DNA from: an uncultured Verrucomicrobiae bacterium
GTDB taxonomy: Bacteria > Verrucomicrobiota > Verrucomicrobiia > Limisphaerales > JAFGQR01
Length of the DNA stretch: 64,000 bases
Reading direction: 5' to 3'
Assembly: GCA_963788655.1 (NCBI GenBank)
Contig: CAWBHS010000060.1
Span: 32,001 to 96,000 of the forward strand
The position numbers and the translations under genes are program-made. A model generated the notes under the pieces. The model was given only the letters and a program-made list of their open reading frames with translations. It was not told where the DNA came from and searched no databases. Shown here piece by piece: positions 1 through 64,000 of the stretch (its first letter is position 1; each line of letters begins with the position of its first letter).

Positions 1-984
1 GAAGAAATTGTTGCCATTGTTGGAGTAGGAATCCCAATGTCCAATCAGCCCTTCGACCGCCCAGAAGCTCAGGTAGGCATCGAGGTCCAGCAGCGGTTCG
101 AGATTGCCAAGCAGGTTCGCGTCTTCGCTCTGCAACGCCTTCATCATCGCCGCCAAGTCGTCGCGTCCAGCCTCCCGATTGTTCTTCTTCTCAAAGGTCT
201 TCACCCAATCCGGTCGGAAATCGCTCAATTGTCCTTCATACAAATTACCACGGCCGTCGCCAAAATGGCGTTCAAGGAAGGGCCGCCGGACCGCCTCGAT
301 ATGCGAATAAATACCCAGGCATTTCCCATTCACCGTGACGCAGGCCAAATTGCAACGCGGCGTAGGCACGCCGGCCGCGGCAAAAATGCGCGCTGCCAAC
401 ACCTGATGGAGCCGCGAGGGATCTTGACGATTGTTGTTCAAGCTCATCCGTTCCTGCCCGCCGAACTGCTTCCGCGGATCGAATTCATCGAACGTGATCC
501 CCAACGAGGGACGCTGGGAACTCGCCGATCCCAGGAACCCGCGCTTGTGAATACCCACCCGGCCCAGCACCACGCCGTCAATGGTCACGTCGGCTTCGTA
601 AGTCCGGTAGGGCTTGGGTTCGCGCTGGTCGAAGCGAGTGGGGCCGAGCGCCGCCAGCAAATCATGGTGCTCGTGACGTAGCGCGTCCCAATCCGCGGGG
701 GCCATTTGAATTTGAACCTCCAGCAAGTGCCGTGGATCAAATTGCGCGTTGTCATCAAGCCCACCCGCCGCAGCGTTGGTTTGACGAGTCGTCCGCTCGG
801 CGACACGTTTGGTGAGAAATGGCGTCTTCGAGCGGTCCGAACGTGGCGCTGCCTGGAGACGGAATCTTGAGCCTGAGATGTCAGCTCCGCCTTCAGCAGC
901 CTGACATTCGCCCGCCCAACCGAAACCCAATCGCAACGCCAGCAACAGCACCACCGCGGCAACCTCTGATTGCTTCCTGCGCAT
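1..984 (-). CDS. CotH kinase family protein, exported (3' end beyond left edge; absent from ORF track)
   Basis: Manual translation from ATG 984 is open to base 1: signal-like N-terminus (MRRKQSEVAAVVLLLALRLGFGWAG), then CotH-type motifs VGIHKRGFLGS..RPSLGITFDEF, MSLNNNRQDPS, FAAAGVPTPRCNLA.VTVNG..LGIYSHIE, GNLYEG, FWAVEGLIGHWDSYSNNGNNFF. Confidence 0.85.
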   Translation of the reverse strand, partial: MRRKQSEVAAVVLLLALRLGFGWAGECQAAEGGADISGSRFRLQAAPRSDRSKTPFLTKRVAERTTRQTNAAAGGLDDNAQFDPRHLLEVQIQMAPADWDALRHEHHDLLAALGPTRFDQREPKPYRTYEADVTIDGVVLGRVGIHKRGFLGSASSQRPSLGITFDEFDPRKQFGGQERMSLNNNRQDPSRLHQVLAARIFAAAGVPTPRCNLACVTVNGKCLGIYSHIEAVRRPFLERHFGDGRGNLYEGQLSDFRPDWVKTFEKKNNREAGRDDLAAMMKALQSEDANLLGNLEPLLDLDAYLSFWAVEGLIGHWDSYSNNGNNFF

Positions 985-1001
985 TTGCGGCCCGACTTGG
1001 A

Positions 1002-1790
1002 TCAGTTCGCCCTAAGGGAAGTGTTTTGGGCCGGCTCACCGTAGCCGCTTTCAGCAAACAGCTTCTTCGCCATCTCGGTGCCGCAAAGCTCCAGGAAGGC
1101 GTCGCGCAGCTTGGGGTTCGGGCTTTGCGTGAGGCCGAGAATGGTCACGTTGATGGGCGGGTAAGGATCATCGGTTGGAACGAGTTCGACTTTGCGCTGG
1201 TAAAGCTTGGCGACAAAATTCCAGACCACTACGGCGTCCAGCGGTCCGACGATCATGCCGTTGGCAATTTCTGCGTGTGTGCGGCCCTGAAGTGCCACCT
1301 GTTTCATGACCGCGTCAGACAGACCTTTTTGTTTGAGCATCGCGACGAACATTTCTCCGCACGTGGAATAACGTGGATCACCAATGCCGATCTTGAGGTT
1401 GCTATTGGTCAGGTCGTTGAGGGATTGAATGTGGTGCGGATTGCCCGGCCGGACCAGGAGCACCGGCATCAGTTGACCGACGATGGCGGAACCGGCCAGA
1501 TGATTCGCGTCCCTCACCTTTTGTTCGAACGGATCGTGGCACACAAAAATGTCGGCCGCGGCGCCCGCCAAAACTCGCGGCAGCAACGTCTCCGACCCGC
1601 CCAAATCAACCGACGCTTCCGCGGACTGCTTTTCTTTGAAGAGTTTGCAGAGTTCCTGCACCGGCGTAGCCATGGAACTGCCACACAGGATGCGTATCTC
1701 AGTGGATTGGGGGGTTGATAGCGGCTCGCGCGAACAACCAACGATAAGCAGCAATGCCGAACCGGCGGCAAACAAAGCACGGTAATTCAT
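1002..1790 (-). CDS. ModA-like (molybdate/tungstate-type) ABC substrate-binding lipoprotein
   Basis: Start MNYRALF.. with lipobox LIVGC; motifs GGSETLL, GNPHHIQSLNDL, IGIGDPRYSTCG and DAVVVW are typical of the ModA/SBP_bac_11 family. Confidence 0.75.
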   Translation of the reverse strand: MNYRALFAAGSALLLIVGCSREPLSTPQSTEIRILCGSSMATPVQELCKLFKEKQSAEASVDLGGSETLLPRVLAGAAADIFVCHDPFEQKVRDANHLAGSAIVGQLMPVLLVRPGNPHHIQSLNDLTNSNLKIGIGDPRYSTCGEMFVAMLKQKGLSDAVMKQVALQGRTHAEIANGMIVGPLDAVVVWNFVAKLYQRKVELVPTDDPYPPINVTILGLTQSPNPKLRDAFLELCGTEMAKKLFAESGYGEPAQNTSLRAN

Positions 1791-1851
1791 GCAGCGATAG
1801 TGGCAAACGCAACCAGACCTGGCCAGCAAATCTTGCGGGAGCGCACCCATC

Positions 1852-1876
1852 GTAGCCGCCGACATCAGGAGGCGGA
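1852..1876. repeat. REP-like element, family B (GTAGCCGCCGACATCAGGAGGCGGA), single copy
   Basis: Matches both arms of the inverted repeat at 35759-35836; begins with GTAG. Confidence 0.6.
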
Positions 1877-1996
1877 CCTGAGGCACCTTGAACGTGTTTC
1901 GCCCTATGTCGGAGGATGCAGCTTGGCGGACTTGCTATCGGGTTGGTCTCAATGATTACCCAAACCATGACGGCGTGTTGTCCACCGAACTTGAGT

Positions 1997-2851
1997 CTAT
2001 TGTCCGATCACCTGCGGCAACTTGTCCGCTACCCACGGTAGCAACGCCAGGCTGGTGGCATCGAACACTCCATGCGCAATCACCGCCGGCCAGATGGAGC
2101 GGTGCAGGATCATGATCACCCCAAGACCAAAGCCGAGCAGGGCCGTGAGCCCCATGGCGACGGGACCTTGCACCAAATGACCCACCCCGAAAATTACCGC
2201 CGCCGCACCTGCCGCTGCAATCTGACCGCCGCGCGAACCAAACCGTCTCGGCCAAAGTCCCCGCATTCCGGCGAGGAAGGCTGAACGCCAGATTTCTTCG
2301 CGCAACCCGCCCAATACAAAACTCACCAGCGTGAGCGTCAGCCAGAAATAAACGGGATTGGCGCGTAAGGCGTCAATGTCCACTACGGCCGCCACATTCG
2401 GACGATTGGCGGAAAAGAACTCCTGGAGTCCCTGTGAACTGGTCACGTGCGTTATCACCAGCGCCGCGCCGATCATTCCGATCACGAGGCCCACGGCCAG
2501 GCGAATTGCCACCGAGTAACCGATGCCCAACGGCACGGTCCAGAAGCCGCCGCGCCAACGGCACCTCAATTCATCGGCAGAGATGCGCGAAGCCAGCCAA
2601 GCCAGACCAAATACCACCGCGAAGATAATCAGTTCGACGGCACAAACGATCATCAAACCAGCCACGCCGGTAGATAGCGCGGGAGCGTTCTGCGTTGGTT
2701 GACCCGCTCCTGCCAGTCCGAGCAGCAGCGGATAGGCCGCAATGATCAGCAGGTGCAGCCACCAGCGACGTGGTTTGCTGGTCACCGGTTGCTCGGGCGG
2801 CTCACTGGGCAGCAGTGGCGGGACGTTGGCGGCGGACTCGGGATCATTCAT
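1997..2851 (-). CDS. CPBP (CAAX/Abi) family intramembrane metalloprotease
   Basis: Multiple TM segments with EExxxR (REEIWRS), FxxxH (FGVGH) and HxxxD (HGVFD) motifs. Confidence 0.85.
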   Translation of the reverse strand: MNDPESAANVPPLLPSEPPEQPVTSKPRRWWLHLLIIAAYPLLLGLAGAGQPTQNAPALSTGVAGLMIVCAVELIIFAVVFGLAWLASRISADELRCRWRGGFWTVPLGIGYSVAIRLAVGLVIGMIGAALVITHVTSSQGLQEFFSANRPNVAAVVDIDALRANPVYFWLTLTLVSFVLGGLREEIWRSAFLAGMRGLWPRRFGSRGGQIAAAGAAAVIFGVGHLVQGPVAMGLTALLGFGLGVIMILHRSIWPAVIAHGVFDATSLALLPWVADKLPQVIGQ

Positions 2852-2965
2852 TGCGGGCTTGCATACTCTGATCGCGCTTGTTTTGACAAGACCACAAGCC
2901 GTGAGCGCACACGAATACTTTACGGCAACGCTTCAACCAATCACGCCTTCATCGTTGGCCCTGCA

Positions 2966-3736
2966 TCAAAACACCCGGCACAACGTCCCCCCGTCCACCA
3001 CCAGCACGGTGCCAGTGATGTAACTGCCGGCTTCACTGGCCAACAAGAGGGCCGGCCCCATCAATTCCTCCGGCTTGGCCCAGCGCCCGAGGGCCGTACG
3101 GGCGCTCAAGGCGTCCTGTTGATCCTGGCTCAAGATGGACATGGGCATCTCGGTGGCGAAGGGTCCGGGAGCAATGCAATTCACAGTGATGCCAAACGGC
3201 CCTAAATCCAACGCGCTGGCTTTGGCCAGGCCCACCAATGCGGCTTTGGTGGCGGAATAGGCATTGCGGCGGGCGGTGCTGGCCAGCCCCATGATCGACG
3301 AGATATGAATCACCCGACCCCAACGGCGGTCTTTCATGCCGGGCACCAGGGAGCGGGTCAGCGCCATGCAACTGGTCAGATTCAATTCCACCAAGCGATC
3401 CCAGGTGGGGTCGTCGATTTCATCGATGGATTGTGGGACGTTATGTCCGGCGTTGTTAACGAGAATGTCGATTTTGCCCAGTGCCTTCGTGGCGGTTTCC
3501 GCCAGCCGTTGCACGTTGTCGCGCTGGGTCATGTCGGCAGCGAACGTTTCCACGCGGGTGTCGGCGACCTTGCGAAGTGCGGCGGCGGTAGCGTCCAATT
3601 CTTCCTGATTCCGGCTGCACAGGAAAACGTCGGCGCCGGCTTGCATAAAAACGCTGGCCATGGCCTTGCCCAATCCGCGGCTGCCGCCCGTGATCAAAGC
3701 GGTTTTTCCGCCAAGTCCAAAGAGTGTGTCTTTCAT
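2966..3736 (-). CDS. SDR family NAD(P)-dependent oxidoreductase
   Basis: TGGSRGLG, NNAG, YSATK and VDGG motifs; 256 aa. Confidence 0.92.
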   Translation of the reverse strand: MKDTLFGLGGKTALITGGSRGLGKAMASVFMQAGADVFLCSRNQEELDATAAALRKVADTRVETFAADMTQRDNVQRLAETATKALGKIDILVNNAGHNVPQSIDEIDDPTWDRLVELNLTSCMALTRSLVPGMKDRRWGRVIHISSIMGLASTARRNAYSATKAALVGLAKASALDLGPFGITVNCIAPGPFATEMPMSILSQDQQDALSARTALGRWAKPEELMGPALLLASEAGSYITGTVLVVDGGTLCRVF

Positions 3737-3940
3737 AACAAAGTCATAGCAAAGGTTTCGGGCGACTTTCCAAAGGCCCGCGCGGAGGGATGTACCCTTT
3801 GCCAGTTAAACATGCAAGATCAGGCTGTCTCGTTTGCCCGCAGGAATCGGTATCCCGTTGCCTCACCGGTCCGTCAGTGTGCCTCGCACCGACCCCGCGA
3901 AGAAAGAGCACGTGCTCCACCCGTGTTGGATTTCCAAACT

Positions 3941-4116
3941 CCGGTAGGGCGAGACTCCGTCGAGCCCTGATGTCTCCGCATTGTTGCCAATGACCCGAGA
4001 CCGTAACGCAGGAAGCCTTCGGTGTTTCGCACGTCGGGGATTTACCTTTGATCGGGTTTGGGGGCGTCGAACGTCACGCGGGGAAGTCAAGGCTCGACGG
4101 AGTCTCGCTTTACCGG
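3941..4116. repeat. REP-like inverted repeat pair, family A
   Basis: CCGGTAGGGCGAGACTCCGTCGAGCC (3941-3966) and its reverse complement with 2 mismatches (4091-4116); GTAG end motif. Confidence 0.8.
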
Positions 4117-4200
4117 CGCGTTTCGGGCCGTTTAGGATCCATTGGTTATCAACGCCAAGGTGCCTTTGACGGCGCCCGCGGAGGGCGCACTCCTTAGCAA

Positions 4201-4216
4201 ATGACAGTTTTGTCAT
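4201..4216. promoter_or_regulatory. Palindrome ATGACA-N4-TGTCAT (CusR/CopR-box-like operator)
   Basis: Perfect inverted repeat ATGACA-GTTT-TGTCAT about 130-150 bp upstream of the giant CotH gene; resembles the E. coli CusR box. Confidence 0.45.
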
Positions 4217-4344
4217 CTGGATTTCATCGGGATTTCAGTTGCGTGTGGTTAGGTATGGATATTGGAACGTATTTGTTTTGTTTGGCTTGAGTCATCGAAT
4301 TGTACCGCAGGTGCGCTATATTGTTCCAGTAATGTGACTTTGAA

Positions 4345-7300
4345 GTGAAAGTGATTATGTTGCAAAAATCAATCCACTCGCCGGCCCCCACGCCAGAACC
4401 ATTATGGGGCCGCCTCGGCAAGTATCTGTTGGCCATGGTTGCATTGGCGGCGGTATCGGCCTCCGGGGTAACCGACACGTTGATCCCTTTTGGTTCCACT
4501 TGGAAATACCTCGATAATAATTCGAATCAAGGGACCGCCTGGGTGGCGCCTGGGTTCAATGACACTTCCTGGTCCAGCGGTCCCGCGCAGCTCGGTTACG
4601 GCGATGGCGATGAAGCGACGGTGCTCAGCTACGGCCCCAACGGCAACGACAAATACATGACCACCTATTTCCGGCATTCGTTTTCGGTGGCGGATCCTTC
4701 GATTTACACAGTACTCAATTTGGGCGTCATTCGCGATGATGGCGTCATTGTTTATGTGAACGGCACCGAGGTATTTCGTAACAACATGCCCGATGGCGCC
4801 GTCGCGTATAACACGTATGCCCTGCAGGCAGTCGGCGGTTCGGATGAATCCTTTGTTTATGAAATCACCGTCAATCCGGCCTTGTTGGTCAGCGGCAACA
4901 ACGTGGTGGCAGCCGAGATCCATCAAGCCGATGCGACCAGTTCGGACATCAGTTTTGATTTCCAACTAACCGGCAGCACCGATCCCGTCATCAACCAATC
5001 GCCCACCGTCAGCATCACCAGCCCGGCGGACAACGCATTTTACGCGGCGCCAGCCAATCTCGTGATCAATGCACTGGCGGCAGACAACGACGGCAGCGTT
5101 AGCTTGGTGGAGTTTTATCAGGATGCCACCAAACTGGGGCAGGATCCGACGTTGCCCTACACGTTCAATTGGAATAGCGTGGGCATCGGCAATTACACGC
5201 TCACCGCAGTGGCCACGGACAATCTCGGCGCGCAAACCACATCCGCGGTCACCCACGTCACGATCAATGTTTCCACCGCGCCGACCATTGCCTCCGTGAG
5301 TCCAACCCCGGGAGCGGTCAGTAGTCTCAAGCAAATCACGGTGACGTTCAACGAGCCAGTATCGGGCGTGGACGCGGGCGATCTGTTAATCAACGGCCAA
5401 CCGGCCTCCAGTGTCAGTGGTTCCGGCGCCGTTTACACCTTCGATGTGGCTCAGCCCGCCGAAGGAGTGGTCTGGGTTGGCTGGGATGGGAGTCATGGCA
5501 TTGCGGATTTCGAGAATCCACCCAAACCATTCGATGCGCATGCCGGCGGTTCCGCGTGGCAGTACACCTTTACCGACACCGTGGCGCCGACGATTGCTCA
5601 ACTGACCCCCATCGCCGGCGCGGACTTGGATAGCTTGACCAAAATCACCATGACGTTCAGCGAAACGGTTTTTGGCGTCAATGCAGCCGACCTATTGGTC
5701 AACAATGTGCCCGCTTCCGGGGTGAAAGGCTTTGGCGCGGGACCTTATGAATTTACCGTAACCCAGCCCCCCAACGGCCCGGTGAACGTCACTTGGGCCG
5801 GGAATCACGGCATCGTGGACACGGCCGCAGCGGCCAATGCGTTTGCGGGCGCTTCCTGGAACTACACCCTCAACACCAATGCGGTTTACACTGGGCAGAT
5901 CGTGATCAACGAAATCATGTATCATCCCTCCTCGGAGCGAACGGACGAGGAATACATCGAATTGCTCAACCGCGGCGCCTACGACGTGAACCTCACGGGC
6001 TGGAAGTTTACCCGTGGTGTGAATTTCACGTTTCCGACCGTTACGCTCGCCTCTGACGAATACCTGGTGGTGGCTGCCGATGTGACCCGGTTCCACGCCA
6101 AGTATCCCAGCGTAGCCAACGTGGTGGGCGGCTGGACTGGTCAACTGAGCAATAGCGGCGAAGACGTCGAATTGGAAGATGCTTCCGGGAATCGCGTTGA
6201 TTTGGTTTCGTATGCCGACGACGGCGACTTTGCCCTGCGCCGGCCCTGGCCCCAGGATACGCGAGGCTTGGAATGGTATGCCGAACACGACGGCGTGGGT
6301 AAATCACTCGAATTGCGCAATCCCGCCTTGCCCAATAACCACGGTCAAAACTGGCTGGCCAGCACCACGGCCAATGGTACGCCCGGCCAGCGCAATTCGG
6401 TCTTCAGTACCGACATCCCGCCGATGATCTTGGGCGTGACGCATTTCCCAGCAATTCCGAAGTCCGATCATGAGGTCACCATCACCGCGCAGATCGTGGA
6501 CGAATCGACCACTGGCCTGACCGTGACGTTGTTCCAGCGCAACGCCACCTCCGCTTCGCCGCCGGATTTCTCGTCGCAACCAATGTTCGACGACGGATTG
6601 CACAACGACGGTGTCGCGGGAGATGGCGTCTATGGCGCGGTGCTGTCGCCGATGGGCAATCACACGGTGATCGAGTTTTACGTGCAAGCGACCGACGCCG
6701 CCAGCCACACGCGCACCTGGCCGGCGGCCGCACAGCAATCGGGTGGCAGCCTGGCCCAGACGGCGAACGCCAGCTTCCAGGTGGACGACGAAACCTACTC
6801 TGGCCCCCAACCGTTTTACCGCGTCATCATGACCCAGGCCGAGCGGAACGGACTGGATGGTATTTCCCACCAAAGCGATGCGCAGTTCAACTTCACGCTG
6901 GTCACCATCGACCAGGACGACGTGCAAATCCGTTACAACTGCGGCATTCGCTACCGGGGCGCCGGCAGCCGGGGACGCAATCCACCCAGCTATCGCCTTA
7001 ACATCCCAAATGATCGTCGTTGGAACGGCAAGAGTGGAATGAACCTGAACTCGCAATACACCCACGCGCAGTTGATCGGCAGCAAAGTGGCGCAGAAGGC
7101 GGGATTGCCCGCGGCCAACTGCCGGGTGGTGCAATTTCGGGTGAACGGACAGAACCTCGCCAGCAGCGGTTCGCCCCAATACGGTTCTTATGTTCACGTT
7201 GAACCGATCAATACCGAGTTTGCCGACGTGCATTCTCCCACCGACAGCGCGGGGAATGTTTATCGCGCCTCCTCGGGTTCCCACAGTGCTCGGCTTAATT

Positions 7301-10300
7301 ATCTCGGCACGGATCCGAACTCGTATATCAATGCCGGCATTTATAAAACGTCCAATGTGAGCGAGAACGATTGGTCGGATATGTTTGCGCTGACCTTTGC
7401 GCTGGACCCGGCCACCACGCCCGCCAATGCCTACGTGCAGGCCGTGCGGCAGAATGCCAACGTCGAAATGTGGATGCGGTATTTCGCCGTGTTGTCGCTG
7501 ATGGAGTACAGCGAAACCGCCCTGGGGACCGGATACGGCGACGACTTTGCACTCTATCGCGGCGTGCTTGATCCGCGGTTCGTCATCGTTTCGCACGACT
7601 ATGACACGATCTTTGGCGAAGGCGACACCAGCGGCAATGTCAATGAGAACATCTTTATCGCCGACCGCCTGCCGATTGTGGACCGGTTTCTGCACAACGC
7701 GGAGTTCGAACCGATTTATTATGCGGAATTGCGGCACCAGCTCGAGACTGCCTTCTCGACCGACAGCCTGGATTCGATGTTCGACGAGTTTCTGGCAGAC
7801 TGGATTCCCGCCTCGGTGGTCGCCCGGATGAAGAGTTTCGTCGCCGCCCGCAACGCTTACGTGTTGAGCCAATTGCCTGCTGCGCCGGTTGTGATTCAGG
7901 CTACCCTCAGCGGCGAACCGCCCGCGGCCACTTACCTGACAAGCGCCACGTTGACCGTCGGCGGCCCGAATATCACCCATTACCGGTATCGCTTGAACAA
8001 CGGCGCGTTTGGGCCGGAAACTCCGGTCGGCACTCCGATCCAATTGAGCGGATTGACGGATGGTTTATACACGGTCTATGTCATCGGTCGGAATGCCGCG
8101 GGCACCTGGCAATCGACCGCGGCCCCGACGATTTCCAAGACCTGGACCGTCCTGTCCGGACGAGCGGGCGTGGTGATCAACGAAGTGCTGGCTCGCAATG
8201 ACAGCGCGGTGGACCACGAGGGGACGTTCCCGGACATGATCGAGCTGTTCAATGCCGGCAGTGCGACGGCCAATTTGGAGGGATTGCGGCTGACGGACGA
8301 TTTGAACCAGCCCAACAAATTTACATTTCCCGCCGGGACTGCTTTGGACAGCGGCAATTATCTCGTGCTTTATGCCAACAGTTCCGACGGCACGCCGGGT
8401 TTGCATCTGGGCTTTGCGCTCAATCAGGACGGGGAAACACTCTACTTTCTCGACACCGCCGCTCACGGCGAGCGGGTGCTGGATTCGGTCGAGTTCGGAT
8501 TGCAATTGCCGGACCTTTCGATCGGTCGCTTGGGCACGGGTCAGTGGGGCTTATGTTCTCCAACATTCGGCAGTGCCAACAGCGCCACCGCCACGGGTAG
8601 CGCCGAGTACGCTCAAAATCAACGAGTGGCTGGCGAATGCCGGCCCTACCTGGATTGATGACTTCGTGGAACTTTTCAATCCCGATCCCGAACCAGTGGC
8701 CCTGGACGGTTTGTATTTAACCGACCAACCGTGGGGTCTGCCGTTTCAACAGCCCATCACGCCGTTGAGTTTTATTGCCGGCTACGGTTACCGGTCGTTT
8801 GTTGCGGACGGCAACACCAGCGCGGGGGCGGATCATGTTAATTTTCGGCTCGCCCAGGAATTGGGTGAGATCGGTTTGCTGGCGACCGACGGAACGCTCA
8901 TCGACTACGTCAGCTACGGCTTGCAGAATCCGGACATCTCCCAAGGGCGTTCGCCGAACGGCGGCGATCAGATTGCGTTCTTCACGCAGCCCACTCCGGG
9001 CGCGGGTAACCCGGTGGTCCCCGGCACCGTTCCGCCGCTCGTCTCACCCCTCATCCCGCTCGATGGCACGTTTCAATGGAAATACAACGATACCGGAACC
9101 GACTTGGGAACCGCTTGGCGAAGTCCAAGTTACAACGACGCCTCGTGGTCCAGCGGCCCCGGGATGCTGGGTTCCTCTCGCGGCGTGAGCATCAGCGAAC
9201 CGCTGCGCACGTCATTGAGTTCCGCCAGCGGCAAGAGTGCGTTCTATTTTCGCTGCCGATTCAACTACGACACCAACCTCGAGGTCTCGACGATCCAACT
9301 GTCCCATCTGATCGACGATGGCGCGGTGTTTTATTTAAACGGGGTCGAGGTGTATCGCTACAACATGCCGTCGGGCACCATCAGTTACTCCACCCCCTCG
9401 GCCAACAACATCCTGGATGCGACGTTTGAAGGGCCGGTCGAGATTCCGCTCAACGATTTCCAACCCGGTGAAAATGTCATGGCCGTGGAGGTCCACAACA
9501 GCAACACCGGCAGCCCGGATATGTATTTGGCGGTGAAATTGGATGCCGTCATCGTCACCAACAATCCCGCCGCCGCCGGGGTGTTGATCACCGAAGTGAT
9601 GGCCAATAACCGTAGCGTAACGAACGGCGACGGTACCATCACCGATTGGATCGAATTGTATAATCCCTCCAGCAGCGCGGTGGATCTGGGCGGCATGAGT
9701 CTCTCGGATCAATTGACGCTACCGCAACGCTGGGTGTTCCCCAGTGGCTCGATCATTGCCGGTCGCGGCTATTATACGGTGGCGCTGGATGGCGGTACCG
9801 CGGCTTCCGCAAGCAACACCGGCTTTGGCTTGAAGGAGACCGGTGACGCCATTTACCTGTTCGACCAAGCCTCCGCCGGCGGCGCGTTGCTGGACGGCTT
9901 GACCTTCGGCATCCAGGCGCCCGACCTGTCGCTGGGACGCGTCCCATTGACCTCGACCAACTGGGTGTTGACCCTGCCCACGATGGGCACGACGAACCTG
10001 GCCGCGACGTTGGGCGATCTCGGTTCACTCAAGGTCAACGAATGGATGGCCAGTCCGTTGAGCGGCAATGATTGGTTTGAGATTTATAATCCCAATCCGC
10101 AACCGGTCGAGCTCAGCGGCCTGCACCTGACGGACGACCTGAACAACCGTTTGCAGCACACGATTGCCGCCCGCTCCTTCATTGCCGCCGGTCTGGAGGG
10201 CTTTCAAGTGTTCATCGCGGACAGCGACCTTTCCGCCGGCGCCGATCACGTGAATTTTCATCTCGCCGCCAGCGGAGAATCCATCGGCATCGCCACCGCC

Positions 10301-11860
10301 ACGGGCGATTTGATCGATGCCGTGACGTTCGGCCCGCAGGCGGAAGGCGTTTCCGAGGGACGTCTTCCCGACGGCAGTGCCACCATGACGGTGTTCCCGG
10401 TTACGGCGACGCCCGGCAAGAGCAACTACCTGCCAATTAATGATGTGGTGATCAATGAAGTGCTCACGCACAGCGATCCCCCACTGGAAGACGCCATCGA
10501 GTTGCACAATGTCACCGCGAACGCCATCGACATCAGTGGCTGGTATCTGAGCGATGCCCGGACGTTCCCGAAGAAATTTCGCATCCCGGACAACACGATC
10601 CTCGCGGGCAATGGCTACGTGGTTTTTTATGAATACCAGTTCAATGCGGTGCCCGGTGATCCGGCCAGCTTTGCCTTGAGCTCCGCAAAAGGAGACGAAG
10701 TATATTTATCGGCAACCGGCGCCGGCGGTAACCTGACCGGCTACCGTGAAGTGGAGAATTTCGGGCCGGCGCAAAACGGTGTCTCTTTTGGCCGGTATGC
10801 AACGAGCGTCGATACTCAGTTTGTCCCGATGAGTCAGCGCACGTTCGGAGTGGACCAACCGGAAACGCTGGCCGATTTCCGCACCGGAACCGGCGCACCC
10901 AATGCCGATCCCAACGTTGGCCCGGTGGTAATCAGCGAAATCATGTACCATCCGCCGGACTTGGGCAGCACCAATGACAACACCCGCGACGAGTTCATTG
11001 AACTGCAAAACATCGGGGCCACGTCGGTGCCGTTGTTTGATCCGGCCCATCCCACCAACACCTGGCGGTTGCGGGGGGCAGTGAAGTTTGATTTCCCGCC
11101 CGATATCACCCTGCCGCCGGGCGAGACTGTGTTGATCGTCGGTTTCGATCCCGTCGCTGATGCGGGCTCGCTGACGGCCTTTCAAACCGCTTACGGTCTT
11201 TCGAATGGCGGCACCATCTTCGGCCCGTTCAGTGGCAAGCTGGCCAACAGCAGCGACCGAATTGAGCTCCAGCAGCCGGACACTCCGCAGGCTCCGGGCA
11301 CCGCCGATGCCGGACTGGTTCCCTATTTCCTGGTGGAACAAGTGGCCTACAGCGATACGTTCCCATGGCCGGCACAGGCAGATGGCACGGGCCTTTCCTT
11401 GCAGCGGATCACTGTGGCGGAGTTTGGCAATGATCCGGCCAACTGGCAGGCGGACACGCCCACGCCGGGACCTTTGCCCGCTTTGGTGGATACCGACCAC
11501 GACGGCATGCCGGATACCTGGGAAAATGACCACGGACTCAGCCCCACCGATCCCTCCGATGCCAACACGGATCTCGATCATGATGGCGCCACGAATCTTC
11601 AGGAATACCTGGCCGGTACGGATCCCACGGATCCGCAGAGCGTCTTTCGTCTCAATCTGGTTCCGGGGGCAACTCTCACCCTTCACTTCACTGCGGAGCC
11701 TAACAAGGCTTACACCATCGAGTATCGCGACGGCCTGGACGCAAGTTCACCTTGGCAGGTATTGACCAACATTGAAGCGTCCGCATCCCAGCAAGTCATC
11801 CAAATACCGGATGTCCCCGGCAGCGCGAGTCGGTTCTACCGTTTGAGCACACCGCAGTAA
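4345..11860 (+). CDS. Giant exported lamin-tail-domain / CotH kinase protein (~2500 aa; one apparent +1 frameshift at ~8602)
   Basis: Signal-like N-terminus; jelly-roll module (WKYLD..DDG.IVYVNG.EV), Ig-like repeats, seven LTD-like repeats (INEIMYH, INEVLARN, INEWLAN, ITEVMANN, VNEWMAS, INEVLTHS, ISEIMYH), CotH core (GIRYRGAGSR..HDYDTIFG), DTDHDGMPDTWE Ca-binding repeats, C-terminal RFYRL. Removing G8602 joins ORFs 4345-8658 and 8372-11860 as ..ATGSPSTLKINEW... Confidence 0.85.
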
Positions 11861-12033
11861 TCTCCGTTGACCAATTGGCAGAAAGAAAAGGAAGAGGACA
11901 GTGAAAAGGATGACGAAGAGTCCACCCTTCCTCCTCGTAGCCGATTGAATCCGGCGTGCTTTGGACTTGAAATGGGAGCAGGAATCAGCGATGGGCTATC
12001 CACGTTCGTGAACTACTGAAGTGGAACTGCATC

Positions 12034-12777
12034 ATGAAAACTGTCCATCCCAATCCCCTGTTTGCCATAAAAATCCAATCGCTTATTGCCCTGACGTTGA
12101 TTGCTGGACTGGTCGCCGGCACCGGTTGGCACGCTAAAGGTCAACCCACTAAGGCCGAAGCCTGGACTGAAACGCTCGTTTGCTTGCAGGAGCCGTTCAT
12201 CAATGTTGGGCGCAATGATTACTTCATTTTGGAGCCTGGTTACCAATTGATGTTCGCCGGCGAGGAGGACGGCAAGCCGGCGAAATTGATCATCACCGTG
12301 CTCGACGAAACCCAGGAGATCGATGGGATCGCGACACGTATTGTCGAAGAACGCGAAACGGTCGGCGGCAAGCTCGTCGAAGTCTCGCGCAACTTCTTCG
12401 CCCTCGGCGCCAAGACGAAAAACGCCTATTACTTCGGCGAAGACGTGGACGTTTACCAGGGGGACAAGGTCGTGCATGAAGGCGCCTGGCGAGCCGGCAC
12501 CGGCGGCGCCAAATACGGCGTCTTGATGCCCGGCACGATCAAGTTGGGCGACCGCTATTACCAGGAGAAAGCGCCGGGCGTGGCCATGGACCGAGCGGAA
12601 AATGTCTCCACGAATCAAACGATCAAAACGCCGGTTGGAAGTGTCAAGAACTGCCTCAAAACCAAGGAAACGACGCCGTTGGAATCAGGTGTCGAATATA
12701 AGTACTACGCCCCGGGCATCGGCTTGATTCAAGACGGCGATTTGAAACTTGTGAGACACGGGCTGCTGAAGCAATAA
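12034..12777 (+). CDS. Exported hypothetical protein
   Basis: 247 aa, signal-peptide-like N-terminus, coding-like composition (YYFGEDVD, EGAWRAG, RYYQEKAPG, KYYAPGIG); function not recognised. Confidence 0.75.
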   Translation: MKTVHPNPLFAIKIQSLIALTLIAGLVAGTGWHAKGQPTKAEAWTETLVCLQEPFINVGRNDYFILEPGYQLMFAGEEDGKPAKLIITVLDETQEIDGIATRIVEERETVGGKLVEVSRNFFALGAKTKNAYYFGEDVDVYQGDKVVHEGAWRAGTGGAKYGVLMPGTIKLGDRYYQEKAPGVAMDRAENVSTNQTIKTPVGSVKNCLKTKETTPLESGVEYKYYAPGIGLIQDGDLKLVRHGLLKQ

Positions 12778-12792
12778 CTTCCCCAGACTCCC

Positions 12793-12907
12793 GTAGGACA
12801 ACCGTCCCGGCTGTCCCACGTTACACCGCCCGTTCGTTGCGTGCGCAAAGATCGCGGAACAATCGAATATCCGCTTGGCATTCGGGACAGGCGGGACACT
12901 GTCCTAC
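12793..12907. repeat. REP-like inverted repeat pair, family C (GTAGGACAGGCGTCCCGCCTGTCCC-like)
   Basis: GTAGGACAACCGTCCCGGCTGTCCC (12793-12817) and GGGACAGGCGGGACACTGTCCTAC (12884-12907); further copies at 18938, 22058 and 55144. Confidence 0.8.
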
Positions 12908-12983
12908 TTATCATGGTGGCGCGTCCGATTTGGCTGATCCGGCGGATTGACTTTCTGCCGCGGCAGTCTAGGATAGCGCCCGG

Positions 12984-13190
12984 ATGAAAGTGCTAATTCT
13001 TTTCATCGTTTGGTGCATGCTGCTGATCCTGTGCTGGCCGCTGGCCGTGCTGGCGCTGCTTGTATTTCCCTTGGTCTGGTTGGTCCTGCTACCGTTCCGC
13101 CTCATTGGCATGATCGTCGAGGCCATCTTTGCGCTGATCAAGGCGGTGCTGTTTCTCCCCGCGCGCTTGCTGGGATTCAAACGGAACTGA
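12984..13190 (+). CDS. Small hydrophobic membrane protein
   Basis: 68 aa, almost wholly hydrophobic (LCWPLAVLALLVFPLVWL..LPFRL..LPARLL), fills the gap before the next gene. Confidence 0.7.
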   Translation: MKVLILFIVWCMLLILCWPLAVLALLVFPLVWLVLLPFRLIGMIVEAIFALIKAVLFLPARLLGFKRN

Positions 13191-13266
13191 TCGGTTTCGC
13201 AATACCTCCCGGCTGACTTCACCATCGCACTCGACAAAAGGTGGTCTGCTTGCGACAACAAGGTCC

Positions 13267-16200
13267 ATGAAACCTCTCGTTTGCCGCTCGGTCTGGACGC
13301 TTGGAGCTTTCAGCGCCCTTCTGCTGTTTGCTGGGTATGCAACGCTAACCGCCGCCCCCTTCGATGCGGCTCCGTTTGGTCTGCCGCTCCCTGAACGCAA
13401 TGGCGTGAAATGGGAGGATCCCCGTGAACTCCATCGAGTCGTTGTGCATTTCAAGGGAATTCCGCCGCCGGCCGACCAGGTGCAGCTCGAATACTGGGGC
13501 AGTTGGTGGCCCGGCCGGCACTTGCCCAAAGACCGTGAACCTGGTGGTGGTGCCAATGGCTGGCTGGAACTGGGCAACTGGTGGCAATACGACTGGCGCA
13601 CCGCCGACACGGAAGCCCGCGTCGAAGGCAAGGCGATCACATTCACCTTTCCGACCGGTCAATGCCAAGGAATTTCCGAAAGCGAAGAACTATCCGGTCC
13701 CATTCCGATTTACCTTGAAAGTGCGCGTGACCGGAAAGGCTTCTTTGCCGGGCCTCGAACGAATTGAAGCTTTCACCGATTCCACGACCGAGCCGCGTGC
13801 CTTCCGACTGGCTTGGAACGAAGGAGCGCCGTGCGGCGTGGTTGAAGTGTTCAACGGCCGGCTTGTCAGTGCGGAATCCGTGACTCCCGCCAGCGGGCGG
13901 TTCAGTTTGGAAGCGGTGGTGAACCCCGATCCCAACACCTTTGATCGCACGTTGGTCACCGTGGAGCGGGACGGCAAACGTTTTACTTTTCGCTTTGATG
14001 ATTTGGCGCAAGGCCCGTTGTTGGTGCCGCACGTCGGCGTGGCGGTGTTGCCGGAGAACGATACTCGCGATTACGTCGCCCTCGCCGCGGAACAAAAAGC
14101 GCGCGGTGCCAAAACCCTTTACGACCGGGTGGCAGAAATGCCGGAGCAAACGTGGAAAGCCGCGTGGGAAGGCATGCCGCCCAAGAAATCGCGCATCTAC
14201 TTTCCGATGGGACTGGACGGTGGCCGGCAGCGGTTTCGGTTGCACGCCAATGGCAGCATCGATTTCCGTTCCAACGACCATTACTTGCGGAATCTGCCGG
14301 GCCAGGACACGCCGCGTCTCGACCTCGAAAAGGCCGGTGTTAAGTTCGAGTTTGGTTTGCCGGATCAACCAGTCCATCGCACCCTCCAGGAAGAGAGCCT
14401 CCCGATCTGCATCACGATTTGGGGCACGGAGGGAGTTCAGGTGAAGCAGACCGCTTTCGTCACGCCGCTTGCCGGAGCCGACGCCGACGGTGCCGCGCCG
14501 GCAGGCGATACCTTTGCCGTGTGGATGGCGCGCTTCTTCGTGACCAATGTCACGGATGTCGCCAAACCATTCACGTTTGCTCTGAAATATCGGACCGGCG
14601 GCCAGTCGCCCGCGCTGCAGGCCGATGCCGACGGTTTGCTCCGAGTCGGGGAACATCTTCGCGGCCAAGTTAAAGTGCAACCGCCAGCAGGGCAGGGGAC
14701 CACTCCACTCCCAATCTCGTTTGATCTCGAAGCTCACGCCTCACGAACCATCTTGCTCAAAATTCCCTACGTCATTCTGACCGAAGTGTCCGAGCGCGAG
14801 GCTCTGCAAAAACTTGATTTTGAAACCGAGCGTCGCGCCGTGGCCGGCTATTGGCGTCGTCGAATGAACCAAAGCGCCAACCTCATCACGCCCGAGCCGA
14901 TGCTCAACGAATTCTATCGCTCCGATGCCATGCATCTACTCGTGAATTGCGAGCGCGAGCCGAAGAGCGACCGCCGCTTCGCCCGCGTCGGGTCGTTCGG
15001 CTATGGTGCCTACGGCAATGAATCATGCATGATGGTGGTCGATCTCGAACGTCGCGGCTATCACCAGGAAGCGCAGGACTGCCTCGTTGCGTGGCTGCAC
15101 TACCAGGGGACCGTGGGATTGCCCGGCTCGTTCGCATCCAAGGACGGCGTGCTGTACGGCGCCGGTGGGTACGAAGCCGGCGGCTACAACCAGCATCACG
15201 GCTGGATTCTCTGGATGTTGGCCGAGCATTATCGGTTCACCCGTGACCGCGCCTGGCTTGAACGCGCGGCGCCGGGCATCGTCAAAGCCTGCGATTGGAT
15301 CATTCGCGAAACGGCGCGCACGGCCGACCGCCACCCGCTCGAACGCGGCCTCCTGCCCGCCGGCAGTCTCGAAGACATCGGCGACTGGTGGACGTGGCTT
15401 TCGACGAGTTGTTACACTTGGCGCGGATTGGACAATGCCGCCTGGGCCCTCGAACAAATTCAGCATCCCGACGCGCAACGCATCCGGCAAGCCGCCGACA
15501 CGTATCACCACGCGTTGATTGCCAATTTCACCCAGGCGATGGAACGTTCGCCCGTGGTGCGCCTGCGGGACGGCACGGCCATTCCGCAAGTTCCGTCGCA
15601 AGTTCATCGCCGCGGTCGCAGCTTCGGCTGGATTTGCCAAACGCTCGAAGGCGCGTTGCACCTGCTCATCACCCGGGCCATCGATCCGAAATCCGAACTG
15701 GGGACGTGGATTGTGAAGGATTACGAGGACAACCTGTATCTCTCGAACCAATACGGCTACACGCTCGATGACTTCGACCAATACTGGTTCAGCCGTGGCA
15801 GTATGAGCATGCAAGCCTGCCTTTTGCTAGACGTGGAACCGTATCTCTACCGCGACGAACCGAAGCATGCTCTGCGCGCGCTCTTCAACGGCGAAGCGGT
15901 AAGCTACTTTCCCGATGTGCGCCTTAATACCGAGCACGCCCTGCCGGAAATGGGCGACTGGCGCGGCGACCATTTCAAAAGCAGCGACGAATCGAATTGC
16001 GCCGGCTGGTTGCGCGACCTGTTTGTGCGAGAAGAAAATGACGACATGCTCTTCATCGGCCAGGCCATCCCGCGTGAATGGCTCGCACCGGGCCAACACT
16101 GCGGCCTCGAAAAGACCTCCACCTGGTTCGGCCCGGTGAGCGTTCTCTACACCGGCGGCGATCGGGAAATTCTCTGCCAATTCAAAGGCCCGACCCGCAA

Positions 16201-16354
16201 CCCGCCCAAGGAAATCCGGCTGCGCTTCCGACACTCCCAAGGCAAGCGCCTTACCGGGGTCATGGTGAACGGGAAGCCATGGACAAAGTTCGATGGCGAA
16301 TGGATAACTCTGCCCGGCGACATCGGCATGGCCACGATCAGCGGACTATTTTAG
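13267..16354 (+). CDS. Exported (alpha/alpha)6-barrel glycoside-hydrolase-like protein (~1030 aa; apparent frameshift at ~13651)
   Basis: Signal peptide in ORF 13267; removing one base at TTTCCG gives ITFTF-RPVNAKEF and joins ORF 13424. Six-hairpin-type segments GWILWMLAEHYRFTRDRAWLE..IVKACDWI, GLLPAGSLED and a C-terminal IPREWL..TWFGPVS beta domain. Confidence 0.65.
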
Positions 16355-16546
16355 GGCGCCGACAACCTGCAGCAACATGCCAATCGCTCGCTCGTGGACT
16401 ATAAACGATGCCGCCAGGGGCCGTATGCGGAGAAGGCGCCACCATACCATCCCACGAAGGCGGTTAATCCTCAGCCTTGCCCTTCACCCCGCCCCGCACA
16501 CCGCGAATGAACTGAAAGGCCCGCCCGCAAATTACAGCCAACTACT

Positions 16547-17932
16547 ATGACCCCGTCAGCACCGACTGCCCAACCCGCCCCCCCATCAGATAAACGCATT
16601 CTCGGCCATCCCCCGGGCTTGTTTATCCTGTTTTTCACGGAGATGTGGGAACGGTTTTCTTACTACGGCATGCGCGCCTTGTTGGTGCTGTACATGACGG
16701 ATTATTTGCTGATCAAACCGGAAGTGGGCGCGCACGTTATGGGCTACGACACCATCAAAGGGGGGCTCGAGTGGTTGTTCGGGCCGCTCGCCGTGCAACC
16801 GTTTGCTTCGCAGATTTACGGGTTGTACACCGGCTTTGTTTATTTCACACCGTTCTTCGGCGGGTTGCTGGCCGACCGCGTTTTTGGACAACGCAAAACG
16901 GTTGTGCTCGGGGCAATCCTCATGGCCATTGGTCATTTTTTGATGGCCTCGGAACGATTGTTTTTCCCGGCACTGCTGTTCCTGATCCTGGGCAATGGAT
17001 GTTTCAAGCCGAACATTGCCACGCAAGTTGGCGGTCTATATCCGCCGGGGGATCCGCGTCGCGACCGCGCCTTCACCATCTTTTACATGGGCGTGAACCT
17101 CGGCGCATTCTTCTCACCGTTGATCTGCGGCACCTTGGGCCAGAAAGTCGGCTGGCATTGGGGCTTCGCCGCGGCGGGAGTCGGGATGGTGGCTGGCTTG
17201 ATCATTTACCTGTGGGGCCAGCGCTATCTGGCGGCGGATCACCTGACGCTGATGAAGCGCGAACACATCAAGGAAGCGCCACTCACCCGGGAAGATTGGA
17301 AGAAGATCGGGGCGCTGGTGGTGCTCTGCGCGCTGAACATCGTCTTTTGGGGCGTCTATGAACAACAGGGTAACACCATGCAGCTCTGGGCGGATCGCCG
17401 CACCGATTGGCTGATTTTGGGGTGGGAACTGCCTTCGACTTGGTTCCAGGCCTTCAATCCGGCGATGATCTTCATCTTCGCACCGTTGCTGAATATACTC
17501 TGGGCCTGGCAAAACCGCCGTGGTAAAGAGCCCTCCAGCATCGCCAAAATGGCGCTTGGCTGCGCCATTCTCGGGATTTCGTTTTTTGTCATGGTGGCCG
17601 CGGCGAACGTCATTCCCGCCGGCCAGCGCGGCAGTGTCGGGTGGCTGCTGGGCGCCACGTTCATTTACACCATTGGCGAACTGTATCTGTCGCCCATTGG
17701 CTTGTCGCTGGTCACCAAGGTTGCCCCGGCGCGCATGGTGTCGATGCTGATGGGCATGTGGTATCTCTCGTCGTTCTTTGGCAACTATCTTTCCGGATTT
17801 GTCGGCACGTTTTACGAGAAAATGCCCAAGTCATTTTTCTTTGCCCTGTGTAGCGCGCTGGCCCTGACGGCAGGTTTGGCCATCTTCCTCATGAAGCGTC
17901 CGCTGAGCCGCGCCATGCACCGGGAAGTGTGA
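16547..17932 (+). CDS. POT/PTR family proton-dependent di-/tripeptide MFS transporter
   Basis: GHPPGLFILFFTEMWERFSYYGMR (ExxERFxYY), GGLLADRVFG, GCFKPN, FYMGVNLG and TIGELYLSP motifs. Confidence 0.93.
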   Translation: MTPSAPTAQPAPPSDKRILGHPPGLFILFFTEMWERFSYYGMRALLVLYMTDYLLIKPEVGAHVMGYDTIKGGLEWLFGPLAVQPFASQIYGLYTGFVYFTPFFGGLLADRVFGQRKTVVLGAILMAIGHFLMASERLFFPALLFLILGNGCFKPNIATQVGGLYPPGDPRRDRAFTIFYMGVNLGAFFSPLICGTLGQKVGWHWGFAAAGVGMVAGLIIYLWGQRYLAADHLTLMKREHIKEAPLTREDWKKIGALVVLCALNIVFWGVYEQQGNTMQLWADRRTDWLILGWELPSTWFQAFNPAMIFIFAPLLNILWAWQNRRGKEPSSIAKMALGCAILGISFFVMVAAANVIPAGQRGSVGWLLGATFIYTIGELYLSPIGLSLVTKVAPARMVSMLMGMWYLSSFFGNYLSGFVGTFYEKMPKSFFFALCSALALTAGLAIFLMKRPLSRAMHREV

Positions 17933-17941
17933 GGAGAATCC

Positions 17942-18035
17942 AAAGGCCGAAGGCCGAAATCCGAATCGATTTTGGGCTGAAAACGGACGGCTTGGCGTGA
18001 TTACGTATGGAAGACGCTGTTGGCCTTCGGCCTTT
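17942..18035. repeat. 14-bp perfect inverted repeat built from heptamer units
   Basis: AAAGGCCGAAGGCC (17942-17955) and GGCCTTCGGCCTTT (18022-18035), just after the transporter stop; left arm continues as CCGAAGG CCGAAAT CCGAATC. Confidence 0.65.
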
Positions 18036-18132
18036 TCGCCGTTCCAATTTGTGCATTGCTTCGGCGGCTCGGCTGTGCATAGTTGCGGGCATGCTGATGT
18101 TCATCGTTTAAAACCCCAAACGCGACAGAGTT

Positions 18133-18772
18133 ATGCCTGCCAAGAAAAAATCTTCCCAAGCTCGAAGCACGAAGATTACTGCGGTGAAGGATGCCCAAGC
18201 ACTGCAAATCAAAATCACCCTGCTCGAAATGGAGCCGCCGGTGTGGCGACGCTTTCAAATTCGCAGCGACGCCACCCTGGCCGATCTGCGTTTGGCGGTG
18301 CAGATCATCATGGGCTGGGAAGACTCGCACCTGGACGAATTCCGGCTGGGCACCAAAAGCTATTCGGTGCCACGCGAGATGATGGAGATGGAGCTGGAAG
18401 ACCCGCCGGCCAACGATGCGCGAGTCGCGTTCTTGAACCGGGTGCTGCCCAAACCCGGCACCCCGTTTCATTACACCTACGACTTCGGCGACACTTGGGA
18501 ACATGAACTCGTCGTGGAACAGCTTCTCCCCCTCGAAGCCAAAGGTAAATACCCGCGCTGCCTCGAAGGCGCCCGGGCTTGTCCGCCCGAAGACAGCGGC
18601 GGCCCGTGGGGTTATGCCGACATGCTCGAAGTCCTGGCCGATCCCGACCACGAGGAACATGAGAGCACGGTGGAATGGCTGGGGGAAGCGTTTGATCCGG
18701 AAGCGTTTTCCTTGGCCAAGGTAAACCAAGAGCTCAAGCACTACTTCCCCTCGGCTTCCCAAGAAACGTTGA
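18133..18772 (+). CDS. Plasmid pRiA4b ORF-3 family protein (~212 aa; apparent extra C near 18747-18750)
   Basis: IKITL..PPVWRRF, MGWEDSHL, YTYDFGDTWEH and GARACPPEDSGG motifs. Removing one C gives ..YFPRLPKKR-TGA(18770-18772); the 677-aa ORF beyond that point reads through REP repeats. Confidence 0.8.
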
Positions 18773-18834
18773 CGTGCAATGTCCCTGGCTGGTGTTGCAG
18801 CAGGCTGCGGGACCAAGGTGAGCTAAACGATTCG

Positions 18835-18874
18835 AAAGCGGGAGCAAGCTCCGCGCACTCCAGGCGCTGGCGCG
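18835..18874. repeat. REP-like element, family D
   Basis: AAAGCGGGAGCAAGCTCCGCGCACTCCAGGCGCTGGCGCG; reverse-complement relatives at 21783 and 58759. Confidence 0.75.
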
Positions 18875-18937
18875 AATTATCGGCGTCTGCGGGGCATCGC
18901 TGGAAACGAAACTTCTGGACGGCCATTAACCATTCGA

Positions 18938-18960
18938 GACAGGCGGGACGCCGGTCCTAC
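18938..18960. repeat. REP-like element, family C
   Basis: GACAGGCGGGACGCCGGTCCTAC. Confidence 0.7.
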
Positions 18961-19030
18961 GCATGCATCGCCGTTCGCGTTGCCAACAAATTCGTTCTGG
19001 CTTTTCCGGTCCTCGTGCTAGACTGCCCGC

Positions 19031-20227
19031 ATGCCCGTCATCGAGCGCACCATTCAGGTCAGTTTTCGGCACCAGGTGCATTTCACGGAGAACGTGTTTG
19101 CGCCGGACAATCCGTTGCTGAAACAAGTGCTGTGCGCCGATCCGGCCTAAAGTCCCCACCGGTTATTGGTGGTAATGGACGAAGCGTTGCTCCGGGCGCA
19201 ACCCGGCTTAACGGCAGGCATCGAAAGCTATGTCGCCAGTTTTCCAAACGAGCTCCAACTCGTGGCGCCACCGCTGGTGATCGAGGGCGGCGAGCGCACG
19301 AAGAATTCCTATTTCCACGTCTCCGAAGTCCAATCGCAAATCGACCGCTACCACATCGACCGGCATGCGTACGTGCTGTGCGTGGGCGGCGGCGCGTTAC
19401 TGGACATGGTGGGGTTGGCGGCGGCGACCGCCCATCGCGGGGTGCGGCACGTGCGGTTGCCCAGCACGACGCTCAGCCAGGCCGACTCCGGGGTGGGCGT
19501 AAAGAACGGGATCAACGCCTTCGGCAAAAAGAATTTCATCGGCACGTTTGCGCCGCCCTTTGCGGTCATCAACGATTTTCAACTGCTGACCTCACTTTCC
19601 CCGCGCGACCAACGCGGCGGCTACGTGGAAGCGATCAAGGTGGCGTTGATCCGCGACCAGGAATTCTTCGCGGCGTTGGAGCGCGATGCCGTCAAGCTGC
19701 GGGCGTTCGATCCGCTGGCGATGCAACGCCTGATTTACCGTTGCGCGGAATTGCACGTAAACCACATCGCAACTTCCGGCGATCCCTTCGAGTTTGGTTC
19801 CGCCCGCCCGCTCGATTTCGGCCATTGGTCCGCGCACAAACTCGAACAACTTTCCGAATACCGCTTGCGCCACGGAGAGGCGGTGGCCATTGGCATCGCC
19901 CTGGACGTCATTTATTCGCGTCGCGCTGGATTTCTCAAGGACGCCGAGGCGGAGCGCATTTTGGCTTTGCTGGAGGCCTTGGAGTTCAAGCTCTTTGCCA
20001 ACGAACTGACTCATGTGGATTCCGAAGGTCAATTGATGGTGCTGCGCGGCCTCGAAGAATTTCGCGAACACCTGGGCGGCGAGTTGACGCTGACGATGCT
20101 CAAGGAAATCGGGAAAGGCTTCGAAGTCCACACCGTCAAGGTGCCGCAAATGATCGCCGCGATTGAGGAACTGGCCCAGCGCGCTGCTCATGAGGAACGA
20201 TGCCGGACCGAAATTTCCGCGCCGTGA
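19031..20227 (+). CDS. eboD: EboD-type sugar-phosphate cyclase (3-dehydroquinate synthase family); in-frame TAA at 19148-19150
   Basis: ATG 19031 gives MPVIERTIQVSFRHQVHFTENVF..; a single TAA at codon 40, then GGERTKN, VGGGALLD, DSGVGVKNG, FIGTFAPPFAV and DPFEFGSARPLDFGHWSAHKLE, characteristic of the EboD subfamily; adjacent to an eboF-like gene. Confidence 0.75.
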
Positions 20228-20240
20228 AAACGTTTCGCGC

Positions 20241-21640
20241 ATGAAACGAACCGCCGTGATCGATGTCGTGGGGCTGACAGAATCGTTGCTCGGGCCCAAC
20301 ACGCCCCGAATCAATTCGTTTCGGGAGCGCGGCAGGCTTGACCCGCATCCGTCCCGCCCTGCCAGCGGTCACCAGCACCGCGCAGGCCAACTACCTGACC
20401 GGCACGCTGCCATCGCAACACGGCATTGTGGGGAACGGATGGTATCATCGGGAGCTGGCGGAGGTGCATTTCTGGAAACAATCGGATCACCTGGTTCACG
20501 GTCGGAAAATCTGGGACGAATTGAAAACACTCGATCGGAAGTTCACCTGCGCCAAATTGTTTTGGTGGTTCAACATGTACTCGGACGCGGATTACGCGAT
20601 TACGCCGCGGCCCATGTATCCGGCCGATGGCCGCAAGGTGTTCGACATTTACACCGCGCCGATGTCATTGCGCGATGACCATCAAGCGCGACCTGGGGGA
20701 ATTTCCATTTGCCACCTTCTGGGGACCGGCAGCCGGAGCCCATTCGCCGCAGGGTGCGCCGGATGCCGCGTCGAGTTGGATCGCGCAGTCCGCTCGATGG
20801 ATCGAAAACAAATACCAACCGACGCTGAGCCTGGTGTATTTGCCGCACCTGGATTACAACTTGCAACGCTGGGGACCATCGCCTTCGTTGATCGGTGGTG
20901 ATGTGCGCGCGATCGACACCATTGTGGGCGCGTTGCTGGATTTCTACCAGTCGCGGGACGTGCAGGTGCTGTTGCTTTCCGAATACGGCATTACCCCGGT
21001 GGACCAGCCGGTGCATCTGAACCGTTTGTTCCGGCAGCAAGGCTGGTTGACCATCAAAAACGAGCTGGGCTTGGAACTGCTCGATTGCGGCGCCAGCCGG
21101 GTCTTTGCCGTGGCGGACCATCAGGTCGCGCACATTTATTTGAATGACCCGACGTTGGAAAGTCGCGTGCGTAATTTATTGGAACAGCAGTCCGGGATTG
21201 CGCGCGTTCTTGGCGAGCTGGAACAAGGGCAACTCGGCCTTCGACATCCGCGCGCTGGGGACTTGATCGCGCTGGCTGCGCCGAAGGCCTGGTTCACCTA
21301 CTACTACTGGCTGGATGACGCCGTGGCACCGGATTTTGCCCGCTGCGTGGATATTCACCGCAAACCGGGATACGATCCGGTCGAGTTGTTCCTCGATCCC
21401 AAGCTGGCCTTTCCCAAAGTCAAAATTGCCTGGCGCTTGCTCCAAAAGAAACTGGGGATGCGAATGTTAATGGATGTAATTCCCCTCGACGCCACGCTGG
21501 TCAAAGGATCGCACGGAGTCCAACCGGCGAACGGACGGGATTTTCCTGTGCTCATTTCGGACGGGCCGCTGGACTTGCCACAGACGCCAATCGAGTCCCC
21601 CGACGTTTACGCGGTGATCAAACAAGCCGTTGTAGGTTGA
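20241..21640 (+). CDS. eboF: EboF-type alkaline phosphatase / nucleotide pyrophosphatase family protein (~465 aa; apparent frameshifts at ~20337 and ~20676)
   Basis: MKRTAVIDVVGLT, PAVTSTAQANYLTG, HGIVGNGWY, FWWFNMYS, YLPHLDY, SEYGIT, VADHQVAH, DIHRKPGYDPVELF and KGSHG spread across three frames. Confidence 0.8.
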
Positions 21641-21723
21641 GGAAGCTGCTCGGGATGACGCTAGCGTTACACGACAGGTTGACGGAAGTGACTTGTGCGG
21701 TTCACCTCGAGTTTCGTTCGGAC

Positions 21724-21822
21724 AGCGGCAGAAGACTGCCGCGCTCCAAAACCTGACGGATGACGCCCGGGCCATCAATCCACGCGCCAGCGTTTGGAGT
21801 GCGTGGTGCTTGCTCCCGCTTT
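21724..21822. repeat. REP-like elements, family D
   Basis: AGCGGCAGAAGACTGCCGCGCTCCAAA (from 21724) and CGCGCCAGCGTTTGGAGTGCGTGGTGCTTGCTCCCGCTTT (21783-21822). Confidence 0.65.
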
Positions 21823-21837
21823 CGTTTGATGTGGATT

Positions 21838-22002
21838 TTGGAAACTGCGGTAATGCGCGTCCAGGACGTTCACCGGCATTTGCGCCGTGTCCCAGGCAAA
21901 ATCCTTTTTGAGCATGGCCTGGTGGAACTTGGGATCTTTGTGACCGGTGAAGCCAATGAAACGAATCTTGCCAACTTTACGGGCTTCGAGCGCGGCCCGG
22001 AG
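21838..22002 (-). pseudogene. Internal fragment of an aldo/keto reductase gene
   Basis: ~55 codons ARKVGKIRFIGFTGHKDP..WDTAQMPVNVLDAHYRSFQ match the AKR core; no start or C-terminus; flanked by REP elements. Confidence 0.7.
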
Positions 22003-22057
22003 CGGCTCGCATGTCCATTGGCGTTTTGGATGATGCGGACGTTGGTTCGTAGTCCGA

Positions 22058-22080
22058 GACAGGGCGGACGCCCGTCCTAC
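22058..22080. repeat. REP-like element, family C
   Basis: GACAGGGCGGACGCCCGTCCTAC. Confidence 0.65.
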
Positions 22081-22172
22081 CTTTTGCGGCGCCAGGCTCG
22101 TTAAAATGCTTGCCGAAATTTCTTCACGCCGCAATGAACCTTTGCTCGCCAGTGGCATTCCACTTGGTGAGA

Positions 22173-22650
22173 ATGGCGGTCATGACGGACAGTGAGCGAC
22201 TCCTGGTCCCCGATGCCCGAGCCGGCGTACCGGAGGCTTGGGACGCGCTGTTTCGCCGTTACCAATTGCCGCTCTATACGTATGTTTTTGAATTGGTACA
22301 TGACGAGCAGGCGAGCTTGGACATTGTCCAGGAAACCTTCATCAATTCTGCCCGGCACCTCGGACAATTGCGCGACGACGCGAAATTTGGCTCATGGTTG
22401 TTCGGGATCGCGCACCAGAAGTGTGTCCAGCGTTGGCGGCGTCAACGTCCGGACCCGGTGCCGCTTGAGCCCCACGGCGAGACGTTGCTGCTCGACGAGG
22501 ATAGTCCCAGCGAATGGCTCATCCGTAAGGAGGAAGAACAACAGTTTATGGATTGCTTGAATCAATTGTCGCCGCCACACCGGGCAGTGCTGCTGTTGCA
22601 TTTCCTCGAAGATTTTTCGTTGGAGGAAATCGCCAACATCACCGGGGCCG
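22173..22650 (+). pseudogene. ECF sigma-70 factor truncated within region 4.2
   Basis: Region 2 (DIVQETF..FGSWLFGIAH) and start of region 4 (LSPPHRAVLLLHFLEDFSLEEIANITG) are present; the expected GTVKSRL recognition helix is absent in all three frames. Confidence 0.7.
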
Positions 22651-22716
22651 AACAAACCTTCAAACAATGTCCCTCGCAGAGAGCAACAACTCCGGGTCAC
22701 CTCGGTCTAAAAGATT

Positions 22717-24304
22717 ATGTGGAACCTTTCTTCGATCCTCCGCTCCCAATGGGAACGTTCCTCCATCCGCCGCTTGTTTACTTGGCGCACTATCCGGCGG
22801 TTGCTGCTGGTCGGCGCCGGTATCGTGACGCTGGTGGCGCTGTTTTACGCCGTTGAGAATTGGCGCGGCACCCATGCTTGGAATAAATATCGTCGCACTC
22901 TCGAAGCTCGAGGCGAGAAACTGGACCTGCCTGCCTTGGCTCCGCCAACCGTGCCCGACAACCAAAATCTGGCGATGGCGCCGGTGCTTAAACCGCTGTT
23001 CGATTTTTCCCAAGACACAAACGGCATTCGGTATCACGATACCAACGGATTGGAACGGTTGCGGAATGTTGACATTTATCAGCGCGGCGTCACACGAGAT
23101 AAGCATGCGGATTTGGGAGGTTTGGTTAACGGAACGTGGACCGACTTGGCGGGATTTGCAGAGTTCTACCGTGGGAACACCAATTACCCCCAAGCCGTGA
23201 CGGGCAGTCCGCCAGCGAAAGTGGTGCGCGTGGCGTTGAGCAAGCTTGATCCGCTGATCCACGAATTGCGGAAGGAGGCGGCCGCGCGGCCACTGAGCCG
23301 GTTTCCAATCGACTATGATGAGGAAGTGACTGTTTCTATTTTGTTGCCCCATTTGGCGACTTTAAAGAACCTGGCTTCGGCACTCACTTTGCGCGCCATT
23401 GCTGAGTTGGACGTGGAGCAATCGTCGGCGGCGCTTGCGGAACTCGAACTGGGATTTCGATTGTCGGACACCATCAGTCGCGAACCGCTGCTCATTGATC
23501 ATCTCGTCCGCCTGGCCATGTTGACGATTGAGCTTCAGGGGGTTCGCGAAGGGCTGGCGCGGCACGCTTGGGGTGACGCTCAGTTGGCAGCGATTCAAAA
23601 ACACTTGTCGTCATTAAATCTGCTGGCGGAACTTCAAAACGCAATTCGGGGAGAACGGGCCATCGAGGTGGGCATGCTGGATTACGCCCGCCGGCAAGGG
23701 TGGCGGTTTGACCCGGGAATGATCCTCTCGGACGAAATGTTCCTCTCAGACGAGGAGCAACAGCCACTGGCGCCGGTGCTGGCCCTTCGGCAGATGCCTG
23801 GTGGTTGGTATTGCCAAAACATGCTCCGAATCGCGCGGTTGTTGACCGACTACGGCCTGGCGGCAGTGGACGCACCGGCCAAGCGGGTTGACCCAAAGCC
23901 GAGTGAGCGTGCCGACAAGATTGTCGAAGAGATGTCCTATGGTCCGTACACCTTTTTCGTGAAATTACTCTTTCCGAATAGCAACAGATTGACGGGCAAG
24001 AGTGCGGCGTCACAAACATACGTGGATTGCGGGCGAATTGCCTGCGCTTTGGAACGGTATCGTTTGGCCAAGGGACACCTCCCCGAGTCGTCTGGCCGCG
24101 TTGGTCCCGCAGTTTATCGAGGCGATTCCGCACGATGTCATCGACGGCAGACCGCTGCGATACCATCTGTCACCGGAAGGCGGCTACGTGTTGTATTCGA
24201 TTGGCTGGAATCAAACGGACGACGGCGGCGTGCGCGGCTGGCGCTCCGATAAACATCGCAGCGTGGATTTGGAAAAGGGCGACTGGGTGTGGAGCCTGGA
24301 GTGA
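22717..24304 (+). CDS. Membrane-anchored hypothetical protein with GspG-like C-terminal segment (~528 aa; apparent frameshift at ~24088)
   Basis: N-terminal TM then ENWRG..W..GEKLD..PPTVPDNQN; C-terminus ACALERYRLAKGHLPE-(shift)-LAALVPQFIEAIPHDVIDGRPLRY..YVLYSIGWNQTDDGG. Confidence 0.7.
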
Positions 24305-24316
24305 TAAGGCCTTCTC

Positions 24317-24344
24317 TGGTGCTTGGTCATTGGGCCTTGGTCAT
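24317..24344. repeat. Heptamer tandem repeat between convergent genes
   Basis: TGGTGCT TGGTCAT TGGGCCT TGGTCAT. Confidence 0.55.
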
Positions 24345-24348
24345 TCAA

Positions 24349-25722
<1,374 letters not shown>

Positions 25723-25725
25723 GGC

Positions 25726-27280
25726 TCAAGCGTTGGCCGCGAGCCGCAGGTGGGTCAGGCGGAAGATGGCGCCTTGAGGCTCATTCGGCCAGGCATTGGA
25801 TTTCCCAGCCGTGGGCCAGCACGATCTGCTGCACCACCGCCAGACCCAATCCGGTGCCCTTGAGGTTGGTGGTGAAGTACGGCTTAAAGATGTCGGAACG
25901 ATGCTCCGCGGGAACTCCCGGGCCGTTGTCGCGAATCTCCAGCACGACCTCGCCGGCCTCGCCCTTCTCCGCGAGCACTTGAATCTCCCCCTGCTTGCCG
26001 ACGGCCTGGACGGCGTTGAGCAGGAGGTTGAACAGGGCCTGGCGGAGGAGCTGCTCGTCGGCCTTGATCAGCGGCAAATTGTCCTGGAGGCGCAACTGAA
26101 TGGCCTTTTCTTCGACATCGTAATTCAAGGCGCGCACCACCTCGCTGACCACGGAATTCAGCGCCACCGCCGAGCGGCGAACTTCGCGCGGCCGGGAATA
26201 GTTGATGAACTCGTTCAATTGGGCGGTGACCCGGTCAGCTTCATCGACGATGCTGTGCGATTTCGACCGCACTTCCGGCGGGGCATCCTCCTGTTTGGAA
26301 ATGATCTGGGCCAGGCCGCGGATGATGTTCAACGGATTCTTGGTTTCGTGGGCCAGGCCCGCGGCGGCGAAGTTCATTTCCTTGAGCCGCGTATTCAACT
26401 CGGCGGTGCGCACCAGCCGGAGTTCCAGGTCCGAGGAACGGTTCAAGTTGCTCCAGGCGAGTCCCAGGCCGACCACCGAAACGGACGCCAGACCACCGAT
26501 GATGAGTCGCAGCCATAAATCGCGGCCCAACGCCTCACGCTTCTTGGCGGTGGAAAAGACTACCACGAAACTGTGGACGCCTTGTTTCTCAATCGCCTTC
26601 TGGTATTCCTCCTCGCTCATCCAGAAGGGTCGCCCAAAGGGCGGGCGACCGTGACGGTTCCACCCACGCCGGCGGGGTAGGGGATCGACATTTTCAGTCG
26701 CGTTGGTAAGCACCGCTACCCCGTTGCTCACCACCTCCGTTACCTGCGGTCCTGGTTCCGGCCGGTTGGCGAAGCGACCACCATCCGTTTCCGAATCCGG
26801 CGGGCGCGGCGGTGGCGGAGGGCGATTGGCGTCACGTTCGGGCGTCCGCACGATGATGGTGGAACGGGAACCTTCCACTTCGGAGGCCACGTTCGTGCCC
26901 AGATCAACCAGATTCATCAAAGCCACGGAGCGCCGATCCCAATGCTCGCCGGTTCGGATCAGACTGCTGGTATCGAACTCGATGGGCGTGCCGGCGGAGG
27001 CGACGACTTCGCCGGCACTGTTCAACAGGGCGATGGCGTTGAGTTCACCGGGCTTGATCAAGGCCTTGAGGGCGGTTTCCATCCGGTCCATGGGAATGAC
27101 GCCAAACCGGCGTTGAGAACGCATGACCACGCCCAGGGTGGTCGAAATATATTTGGCGCTGTTGATCAACCCTTCGTCTTCGACCCGCCGGACCCGGGTG
27201 TGCTCGACGACTTGCCAGACGAGGATCATGGCCCAAACCACCAGCAGTGCGCCGTAAACCAGTTGAGTCCGTGTTTTCAT
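25726..27280 (-). CDS. Two-TM sensor histidine kinase (apparent frameshift at ~25789)
   Basis: H-box AGLAHETKNPLN, N-box NLLLNAVQA, DNGPG, GTGLGL. Removing one base restores the terminal strand CLPNEPQGAIFRL..A-TGA (25726-25728), directly before the regulator start. Confidence 0.9.
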
Positions 27281-27312
27281 AATGGGCCGCAGCCGGAGGG
27301 CCGCAGCGAACG

Positions 27313-28515
27313 CTATTTCTTCTTTTTCTCTTCGGCGGCACTGTCTTTAGTCGGCAGATCATCAAGAAAGCGATCCAGTTCCTGTTCGGTGTAGGATTTG
27401 GGCACCAATTGGAGCTGCGACCTCTCTTTGGCCGTCATCCCGGCCAACTGGGCCGGCTGTTGCACAATATGCGGCGTGAGGAAGATCAGGAGTTCGGTTT
27501 TGACGTTGTCTTTGATTTTACGTTTGAACAGCATGCCCAGGAGGGGAATGTCGCCCAAGAGCGGAACTTTGCTTTCCGATTCCGTGGCGCGGTTCTCCAT
27601 CAAGCCGCCAATCACCACCGTCTGCCCATCGGGCGTCAGCACGACGGTATCGGCGGTGCGGGAATTGATAACCGGCGCATCGTAGCCGGCGGCAATCGCT
27701 ACCTTTTGATCGGATAAATTTGAGATCTCCGGGGACACCACCATTTCCACCATGCCTTGCGAAGTAATGAACGGGGTCACCCGCAGGATAATCCCCACCG
27801 GTTGGTAGGAAACGGAGTTAATGGCATTGCCGAAGTTGTCGTAACGCACATTGGTGATCAGGGGAATTTCCTGGCCCACGGTGATGATGGCCTGCTGATT
27901 GTTGCGAGCCAGGACGGACGGGCGGGAGAGCACTTCCGTCTTGCCCGCGGTGGCGATGGCCCGCAAGGTGACTTGGAAGTCGCTGCCGAGGACTTGATAC
28001 AGCCCGGCTCCCGGCGGCGTGGGGGCGAAGCTCTGCACCGGCTGGCCGAAGGGATTCGAAACCAAGCCGGTGGAACTGGCCAAGCCCGACAGACCGAATG
28101 CATTGACGGCCTTGCCCTCGATGGAATCATTGATCCCCTGACGGGTTCCGCCCTCGATGCCGACGTCGTAACCTTTCCGATAGGTGACTTCCAGGAAGAC
28201 CACCTTGATCAGCACCTGCGGCGCCGGCCGGTCCAAGTTGGACACCACCATGCTGATGTATTTGGCGGTGTCATCGTCGGTGACCACGACCAGTTTGCGC
28301 GTTTCCGGATCCACTTGAAACGTCGCCGTGCCGAGTTCGGTGCCGCTGGGATAGTTGGCGCTGCCGGTGCCGCCGGTCGAGCCGGACCGGCGCGTGCCGA
28401 AGCCTTGCGCGGTGGCACTCTCCGTCATCCAGCCAAGGCCGGCCAGTAGCAGGGCCGCCAGGCCGATCCAAGTTTTAATGTTCTGCTGCATTCCAAGATG
28501 ATGTTTCGTTTGCAT
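27313..28515 (-). CDS. gspD: Type II secretion secretin, C-terminal half (one N-domain plus secretin barrel) with its own signal peptide
   Basis: Signal-like TWIGLAALLLAGLG..ATAQ; LDRPAPQVLIKV, LSRPSVLARNNQQA, VGIILRVTP, VVIGGLM, KVPLLGDIPLLGMLFK and ELLIFLTPHIV are secretin motifs. Confidence 0.9.
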   Translation of the reverse strand: MQTKHHLGMQQNIKTWIGLAALLLAGLGWMTESATAQGFGTRRSGSTGGTGSANYPSGTELGTATFQVDPETRKLVVVTDDDTAKYISMVVSNLDRPAPQVLIKVVFLEVTYRKGYDVGIEGGTRQGINDSIEGKAVNAFGLSGLASSTGLVSNPFGQPVQSFAPTPPGAGLYQVLGSDFQVTLRAIATAGKTEVLSRPSVLARNNQQAIITVGQEIPLITNVRYDNFGNAINSVSYQPVGIILRVTPFITSQGMVEMVVSPEISNLSDQKVAIAAGYDAPVINSRTADTVVLTPDGQTVVIGGLMENRATESESKVPLLGDIPLLGMLFKRKIKDNVKTELLIFLTPHIVQQPAQLAGMTAKERSQLQLVPKSYTEQELDRFLDDLPTKDSAAEEKKKK

Positions 28516-28535
28516 AGTGCTTTTGATTCGGTTGC

Positions 28536-30349
28536 TCAACGACCGGTGGAATTGCCGAAGCTATTACCCAAACCGCTGTTGCCCCCAAAACCACCGCTGG
28601 TGCGGGAACCCTGGTTTTGCATCTGGGTGGCGCGGTTGTTCAACTGGTTGCCGGCCTGCCGGCTGTTATTGAGGTTATTGCGGTTGGCTCCGGACGCGTT
28701 ATTGTTGGGGCTGGGAATGAGGCCTTGAAGGAGTTGCTGAACGGTTTGCGGGTCGGTGTTCTCCAACGAGTACACATAGACCTTTTGTTTCCGGGCCGGA
28801 TCCATATCCAGTTCGGTGATCATGCTCGCAATTTGCGGCATCAGGTCCCGTGACGCACTCACGACCACCGAGCGGGTCCGCATGTCCGGCACGGCGGTGA
28901 CCTGGGTTTCCTTCAGTGTCCGTTCGCTTTGGTCGCCGTTATTGCTCGTCCGTCCACCGCCCGGGAAGCCGCCAAACCGCCCGCCGAATTGGAAGCGGCT
29001 GCCGCGGCGGCTTTGATTGCTGGTGTTATTATTGGGAAACAGATTCGAGAGCAAATCCGCCGTCTCCTGGGCGTCGGCGTTTTTCAGGTGAAACACGCGC
29101 ACCTCGGTGATGTCTTCGACGTTGGTATCCACCTGCTTGACCACGTCTTCAATGATCGAAATCTGCTCGGCCGGCGCGCTGACCACCAGGGAATTACTGC
29201 GTTCGTCGGCTACGGCCACCACTTTGACGGTGGGCGCACGGCCTCCGCCACCACTGCTCCCCCCACCGGAGTCATCTCCCCCCATTCCCGGCGGACCCCC
29301 ACGGCCGCGGAAGGAAAACCGGTTGCGGCCATTGTTGCGGGAATTGTCGTCCTGCGCAGCGAAGAGATCCTTGATGGTGGACGCCAGGGCTTTGGCATCG
29401 GCATATTTAAGCGGGAACACCCGCACCGTGGCCACGCTCTGGAGCGCGGTATCCAGCGCTTGCACAATCTCCGCCATGCGGCGAATGTTGATTTGCGTGT
29501 CGGTGATCACCAGCGAATTACCCCCCTGATTGGCGGACATTTGCGCCGAGGTCGGCAAGAGCGGTTGGAGGTCGCGGGTCAGTTGGGTGGCGTCGATGTA
29601 CTTGACCGGGATGATCTGGGTGACGATTTCCTCGCTTTGCGGAATTTTGTCCGGATCGCTCCCCATTTTGACGGGGATGTTCCGGGTTCTCGCTTGATCC
29701 TTATTAATGATGACCAGCATGCGGCCATTTTGCAGGGCGGCGAACCCATTCTTGCTGAGAACCGAATTCAACACGTCGATGGCCTCGTCCTTGGTCAACG
29801 GTTGGTTGCTCCACACGTCCACTTTGCCCCGGACGTCCACCTCCGGCACAATGATGAAGCCGGCGGCGTCGCTCAGATAATTCAGCACCATTTCCAACGG
29901 GGCGTTCTTGAAGTTCAGCCGCAGTCCTTTCTCGCCGTCGGCCACCACGTGGTCGGGCGGAGGCGGGAATTGCATCAAGTCACCGCCCGGCGGTTCGCCA
30001 GCGGGGCGGGACGGGGTTGCGGGGAGCGGCGCGGCTTGATTGGTGCCGACCGCCAAGGCATTGGTGGCTGAGGGGAATTGGTTGGCGGCGTGGGCCCGAA
30101 TTCATCGGGCGAGGCCGGTTCTTCCCCAAACTCGGGTCCCGATTGCTGGTCCGGGAATTGGTTCGGGTTGGGGATTGGCATGGCCTCATCCAGGTTCGTC
30201 GGAGGCTCGCCGGGGAACTGAGGGGCAACCTCGTCCGTGGGCTCTGCCGGCGACGGTTCCGCCGGGGGATTAGAGGATTGGGCGGCGGCGGTGAGGATCA
30301 ACCCCAGCCCGCAGCCCAAGGACGCGAAAATTAATTTTGGTGTTTTCAT
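28536..30349 (-). CDS. Secretin N-terminal-domain protein (N0 plus NolW-like N domains, no barrel; apparent frameshift at ~30073)
   Basis: Signal peptide MKTPKLIFASLGCGLGLILTAAAQ, Pro-rich linker, N0 (LNFKNAPLEMVL), repeated N domains (VFPLKYADA..ADERSNSLVV; VFHLKNADA..DMRTRSVVV), ending in an N/G-rich tail with a genuine stop. Confidence 0.8.
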
Positions 30350-31119
30350 TTCAATTCCTGTGCTCGCTTTTCCATTAGTCGTTTGAGGATATCTTTTTCT
30401 TGGTCGCTGGAGAGGGTGGGCGCTGGCGTGCTGGGCGCGGTGCTGGGAACAGTTTCCGTGGAAACGGCGCGGCGCGGATCGAAGCCACGGGAGCCGCCCC
30501 GGCGAGAATCAGACGCCGACGCGCGCGGATCGAAACCTCGGGATCCGCCCCGGCGGGAATCGAAGCCCCGCGAATCGTCGCGACTGGACTCGCTCCGGCT
30601 ACTGGTGCTGGAATACGTTTCGGTCGGTTCCCGCACCTGCCACGGGCCGTCGTTTTCCCGTTGCAGTTGCATCCCCACTTTGAGTTCCACTTGGTTGGTG
30701 TTCGCTTCGAGCTTCACCTGGTTGGCCTCGATCGCGGCCACTTTGTAATCCGCAATGCTTCCGCCGGGCGGTACAATCTTGCGGTATTCGGAACTCGAGC
30801 TATCGAAGAAGGCAAACGGTCCCTTGCGGTAGCTCATCGTGCCGACCAGCGTGAAGGCCTCCACCCGGGCGGGGGGCGGCGGCGGCTCGTAGGTGCGGGC
30901 CGGGGGACGACCGAATCGGTTGGCGTTGAAAATATTTCGTTCGGCGATGACCTGAAACGACGAGTAATCCAACGGCCCCTGGGCGCCAGCGGGGCGGGCG
31001 GCGGCAAGGTAACTTCCCGCCACGATTGTGACGAGCAGCGTCCAACGGCCCAGGCCGGCCGAGGTCTTTCTCATTGGCCGCGAATTGTTCGTGATCGGTT
31101 CGAGGGTTACGTGAATCAT
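30346..31119 (-). CDS. GspC-like T2SS assembly protein (alternative start 31074)
   Basis: Operon position before the secretin; hydrophobic N-terminus, RNIF motif, TLVGTM..AFF beta region; low-complexity R/G/S-rich tail. Confidence 0.55.
   Translation of the reverse strand: MIHVTLEPITNNSRPMRKTSAGLGRWTLLVTIVAGSYLAAARPAGAQGPLDYSSFQVIAERNIFNANRFGRPPARTYEPPPPPARVEAFTLVGTMSYRKGPFAFFDSSSSEYRKIVPPGGSIADYKVAAIEANQVKLEANTNQVELKVGMQLQRENDGPWQVREPTETYSSTSSRSESSRDDSRGFDSRRGGSRGFDPRASASDSRRGGSRGFDPRRAVSTETVPSTAPSTPAPTLSSDQEKDILKRLMEKRAQELK
30472..30561 (-). repeat. Intragenic direct repeat (2 x ~39 bp, 51-bp period) encoding DSRRGGSRGFDPR
   Basis: GCGCGGATCGAAGCCACGGGAGCCGCCCCGGCGAGAATC (30472) and GCGCGGATCGAAACCTCGGGATCCGCCCCGGCGGGAATC (30523). 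Confidence 0.75.
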
Positions 31120-31646
31120 GGTGCCGGATTCAATTGCAGGCCGCTGACCTGGAGGGCGAGGGCCAATTGTTCGCCGCGGTCGTCCCGCGCGGTGATATTG
31201 ATGGTTTCCACTTTCAGCCCCAAAGGCGACTTCTCGACTTCATAAAGAAAGCGTGTCAAGGCGGGCAAAGTGCCGAACGCATCAACGCGGCATTCCAACG
31301 TGGCGTACTGGTCCAGATTGCGGCGCCACTGCGGTTTGATGGAACTGATCCCAATGCGGCTGTCGCGCGACCAGCGGTCAAACGCGCTAAGCACCTGGTT
31401 TTCCGCCACGGACACTTCCGTCGGCAGGGTGTTGGTGCGCATGTTTTCCCAGCGCGTCCGGATGGCATTTTGCCGATCCAAGAGCAGCCCCCCCTGGTTC
31501 ACCTGCCGCTTCAATTCGGTGATCCGTTCCGCGCGGCTGTTCCACGCCCGCGTCAAGGGCGTCAGGACCAACCGGTCACCCACCAGCAGCGCCAGGGCCA
31601 CGATGGCAATAATGGCCAGTAATTGTTGTCGGTTGTTCTTGTTCAT
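31116..31646 (-). CDS. GspM/PilO-like T2SS inner-membrane platform protein
   Basis: N-terminal TM, coiled coil, GTLPALTRFLYEVE..LKVETINIT ferredoxin-like domain; ATGA overlaps on both sides. Confidence 0.7.
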   Translation of the reverse strand: MNKNNRQQLLAIIAIVALALLVGDRLVLTPLTRAWNSRAERITELKRQVNQGGLLLDRQNAIRTRWENMRTNTLPTEVSVAENQVLSAFDRWSRDSRIGISSIKPQWRRNLDQYATLECRVDAFGTLPALTRFLYEVEKSPLGLKVETINITARDDRGEQLALALQVSGLQLNPAP

Positions 31647-33109
31647 CGGTTGCCTTGTCCGCCCCATTGAAAGTTGAAGGTAAATTGAATCGGCGACTTG
31701 CCGCGAATCGTTTCGAGTTGCACGTCGTTCACTTCGGGCGCGGTGCCCAATTTGTCGAGTGTGCGCAGCAGGACTTGGTTGTCCCGGGCGGTGCCGGAAC
31801 AGGAAATGGTGCTGGCGGCGCGGATTTCCACCGTCTTGGCCGCCACCGCGCCGTCTTCCGGAAAGGCCTCGGTGAGCTGTCGCAAGATGCTGAGCGAGCG
31901 GCAGGACTCATCGAACCAGGGCCGGAATTTCTTAATTTGCTGCTGCATGGTTTCCAGTTCGGTCACTGGCGTTTTGATGGCGGCCCATTTGGAGCGCCAA
32001 CGAACAAGCTGCCATTGTTGAAAAAGCAATACCAGCCCAAACAACAGGACAATCGCGCCGGCGGTGAAGCCGACGGAAGTGAGTTTGCGCGAGGCGTACT
32101 TGTCGGCGAATTGCTTCCAAGCACTGATCTTCGGCGGCAGGAACTCGAAGCCTGTGGTCCGCCCGGCCAGGAATTCGAGCGCCAGGCTGAGGGCAGGGGA
32201 AACCGGGGTACCGGCCGCCACCTGCACCCCCAGACCCTGGGGTTTGCAGTCGCGCACCAGTTCCACCTCCATCCCCAGTGGTTTCATCCGGGACTGCAGT
32301 TGTTCGGCCAATTCCTCGGCCACGTCACTGCGGCCAAACACCCGCAAGGTCCGGAGCGTACCGCGCAGTTCCGCGGGCAATTGCCCGAGGGTGATTCGTA
32401 CCTCCCGGGCCAGGTGATCGGCCTGCACATGTTTTTCGGCGCCCACCACTTCGAAGGCCCCTTCCACGGTGCGCAACGCCGCCACGCCGCCTTCGCCCGC
32501 CACCAGCAGGCCAATGTGGTTCTCGCCCGGCACCAGTGCAATCGAACTGGCCGCGGATTCGGCGTCGGTTTGTTGCAACGCCACGATGCCGAGGGAAAAA
32601 CTGACCGGCCGCAGTTGCGCTGCTTTCAAGGCCGCCTCCAGGCGCGTCACGTGGTCGCGGGGGATGCCGAGCAGCGTGGCGTATTTCTCGCCTCCTGGGG
32701 TGGCATAGTGCGAGGTGCAACGCATCAACGTCTCGGGGCTGTACGGGAAGCCGCGTTCCGCTTCGATTTGGAGGAAACTGTCCAGGTCGGGACCTTCGAG
32801 TTCAGGCACGGGAGTGAAATGACTCAGCATCCAGCTCAACGGCACGCACACGACGCACCAACGCTCGCGAACTTCCGCCGCGTCCAGGTGCTTGCGAATT
32901 TCGCGCCCCACCAATTGCGGATCATCAGTCAACGGATCGAGCGACAGGGAAACGGCGGCGGTGTGTCTGACTTCCACATGCCCATTGGTCCGGCGCAGCC
33001 ACACGAGTTCCAGGCGTCCGGTATCAAACGAAAGCCCGAGCAGCGAAGACCCCGGTTGCCGTTTGAACGGGGTCATCTTGCTCACATCAAATTTCAGCAG
33101 GTCAATCAT
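31643..33109 (-). CDS. GspL-like (PilM-PilN type) T2SS platform protein
   Basis: Actin-like cytoplasmic region (LQIEAERGFPY, LEAALKAAQLRP), FEFLPP motif, TM, coiled coil and a PilN-like domain (ISCSGTARD). Confidence 0.75.
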   Translation of the reverse strand: MIDLLKFDVSKMTPFKRQPGSSLLGLSFDTGRLELVWLRRTNGHVEVRHTAAVSLSLDPLTDDPQLVGREIRKHLDAAEVRERWCVVCVPLSWMLSHFTPVPELEGPDLDSFLQIEAERGFPYSPETLMRCTSHYATPGGEKYATLLGIPRDHVTRLEAALKAAQLRPVSFSLGIVALQQTDAESAASSIALVPGENHIGLLVAGEGGVAALRTVEGAFEVVGAEKHVQADHLAREVRITLGQLPAELRGTLRTLRVFGRSDVAEELAEQLQSRMKPLGMEVELVRDCKPQGLGVQVAAGTPVSPALSLALEFLAGRTTGFEFLPPKISAWKQFADKYASRKLTSVGFTAGAIVLLFGLVLLFQQWQLVRWRSKWAAIKTPVTELETMQQQIKKFRPWFDESCRSLSILRQLTEAFPEDGAVAAKTVEIRAASTISCSGTARDNQVLLRTLDKLGTAPEVNDVQLETIRGKSPIQFTFNFQWGGQGNR

Positions 33110-34572
33110 CGTTGGTTGTTGGCCAGAAGTTTCAGATCGTCGCGGACCTCCCGGCCCAGGGCCCAGCCCAGATGCGTGAGGTCTTGCCGGTAAACAATCC
33201 GGGGCATGCCGTCGCTGGTGTCGAAGACATATCTCACCCGTTGGTAGCCGCGGCCATAGTGGCCCACGGCGGCGATGTCCGCGGTAAATTGATAACTGTG
33301 CCCCGTCAAATAAGGCCCCGCTTGGAGGGCATTGGTCCCCTCAAGCACCTCGGCCACCCAGGCCAGGGACGGCGCATAAGACAGCGACGCTTGGTTCGCT
33401 AGACGATGGGCCACGAGCGTGCCGGCATTCTCCAGGCCAATGCCGGGGATGCACGCCAGCACGGCCTCGCTGGCCGTGTTCACGTTCACCAGTCCAGCAA
33501 CCGGGCTGTTCGTGCTCGCGGTGATGTCGTATTCAATCTGCGCAAATTCGTCGGACGTCATCCCGCTCTTCATGTAGAACTCGAGCACGCTGCCGATGGA
33601 ATTCGAGGTGCCGGAGGCGTTGCCGCCGCCATCGGGTTGGTCCTGGTTGCCGCCGACGTTGCCGGCCCCGCCGTCTCCGCCCGGTACGCCCAGTTGCTGC
33701 AGGATTTGGTTCGCGCGATCCGCGCCGAAGGTGTCCTGCAACAGAGTGGCTAAATCTTGTTGGTTGGTACTGTTGACGTTGATGCGGGGTTCGCCGTTGG
33801 TGCGGGTGGTCGGTTCCGCGCTATAAACGGTCACGTATTCCAACAATCCGGCGTTGAGCCAGCCATCGCTGTTGTCATTGGGCGGTGAAAGGTCGCCGTC
33901 GCCTTCGTTGGGGTCGAGCACGCCGTTCAAATTGGCGTCTTCGCCAAACAGATAGTCGAGGTTCATCCCGTAGACCAGGCGCAGTTCGTCCACCGATTCG
34001 AAGTTCGCGTTTTTGCACCGGTAAGGTGGATTGAGCCGCTCGTACAAATCGGATTCGGCACCGCCATCGGACGGATCGCTGTCGGAGTCGCGCCAGTCGA
34101 TGATGGCGGCCGCCAGTTCCGGAGTCATGTTCGGCAGCATCTCCAGCATTTCCAACGTGGCGGTATTCAGGTTCAATTTCGAGGCTTCATCCACCAGGCC
34201 AAAGACCGGTTCATCCTGGGCAACTTGCTGGTCCGGCCGGCCAATCAACCAGAAGTAGGTGTCGTCCACGGGCACCGCTTCGTAAAGATACGTCGTGCGG
34301 TCCGGCAGTGTCCCCGGCACTTGGGCGGTGGCGAGGATGTTGCTGACGTACCGCGCGGCGCCGGCAATGGCTTGCCCCGCTTCGATGCTGGCGACACGAT
34401 TGTCGGCGGCGCGCAGTTCGAACGTCATTGATGAAGCAAAATACAGCGCCAGGCTCACCAAACCGAACGCCACCCATAGGACGATGATCAACACCGATCC
34501 TTCGCCTGACGCAACCACATCCCGACGGTTGCGAGTACGCGGACAACGGCGGTTAGAGGTGGGCAACATCAT
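33106..34572 (-). CDS. gspK: Minor pseudopilin GspK
   Basis: G|SVLIIVLWV cleavage site, DEASKLNLNTA, AAAIIDWRDSD, FESVDELRLV and VNVNTASEAVL HhH motifs. Confidence 0.9.
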   Translation of the reverse strand: MMLPTSNRRCPRTRNRRDVVASGEGSVLIIVLWVAFGLVSLALYFASSMTFELRAADNRVASIEAGQAIAGAARYVSNILATAQVPGTLPDRTTYLYEAVPVDDTYFWLIGRPDQQVAQDEPVFGLVDEASKLNLNTATLEMLEMLPNMTPELAAAIIDWRDSDSDPSDGGAESDLYERLNPPYRCKNANFESVDELRLVYGMNLDYLFGEDANLNGVLDPNEGDGDLSPPNDNSDGWLNAGLLEYVTVYSAEPTTRTNGEPRINVNSTNQQDLATLLQDTFGADRANQILQQLGVPGGDGGAGNVGGNQDQPDGGGNASGTSNSIGSVLEFYMKSGMTSDEFAQIEYDITASTNSPVAGLVNVNTASEAVLACIPGIGLENAGTLVAHRLANQASLSYAPSLAWVAEVLEGTNALQAGPYLTGHSYQFTADIAAVGHYGRGYQRVRYVFDTSDGMPRIVYRQDLTHLGWALGREVRDDLKLLANNQR

Positions 34573-35363
34573 GGCTGCCCTCCGCTGGTTTGGTCGGTTT
34601 GATTGGTGGACTGCTGGACCACCATCGGCACGACCAGTTCGATTGGGTCCACCAGTTGCGGGACCGCCGATCCTGGATTGTCCGAGGCCAATTGAATTTG
34701 CACTTTGATGGCCTGGGGCAAATTGTTGGTTTCCGCGCTTGAATCCCAGGTTTCCATCCATTGGGTGCCATCGTAGAACTGGAAAAAGATGCTCTGCACG
34801 CCGCCCAGGAGCCATTGATCTTCCGATTGCTCTTGCAGCGTGGGCAGCAGGTTGCGGGTGACCGACCGATAGAGATCCATGCCGAAAGTGTTGTTCGTCG
34901 GCTCGGCCAGGTAGTAATACACTTTCTCGACCTCACCCCATGGTTGGTAATCATCGATGATGCCACTGGCGGTGTAAAACTCCGGGCTGGCTTGGCCTAG
35001 TGAAATGGCTCCTTCACCGGGCGCGGTCTGCCCTAATTGACTGAAGCTCGTCGAGGTGGTGGTGGTATTAGTGGAGGTGGACGAGGTTGGGGACGTTTGC
35101 AAGCCCCCGAACAAAGTCCCACCCGGCAATACCAGGTTGGCCAGATCGCGTTGCATGATCGCGAGCGTTTGCTGCAACGGCAACGCCGCCTCAATCGCTT
35201 TCGTGGTTTTGTTGCGCAGCCGCAGGGCTCCGTAGAAAACTCCGTGAATCGCCAACAACACAATCGAAAAAATGGCGACCGCCAACAGAATCTCCAGCAA
35301 CGTAAACGCGCGTGGCGGAACAACCGCGACGTTCCTGGAGTGTTGATGGCGGGAGGCGTTCAT
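34569..35363 (-). CDS. gspJ: Minor pseudopilin GspJ
   Basis: A|FTLLEILLAVAIF, MQRDL, FQFYDGTQW..W and LPQAIKVQI motifs. Confidence 0.85.
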   Translation of the reverse strand: MNASRHQHSRNVAVVPPRAFTLLEILLAVAIFSIVLLAIHGVFYGALRLRNKTTKAIEAALPLQQTLAIMQRDLANLVLPGGTLFGGLQTSPTSSTSTNTTTTSTSFSQLGQTAPGEGAISLGQASPEFYTASGIIDDYQPWGEVEKVYYYLAEPTNNTFGMDLYRSVTRNLLPTLQEQSEDQWLLGGVQSIFFQFYDGTQWMETWDSSAETNNLPQAIKVQIQLASDNPGSAVPQLVDPIELVVPMVVQQSTNQTDQTSGGQP

Positions 35364-35884
35364 TGCAGTGAAGTATCCACCAAAGTGCTCAGCCGAATGT
35401 CGTAATTCTGTCCCTGCACCGGGAAGGTCACCAGCACGGTGAGCAGGCGCAGGACGCCTTGGTTCCACGGTTCCAACTGGATCTGCCATTCGTAGTCCAA
35501 TACGCCTTCGTGGATGGTTCCTCGCTGGGAGGCAGACTGCCATTGCCGGGTGACCACCAATTCGTTCAACACCCGTTCGCCAATGCGGGCGGCGATGGCC
35601 TTGCGTTCGCCCAACTGTCCGGCCCGGTTGGCAATCTGCAAACCGTGAACGGCCACCGGAATCACAATGGCCATGAACAAGAGCGCCGCCAACACCTCCG
35701 CCAGCGTAAACCCGCCGCAGGCGCGGTTTTTCCTGGGGCTCGGACTACGTTGGAACCGTGTAGTCGCCGAGGTGACGAGGCGGATTGGTCGGGGCCCACA
35801 GTCCCCCCAGTCCGCCTCCTCACGTCGTCGGCTACAGGCGGCCGGTGTTTCCGCCAGGGCGTGAAATGTTCGGGGCAGCTTCAT
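35360..35884 (-). CDS. gspI: Minor pseudopilin GspI with an unusually long leader
   Basis: G|FTLAEVLAALLFMAIVIP; position between H and J; 58-aa leader containing a REP element. Confidence 0.8.
   Translation of the reverse strand: MKLPRTFHALAETPAACSRRREEADWGDCGPRPIRLVTSATTRFQRSPSPRKNRACGGFTLAEVLAALLFMAIVIPVAVHGLQIANRAGQLGERKAIAARIGERVLNELVVTRQWQSASQRGTIHEGVLDYEWQIQLEPWNQGVLRLLTVLVTFPVQGQNYDIRLSTLVDTSLQ
35759..35836. repeat. REP-like inverted repeat (family B) inside the gspI coding region
   Basis: TGTAGTCGCCGAGGTGACGAGGCGGA (35759-35784) and TCCGCCTCCTCACGTCGTCGGCTACA (35811-35836), 22/26 complementary; span 78 bp. Confidence 0.8.
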
Positions 35885-35893
35885 CGCTCGCGG

Positions 35894-36469
35894 TTATCGG
35901 CGAATCTGTTCCAGAATGTTGGTTTCAATGTCATAGTTCAGCCGGTTGCGGCTCCGGCCGATCCAAATCATGTCGTTCTCCCCCTGCCGAAAGAGGATAT
36001 ACTCAGGACTGGTTTCGCCGATAAAACCCGCCGGAGTGAACCGGATGGTGGGCAGCTTGCCGACCAGTTGGACGGTGCGCCGCCAAGGAGTGACCAGCGT
36101 ATTGGTCAGGGACAATTCCACTTCCACGTCCAGGTCGCGGGCCAGTTCGAAGCTGACGGCGTTGGTGTCGTCTTCTTCATAAGTGCTTTCCGCCATCAAT
36201 CCATAGCGGCGTTGTTCTTGATCAATCCACAGCAGCATCGGCACGCCCTCCGCGACCGCACGGTTCCGACCGTAACGGGCCAGCGCCAAAAACCGATGTG
36301 CTTCCGAATCGAGATTGCGCCCGCGAAAGAACCGCGCCAGCGACGGCGCGCCGATTGCGAGCACGACCACCAGCAGCGCCATGACCAGAATCAACTCGAT
36401 GAGCGTGAAGCCACGGGCGGACGCGTCACGGCCGGCGCTGATTCGGCAGTTGCCAATTCGTAATGTCAT
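35894..36469 (-). CDS. gspH: Minor pseudopilin GspH/FimT-like
   Basis: G|FTLIELILVMALL..P, LARYGRNRAVAEG and IRFTPAG motifs. Confidence 0.85.
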   Translation of the reverse strand: MTLRIGNCRISAGRDASARGFTLIELILVMALLVVVLAIGAPSLARFFRGRNLDSEAHRFLALARYGRNRAVAEGVPMLLWIDQEQRRYGLMAESTYEEDDTNAVSFELARDLDVEVELSLTNTLVTPWRRTVQLVGKLPTIRFTPAGFIGETSPEYILFRQGENDMIWIGRSRNRLNYDIETNILEQIRR

Positions 36470-36938
36470 CTTCGGTTCCATCGCGGCCGTCCGCTCCCAC
36501 GGTCATCAAGTCGTACGAGCTGGGGTTGTGCCGGCCGGGGCATTCATAAATGTAGGCGTTGCCCCACGGATCCAGTGGAATTTGGCCCTTGAGATACGGC
36601 CCCTTCCAATTCTGCGCGTTCTGCGGTTGTTGCACGAGATCCTGCAAGCCATCTTTGCCCTTCGGATAATAACCATTGTCCACCTCGAACGCATCGAGCG
36701 CCGTACCGAAGGTGGAGATCTGGGACTGAGCGGCGGTTTGCCGGGCTTGCTCGGTGCGACCGGAGAACTTCGGCACCACCACCGCCGCCAGAATGCCCAG
36801 GATCACCAGCACCAACAGCAGCTCGATGAGGGTGAAGGCAGCCTGGCTCCGCGGGCACCGCCCCGCAGAAAGGCGTCCGTTCCGGATGATCGGTGAGCGA
36901 CAAGGTTCGGGTTTGAATCGGGAGTCTTTGATTTTCAT
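36426..36938 (-). CDS. gspG: Major pseudopilin GspG
   Basis: A|FTLIELLLVLVILGILAAVVVP, ALDAFEVDNGYYP, NWKGPYL, DPWGNAYIY..PG and GADGRDGTEDDITNW motifs. Confidence 0.95.
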   Translation of the reverse strand: MKIKDSRFKPEPCRSPIIRNGRLSAGRCPRSQAAFTLIELLLVLVILGILAAVVVPKFSGRTEQARQTAAQSQISTFGTALDAFEVDNGYYPKGKDGLQDLVQQPQNAQNWKGPYLKGQIPLDPWGNAYIYECPGRHNPSSYDLMTVGADGRDGTEDDITNWQLPNQRRP

Positions 36939-36958
36939 GTGAACGTTCCGTTCCGTTT

Positions 36959-38212
36959 TTATTTGATGTAATCCTGCAAGGTGAAGATTGGGATGACCAT
37001 GCCAATGAAGATGGTGCCGATGAATCCGGCGATAAAAAACAGCATCAGCGGTTCGGCCATGGCTACGGCAGTCTTCAGACGGCGGTCGAGGTCTTCCTCC
37101 GTGACGTTGGCGATGCGCACCAATTCCTGATCCAGCCGTCCGCTTTCCTCGCCAATCGAAATCATTTCGAGCACCGAACCCTGAAACAACGTGCGGCACT
37201 CGGAGAGGCTTTCGCCCAGCGCCTTGCCTTCTTTCACGCGCTCAATCGAATTCGACACCGCGTCCACCAGGATTTGATTACCGATGGACCGGCGGGCGAC
37301 ATTCAGCCCATTGACCAGCGGCACACCGGCGCCCAGCAGCGTGCCGAGCATGCGGCAAAAGCGGGCCATGGCAAATTGCGCGGCCAGCGAACCCACGACC
37401 GGTGATCGCAAGATCAATCCTTCCCACGCTCGCCGTCCGGTGGTGGAAACGAACCAACTGCGAATCATGTAGCCGATGATAAATACTCCCAGCAACAGGA
37501 TCAGACCGTAAGTGCGGAGTGCGTCGCTGATCGATACGATGATTTGGGTCAGCAAAGGCAGGTGACCGCCAAAGCCTTGAAAGATGGTTTGGAACCGGGG
37601 AATGAAGAACACGAGCAGGAAGGTCAGCACGCAACTCGCAAGGCACAGGAGAATGGTGGGATACAGCAAGGCCGTCATGACCTTCGACCGCATTTCCTTT
37701 TCCCGCGCCTGGAAATCGGCGATCTGGCCCAGCACCACGTCGAGAAAACCACCGGTTTCGCCAGCTTCCACCATCGCTACGTAAACGCGCGGGAACGTTT
37801 CCGGTGACTTCGCCATCGCGTCGGCCAGCGACATGCCATCGACGACCAGATCGTGTACTTCTTTCCACTTGGCCTTGGCCACGGGAGTCGAAGCTTCTCT
37901 TTGTAGAATGACGAGCGCCCGGCTCAACGGCACGCCCGCGGCCAACAGGCTGGCCAGCAGACGGGTGAAATTTTCCAGAATCCGCGCCGAGATTTTATTG
38001 GCGCCGCCCAACGACAATTTGAACGACATCGGCGAACCGTTGACCTGGCCCTTGGCTGTCGGGGCTTTGCCATTGCCGCGCTCGGTCAGGCTGATTGGCC
38101 GCAAACCGCGGCCTTCCATCGTGCGAAAGGCTTCCTGGCGGCCCCCGGCCTCGAGCTGGCCTTCGGCGATGCCGCCATCGGTTTGCAATGCTCGGTATTG
38201 AAAAACGGGCAT
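36959..38212 (-). CDS. gspF: T2SS inner-membrane protein GspF
   Basis: MPVFQYRA, LLAAGVPL, MVEAGETGG, ALLYP, GEESGRL, EPLM and IPIF motifs. Confidence 0.93.
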   Translation of the reverse strand: MPVFQYRALQTDGGIAEGQLEAGGRQEAFRTMEGRGLRPISLTERGNGKAPTAKGQVNGSPMSFKLSLGGANKISARILENFTRLLASLLAAGVPLSRALVILQREASTPVAKAKWKEVHDLVVDGMSLADAMAKSPETFPRVYVAMVEAGETGGFLDVVLGQIADFQAREKEMRSKVMTALLYPTILLCLASCVLTFLLVFFIPRFQTIFQGFGGHLPLLTQIIVSISDALRTYGLILLLGVFIIGYMIRSWFVSTTGRRAWEGLILRSPVVGSLAAQFAMARFCRMLGTLLGAGVPLVNGLNVARRSIGNQILVDAVSNSIERVKEGKALGESLSECRTLFQGSVLEMISIGEESGRLDQELVRIANVTEEDLDRRLKTAVAMAEPLMLFFIAGFIGTIFIGMVIPIFTLQDYIK

Positions 38213-38357
38213 GGAAGTTCAGGCTAACCTTGATTGCCGTTGAAGTCTGGGGCGGAACCACGCGCCACGCAATTGGGCGCGGGGAATTGCCGGGCTGCGC
38301 CGGTTTTATTCAGGAGGCAGGCCACAGTTGGGCAGCCGCGTTGGGGAAGGGCGCCAC

Positions 38358-40100
38358 TCATGGCTGGGCCACCGCCACATCTTCCGCCGCGTTGTCTTCG
38401 ATGCCGCTCACCAAAGACTGAGCTTTCGTCACGCGCAACACTTCTTCGGGCGTGGTAATTCCGAGGCGCACCAACCGCCAACCATCATCGGCCAACAGGC
38501 GCATTCCGGCGCGCTGGGCCGCCTGGCGAATTTGGTCGGCCGAACTGTTCTTCAATACCATTTGTCGGATTTCATTGTTGGCGTCCATCCACTCGAAGAT
38601 GGCCCGCCGGCCAAAATAGCCGGTTTGCCGACACTCGCGGCAGCCAACCGCGCGGTAAATGGGCGTGTCAGACGGAAAGCCAAGTTGTTGCTTGAAGGCT
38701 CGCGCGGTGGGTGAGGTGTCTTCCTGTTTGCAATGATCGCACAGCACACGAACGAGCCGTTGCGCCAGCACGGCTTCGAGCGAAGAGGCCACCAAGTAAG
38801 GTTCGACGCCCATGTCCACCAGGCGGCTTAGCGCACCGGCGGCGTCATTGGTATGCAGCGTCGAGAACACCAGGTGGCCCGTCAGCGAAGCCTGCACGGC
38901 GATTTGTGCCGTTTCCTGGTCGCGGATTTCACCGACCAGAATCACATCGGGATCATGACGCAGAATCGAGCGCAAGCCGCGGGCAAAGGTCAGCCCCGCC
39001 TTCTCCGAGACTTGAATTTGGTTGACGCCCTTGAGTTGGTATTCGACGGGATCCTCAATGGTGATGATCTTGCGTACAGCGTCGTTGATCTCGTTGAGCG
39101 CCGTGTAAAGTGTCGAGGTTTTGCCACTGCCCGTCGGGCCGGTCACCAGGATGATCCCGTGCGGCAATCCCAGCACCCGGCGAAAGCTACGGACTTCCCG
39201 GGCGTCCATGCCCAATTCCTGCATGCCCCGCAGCGTGGCGTTTTGCCGCAGCAAACGCAGCACCACCGCTTCGCCGTGCAGCATGGGGATGACCGACACG
39301 CGGATGTCCACTTCGCCGTCGTCCACGCGGATTTTGATGCGCCCGTCCTGGGGCAAGCGTTTTTCCGCGATGTTGAGATGGCTCAGAATCTTGACGCGCG
39401 AAACAATGGCCGGTTGGAACCGTTTGATTTGCGCGGGCACCGGAATTTCCTGGAGCACGCCGTCAATGCGGTAGCGGATGCGAAGCTCATCTTCGAACGG
39501 TTCGAGATGGATGTCCGAGGCACGCAGTTCGATGGCGTCGCGAAGCACTTGGTTGACGAAGCGGATGATTGAGGCGTCTTCCGCAGCGGTATCGAGATTG
39601 TTGTCGTCCTCCGAGGTGTCATCGACTACCTGGAACGGCGCTTCTTCATCGAGCGTGTCGATGGTGTCGGCCCCAACACCCAGGCGTTTTTTCATTTCCC
39701 GCTGGATGGCCTCGGAGGGAGCGAGCACCGGCTTGAGCCGCAGGCCGGTCATCGTCTTGAGAGTATCCAGTCCTTGGGTGGCGAATAGTCGGCTGGTGGC
39801 GACTTCCACGCAGCCGTTGATGCGCCGCAGCGGGAGCAATTCATCCTTGAGCAGCACCCGGGCGGGGAACAAGGACAACACCTCTTTGTCGGGTTGCACG
39901 TCCTCCAAAGAGGTGAAGGCCAAATCGTATTCCTGCGCCAACCAGCGCAAGACATCTTCCTCCGACCGAACCGGCGCGTGTTCCCCGTTGGACTGGCACC
40001 GGGAAAGTTCCTGGGCGTCACTGGCGGACAGTTGCCTGCCCACCACCATTTGCTCCAGCAATTCACTGAGGGCCGGAGATTCTGAGGACACGGAATTCAT
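38358..40100 (-). CDS. gspE: T2SS ATPase GspE
   Basis: ASDIHLEP, RLPQDGR, GPTGSGKT, TIEDPVE, LRHDPDVILVGEIRD, TGHLVFSTLHTN and Zn-binding CxxC..CxxC. Confidence 0.95.
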   Translation of the reverse strand: MNSVSSESPALSELLEQMVVGRQLSASDAQELSRCQSNGEHAPVRSEEDVLRWLAQEYDLAFTSLEDVQPDKEVLSLFPARVLLKDELLPLRRINGCVEVATSRLFATQGLDTLKTMTGLRLKPVLAPSEAIQREMKKRLGVGADTIDTLDEEAPFQVVDDTSEDDNNLDTAAEDASIIRFVNQVLRDAIELRASDIHLEPFEDELRIRYRIDGVLQEIPVPAQIKRFQPAIVSRVKILSHLNIAEKRLPQDGRIKIRVDDGEVDIRVSVIPMLHGEAVVLRLLRQNATLRGMQELGMDAREVRSFRRVLGLPHGIILVTGPTGSGKTSTLYTALNEINDAVRKIITIEDPVEYQLKGVNQIQVSEKAGLTFARGLRSILRHDPDVILVGEIRDQETAQIAVQASLTGHLVFSTLHTNDAAGALSRLVDMGVEPYLVASSLEAVLAQRLVRVLCDHCKQEDTSPTARAFKQQLGFPSDTPIYRAVGCRECRQTGYFGRRAIFEWMDANNEIRQMVLKNSSADQIRQAAQRAGMRLLADDGWRLVRLGITTPEEVLRVTKAQSLVSGIEDNAAEDVAVAQP

Positions 40101-40149
40101 GAACAGCGCGCGCGGTTGGATCGAAGATACGTCTGCGAATGGCAAGGGG

Positions 40150-40665
40150 CTACTTGGCCAAGCCCATGGTCACCGCGATGGCTTCCTGCCGAACGGTGAG
40201 CACCTGTTTCAGCTCATTTTGGGCCTTTTCAAGAGCTGCTTCCTTTTGCTGCCGAGCGGCGCGGAAGGCAGCCAGCTTGGCCTTGATCTCTTCGGCGGGC
40301 GCTTTGGCGTCAATCGCTTTTTGCAGGGCGTCCGCTTCAGTATTGGCTTCCTGGTTGTTGCCGCCGCCGCGGTTTCCCTGACCGCCGCGACGCCCGAACA
40401 TGGCTCGGCCACCACCCATGCCGACTGCGCGGCGGGCTTCCATTACTTTTTCGATGCGGGTCTGGATGACCTGCCATTCGGCGTCATTGCTCACGCCAAA
40501 CGCTTCTTTGTAACGGTCCATCATCCGTTGCTGGAATTGTGCGGGGTCAAAATTTCCCCGACCTCCGCGGCCACCCGGTGCGCCTTGCGCGAGCAGATCG
40601 CTTGCCCCGAGGACTAGAACCGTGGCCGTTGCGGCCATCGCCAACAGTTTGCTGATTTTCATCAT
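40150..40665 (-). CDS. Exported small helical protein, first gene of the T2SS operon
   Basis: Signal peptide, RGG-rich segments, Ala/Lys/Glu-rich helices ending VLTVRQEA (LTxxQ-like). Confidence 0.75.
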   Translation of the reverse strand: MMKISKLLAMAATATVLVLGASDLLAQGAPGGRGGRGNFDPAQFQQRMMDRYKEAFGVSNDAEWQVIQTRIEKVMEARRAVGMGGGRAMFGRRGGQGNRGGGNNQEANTEADALQKAIDAKAPAEEIKAKLAAFRAARQQKEAALEKAQNELKQVLTVRQEAIAVTMGLAK

Positions 40666-40745
40666 TTATCTTTTGTGACAGGTTGTGGTTGCACTGAATT
40701 CCAAGGCTCGCCAAACCGATCCCGGAATTACTCGGTATCTCTAGC

Positions 40746-40760
40746 GCACGTTCCATGCCA
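40746..40760 (-). promoter_or_regulatory. Sigma-54 (-24/-12) promoter of the T2SS operon
   Basis: Minus strand TGGCATGGAACGTGC: GG-N10-GC with TGGCA, about 80 bp upstream of the first start codon. Confidence 0.7.
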
Positions 40761-40802
40761 TGGCAAAAAGTGGCATTTTTATGGCTCACACCACTCCCAA
40801 CC

Positions 40803-40849
40803 TGCGCAGCCTTTGCGCAGTCACCCTCCCTTTGCGCAGAGTTTGCGCA
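40803..40849. promoter_or_regulatory. Tandem palindromic enhancer-like sites TGCGCA-N5-TGCGCA x2
   Basis: TGCGCA-GCCTT-TGCGCA (40803-40819) and TGCGCA-GAGTT-TGCGCA (40833-40849); centres 30 bp apart, upstream of the sigma-54 site. Confidence 0.7.
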
Positions 40850-40870
40850 ACACGAGGGAGCGTGTAAGAG

Positions 40871-40982
40871 CGTGTTGCCGGCTTCTTGCCGCCGTTGGAG
40901 CATGGCCGTTCAAATGTTGGATCCCTTGGGCTTTAGGACGCCACCGTGTGTTCGATTCTGCCGGCGGGACGCCGACAGCACG
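40871..40982. repeat. Degenerate REP-like inverted repeat
   Basis: CGTGTTGCCGGCTTCTTGCCG (40871) versus CCGGCGGGACGCCGACAGCACG (40961-40982); imperfect pairing. Confidence 0.4.
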
Positions 40983-41276
40983 TTGCGCAGCCCCTTCCGG
41001 CGAGGCGCCTTCCAGCGCGTCATACCATGGTTGAGTTGCAATCGTCTGGTAAGACCCGGTGAAAGGGCTGGGTAACTCGACGGATTTCTGGTTTGATTGA
41101 CCAAGATTCCCCGCTTCCGAGGCATTGCATTGATACAAGAAATTACCAGTTTCCCTTGCACCGGGCGCGAGAATTGTATAAAGCAGGCCCGAAACCGCCT
41201 GCGGGCAGGGCCGCAACAACACACGATGCAGGCAATTGTGCAGGAACAAGTCCTGGTCCTTGCCCAACGATTCAGC

Positions 41277-41948
41277 ATGGAAGATTTAACGATTATTCGA
41301 GAGTTATCCGGCAGTAATGGATTGATTCTCGAACGCGATGAGCCGCACCTGTGGTCACGGCTCCAACCTACCTTAAAAGAGCATTGGCGCTTCTTTGCCG
41401 CCTTTCTGCGCCGCCCGGCGACGGTCGGCTCGCTGGTGCCCAGTTCGGTTCACCTGGCCCAAGCGGTCCTCGAACGGTGCAATCTAAAATCCGCCAAGAC
41501 CGTCGTCGAATTAGGTTCCGGCACCGGGGCGATTACGCGCTTTATTCTCGAGCGCCTGGGGCGGCACACCACCTTCCTGGCCCTGGAACTGGATCCGGTG
41601 GCCACCCGTGAACTGCGGCAACGGTTTCCTGAACTGGTCGTCTATTCGGACTCGGCGGAACACCTGCAAAAATACCTGGCCCGGCATGGACGCAAAAAGG
41701 TGGACTGTGTCATCAGCGGGCTGCCGTGGGCCAACATGACTGCCGAAACCCAGGAGCGCATTCTCGCCGCCGTGTTCCGGGTATTGAAGCCGGGCGGCAT
41801 GTTCACCACGTTTGCGTATCTCCATGCCTCCTGGCTGCCGACCGCCCGCCGGTTTCGCGAACGGCTGGCCAGGCACTTCGGCACTGTCAAAGTCAGCCCG
41901 ACGGTTTGGCGCAACTTTCCGCCTGCTTATGTTTATCGTTGCCGATAG
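41277..41948 (+). CDS. Class I SAM methyltransferase, phospholipid N-methyltransferase (PmtA)-like; start uncertain
   Basis: FLRRPATVGSLVPSS, VVELGSGTGAIT, VISGLPW, LKPGG.F..FAY and WRNFPPA motifs. Confidence 0.8.
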   Translation: MEDLTIIRELSGSNGLILERDEPHLWSRLQPTLKEHWRFFAAFLRRPATVGSLVPSSVHLAQAVLERCNLKSAKTVVELGSGTGAITRFILERLGRHTTFLALELDPVATRELRQRFPELVVYSDSAEHLQKYLARHGRKKVDCVISGLPWANMTAETQERILAAVFRVLKPGGMFTTFAYLHASWLPTARRFRERLARHFGTVKVSPTVWRNFPPAYVYRCR

Positions 41949-42057
41949 TTAACTGAATTTCTTCTGGAAAACTGGATAAACCACGGTAGGCTTATACGTG
42001 ACGGGTGGTCAATGGGGGATCGGGTGACCGTAAACCGATAACATTAGACAACGACCT

Positions 42058-42450
42058 ATGAGCAAATATCCGGAAGGCAAATTCGAACGGCATGCGTTGA
42101 ATGTTCCCGGTCCGTTTTATATCGAAGACGGCCAATGCATCAATTGTCTGGCGCCTTGTGACACCGCCCCGCAACTTATCGGCTTCTTCGAGGAGACGCC
42201 TGAATTGCGTGGGTATGCTCATTGTTACGTCAAACAGCAACCGACCACGGCCGCGGAAATGAGGGTCATGCTCCGGGCGATGCAGGCTGCTTGTTGTTCA
42301 GGCCTGCGTTATTGCGGCGATGATCCCGAAGTTTTACGGCAGTTGCGCGAAGCGGGCTTGGAAGGTCGTTGCGATGAACTTTGGCGCGAAGAAACTGACG
42401 CGGCGACAAACACGGCTTCGCCTGTGTCTGCGGAACCAAACAACGCCTGA
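42058..42450 (+). CDS. Ferredoxin-like protein
   Basis: NVPGPFYIEDGQCINCLAPCDTAP..CYVKQQP..AACCSGLRYCG; Cys-rich single-cluster ferredoxin pattern. Confidence 0.7.
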   Translation: MSKYPEGKFERHALNVPGPFYIEDGQCINCLAPCDTAPQLIGFFEETPELRGYAHCYVKQQPTTAAEMRVMLRAMQAACCSGLRYCGDDPEVLRQLREAGLEGRCDELWREETDAATNTASPVSAEPNNA

Positions 42451-42757
42451 TTAATCGTCGCGTTGCGCCAGGCTTTAAGCGACACATAGCTTGCGAAGCT
42501 GACACGGCGAAGGGCAGGGGAGGGCAGGCTCGACGCCGGCAAGCGGTGCGAGTTTTCCGATGGTTCACTTTCTAGCAGTTCTTCACCATAGGCATTTACC
42601 TCGACGGTTTTCCTTGCCACGGAACAAAGGAAGTTCCCAGACCTTCGCATCGCGGTGGGGACATTCTTGTCGGGCCGAACAACAAACGGGGCCACATTAC
42701 GCCGGGCAGCTTTCGTCATCGTGGACGATCAGGGATGTCCGCGCTCCAAGTTTCCGC

Positions 42758-42772
42758 TTACACATCTGTAAT
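42758..42772. promoter_or_regulatory. TTACA-N4-TGTAAT palindrome (cop-box-like) upstream of degQ
   Basis: TTACA-CATC-TGTAAT about 100 bp upstream of the protease start. Confidence 0.4.
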
Positions 42773-42874
42773 GCTCTGGAAAGGAAGGAGTCATGTCCCC
42801 GTGGCAGCTTCAGGCCAGTAAGTTGAGAACGAATCAACGGACTGCAACAACAACCTGTGAAAGAAGAGAACGAT

Positions 42875-44398
42875 ATGAATGGAAGAATGAGACAATGGTT
42901 CAAACGATTCCCACTGCTGGCGGTGGGCACCGCGTTGGTGCTCGGAGGATCGGCAGTAGCCTTTACGGTCAAATCCGCCAGCAAGGACGATTCAGCAAAT
43001 GCTCAAGCACCCCAGGTCAAACTGGTGGTGGACAATCAACCGCTGCCCCGCAACGGCAAAACGTTTACCAGCTTCGCCCCAGTGGTGAAGAAGGTGGCGC
43101 CCAGCGTGGTCAGCGTTTATATCACCATCAACGCCAAACAGACTTCGCTGCGCAATGCACCCCTGTTTGACAACCCGTTTTTTCACCAGTTCTTTGGTAA
43201 TCAATTCGGGCAGGGAGGACAACGGTTATACACGCCGCCGCAACGCGGTATTGGCTCCGGAGTAATCGTTAGCAAAGACGGCTATATTCTGACCAACAAC
43301 CACGTGGTGGAAAATGCGGATGAAGTGAAAGTCGCGCTGCAGGACGGCCGGGAATTCACCGCCAAGGTCATTGGCCGGGATCCCAAGTCGGACGTGGCCG
43401 TGATCAAGGTGGATGCCAAAGATCTACCGAATATCGAGATGGCGGATAGCGACCAGATCGAAGTTGGGGACGTGGTTTTGGCCATTGGCAATCCGTTTGG
43501 GATTGGCCAGACCGTTACGATGGGGATTGTGAGCGCCACGGGACGGGCTACGCTCGGGCTCGATTATGAAGACTTCATCCAGACCGACGCCGCCATCAAT
43601 CCGGGCAACTCCGGCGGCGCGCTGGTGGATGCCGAAGGTCGGTTAATTGGAATCAATACGGCGATCCTGAGCCGTAGTGGCGGCAATCAGGGGATTGGCT
43701 TTGCCATTCCCACCGATCTCGCCCGCGGGGTCATGACGAGCCTGATCAACTATGGCAAGGTGTCTCGCGGTTACCTTGGCGTAATGATCCAAAACCTGAC
43801 CCCTACTTTGGCGAAGGAGTTCAAGCTCAAGAACGACCATGGTGCGCTGGTAGGCGACGTGGTGCCCGATAGCCCAGCGGCCAAAGCGGGAATCAAGAGC
43901 GGCGACGTGGTGTTGGAATACAACGGTAAACCGGTGACGGACAGTCGGCATCTCAAGTTGGAAGTTGCCAGCACCCAGCCGGATAAAACCGTGTCCGTCA
44001 AACTCTGGCGCGACGGATCCACGAAGACTCTTGACGTGACCTTGCAGCAATTGCCGGGGAGCGAACAGGTGGCCCAAGCCGGCAAATCCGGAACAAATCC
44101 GGACGAACACCTCCAAGGCGTCACCGTGGGTGACTTGAACTCGCAACTCCGCCAGGAACTCGGCGTGCCCGATCACTTGGAAGGTGCCGTAGTCACCGAT
44201 GTGGAGCCCGGTTCGGCCGCAGCCGACGCGGGATTGAAGGCCGGGGATGTGATCGTTGAAATCAACCGGCACAAAGTCAAAGACGCCGAACAAGCCGTGC
44301 AATTGACGGAGAAGCAAAAAGACCCCACGACCCTGCTGCGGGTCTGGAGCAAGAATGGCAGTCACTACCTCGTCGTGGACGAGCATGCGGCTGGATAA
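42875..44398 (+). CDS. HtrA/DegQ (Do) family periplasmic serine endoprotease with two PDZ domains
   Basis: GSGVIV, LTNNHVV, DVAVIK, IQTDAAINPGNSGG and two PDZ domains; signal anchor. Confidence 0.95.
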   Translation: MNGRMRQWFKRFPLLAVGTALVLGGSAVAFTVKSASKDDSANAQAPQVKLVVDNQPLPRNGKTFTSFAPVVKKVAPSVVSVYITINAKQTSLRNAPLFDNPFFHQFFGNQFGQGGQRLYTPPQRGIGSGVIVSKDGYILTNNHVVENADEVKVALQDGREFTAKVIGRDPKSDVAVIKVDAKDLPNIEMADSDQIEVGDVVLAIGNPFGIGQTVTMGIVSATGRATLGLDYEDFIQTDAAINPGNSGGALVDAEGRLIGINTAILSRSGGNQGIGFAIPTDLARGVMTSLINYGKVSRGYLGVMIQNLTPTLAKEFKLKNDHGALVGDVVPDSPAAKAGIKSGDVVLEYNGKPVTDSRHLKLEVASTQPDKTVSVKLWRDGSTKTLDVTLQQLPGSEQVAQAGKSGTNPDEHLQGVTVGDLNSQLRQELGVPDHLEGAVVTDVEPGSAAADAGLKAGDVIVEINRHKVKDAEQAVQLTEKQKDPTTLLRVWSKNGSHYLVVDEHAAG

Positions 44399-44752
44399 TT
44401 TTCCGCCGCCGACCACTGGCTCTCCCGCATGGTTGAAGAGTGGTGCGGGAGAGCCCCTTTTTGTTGGACTTCGTCCGACCAGACTAGCCCGTGAGCTGTA
44501 GGACCAAGATTTCGAAGAGTGGGGCTGGGTTGGCAGGCAATCGGCCCGGTTCCAGCGGGAATCCCGCGGAATCGCCCCACGCCCCGGCCGCGCGGAATGG
44601 AAGCCGCGCTCGCGGCCGGATGGGACCGGGCCGTGGCAATGATCACGGATTCGCCGGCCGACACGCTTCCTGGCCCACCGGCATTCGTCGCGCCGGAAAA
44701 ACCGCGAGATTTGCTTGCCCGGCAAATGCAATTGAACATTATGACCGGTGAC

Positions 44753-45421
44753 ATGCGCATTTTGGTAGTCGAGGACGACGCGAAGATTGCCTCGTTCATT
44801 GTCAAAGGGCTCAAGCAGGCTGGGTTCGCGGTGGATGCCTGCGGGGACGGCGAGGAAGCGCTCGTGTTGGCGGAAACCACCGCTTATGACGCCGCGGTGG
44901 TGGATTTGATGCTGCCTAAACTGGACGGGCTCAGCCTGATTCAACGGCTGCGCAGCCAGAAGGTGGTGACCCCGGTGATCATTCTCAGCGCCAAAACCTC
45001 AGTCGATGATCGGGTCAAGGGCCTGCAGGCGGGTGGCGACGATTATCTGACCAAACCCTTTGCGTTTTCCGAATTGCTTGCCCGTATCCAGGCGCTGATC
45101 CGACGGGCCAGTCAGACTACCGAGCCTACCCGGCTCAGCGCGGGCGACTTAACGCTGGATTTAATTCGGCGCGAAGTCATGCGTGGCACCGAGAAGGTCG
45201 AATTACAGCCGCGGGAGTTTGCCCTGCTGGAGTATTTCTTGCGCAATCCCGGACGCACCGTGACCAAGACCATGATCCTCGAGCATATTTTTGATTACAG
45301 TTTTGATCCGCAGACGAATGTCGTAGATGTGCTCGTCCACCGCCTGCGCAGCAAGGTGGACCCCGAGAAGACCCGGCTGCACACCATTCGCGGAGTAGGC
45401 TATGTTCTTCGCCCGGCTTAG
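44753..45421 (+). CDS. OmpR-family (CusR/CopR-like) response regulator
   Basis: [41 protein letters not shown] and TIRGVGY motifs. Confidence 0.92.
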
Positions 45422-46820
45422 ACGCAGTTTTGTATTCCGGCTGAGCCTTTGGTATGCGCTGATTTTTTTCATCAGCACCGCCGGGCTTTTCATGCTCGTT
45501 TATTATTTTGTCACCAAGGAATTCGCGCAGAAGGAAGGTGAAATCATCCAGGCGCGACTCCGCGAATACATGGCCGTCTATGAAGCTGGCGGTTTTCCGG
45601 CGCTCAAGACCCGTGCCGCCCAGGATAGCAGCTCGGATGACGACAAATTCTACGTCAACCTCGTCAGTCCGCTTAAGATCGTGCGGCCCGTTTTGGTGCC
45701 GCACGGCTGGGGGGAGTTTCGCCTTGCCCCGGAGATTTACGAAGGCTGGCGTCAGTTTGAGATCAACCGGATTCCCCAAGACGCGCAGAAAGATTTCACC
45801 TTGACCCGGGGGCGCCTGCCGGACGGAGCAATCCTCCTGGTGGGCCGCAGCACCAACAATCTCAAGCTGTTGTGGTCGCCGTTTCGCAAAACCGTTTTGC
45901 CGGCCGGCGTGGGCATGGTGGTGCTCGGCCTGAGCGCGGGGGCGTTCTTTGCTTATCGGGCCATGCGACCAGTGCGGCAGATCGTGGCCACGGCACGCGC
46001 CATCGTGCAAACGGGCCGGCTGGATGCCCGGGTGCCGTCGCGGCAATCCGCCGACGAATTGAACGAAATGGCCCGTTTGTTCAATACCATGCTCGATAAA
46101 AATCAGGCGCTCATCGTGGCCATGCGCGAATCGTTGGACAATGTTGCGCACGATTTGCGGACGCCGTTGACGCGCTTGCGGGGTTCGGCGGAAGTGGCCT
46201 TGGAAGCGAATGCGAGTCCAGAAGACGCCCGCGAAGCGCTGGCCGATTGTGTCGAGGAATCCGAGCGGGTCTTGAGCATGTTGACCACGCTCATGGACAT
46301 TGCCGAGGCCGAGGCGGGCATGATGAAACTCGACCGGCACTTCACCGACCTGTGCCAGCTTATCCGGGAAGTGACGGAAATGTACGAATACGTCGCCGAA
46401 GAGAAACGGGTTGCGGTCAAGACCCAATTGCCCGAGCAGTGCGAAGCGCGCGTGGACCCGAACCGGTTGCGGCAAGTGTTCGGCAACTTGTTGGACAACG
46501 CGATCAAATACACTACGGCGGGCGGCACCGTCTCCGTAACCGCGGGCGTGCAGGGTGACACAGCGTTTGTTCAATTTCGCGATTCCGGCATCGGCATCGC
46601 CGAAGAAGAACACGCCAAGATCTGGACCCGGCTTTATCGCGGCGACAAAAGCCGTTCGCAACGCGGACTGGGGCTGGGCTTGAGCCTGGTCAAAGCGGTA
46701 GTGGAAGCGCATCAGGGGCGGGTAACGGTCAACAGCCGGGCCGGGGAGGGGGCCGAATTCACGGTCTGGCTGCCGCGAGAAGCCCGCGTGGCCCCGGAGG
46801 CTCGGGAGCTGGCCGCTTGA
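45402..46820 (+). CDS. HAMP-containing sensor histidine kinase
   Basis: Two TM segments, [32 protein letters not shown] and GLGLGL. Confidence 0.92.
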
Positions 46821-47125
46821 TGGCGCCCGACGCGGAACAGAGCCTCGACCGTGAGCGCGCGTAGGAATCAGGGCCCAATCCCAAATTCGATTTCCGAAAA
46901 CGACATCCGTTTCGACCAAGCCTCCTGGGGAAAGGTTCTCCGATCGGAGCAGCTCATGTTTCAGTCTTTGGAATTTGGCGCCACGCGACCGCGTTTTTCC
47001 TTTTTTTCGGGCGCATTCCCAGTATCTTCTGACGAATCGGCCCGGTACCGAAACCGGCTGAAGCGGGAGTAACACCCCCAGTTGGGCTCGGTAGGTTCGG
47101 GTAATTTGATTGAATAAGTACATCG

Positions 47126-48931
47126 ATGGAAGTAGAGCGCATACGAAATTTCAGCATCATTGCCCATATTGATCATGGGAAGACGACTTTGTCGGACCGG
47201 CTGTTGCACCGCACGGGCACCATTTCGGATCGGCAGATGCAGGCGCAATTGCTCGATTCGATGGACCTGGAACGGGAGCGCGGCATCACCATCAAGGCGC
47301 ATCCGGTCACCATGCATTACCAGGCCCAGGATGGCTGAAGTACGAATTGAACCTGATCGATACGCCCGGACACGTGGATTTCTCGTACGAAGTCTCGCGC
47401 AGCTTGAGCGCGTGCGAAGGGCGCGTTGCTGATCGTCGATGCGGCCCAAGGGGTCGAGGCCCAGACCGTCGCCAATGTGCATCTGGCGATGAAGCAGAAC
47501 CTGACGATCATCCCGGTGATCAACAAGATCGACCTGCCGCACGCGAACGTCCCGCAGGTCAAAGCAGCAACTCGAAGACATCCTGGCCATTCCCGGCCGA
47601 CAACGGCCATTCTCGCGCAGCGCCAAGGAAGGCATTGGCATCGACGAAATCCTCGAAGCGATCGTCGCGCGCAGTTCCGCCGCCCAAGCCTACCGGCGCG
47701 CGCCTCCCTCCAGGCCCTGGTGTTCGATTCCTATTTCGACACCTACAAAGGCGTCGTCACGCACGTCCGCGTGTTCAATGGCGAATTGAACGCCGGGCAT
47801 GCACGTCAAACTGCTGCACTCCGGGAAGAACGTCGAGATCAAGGAAGTCGGCAGTTTCAATCCCAAGCCGTACGTGCGCGAGAAACTTGGCAGTCGGGCG
47901 AAACCGGTTACATCACGGCCAACATCAAAAGCCCGCAGAGACGTCAAGATGGGCGACACCATCACGGACACGCGCCACCCGTCCGCCGCCGCTTGGCCGG
48001 GTTCCAGGAGATCCATCCGATGGTGTTCAGCGGTATTTATCCGATCAACACGGCAGATTACGAGCATCTGAAGGTGAACCTGGGCAAGTTGCAACTGAAC
48101 GATTCGGCGTTTGTGTATCAGGCGGAAAGCTCGGTGGCGCTGGGCTTCGGTTTCCGTTGCGGCTTCCTGGGACTGCTGCACATGGAAATCGTGCAGGAAC
48201 GCCTCCGCCGCGAATACAACATGGACATCATCGCCACGTACCCGAGCGTGATTTACCATGTTACAATGACGGACGGCACGATGAAGGAAATCGACAATCC
48301 GGCGTTCCTGCCGGAGCCGAATTACATCGACCAAATCGAAGAACCCATGGTGAAGGCGTTCGTCATCTGCCCGAACGAATACATCGGCGACATGATGGCA
48401 TCTGATCTCCGAAAAACGCGGCACGGTGGACCATACCGAGACGCTGGACACCCGCCGGGTCATGCTGACCAGCGCGGTGCCGCTCAACGAAATCCTGATC
48501 GATTTTCACGACCGCATCAAAAGCATCACGCGCGGCTTATGGTTCCATGGATTACGAGCACGCCGGTTACCAGGCAGTCCGACATGGTCAAGCTGGACAT
48601 GCTGGTCAATGGCGAGGCGGTGGACGCCTTTTCCTGCATCGTGCATCGCGACAAGGCGGAGGGCAGGGGACGGGCGCTGGCCGCCAAGCTCAAGGAGGTC
48701 ATTCCCCGGCAGCAATACCAGGTGGCCATCCAGGCGGCCATTGGCGGCAAGATCATTGCGCGGGAAACCGTCAGCGCCCTGCGCAAGGACGTAACCGCCA
48801 AATGCTACGGCGGCGACATTACCCGCAAACGCAAACTGCTGGAAAAACAGAAGGAAGGCAAAAAGCGCATGAAATCCTTCGGCGCGGTCAACATCCCGCA
48901 GGAAGCATTCATTGAAGTGCTCAAAGCATGA
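47126..48931 (+). CDS. lepA: Translation elongation factor 4 (multiple apparent frameshifts)
   Basis: [44 protein letters not shown] and [20 protein letters not shown] scattered over three frames; total span ~600 codons. Confidence 0.92.
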
Positions 48932-50185
48932 AATCCGACTCCGTAACGAAAGGCCGTTCCGCGTCTTCGCCAGTCTCTTCCGTCGCGCCCCAATCCCCAG
49001 GGGAGCTACCGCACCGGCTGCGCTGTCCCAGCATCTGGAGTGTGCCCTGGTTTCTGTCCCGCACCGTGCGCCAAGCCACGCAAATGTGCAAACACGTGCG
49101 CAAGTTGGTCAATTCCCAACGGGATCTCTTGGCGCCTAAGAGTATCAATGCCATCGCTGAGGCCATGGCTTCCGTTTACCAAAGCATCAAGACGGGGGCC
49201 AGCAAGCCTAAGTTGGTGGCGGCAATGGAGAATCTCGAACAGGTGGCCAACAAATGGCTGAAGCCGTATCCGAACGCCGGGATGCGTGAGAACATCGAAG
49301 TGCTGCTCGTGGCCCTGGCCGTGGCGATGGGCATCCGCACCTTCTTTTTGCAACCGTTCAAGATTCCCACCGGCTCGATGCAACCGACGCTGTTCGGGAT
49401 CACGCAGGAAAACCTGATCGGTAATACGAATTACCACATCCCCAATTTTTTAACGCGCTTTTGCCAGTACCTGGATCAATGGAGTCAGTTTTGTCCATGT
49501 TGTCGCGCGCGCCGACGGCGAATTGCGAGCCGCTGACGCCAAACCAACCCGCTTTCTGCTCTTTAATCTTAAGCAGCGCATTCAAGTCGGTAATGAATGG
49601 TACACCATCTGGTTCCCGCCGGACAACCTGCTGCAACGCGCCGGACTGTTGGCGGGTCCTGGATTTTTTCGCGACCAGTTTTACAAAAAAGGAGATGACA
49701 TTATCAAACTGCGTGTGGTCAGCGGTGACCATCTGTTTGTGGACCGGTTTACCTACAACTTTCGGCATCCCGAACGCGGTGAGATCATCGTCTTCAAAAC
49801 TGAAGCTATTGAATACGACGGTGTACCAAAGAACCAGTTTTACATTAAACGCCTGATCGGCATGCCAGGAGACACTATCAAAATCAATACGAATGACCAT
49901 GTGGTGATCGACGACAAACCTTTGACGGCGGCTGATCCGGGCTTCGAGAAAATCTATGGTCAATTCGACCACCGATATGTCGGCCACACTCACGTGGGAC
50001 TTTTAGCCGATCCAACTAACAAATACGTTGTGGATCCCGGCAATTATTTTGTCATGGGCGATAACACACGCAACAGTCTGGACTCCCGGTATTGGGGAGA
50101 ATTCCCCGAGCACAGTGTAATTGGGCGGTCCTATTTCGTCTATTGGCCCATCAGTGATCGCTTCGGCTGGGGCTATCATCGCTGA
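48928..50185 (+). CDS. lepB: Signal peptidase I with long N-terminal extension (apparent frameshift at ~49470)
   Basis: FKIPTGSMQPTL (catalytic Ser), YIKRLIG (Lys), MGDNTRNSLDSRYWG; follows lepA with ATGA overlap. Confidence 0.9.
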
Positions 50186-50447
50186 AGGTTCATTCCCGAA
50201 CGCATAATCGAGAGCGCGCAACTTGGGTTGTTTTCCACAAAAAGACCGAAAAAAACCAACCGGAGCCACACATAAAGACGCACAATGTTTGTTAGTTTTA
50301 ATTAAGTTGTCCCTGTGCGCCGTGCTCCCTTCCGTTTAGCCCGCACTTGTGAAAGCACCCCAGGTGAATGGACGGACCAATACTTCGCCTCCCAATGTAT
50401 CCATTTCCCGATGAATTTGCGCGCCGCGTTGTCGATAGGATAACTGT

Positions 50448-51095
50448 ATGGACCTGGCAAGCCTTCGACCTAATTGGGCGGATTTCGTGATTCTGGCGGT
50501 GGTAATTGTGGGCATTGTGCGCGGACGCAAACGTGGGATGTCCCAGGAACTGCTCGACATGCTCAAGTGGTTTCTGATCGTCGTCATCGCCGGTTTTGTT
50601 TACGAACCGGGAGGACGGCTCTTGGCGCAAACATCGCTGGTCAACCTCCTTTACAGCTATTTGATGGTTTATACCCTGATCTTGTTTCTGATATTCCTGT
50701 CGTTTTCCCTCATCCGCAATGCCGCAGGCCAGAAGTTGGTGGACGGAGAGTTTTTTGGGAATGCCGAGTTCTATTTGGGCATGATGGCGGGCGCTTTCCG
50801 CTACGGTTGCATGCTGCTGGTAGTTTTGGCCTTTCTCAACGCCCGTTATTTCAGTCCCCAGGAGGTCTTCGCCGAAGAACATTACCAGAACGAAAACTTT
50901 GGGGCGGAATACTTCCCCACCCTGGCCGATGTGCAACGGCACGTGTTTAAGAATTCGATGGTGGGCCGGTTTATCAAAGATCACCTAAGTCTGGTATTGA
51001 TTCGCCCCACGTCGCCTAAAGACAAGGTTGGCAATAGAACCGGCGCCGTGTTCAGCCGCCATCAGCGGGACCTGGACGATGTGCTTGCCAAGTAG
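50448..51095 (+). CDS. CvpA family membrane protein
   Basis: NWADFVIL..GIVRGRKRGMSQE and LGMMAGAFR motifs with four TM segments. Confidence 0.75.
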   Translation: MDLASLRPNWADFVILAVVIVGIVRGRKRGMSQELLDMLKWFLIVVIAGFVYEPGGRLLAQTSLVNLLYSYLMVYTLILFLIFLSFSLIRNAAGQKLVDGEFFGNAEFYLGMMAGAFRYGCMLLVVLAFLNARYFSPQEVFAEEHYQNENFGAEYFPTLADVQRHVFKNSMVGRFIKDHLSLVLIRPTSPKDKVGNRTGAVFSRHQRDLDDVLAK

Positions 51096-51119
51096 CCCTG
51101 CCTTCGGCCAGCTTGGGGC

Positions 51120-52925
51120 ATGGCCGGCCTCGTTTCGCCCGCAACCATTGATCAAATCCGCGCTGCCAGTGACATCGTCGATGTCATCGGCTCCTATTTG
51201 CCGTTGAAACGGGCGGGCGGAAATTTCGTCACGCTCTGCCCGTTTCACAAAGAAAAAAGCCCCAGTTTCCACGTCAATCCCCAACGGCAGATTTTCCACT
51301 GTTTCGGCTGCCACAAAGGCGGCGACGTGTTCACCTTCGTCCGGGAATACGAAAGTCTCTCCTTCATGGAAGCCGTCAAGCGCCTGGCCGAGCGCGCCAA
51401 TATTCCGCTCGAATTGGAAACCCACTCCGGCGAATCGCAGACGCGCTACCTCAAGGAAACGCTCTGGCAAATCCACGAACAAATCACTCAACGCTGGCAC
51501 CGCGCCCTGACCAATGAGGCCGCCGGCCAGATCGCCCGCGATTACCTGGACAAGCGCGGCGTGTCGTTAGAAGCCGTTGAATTATTCCGGCTGGGCTTTG
51601 CGCCGGAAGCTTGGGATGACACGGTCAATTGGGCTCGGAGCAAGGATCACGATCTGTCGGTCGTCGAGCAGGCCGGCTTGATCCTGCGCAAAGAAGGCAC
51701 CGACCATTTTTATGATCGCTTCCGGGGACGGTTGATGTTTCCGATTTGCGACGAACAGGGCCGAGTGGTGGCGTTTAGCGGCCGAGTGTTGCGCGGCGAC
51801 GAGAAGACTGCCAAGTATGTCAATTCGCCGGAAACCCCCATCTTCACCAAGAGCAAAGTCTTCTTCGGGCTCGACAAATCTAAACGGGCCATCCTGGACG
51901 CCGGGGTTGCCGTCGTGTGCGAAGGGCAACTTGACCTGATTGCCTGTTACATGGCGGGCGTTAAAAACATCGTCGCCCCCCAAGGCACCGCGTTCACGGC
52001 CGATCATGCGCGCATTCTCAAACGCTACGTCGATGAGGTCGTGTTGTGTTTCGATTCGGACGCCGCCGGCCAGGAAGCCGCCGTGCGGGTGCTGGACAGC
52101 TTGCTGACTTCCGGGTTGGCCATCCGCGTCGCTTCGGTGCCCGCGCCCGACGATCCGGACAGTTACATCAAGCAACACGGCAGCGAGTCCTTCCAAAACC
52201 TGATCCAGCAGGCGGAGGGTTTTTTTGATTACTACCTGAAACGGTTGTGCGCCGTGAACGAAATCAGCACGGACAAAGGCCGCTTGGCGGTGGTCAAAGC
52301 CATGGGCGAAGCGCTGCGCAAAACCGGCAGCGCGGTGCTGATCGACACCCATGCACAAAAAACGGCCCAACGGCTCGGTGTGGCGCCCGAAGCCGTGCGT
52401 GCCGAATTTAAAAAATCGCCTCGGTCAAGACCATTTGCCAATGAACCACGCTCGTCGGAAACCGATTCCGTGGTCAACCACTCCCCTCCCCCCGAGCGCG
52501 AATTTTGGCTGATGCGTTATCTGCTGGAAACGGACGAAGTGGATTGGGTCGCGCGGCAACTCGATCTGAACTGGTTTCAGCATCCGCTGGTGCGGCAAGT
52601 CGTATCGTTGCGTTTGGCCGTCCACGCCCAAAATCGCTGGAAGGACGTTCCGACCTTGCTGGTTGAATGTCCGGATGCTCCTTCGCAAAGCCTCGTCACT
52701 GAAGCGGTGGCTAAACCGGTTTCTCTGGAAAACCTGGCCCAGGTAATTGCCACGACCATGCAATTGTTGCGGAACGATTTTATTGACCGCGAACTGACTC
52801 GGCTGACGCAGAAATTGTCGCAGCCGAACCTGCCCGAGACCACGGTGATCGAGGTTCTGACTCGCCAAGCCGAATTGCGCAAAGCCAAACGCCAACCGAT
52901 CAGCCCCGATGCCGCGAGCGGCTAA
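51120..52925 (+). CDS. dnaG: DNA primase
   Basis: CHC2 Zn finger CPFHKEKSPSF..CFGC, DRFRGRLMFPI, KYVNSPET, TOPRIM EG..D and FDSDAAG. Confidence 0.97.
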   Translation: MAGLVSPATIDQIRAASDIVDVIGSYLPLKRAGGNFVTLCPFHKEKSPSFHVNPQRQIFHCFGCHKGGDVFTFVREYESLSFMEAVKRLAERANIPLELETHSGESQTRYLKETLWQIHEQITQRWHRALTNEAAGQIARDYLDKRGVSLEAVELFRLGFAPEAWDDTVNWARSKDHDLSVVEQAGLILRKEGTDHFYDRFRGRLMFPICDEQGRVVAFSGRVLRGDEKTAKYVNSPETPIFTKSKVFFGLDKSKRAILDAGVAVVCEGQLDLIACYMAGVKNIVAPQGTAFTADHARILKRYVDEVVLCFDSDAAGQEAAVRVLDSLLTSGLAIRVASVPAPDDPDSYIKQHGSESFQNLIQQAEGFFDYYLKRLCAVNEISTDKGRLAVVKAMGEALRKTGSAVLIDTHAQKTAQRLGVAPEAVRAEFKKSPRSRPFANEPRSSETDSVVNHSPPPEREFWLMRYLLETDEVDWVARQLDLNWFQHPLVRQVVSLRLAVHAQNRWKDVPTLLVECPDAPSQSLVTEAVAKPVSLENLAQVIATTMQLLRNDFIDRELTRLTQKLSQPNLPETTVIEVLTRQAELRKAKRQPISPDAASG

Positions 52926-52935
52926 GACTACCAGG

Positions 52936-54084
52936 ATGCATTTCCAACTCTTTAAGACCGATTCCAGTTCCCTGGCCCGCCTGGGACGTTTAACCACGCC
53001 ACATGGTGACATCGACACGCCGGCGTTCATGCCCGTCGGCACGCAAGGCAGTGTGAAGGCGCTTGATCCCCGTGAATTGCGCGAAATGGGCACCCAGATC
53101 ATTTTGGGTAACACCTATCATCTCTTCATTCGGCCGGGCCTGGAAATCATCGGCCAAGGCGGCGGATTGCACCAGTTCATTAATTGGCCGGCTCCCATCC
53201 TGACCGATAGCGGCGGCTTTCAAGTTTTCAGTCTCGCCAAGATTCGCAAGATCAAAACGCACGGCGTCGAGTTCCGGTCGCACCTGGACGGCTCGCTGCT
53301 GTTCCTGGGCCCCCAGGAAGCGATGCGCATTCAACGCGAATTGGGCTCGGACATCGCGATGGTGTTTGACGATTGCCCACCGCACACCGCCACGCCCCGC
53401 GAACTGCGCGCCGCGGTGGACCGCACGATGCGGTGGGCCGCCGAATGCCGTGAGCAACCTCGCGGCCCAGGGCAATTGGTGTTCGGCATCGTGCAGGGCG
53501 GCTGCAATGCCGATCTGCGCGAAGAATGCGCCAAGGCGCTCGTGCAATTGGAATTTGACGGCTACGCCATCGGCGGAGTGAGCGTGGGTGAACCGGAACC
53601 GGAAATGATGCGCGCCGTGGAACTCACCGTCCCGCATTTGCCCGAGAACCAGCCACGCTATGCCATGGGCTTGGGCACGCCGGCGCAACTGGTGGAGCTG
53701 GTTGCGCGCGGGGTGGACATGTTCGATTGTGTGTTGCCCACCCGCGTGGCGCGCAATGGCACGGCCTTCACCGCCCAGGGAAGCGTCAATATCAAGGCGG
53801 GCTTCAACAAGGCGGATTTCCGGCCCATCGAGGAAGTCTGCGACTGTTTTGCCTGCCGCCATTTTACGCGCGCTTACCTGCGGCATTTGCTCAAGTCGGG
53901 CGAAATTCTCGGCCTACGGATGCTGAGCGTTCACAACTCCCACATGTTCCTGAAGTTGATGAGCGACATCCGGGCGCACATCGATGCAGGCACGTTTGCC
54001 GATTTTCGCCAGGAATACGCCGCCACCTACGTGCCCACAAAGAAGGTGCTCGCCGGCCGCACTTTGGCCAGTTTGGAACGATAA
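52936..54084 (+). CDS. tgt: tRNA-guanine(34) transglycosylase
   Basis: TPAFMPVGT, NTYHL, LTDSGGFQVFSL, GIVQGG, DMFDCVLPTR and CDCFAC motifs. Confidence 0.97.
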   Translation: MHFQLFKTDSSSLARLGRLTTPHGDIDTPAFMPVGTQGSVKALDPRELREMGTQIILGNTYHLFIRPGLEIIGQGGGLHQFINWPAPILTDSGGFQVFSLAKIRKIKTHGVEFRSHLDGSLLFLGPQEAMRIQRELGSDIAMVFDDCPPHTATPRELRAAVDRTMRWAAECREQPRGPGQLVFGIVQGGCNADLREECAKALVQLEFDGYAIGGVSVGEPEPEMMRAVELTVPHLPENQPRYAMGLGTPAQLVELVARGVDMFDCVLPTRVARNGTAFTAQGSVNIKAGFNKADFRPIEEVCDCFACRHFTRAYLRHLLKSGEILGLRMLSVHNSHMFLKLMSDIRAHIDAGTFADFRQEYAATYVPTKKVLAGRTLASLER

Positions 54085-54262
54085 AACGGTTGCTTTACCG
54101 AATGTGGTGTAGAAAGCCGCTTCCCGAGCGTTTGGATTTCCTTCAGATTTTGACCTTTAATGTTGCGATGTCTCTTTGCGCACGGCTTTTGCTGTACGAT
54201 AATGGCGTTGCGGCCCTGTTGGGGGTGTATCGGAGCCGCCAGCACAGCATAGATTTGGTATT

Positions 54263-54970
54263 ATGAACAAAATCAGGTTGTTAACAGCATTCGGTTTGGC
54301 CGTCCTGGGCATATTCGGGAGCGGCGTCTCGGCACTGGCGCAAGATTCCAAGGCGGTGGACCGGGTGATGATGAAAGACGGGAAGATGTGGGAGACCCAA
54401 GGTGGCCAAACCACGTTGATGGACCAGGAAACCAGGCTGCCCTACGACGTCACCGTCAAGACCAATGGCACCTACACCGTCAAGCAAGGCAAAGAGCGGC
54501 AATTCAAAGAGGGGCAAATCCTGCGTTCCGACGGCATGTTGATCAGTCCGGATGGATCGATTGTCCCCGTTTATGACCATATTACGATGAAAGCTGGCAA
54601 GCCCATGATCACCCGCGACGGTAGCACCGAGCCATTGCAAAGCACCATCAAACTGGCTGATGGCACCCGTATCCAACCGGACGGCTACGTCGTCAAGCCG
54701 GACGGGCGCACCTTGCGCCTATTGGACGGACAAATCTTCCAACTCAGCGGCAAGACCATCCCTGCCACCGACACAATTACGCTCAAAGGCGGCAAGGTGA
54801 TCGTGCAGAAAGACGGCTCCCTGATCACGGTGGCCCCCGGACGCAGCTTGATGATGAATGACGGTACCAAGGTGTTCGGGGACGGCACGGTCCTCATGAA
54901 AGACGGCACCAAAAAGAAACTCGCCGAAGGCGAATTGCTAACCGTGCCAGGCCTGGTTACCCGGCGATAA
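54263..54970 (+). CDS. Exported beta-repeat protein (DUF6799-like)
   Basis: Signal peptide; repeated units VMMKDGKM / ITMKAGK / ITLKGGK with DGT.V..DG.V...DG..L.EG. Confidence 0.7.
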   Translation: MNKIRLLTAFGLAVLGIFGSGVSALAQDSKAVDRVMMKDGKMWETQGGQTTLMDQETRLPYDVTVKTNGTYTVKQGKERQFKEGQILRSDGMLISPDGSIVPVYDHITMKAGKPMITRDGSTEPLQSTIKLADGTRIQPDGYVVKPDGRTLRLLDGQIFQLSGKTIPATDTITLKGGKVIVQKDGSLITVAPGRSLMMNDGTKVFGDGTVLMKDGTKKKLAEGELLTVPGLVTRR

Positions 54971-55143
54971 AGAAGGCAGCCTTGAAAGAGTATCGCGTGG
55001 CCAGAAACCTTGGGCCGGTTTGACATCGGAGCCAACGCGCCGACCTCCAAAGTCAGACAGTCGTCTCGGCCTTTCCGACTCGCCATACATGCCCCTTGGG
55101 TCATGGACCGTTGCGCCAGAATGCGAACGCGTCTTGCCAATCC

Positions 55144-55168
55144 GGGACAGGCGGGACGCCTATCCTAC
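55144..55168. repeat. REP-like element, family C
   Basis: GGGACAGGCGGGACGCCTATCCTAC between convergent genes. Confidence 0.7.
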
Positions 55169-55175
55169 CGCAATC

Positions 55176-58100
55176 TCAACGTGAGACGACTCGATTTGCC
55201 CGTCCATCCGGCGCATCCGTCTCACTAAAGGGAGGTGCGCGATAGAATCGGAGGCCGCCCGCTCCCGAAGTCAGCCCACTGTCCGCCACCAGCATCCGGC
55301 CGTCCGGGGAAAACTTCAGATTCCGCAACGCATTGCCCAACCGCCGAATGGTCAGTAATTCCTGCTGCGTGGCCACGTGCCACAGTTTGAGCGTGCTGTC
55401 ATCGCTGCTGGTGGCGAGCGTTTTCCCGTCCGGTGAGAACGCAACCGAGAACACCGTCTGTTTGTGCCCGACGCAGGTGCCGAGAAAGACACCGTTCGTC
55501 GCGTTCCACAAGCGAACGGCATCGTCCGAACAAACGACCGCCAGCAAGCTTCCGTCATCGGAAAAAGTGGCGGCAACACTGGGATGGGCTTCGCTGACCA
55601 AGTTGGTGCGCAGCGAGTGCGAAGCCATATCCCACAGCTCAATATTGTTTTCGCGGCCAAAGGCGGCAAGGGTTCGTCCGTCCGGCGCAAACAACACCCG
55701 ACGTGCTTCGGTCTCCAGCAAGGCGTTGGTCCCATGGCGGAGGTCCCACCAGCGCAGACCCTCGAACCAGCCGCCGGTAATCAAGGTGCGCCCGTCGGGC
55801 GACAGGGCGATACAGTCCAAGGGCCGTTCGCAGACGTTTAAAGTGGTGCTCGCGCGCGTCTCCGTGTTCACCAATTTCACGCTGCCATCACCCTGATTCT
55901 CCGCGATGGTCTGCAGATCGGCACTCACGACCGCCCGTGGTGCTCCCGGTCCAAAACTGGGGAAGGCCCGACCTGGACCCCGCGGACGGGAATTGGGTCC
56001 CGACCGGAAGCGAGGGCGGCGTTCTTCCAACTGAAATTGTTGTTCCGGTTCGCGCGTGGCCAGATTGAAGAACGCCACGGTGTCCTCCCGCCGCGCCGCC
56101 AGCATCCGGCCGTCGGGCGAAAAGGCCAAAGGATCCCAGGCGTTGGAGATGACATCGGCCGGGGCTTGGGGCCGCAAGGGCCACACGTTCACACTGCCAT
56201 CCCGGGCGCCGCTAATGAGACTCTGGCCGTCCGGTGAAAACGCGACACACCAGACCTCGCTAAGGTGACCCTGGAACGTCGCGATGCGCTGACGAGCGGC
56301 AAAGTCCCACAACCGAATCGAATAGTCCATGCTGGCCGTGGCCAGGCGGCGACCATCCGGGGAAAAGGCAAGGGACGAAATCACCCCGGTATGTTCGACA
56401 TGCTCCGGATCCTTGGGCAACACGGCGATTTCTTTGCCGGTCCGCGCATCCCAGACGCTGACGACAAACACACCGCGCTCGGAAAGGGTATTGCGCGCCG
56501 CCGCCACATATTTGCCGTCCGGGGAAAAGGCCATCACGCGATCAGACCGGAACCACGGTCCGCCGCGAGCAAACAGATTGGTGGAATCTTGCAGCACGAT
56601 TTCGGGTCGCCCTTGTTCCAACGGCCACAAGGTCAAACCCGCCGGAGTATCCGTGGCCAGCGTTTTGCCATCCGCGGAAAAAGCCACCGGTTCCGTGGCA
56701 TTGGTGAGGTGACGGAGTTCGTTCCACGTGGCGGTATCCCAAACATGAACCCCTTCGCGCCGGCTGACTGCCGCCAGGCGCGTGCCATCGGCGGACAGGG
56801 TAAGCGGGCCGGAATTCCCGGGAAACGTTTTCTCCTCGGACCAGTCGGACGTATTCCGCACCCGCACCGTGACGAAGCCGCTGGCAGATACGAAGCGCCG
56901 GCCATCCGGGAAGAAGGCCGTGGAGAAACCACCGCTCGAAAGGTTGGTGACCAGGGAATGCGTGTGCAGATTCCACACGCGAATTTCGCGCGCAGTCCCG
57001 GTGGCCAGCCAATCGCCCGAAGGCGAAACTGCCAACGATTGCACGGAACCTTCCTGAACCGGCAACGCAACATGTTCGTCGCCCTGACAAAGCTGCCAGA
57101 GGTAACGCCACTCGAAGCCGCGCAAATCGGGTTCGCCGGCTTCGGGGCGATGTTTGTTCAACAATTGGACGGCGCGGCCCAGATTGCCGGCGGCCAGGGA
57201 TTGCTGAGCCAGGTTGATGTCGGCCACGTATTCGTTGAGCCGGGCCGAGGCTTTTTCCTGTTCGGCCCGCGCCCATTCCTGTTCGGTCAGTTGGCGCAAA
57301 TAAACTTCCTGCCGCTGGGCCGCCACGGCTTTTTGCTCCGCGTTGGTTGCCCGCACGGCCTGCCATACGCTGATGGTTACGCCGGCCAGCAACGTCACCA
57401 CCACCGTGGCCGTGGCGGCCAACGTGCCTCGATGGCGGCGGGCGAATTTCTGGAACCGATACAAGCTGCTGGGCGGCCGGGCGGCCACCGGTTTGCCCTC
57501 GAGATGGCATTGAATATCGTCGGTCAGCGCATTGGCCGTGGCATAGCGACGCGTGCGGTCTTTCTCGAGGCATTTCATGACGATCCAATCCAGATCGCCG
57601 CTCAACAGATGAATCAGTTTGGGCGCTTCAAGCTGACGTTGCTGGGCGGTGCTCGTGCGCTCGGTTTCCACCAGCGTCGCCAGTCGTGCCGAAGGCCGGG
57701 GTGGTTCCTTTTCCCGGATGGTCCGCCGGCATTCGTCGAGGGTGATTTGCTGGAGCGCCTCCGCGTCAAAAGGCGTTCGGCCCGTGAGCAATTCATACAG
57801 CAGCACCCCCAGCGAATAAATGTCGCTCCGCGTGTCGATGTCCAAACCGCTCATCTCCGCCTGTTCCGGGCTCATGTAAGCGGGCGTGCCAATGAAGGTG
57901 CTGAACTGGGTGAACAGCGTTTTGTCCGTCAACCGCTGTTCCGTGGCTTTGGCAATGCCGAAGTCGATGACCTTCGGCACCGGCGTCCCGTCGTGCAGCG
58001 TCAGCAGGATGTTCGACGGTTTGATGTCGCGGTGAATGATGCCCTTTTGGTGCGCGTGCTGGATCGCCTGGCACACCTGGGTGAACAATAGCAACCGCGC

Positions 58101-58655
58101 GCGCGCCGGCAGGTTGTTTTGATCGCAGTAGTCCGTGATCTTGATGCCGCGCACCAGTTCCATCACGAAGTAAGGCCGGCCGGTCTCGGTCGCGCCGGCA
58201 TCGAGCACTTTGGCGATGTTGGGATGGTCCATCATCGCCAGCGCCTGGCGCTCCGCTTCGAAGCGGGCAATGATGCTCCGGGTGTCCATGCCCAGCTTGA
58301 TGATCTTGAGCGCCACCCGACGGCGCACCGGTTCCTCCTGGTCGGCCATGTACACGACCCCGGTGCCGCCCTCACCAATTTGCTGGAGCAATTTGTAGCG
58401 GCCAATACGGTCACCGGATTTTTCGGTGGCGTTGGTAATGATCTCCGTGCCACCCGAGAGCGCGGGTTTCTCCAGAAAACTGCCGACCTGCTCCTGTTCG
58501 CGCAGCAATTCTTCGACGCGCTGACGCAAAGCGTGGTCGTCCCCGCACGCCGCCCCGAGAAAGGCCGTGCGCTCCGCCGGCTCCGAGCGTTCGAGAGCAC
58601 CGAGAAAGATGTCCCGTTCGTCCGAACCGGAAACGGATTGGAGTTCAGCAGCCAT
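55176..58655 (-). CDS. Hanks-type Ser/Thr protein kinase with TM helix and WD40 beta-propellers
   Basis: IGEGGTGVVY, VALKII, HRDIKPSN, DFGIAK, GTPAYMSPEQ, TM segment, then many AFSPDG..W WD40 repeats. Confidence 0.95.
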   Translation of the reverse strand: MAAELQSVSGSDERDIFLGALERSEPAERTAFLGAACGDDHALRQRVEELLREQEQVGSFLEKPALSGGTEIITNATEKSGDRIGRYKLLQQIGEGGTGVVYMADQEEPVRRRVALKIIKLGMDTRSIIARFEAERQALAMMDHPNIAKVLDAGATETGRPYFVMELVRGIKITDYCDQNNLPARARLLLFTQVCQAIQHAHQKGIIHRDIKPSNILLTLHDGTPVPKVIDFGIAKATEQRLTDKTLFTQFSTFIGTPAYMSPEQAEMSGLDIDTRSDIYSLGVLLYELLTGRTPFDAEALQQITLDECRRTIREKEPPRPSARLATLVETERTSTAQQRQLEAPKLIHLLSGDLDWIVMKCLEKDRTRRYATANALTDDIQCHLEGKPVAARPPSSLYRFQKFARRHRGTLAATATVVVTLLAGVTISVWQAVRATNAEQKAVAAQRQEVYLRQLTEQEWARAEQEKASARLNEYVADINLAQQSLAAGNLGRAVQLLNKHRPEAGEPDLRGFEWRYLWQLCQGDEHVALPVQEGSVQSLAVSPSGDWLATGTAREIRVWNLHTHSLVTNLSSGGFSTAFFPDGRRFVSASGFVTVRVRNTSDWSEEKTFPGNSGPLTLSADGTRLAAVSRREGVHVWDTATWNELRHLTNATEPVAFSADGKTLATDTPAGLTLWPLEQGRPEIVLQDSTNLFARGGPWFRSDRVMAFSPDGKYVAAARNTLSERGVFVVSVWDARTGKEIAVLPKDPEHVEHTGVISSLAFSPDGRRLATASMDYSIRLWDFAARQRIATFQGHLSEVWCVAFSPDGQSLISGARDGSVNVWPLRPQAPADVISNAWDPLAFSPDGRMLAARREDTVAFFNLATREPEQQFQLEERRPRFRSGPNSRPRGPGRAFPSFGPGAPRAVVSADLQTIAENQGDGSVKLVNTETRASTTLNVCERPLDCIALSPDGRTLITGGWFEGLRWWDLRHGTNALLETEARRVLFAPDGRTLAAFGRENNIELWDMASHSLRTNLVSEAHPSVAATFSDDGSLLAVVCSDDAVRLWNATNGVFLGTCVGHKQTVFSVAFSPDGKTLATSSDDSTLKLWHVATQQELLTIRRLGNALRNLKFSPDGRMLVADSGLTSGAGGLRFYRAPPFSETDAPDGRANRVVSR

Positions 58656-58758
58656 ACACGATCATTAATACATGCGCAAAAGAGCGACGCAATCCGCAAG
58701 AAGAGGGGGAAGAAGGAAGGATGCCGGATGCCGGCTGCATGGTTTCCGAGTATCGCGG

Positions 58759-58899
58759 AGCGTTTGGAGTGCGTGGAGCTTGCTCCCGCTTTTGTTTGGG
58801 ACAGGATCGTTCAATGTCCCCCCATCCCTCGCAGCTTTTGAACGCCTTTCGGCTTCCAAAAGCGCCGGCAAGCCGGACGCACTCCAAACGCTGGCGCGA
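58759..58899. repeat. REP-like inverted repeat pair, family D
   Basis: AGCGTTTGGAGTGCGTGGAGCTTGCTCCCGCTTT (58759-58792) and AAAAGCGCCGGCAAGCCGGACGCACTCCAAACGCT (from 58858). Confidence 0.8.
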
Positions 58900-58997
58900 C
58901 TAACCCAGCTAATGTTCCAATGGAAACCGAAATGACCAACGTAGTGCCACGCAAGCATCGATCGCCAAGAGTGGCGGTGTGTGTCCGCTACCTTGCC

Positions 58998-61900
58998 TCA
59001 ATACACCAACTCCACCCGGTAAAACCGTTCCGCCATGAACATGCCGTCCGTCAGGCTGGCGATGGGATTGGCGGCTACGAAGTCGCGATCGAGCTGGAGC
59101 CAGTTCGGCGCTTCCAAATCATCGGCGTACTGCACCCGGTACGTGTGGCCCGGAACGGTCTGGATGGTAAAGGTGGCCTGCCCGCCCGTCTTGAAAATAC
59201 TCTGAATGACCGGCGGCGGCGTTCCGTTGGGCACCCCGGACGAACCGCTCACGATGGTGAAGTCTAGTAGCCCCGTTCCGGTTCGCGGCGGCACGCCATC
59301 GTCCGTGGCGCGAAGGATGAAGACGTAGTCGCCCGGTGCCTGATTGGTGGGCACGATCCAACGGAACAGGCCACTTTGGTTGATGGCTGCCCCATCACGA
59401 GCCGGCTCGAAGGAGTAAGTCAAGGTCTGGTCCAAAATCTCCGGATCGGACGCTCGCACGAGCAGGGTCACCCGCTCGCCGGGTGCCAGATACTGCCGGG
59501 CCAGTGGCGGGAACATCGGCGGAGTGTTCACGCCGGCGACGGTATTGCGCGCTGTGGGCGTGGGGTGGTCCATGACGTAGTAAGCACGCGCGCCATCGCT
59601 GTAAGCACCTTCGCTAACATCGGTCAATTGCTGTCCGTACGCGATATAGTCCAGCAGATTCGTCCCGTCAGGCGCAGTGAGTTGAATGATTCCCGCGTCG
59701 GCGGCTAGTTTGAAGTTCACGTGCAAGTCGGCCACGTTGCCCCCATTCTGGTTCTCGTCATTGTCCGCCCACACCAGCAGGAATCCACCGGCAGGGATCA
59801 CATACCGGCCATTATCCGGAATGGCATACTTGGTCTGGCCGAGCGCGTCATCACTCAGATAATAACCACCCAAGTCCACGGCTTCTGGGCCGGCGTTATA
59901 GAGTTCAAACCAATCGTCATAATTGTGATCAGACGGATCTTGCACCGCGGCCACGTTGCTGGCCATCCATTCGTTGATGAACACTGGCGGGACCGTTTTT
60001 TCGTTGTTCGCCAGCGGAGTCGGCTTGTGCAATCGGAAGCGATAAACCGATTGCCCGTCGGGCACATCGCCGTAACTGGCATTGGCGCCCGGCGTGATCC
60101 AAGTCAGGCAATCGGTAACTTGCGGTTCCCCTCCGACGAGGCGGACCAACGCCAGTTTGCCGTCGTAATCCAGCCGGAAATCTGTGTGCAAATCGGTGAT
60201 GGTCGTTTGCTCGGGCTGGCCGTCGGCCCAAATCACTTTGAACTCGCCTGGAGCCAACTCGATCCCCGGCGGGAACTGCCACTGGAGCAAGTCGTTCGTG
60301 TAATTGTCCGCGAGATAATAGCCGTCCAAGCTCACGCTGTTTGATCCGGCGTTGTACAGCTCGAGCCAGGGTCCGTATTCCCCGACGTTGTCAACGAGCC
60401 CTATCAAGTTGTCGGTTTCCACTTCGTTCAACCACACCGGATCGTAAGCCGGCAACCCCGCCGCAACGGAATTGGGCGCACCTGGCGTGGCCAGCCCTAT
60501 GGAATCAAAGGCCCAGTTGCTGGGCCGGCGATTGTCCCGATCGACATCGACCAATTGCAGAGATTCGCCGGTCATCCCGATGGGCCACGGCGGTTGGGCT
60601 TCGTAATGAACCCCATTGATCATTTCTTCGCCCATCGGGCCGGGCCGGATCAGCGCGACGGCTTCCCCGTCCGCCGCCAGACTGCCGCCGAACGTTGCGA
60701 AGACCGGCACGCTGCCATACGCGGCCACAAACGTGGCTTTGTTTTGCGCCAGCACGATGGTCTGTCCATTCGTCACGATGGAGCCGGGCGAAAACGTCAG
60801 ATTTACCCCATCCACTCGCCAGCCCGAAAGGTCGAAATTGAACTCGGACCGGTTCTGGATCTCGAGGAATTGGCCCCCCGACATGTCCGGCGCAAACATG
60901 AGTTCGCTGATCACCAGCGCGCCCACCGGATCGATAACCGGACCGGTGTAATTCACCGTTAATTGCTGGCTGGCGCTCTCGAGGGGATTGCCAAAACGGT
61001 CCACCCCGGCCAAGTCCAGCGTGGTAACTGCCTGATCCACGACCACGCGCAACAGGAAATTGCTTACGCTCGTCCAGGTGATCGGATAAACGACGCCGTT
61101 CAGGGTAATGTCTTTGACTTCGACGGGCGCGGTACCGGTCAGAATCAGCAGATTGTCATCCGTGCTGAAACTCGCCGGCCCATCCACAGCAAACGGCGCC
61201 TGCACCGTGGCCAATTGCTCCTCCAAAAAGGCGCGCCGGTCGGCGATGTAGGTTTTGATCGCGGCCACGGCATCCAAATCGATGTTGACGTTGCTGTTGG
61301 TAAGGGCCGCGGCCCGTTCGTCGATGAACGGATCGAGATACTCGTTGCTGAATGGTCCCGCGACCAAATCCGCGAACGCGCGCCAGTACGCCCGCGCGAT
61401 GGCTGGCGTGTTGAACATGGCGGCCACCCGCGGCTCATTGGACGCAAAGAGCGGAGCGTCAACGGGTCGGCCCAGGCCGAGGCCATAGTCGATGTCCCAC
61501 GCCATGTTCACAAAACCGTTTGCAGTGTGATAAAGATAGTCGTTCTTTCCACGCTCCCAGCCGAAGCTGTCAAAATTGCCCACAGCGCGCTCAATGGCAA
61601 AGAACCGCATCCAGGCTTCCCAATCCACCGCGGTGCTCACCAGGTCCGGATCGACGGTCGGGCTGTCGGGATTGTCCGCCGGGCTGACGGCATTGATCAA
61701 CGCGTAGATCACCGAGTATTCGTCGGCCGAATTGCCCACGCCGATGGACCGTTTGCGGAACATGAACCGGTAGGGCGCGGGCACGAACGTAGGCTGGCCG
61801 TCCACCATAATGGTCCGCCGGGCCAGATCAGCGTCGTGATAGGCCTCAAAGTTGAATCCATCATTCTCGAACTCAAACCAGTCCTCGACTTTGAACAATT

Positions 61901-64000
61901 GTCCGCCGGCGTCATCGGGAAACCATTCATCGATCATATCGCCATTGGGCTGTTGCGAATCTTCGAAGATGAAGTTGCCCTCCCGTTCGTAGGCGGTGCT
62001 GCGTTGGCTGCCATTTAGAAAGAAGTGGATGTAACGGCGATGGTTATTGGGCAGGCCCATGGCCTCGAAGATTTTATAGACCGTTTGCTCGGACACGGCA
62101 CTGAGATCGCTGACGGTAAGCACATTGGGATTGCCGGGATTGTTTAGCACGAAATCCGTCGCGCCGAGCAACGGATCGTCATCGGGAAAATTCATTTCGT
62201 AATCCACGCGGTTGGGACCGGCCGGCCCGGTGGTGGAATTCGTGCGGTGCCAGGGACTGCCCGAATAGAGCGGCAGCGCGTCGTAAATGATGCGCGAATT
62301 GTTGTACACGAACGTGCCGTCCATTTCGAGGTTGTTCATGGCGTCGCGGGTGGCCCAGCGGTTCGAGTTCACTGAGGTCAGCCAAAGATGATACGTGGCA
62401 AAGTCGCCGGGCATCTGCACTTCGCCCCAGCGCACCACACACTCGCGAGCCACGGCATCATTCGGCCAGCAACGAGTAAAGCCGGCTTCTGGAAAGACCT
62501 GTTTCGGGAACGTGCCCGTGGCGTTCTGCCCGTCGCGGGCTTCGACGTAAAAAGCGACGATGACGCTGTCTTCCTGGGGTGGGATGGTGGCGGTGTAAAT
62601 GCCGTCGTTCGCCACGGCGTCACTGCCGCTACCGTCATCTACCATCGTGACATCGGTATAGGTCGGCGTGGGATCCACACGATAATGCAGCGTCATTCCT
62701 CCCAATCCTTGCGGGTCGAACGCCCGGGCGGTGACTACCACCGGGTCATTGGCCGCCGGCAGCGGTGGCGAGTGTTTCACGTCATAAACCGCCGGGCCGA
62801 TGTTGGCCTTAAAGCGACTGTTCTGCATGCCCGGCGTGCCCAGCAAACGCGGGACGGCCATGCGCCCGTAAGCCTCAGTAGCGCTGCCGTGCAGGCGCAG
62901 CAACAATTCCGGATGCCCGCGCAACCACTTGGCTTTGACCCGCAGCGAAACAATACTGGCATTGGTCGGCACTGGCGTCGTCAACGGCGGCGACAGAATA
63001 CGGTTGGATTGATTGTCGCCGCGGGAACCGGCGCGAACATGAAGGCTTTGACTTCCGGCAAATCCCACATTCTCGATGGTTGAAAAATCATGCGAACCTT
63101 GGAGCACCCAGCCGCTCAGACCGGACTCAAAGCCGCCGTTGGGCACCAGGTTCGGCCCGTTGTCGGCGCGCACTTCGACTTCGTCCACCAGGCATTCGCC
63201 AATGCCTTCCATGATGATATTCAACCGGTCGTTGATCGGGGAACCAAGCGTTACGCCGGGCGGCACATTCATTTCGATGGAAGTCCATTGGCTCTCACCC
63301 GTGTCGTTGCTGTCCGCCCAGTTGGACGGCAGATGCGGATCGGCTTCCACGTCGATCAGTTCGAGGCTGCTCCCCTGCCCGTCGCTCCAGGAGGTCCATT
63401 TGCCACCGTCGAAGTAGTTCACATCACTGACCGGAACGTTCAGTCTGACGTCCTCCGATACGCCTCCGTTGCTCACCCGGTCATAATCGGCGGCCGCGAG
63501 CGTGACCCGTTCTCCACCGTTGGCCAGTGCGCCGCCGTAAGGCCCAAAGGTGTTATTGGTGGTCAGGTTGGGATAAATGGTCATCAAGTGATCCGGATTT
63601 TTGGCCACCACCCAGTAAGCGCCCGCCGGCATGCTCATAGTGATGGCGTTGGTCGGAAAGAGGTAGCTGATGCCGATGATGAATTCCCACCCGCTAAGAT
63701 CGACCGCCTGGCTGCCACGATTGTGGATTTCGATGTATTCGTCGTCGCTGCTGCCCGACGGCGGGTTGTACATGATTTCGCTGATGACGACCGGGTACCG
63801 CATGGGCGCGGCGTTGGGTGCGTTGCGCGTCGGATGATTCAGGCCGTACGTAATGGGGCCGCCGTCGGGAAAACGGCCACTGGTGATGTTGTTCGAGGCG
63901 CCCCGAAAATCAATGACATCGATAACGCGCGTCCGGTCGGTGCTCCAGAAATAGACCGTCTCCCCCCCGGCAAACAATTGGAAGCCGAGCTGGTTTTGGT
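58998..64000 (-). CDS. Giant lamin-tail-domain / CotH kinase protein (5' end beyond right edge; >1660 aa)
   Basis: Frame open to the window end; LTD repeats (ISEIMYN, ISELMFA, LNEVET, INEWMAS), CBM-like NGGFESG module, CotH core (GQLFKVEDWFEF, WMRFFAIERAVGNFDSFG, AWDID), Ig/cadherin-like domain, C-terminal RFYRV. Confidence 0.87.
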   Translation of the reverse strand, partial: QNQLGFQLFAGGETVYFWSTDRTRVIDVIDFRGASNNITSGRFPDGGPITYGLNHPTRNAPNAAPMRYPVVISEIMYNPPSGSSDDEYIEIHNRGSQAVDLSGWEFIIGISYLFPTNAITMSMPAGAYWVVAKNPDHLMTIYPNLTTNNTFGPYGGALANGGERVTLAAADYDRVSNGGVSEDVRLNVPVSDVNYFDGGKWTSWSDGQGSSLELIDVEADPHLPSNWADSNDTGESQWTSIEMNVPPGVTLGSPINDRLNIIMEGIGECLVDEVEVRADNGPNLVPNGGFESGLSGWVLQGSHDFSTIENVGFAGSQSLHVRAGSRGDNQSNRILSPPLTTPVPTNASIVSLRVKAKWLRGHPELLLRLHGSATEAYGRMAVPRLLGTPGMQNSRFKANIGPAVYDVKHSPPLPAANDPVVVTARAFDPQGLGGMTLHYRVDPTPTYTDVTMVDDGSGSDAVANDGIYTATIPPQEDSVIVAFYVEARDGQNATGTFPKQVFPEAGFTRCWPNDAVARECVVRWGEVQMPGDFATYHLWLTSVNSNRWATRDAMNNLEMDGTFVYNNSRIIYDALPLYSGSPWHRTNSTTGPAGPNRVDYEMNFPDDDPLLGATDFVLNNPGNPNVLTVSDLSAVSEQTVYKIFEAMGLPNNHRRYIHFFLNGSQRSTAYEREGNFIFEDSQQPNGDMIDEWFPDDAGGQLFKVEDWFEFENDGFNFEAYHDADLARRTIMVDGQPTFVPAPYRFMFRKRSIGVGNSADEYSVIYALINAVSPADNPDSPTVDPDLVSTAVDWEAWMRFFAIERAVGNFDSFGWERGKNDYLYHTANGFVNMAWDIDYGLGLGRPVDAPLFASNEPRVAAMFNTPAIARAYWRAFADLVAGPFSNEYLDPFIDERAAALTNSNVNIDLDAVAAIKTYIADRRAFLEEQLATVQAPFAVDGPASFSTDDNLLILTGTAPVEVKDITLNGVVYPITWTSVSNFLLRVVVDQAVTTLDLAGVDRFGNPLESASQQLTVNYTGPVIDPVGALVISELMFAPDMSGGQFLEIQNRSEFNFDLSGWRVDGVNLTFSPGSIVTNGQTIVLAQNKATFVAAYGSVPVFATFGGSLAADGEAVALIRPGPMGEEMINGVHYEAQPPWPIGMTGESLQLVDVDRDNRRPSNWAFDSIGLATPGAPNSVAAGLPAYDPVWLNEVETDNLIGLVDNVGEYGPWLELYNAGSNSVSLDGYYLADNYTNDLLQWQFPPGIELAPGEFKVIWADGQPEQTTITDLHTDFRLDYDGKLALVRLVGGEPQVTDCLTWITPGANASYGDVPDGQSVYRFRLHKPTPLANNEKTVPPVFINEWMASNVAAVQDPSDHNYDDWFELYNAGPEAVDLGGYYLSDDALGQTKYAIPDNGRYVIPAGGFLLVWADNDENQNGGNVADLHVNFKLAADAGIIQLTAPDGTNLLDYIAYGQQLTDVSEGAYSDGARAYYVMDHPTPTARNTVAGVNTPPMFPPLARQYLAPGERVTLLVRASDPEILDQTLTYSFEPARDGAAINQSGLFRWIVPTNQAPGDYVFILRATDDGVPPRTGTGLLDFTIVSGSSGVPNGTPPPVIQSIFKTGGQATFTIQTVPGHTYRVQYADDLEAPNWLQLDRDFVAANPIASLTDGMFMAERFYRVELVY

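Follow-up and report, generated by a model that had tools for sequence, protein, structure and literature searches.

Canonical GspD forms a gated outer-membrane pore of roughly 15 subunits that secretes folded proteins. In the available text of a 2023 review, the bacterial T2SS pore is presented as assembled from copies of one polypeptide, and separate N-domain proteins, as found in mitochondria, are regarded as specific to eukaryotes (PMC10128026). In this mitochondrial system (miT2SS), found in some protists, the secretin is divided into GspD/GspDL and GspDN1-3, with GspDN3 corresponding to the N-terminal half and GspDN2 to the C-terminal half of a Secretin_N domain (PMC8134430, PMC10128026). 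The miT2SS GspD is described in the available text as mitochondrial, encoded by eukaryotic nuclear genes and lacking both N0 and GspC. The other described case is the rhizobial-type T3SS, in which an N-terminal piece, RhcC1 (NolW), and a barrel piece, RhcC2, come from separate genes; the purpose of this split is stated as unknown in the available portions of these papers (PMC3574062, PMC3973906, PMC3459982). RhcC2 is Tad-like with a BON domain, and its origin has been read as partial gene replacement rather than fission (PMC3459982). Our literature search, in which few subscription journals were covered, returned no split T2SS or T4P secretin from bacteria, and only the Rhc T3SS and miT2SS cases.

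The window examined here is a 64,000-nucleotide stretch of DNA from a Verrucomicrobiota contig. Its GspD is encoded by two adjoining minus-strand genes, gspD-N followed by gspD-C, which close a complete gspE-F-G-H-I-J-K-L-M-C operon. GspD-N consists of N0, followed by three complete N domains and half of a fourth (its first half), and ends in a tail rich in N, Q and G. GspD-C starts with a signal peptide of its own and continues through a Gly-rich linker and the second half of that N domain to the secretin barrel. The T2SS partners lie directly upstream on the same strand and were recognised by NCBIfam models for GspE, F, G, H, I, J, K and M, together with a GspC-like and a PilM/GspL-like gene, most of these NCBIfam matches falling below the equivalog cut-offs. 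A scan of positions 27000-30600 for promoters and terminators found none on the minus strand, and the counts were not above those in shuffled sequence, a result that bears neither way on co-transcription. The coordinates of all features are given in Table 1.

Table 1. Features of the divided gspD locus and of the operon upstream of it. Limits of the operon ORFs were set mechanically, and several of their 5' ends are probably too long.
Feature	Position	Strand	Evidence or remark
5' piece of gspD-N (signal peptide and Pro-rich linker)	29975..30349	-	different frame from N0 onward
Bracket holding the gspD-N frameshift	29978..30101	-	overlap of two open frames
gspD-N main frame	28536..30101	-	PF21305 and three PF03958; TIGR02517 1-270
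N0	29682-29927	-	PF21305, E 3.1e-13
N1	29442-29633	-	PF03958
N2	29118-29441	-	PF03958
N3 of GspD-N	28800-29117	-	PF03958
Orphan first half (strand 1, helix 1) of last N domain, GspD-N residues 420-448	28713..28799	-	alignment to N3
N/Q/G/S-rich disordered tail, GspD-N residues 449-506	28539..28712	-	AF2 pLDDT <50; column identity 0.45
Intergenic spacer	28492..28535	-	44 nt to conserved ATG; 20 nt to first ATG at 28515
Signal peptide of GspD-C	28408..28491	-	heuristics and alignment of 25 homologues
Gly/Ser/Thr-rich linker of mature GspD-C	28333..28407	-	column identity 0.44
Orphan second half (strand 2, strand 3, helix 2) of last N domain	28222..28332	-	Secretin_N profile 31-69
Secretin barrel region of GspD-C	27460..28221	-	PF00263, E 2.1e-49; TIGR02517 268-600
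Conserved C-terminal extension of GspD-C and stop codon	27313..27459	-	homologue alignment
Rest of T2SS operon, upstream of the gspD pair	30346..40145	-	NCBIfam and Pfam
gspC-like	30346-31119	-	NCBIfam/Pfam matches
gspM	31116-31667	-	NCBIfam/Pfam matches
gspL/PilM-like	31643-33109	-	NCBIfam/Pfam matches
gspK	33106-34815	-	NCBIfam/Pfam matches
gspJ	34569-35543	-	NCBIfam/Pfam matches
gspI	35360-35884	-	NCBIfam/Pfam matches
gspH	35894-36481	-	NCBIfam/Pfam matches
gspG	36426-37199	-	NCBIfam/Pfam matches
gspF	36959-38212	-	NCBIfam/Pfam matches
gspE	38358-40145	-	NCBIfam/Pfam matches

Both proteins belong to the GspD family. The GspD equivalog model TIGR02517 is shared out between them, with profile positions 1-270 matched by GspD-N (220.3 bits) and 268-600 by GspD-C (244.6 bits). 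Neither protein reaches the TIGR02517 cut-off of 351.35, and a stop codon and a spacer separate the two, in contrast to a GspD made as a single polypeptide. In the PDB, both proteins find their best matches among canonical GspD chains, the N part at E 4e-19 and the barrel of GspD-C at E 6e-38 and below. The domains, their order and the operon partners are the same as in canonical GspD (XcpQ, PDB 5wln; PulD, 6hcg; E. coli GspD, 5wq7). The locus differs from these in having two polypeptides instead of one, one extra N domain and a second signal peptide. An assignment to PilQ (TIGR02515) was rejected, since the scores of 175.9 and 64.4 bits lie under its cut-off of 284.35 and the GspD model scores higher for both proteins.

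The original prediction had placed both ORFs correctly on the minus strand and described an upstream gene with N0 and several N domains, ending in a low-complexity tail and a stop. This agrees with the PF21305 match, the three PF03958 stretches and the 58-residue tail rich in N, Q, G and S, after which comes a TGA at 28536-28538. The upstream ORF runs from 28536 to 30056 and its frame stays open to 30101. AF2 models N0 to N3 of GspD-N with pLDDT values of 86-94, and two loops (residues 236-273 and 347-375) fall below 50. The downstream gene had been said to start 20 bp after this stop, and the first ATG, at 28515, does lie 20 nt past the TGA. The start conserved among relatives is the next ATG, at 28491, 44 nt past the stop, and it is also used by the database gene call (392 aa), so that the full GspD-C ORF spans 27313-28491. 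GspD-N and GspD-C are read in different frames, and that of GspD-C is interrupted by a stop only 8 codons upstream of 28539.

The downstream product also has the features expected of a signal peptide and a barrel. Its N-terminus combines a basic n-region with a hydrophobic core of 16 residues and an A-x-A/Q site, and a PF00263 match follows. Across 25 aligned homologues the Ala at -1 and the Gln at +1 hardly vary, and AF2 places a helix over the h-region. The signal peptides of both proteins are predicted from hydrophobicity and regular-expression matching instead of a trained predictor. The AF2 monomer of GspD-C is poor (mean pLDDT 57.1), and its C-terminal extension is modelled as two short helices with low confidence.

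In the window, GspD-N is interrupted by a frameshift near its 5' end, since the frame encoding the signal peptide ends in a stop at 29975-29977, and that of N0 does not open until 30101. As assembled, GspD-N would thus be made without a signal peptide. The signal peptide, a P/A/T-rich linker and N0 form one ORF in 66 related loci, and the frameshift in the window is probably an assembly error. Its exact position within the bracket of 29978-30101 cannot be fixed because the linker is not conserved. Another likely frame problem on the contig concerns the gene at 22717-24304.

These two frame problems, together with the different frames of the gspD ORFs and the stop 8 codons upstream of 28539, could suggest that an assembly indel or a recent pseudogenising mutation had cut a single-chain gspD. 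The related loci argue strongly otherwise. Out of at least 511 confirmed related loci, 80 from species-representative genomes were examined, all of them metagenome-assembled. In 79 of the 80, an N gene lies directly upstream on the same strand and ends in a stop; none is fused, and the 80th does not have enough upstream DNA. The relative frames of the N gene and the barrel gene across these 79 loci are the same in 31, +1 in 36 and +2 in 12, and a shared frameshift could therefore not produce the split. The barrel ORF starts with a hydrophobic h-region in 79 of 80 loci, with a small-x-small/Q site found by regular expression in 75, and 66 N proteins of related loci have their own predicted signal peptide. 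Since the same cut recurs in many related species, far beyond chance, it reflects a genuine design instead of an error of sequencing, as the original prediction had held when it called the split natural and proposed homologous loci as the check. With all 79 informative loci from different species split, three relative frames, a signal peptide opening the second gene and no close fused form in length-unrestricted searches, the chance that the division is an artefact or decay is vanishingly small. This comparison of sequences establishes a conserved gene fission into two proteins, each with a predicted signal peptide.

Another way to keep GspD as one chain would be recoding, in which read-through or programmed frameshifting joins the two ORFs. 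The spacer is short (median 39 nt over 77 related loci) and the 31 loci with both genes in the same frame would allow it. This is extremely improbable given that the relative frame varies (31/36/12), that the spacer ranges from 4 to 809 nt, and that a fused product would bury a cleavable signal peptide mid-chain. At one locus (L047), both genes are intact on either side of a spacer of about 800 nt with no convincing gene inside it.

The relatives of each half show the same division. The best 119 relatives of the barrel protein have 324-462 aa and are 57-73% identical to it, and 118 of them carry only PF00263. Likewise, among the 150 best cluster representatives for GspD-N, 80 have less than 700 aa and no secretin domain. 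The best relatives of 687 aa or more (n=120) are 37-48% identical over the barrel, compared to 57-73% among the split forms. The true single-chain forms are mostly from Planctomycetota (Humisphaera, Tepidisphaeraceae, Phycisphaerae; P0123-P0240), whose proteins are the nearest of this kind to the window pair. Their GspD is collinear with both window proteins and has the same long low-complexity loops in its N domains, and in the alignment the cut falls in such a loop of the barrel-proximal N domain. Unlike the split pair, the single-chain loop has no stop codon and no internal signal peptide. N3 of XcpQ also contains a Gly-rich loop at the homologous position.

A tree was built with FastTree and midpoint-rooted, using 30 of 119 split proteins, 42 of 121 fused or mid-length proteins (drawn from P0122-P0240, which are the 119 long relatives, and from P0353 and P0379) and 15 of 66 giant proteins. 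The giants group with the split clade with an SH-like value of 96, a grouping that is not to be taken as ancestry. P0122 adjoins the split clade and looked like a fused sister; it was rejected, as it is a frameshifted read-through that still holds the internal signal peptide.

The rhizobial precedent (PMC3459982) raises the possibility of replacement, in which the N protein would be what is left of one secretin, and the barrel protein would have come from another system. This is highly improbable here, because the two proteins share the same single-chain relatives: among the 120 long relatives, 119 have matches to both window proteins, 118 of them collinear. Both also score best on the same GspD model, with abutting profile coordinates, and their cut ends align to the two ends of one loop. 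As far as the cited papers describe them, the RhcC1 and RhcC2 genes stand apart within the T3SS cluster, whereas those of GspD-N and GspD-C are adjacent, both GspD-like, and abut inside one domain. The neighbours are T2SS and not T3SS genes, the T3SS secretin model scores 113.8 bits against 244.6 for GspD, and Pfam found no BON domain in the barrel protein.

The cut passes through a domain. The original prediction had given the barrel protein one N-type domain, and this segment is indeed N-type. It covers only positions 31-69 of the 69 in the Secretin_N profile (Pfam, E 0.005) at 17.4 bits, which is below the gathering threshold of 28.2, so "one N-type domain" is imprecise for what is a second half. 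This half aligns to the second half of N3 in XcpQ (PDB 5wln, residues about 286-325), and AF2 gives it the secondary structure E-E-H. The missing first half appears at the end of GspD-N, where residues 420-448 align to the first half of that protein's own N3 (E 4e-6) and to strand 1-helix 1 of the last N domain in the single-chain relatives. In the alignment, the GspD-N tail corresponds to the first part of their long loop and the GspD-C linker to the second. Other searches were negative: a 56-residue tail fragment including the first half had no Pfam match even at E 10 and no BLASTP alignment to N2, and the match of the GspD-C head to N2 was insignificant (E 1.2).

Conservation sets the half-domains apart from the sequence around them. 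Column identity is 0.70 for the half on GspD-N and 0.76 for that on GspD-C, within or near the 0.68-0.74 of the halves of whole N domains, and loops and tails have 0.44-0.47. When AF2 models the isolated chains, the orphan halves reach pLDDT values of only 51-60, compared to 86-94 for whole N domains, and in the first half (54-60) only the helix is formed. A complex prediction of GspD-N residues 314-456 with GspD-C residues 56-100, run with separate alignments and without controls, gave ipSAE values of 0.30 and 0.28, against a mark of 0.32, which speaks neither for nor against binding. The suggestion that the incomplete last N domain is completed in trans by the start of the barrel protein fits the profile coordinates, the collinearity and the conservation. 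From these, we infer the pairing itself, by which the two half-domains would re-form one N domain in trans.

We put the probability of a true gspD fission with N-domain complementation in trans, in the T2SS secretin of a Verrucomicrobiota lineage, at roughly 0.6. The fission would have occurred in an ancestor of a large Verrucomicrobiota lineage, at the long, disordered, Gly/Asn/Ser-rich loop that connects helix 1 to strand 2 in the N domain immediately beneath the barrel, which takes the canonical N3 position. The signal peptide, N0, all whole N domains and, from the cut domain, strand 1-helix 1 would have stayed with the upstream gene. Strand 2-strand 3-helix 2 and the barrel would have stayed with the downstream gene, which would have acquired a start codon and a Sec signal peptide of its own. 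Both products would be exported by Sec, and the halves would pair in the periplasm to rebuild the N domain. In this way the N0-N3 vestibule would be linked non-covalently to the outer-membrane pore, and so would the GspC-like protein, by way of N0. N3 is described as required for pore assembly (PMC8134430) and, thus, a half-N3 supplied in trans could act as an assembly checkpoint.

Another possible explanation, which we regard as rather unlikely, is a two-piece secretin without complementation. GspD-C would form the pore alone, GspD-N would be a separate periplasmic ring that docks transiently or through other surfaces, much like the detachable vestibule of the original prediction, and the half-domains would be conserved for some other contact. 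The conserved split and the separate export signals fit this equally well, the 58-residue tail and 25-residue linker are long and disordered enough to make a loose tether conceivable, and the number of N domains varies, 12 of the 66 N proteins having 432 aa or fewer and one N domain less. Against this, a strand-helix of 29 residues and a strand-strand-helix of 37 residues are unlikely to fold alone, yet both are conserved like whole N domains, and the two halves map exactly onto one domain of the single-chain relatives. The number of N domains lends no support to the earlier idea that a detachable vestibule serves to span a wide periplasm or handle very large cargo, given that the window's protein has only one N domain above the canonical number and those 12 relatives have one fewer.

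If complementation in trans does occur, it could be extended to a more speculative picture, to which we give a slim chance. Pore and vestibule would be separate modules, joined only when strand 1-helix 1 of GspD-N completes the GspD-C half, as a "snap fastener" that could serve as an assembly checkpoint or as a reversible coupling of the outer-membrane and inner-membrane parts of the machinery. The free N/Q/G/F-rich ends, in 15-fold sets, and the similar loops of all the N domains would perhaps make up a disordered mesh inside the vestibule or surrounding it. Fission would be favoured at this loop in general, and the bacterial split would be a precedent for the half-N-domain proteins of the miT2SS. 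As in the miT2SS described in those papers, Secretin_N half-domains sit on separate chains here, which we treat as a likeness of architecture only. Unlike the miT2SS, again as far as it is described there, the genes form a bacterial operon with N0 and a GspC-like gene.

A conserved two-chain GspD in a large bacterial lineage contradicts the single-polypeptide generalisation made in the available text of PMC10128026. It also offers a natural case in which to study how the barrel and the periplasmic rings find one another and whether N3 drives pore assembly. Automatic T2SS searches built around a single secretin gene may mis-score such genomes, since each half alone falls short of the GspD cut-off. 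The barrel-only proteins are often annotated as "hypothetical protein" or "GspD", and read-through artefacts such as P0122 can pass as fused forms.

The minus strand of the window carries a complete type II secretion operon, with gspD-N and gspD-C as its last gene pair. The upstream product, GspD-N, covers positions 1-270 of the NCBI GspD equivalog model with 220.3 bits, and the barrel protein, GspD-C, covers positions 268-600 with 244.6 bits. Each scores under the model cut-off of 351.35 bits alone, and the two add up to one GspD. Two regulator genes lie directly 3' of gspD-C on the same strand (24349-27280); the histidine kinase and response regulator that they encode may regulate the secretion operon.

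Genes of the type II secretion operon and the adjacent regulators (window positions)
Feature	Position	Strand	Remarks
gspE	38358-40145	minus	
gspF, gspG, gspH, gspI, gspJ	between gspE and gspK, in that order	minus	
gspK	33106-34815	minus	
PilM/GspL-like gene	31643-33109	minus	
gspM	31116-31667	minus	
gspC-like gene	30346-31119	minus	
gspD-N ORF	28536-30056, open to 30101	minus	N0 and three Secretin_N domains
gspD-C ORF	27313-28539 (mechanical limits)	minus	secretin barrel PF00263, E 2.1e-49
Sensor histidine kinase	25781-27280	minus	weak match to 'T2SS_HK' subfamily
Sigma-54-dependent response regulator	24349-25722	minus	

The gspD-N frame is closed by a TGA (28538-28536). The original prediction had the downstream gene start 20 bp later with its own hydrophobic signal peptide. 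An ATG is present 20 nt after the stop, at 28515, and a signal peptide is called heuristically, but the start kept in homologues and used by the database's 392-aa gene call is a second ATG in the same frame, at 28491. GspD-C starts with a basic n-region and a hydrophobic core of 16 residues, behind which come A-x-A and then Gln, and the AF2 model places a helix over this region. An alignment of 25 close homologues also has this signal peptide, in which Ala and Gln at the cleavage site hardly vary; the Gly-rich linker behind it is variable, and the half-domain is conserved. Since gspD-N and gspD-C do not share a frame and a TAG occurs in the gspD-C frame at 28563-28561, a single indel could fuse them only within about 20 nt.

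In a word-index search with GspD-C, 8000 candidates were scored and 6385 of them had E <= 0.001. Leaving out the query itself, the top 119 matches are 324-462 aa long with 57-73% identity; all contain the barrel domain PF00263, and only one also contains Secretin_N (PF03958). Loci were surveyed using one genome per species, which gave at least 599 pattern matches and, of these, at least 511 confirmed relatives. The best 80 were kept; 68 carry Verrucomicrobiota names, including Limisphaerales and Akkermansia labels, and the other 12 are under different names. A GspD-N homologue lies directly upstream on the same strand, with an ORF stop before the barrel gene, in 79 of these best 80 of at least 511 loci. 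No read-through between the two genes was found among the 80; L012 has too little upstream DNA. The two genes share a frame in 31 of the 79 loci and are offset by +1 in 36 and by +2 in 12, and the spacer is 4-809 nt (median 39, 77 loci), with 100 nt or less in 70. With this arrangement recurring in homologous loci in three relative frames and never fused, the break is a natural split and not an indel error, as had been predicted. The prediction of two exported proteins is also supported, by heuristic signal-peptide calls: a hydrophobic h-region begins the barrel ORF in 79 of 80 loci, a regular expression finds a small-x-small/Q cleavage site in 75, and 66 N-protein ORFs have a signal peptide. 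We conclude that a two-chain GspD variant, cut in the barrel-proximal N domain, is real, conserved and widespread in Verrucomicrobiota, which should interest secretion-system specialists.

In two loci, L037 (2768-3578) and L047 (5054-5860), about 805 nt separate the secretin genes, compared to the usual 40 nt or so. No convincing gene or ORF was found when the L047 spacer of about 800 nt was searched, and both secretin genes are intact on either side.

In the window itself, the signal peptide and Pro-rich linker of gspD-N (29975-30349, minus strand) are out of frame with N0 onward, and the frame shifts somewhere in 29978-30101. As assembled, GspD-N would be without a signal peptide. This could reflect a real pseudogene. 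An assembly indel is the likeliest cause, since the signal peptide, P/A/T-rich linker and N0 form one ORF (371-600 aa) in the 66 related loci with a pickable start, and since a neighbouring gene also apparently changes frame. That gene, on the plus strand (22717-24304), has a 511-aa ORF ending in an Arg-rich, junk-like tail and a protein-like continuation in another frame (ORF 24002-24304), which looks like a second frameshift in the contig. The 5' defect has no effect on the split, which is 1.5 kb away. Twelve of these 66 loci (L016-L018, L022, L023, L025, L026, L028, L030, L032, L045 and L046) encode an N protein of at most 432 aa, a length that fits one N domain fewer.

Single-chain relatives are more distant. 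The best matches to GspD-C among proteins of 687-2000 aa have only 37-48% identity (222-292 bits) and, where named, come mostly from Planctomycetota (Humisphaera, Tepidisphaeraceae, Phycisphaerae). Of 120 long relatives, 119 match both GspD-N and GspD-C, and 118 are collinear. A quick FastTree made from the barrel region (88 rows sampled from match lists, midpoint root only) places the 31 split rows on one side of a branch with SH-like support of 97. The two top long matches to GspD-C were rejected as true fusions. In P0122, an R/P/H-rich middle part is out of frame and the barrel protein's signal peptide follows intact within the chain, which makes P0122 a frameshifted read-through from the split family. 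P0121, in which the front of a GspE runs into the barrel in the middle of a domain, looks chimeric. Surveys of domain architecture could be misled by entries of this kind.

The cut falls inside an N domain instead of at a domain boundary. GspD-N ends in 87 residues made up of a strand-helix unit (residues 420-448), which aligns to the first half of the third N domain in the same chain (E 4e-6), and a 58-residue N/Q/G/S-rich tail. In GspD-C, the signal peptide and a 25-residue Gly-rich linker are followed by a segment whose counterpart in Pseudomonas XcpQ (PDB 5wln), by alignment, is the second half of N3. The N-type domain predicted at the start of the barrel protein is matched by Secretin_N, but only in its second half (positions 31-69 of 69; E 0.005, below the gathering threshold). 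When aligned with single-chain relatives, the two pieces come to lie on either side of a single long loop, rich in S/T/G/N, within the N domain ahead of the barrel. From these half-domain matches and the loop alignment it follows that one chain is built as N0-N1-N2-N3-[half] and its partner as [half]-barrel. A disordered loop of 30-40 residues, rich in Gly/Phe/Asn/Arg, recurs in each N domain beyond N1 (29118-29441 and 28800-29117), in the position that corresponds to the cut.

Sequence comparison establishes gspD-N and gspD-C as conserved genes, each with a heuristically called signal peptide, derived from one ancestral gspD cut in a disordered loop. Column identity is 0.70 in the orphan half of GspD-N and 0.76 in that of GspD-C; the corresponding halves within whole N domains have 0.68-0.74, and loops, tail and linker have 0.44-0.47. 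In AF2 monomer models, whole N domains have a pLDDT of 86-94 and the orphan halves 51-60, with strand 1 unformed. Conservation like that of whole-domain halves and low pLDDT in monomers make it plausible that the two halves still fold together, in trans. Both products would be exported by Sec, after which the strand-helix of GspD-N would complete the strand-strand-helix of GspD-C. The completed domain would link the pore to the vestibule and, via N0, to the GspC-like protein. Pore assembly reportedly requires N3 (PMC8134430); with half of N3 supplied in trans, assembly could depend on arrival of the vestibule subunit.

A 'split secretin' is on record for the rhizobial-type T3SS, RhcC1/NolW and RhcC2 (PMC3574062, PMC3973906); Abby and Rocha interpret this pair as a secretin partly replaced by one of Tad type that carries a BON domain (PMC3459982). 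The Rhc pair belongs to another system, has another origin and is encoded by non-adjacent genes. The nearest architectural parallel is the mitochondrial T2SS of some protists, where GspD is divided among several proteins; GspDN3 corresponds to the N-terminal half of an N domain and GspDN2 to the C-terminal half (PMC8134430). A literature search in the main texts of mostly open-access papers turned up no description of a split secretin for a bacterial T2SS or T4P.

GspD-N was also compared exhaustively, by phmmer, with 1.84 billion cluster representatives, and 10692 proteins reached E <= 0.001. The top 150 include 80 proteins under 700 aa that have a signal peptide and a tail rich in N/Q/S/T/G but lack a secretin domain; none of the short proteins there contains that domain. 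Another 63 of the 150 are giant secretins, and 372 matches at E <= 0.001 reach at least 3042 aa. In each giant (P0241-P0472; about 2,700-6,165 aa), a signal peptide and N0 are accompanied by 19-45 matched N-domain stretches, with the barrel at the C-terminus. No paper about them was among the matches of a literature search. Where named, their source is Phycisphaerae/Planctomycetota MAGs, and in a quick, unrooted tree they group with the split family.
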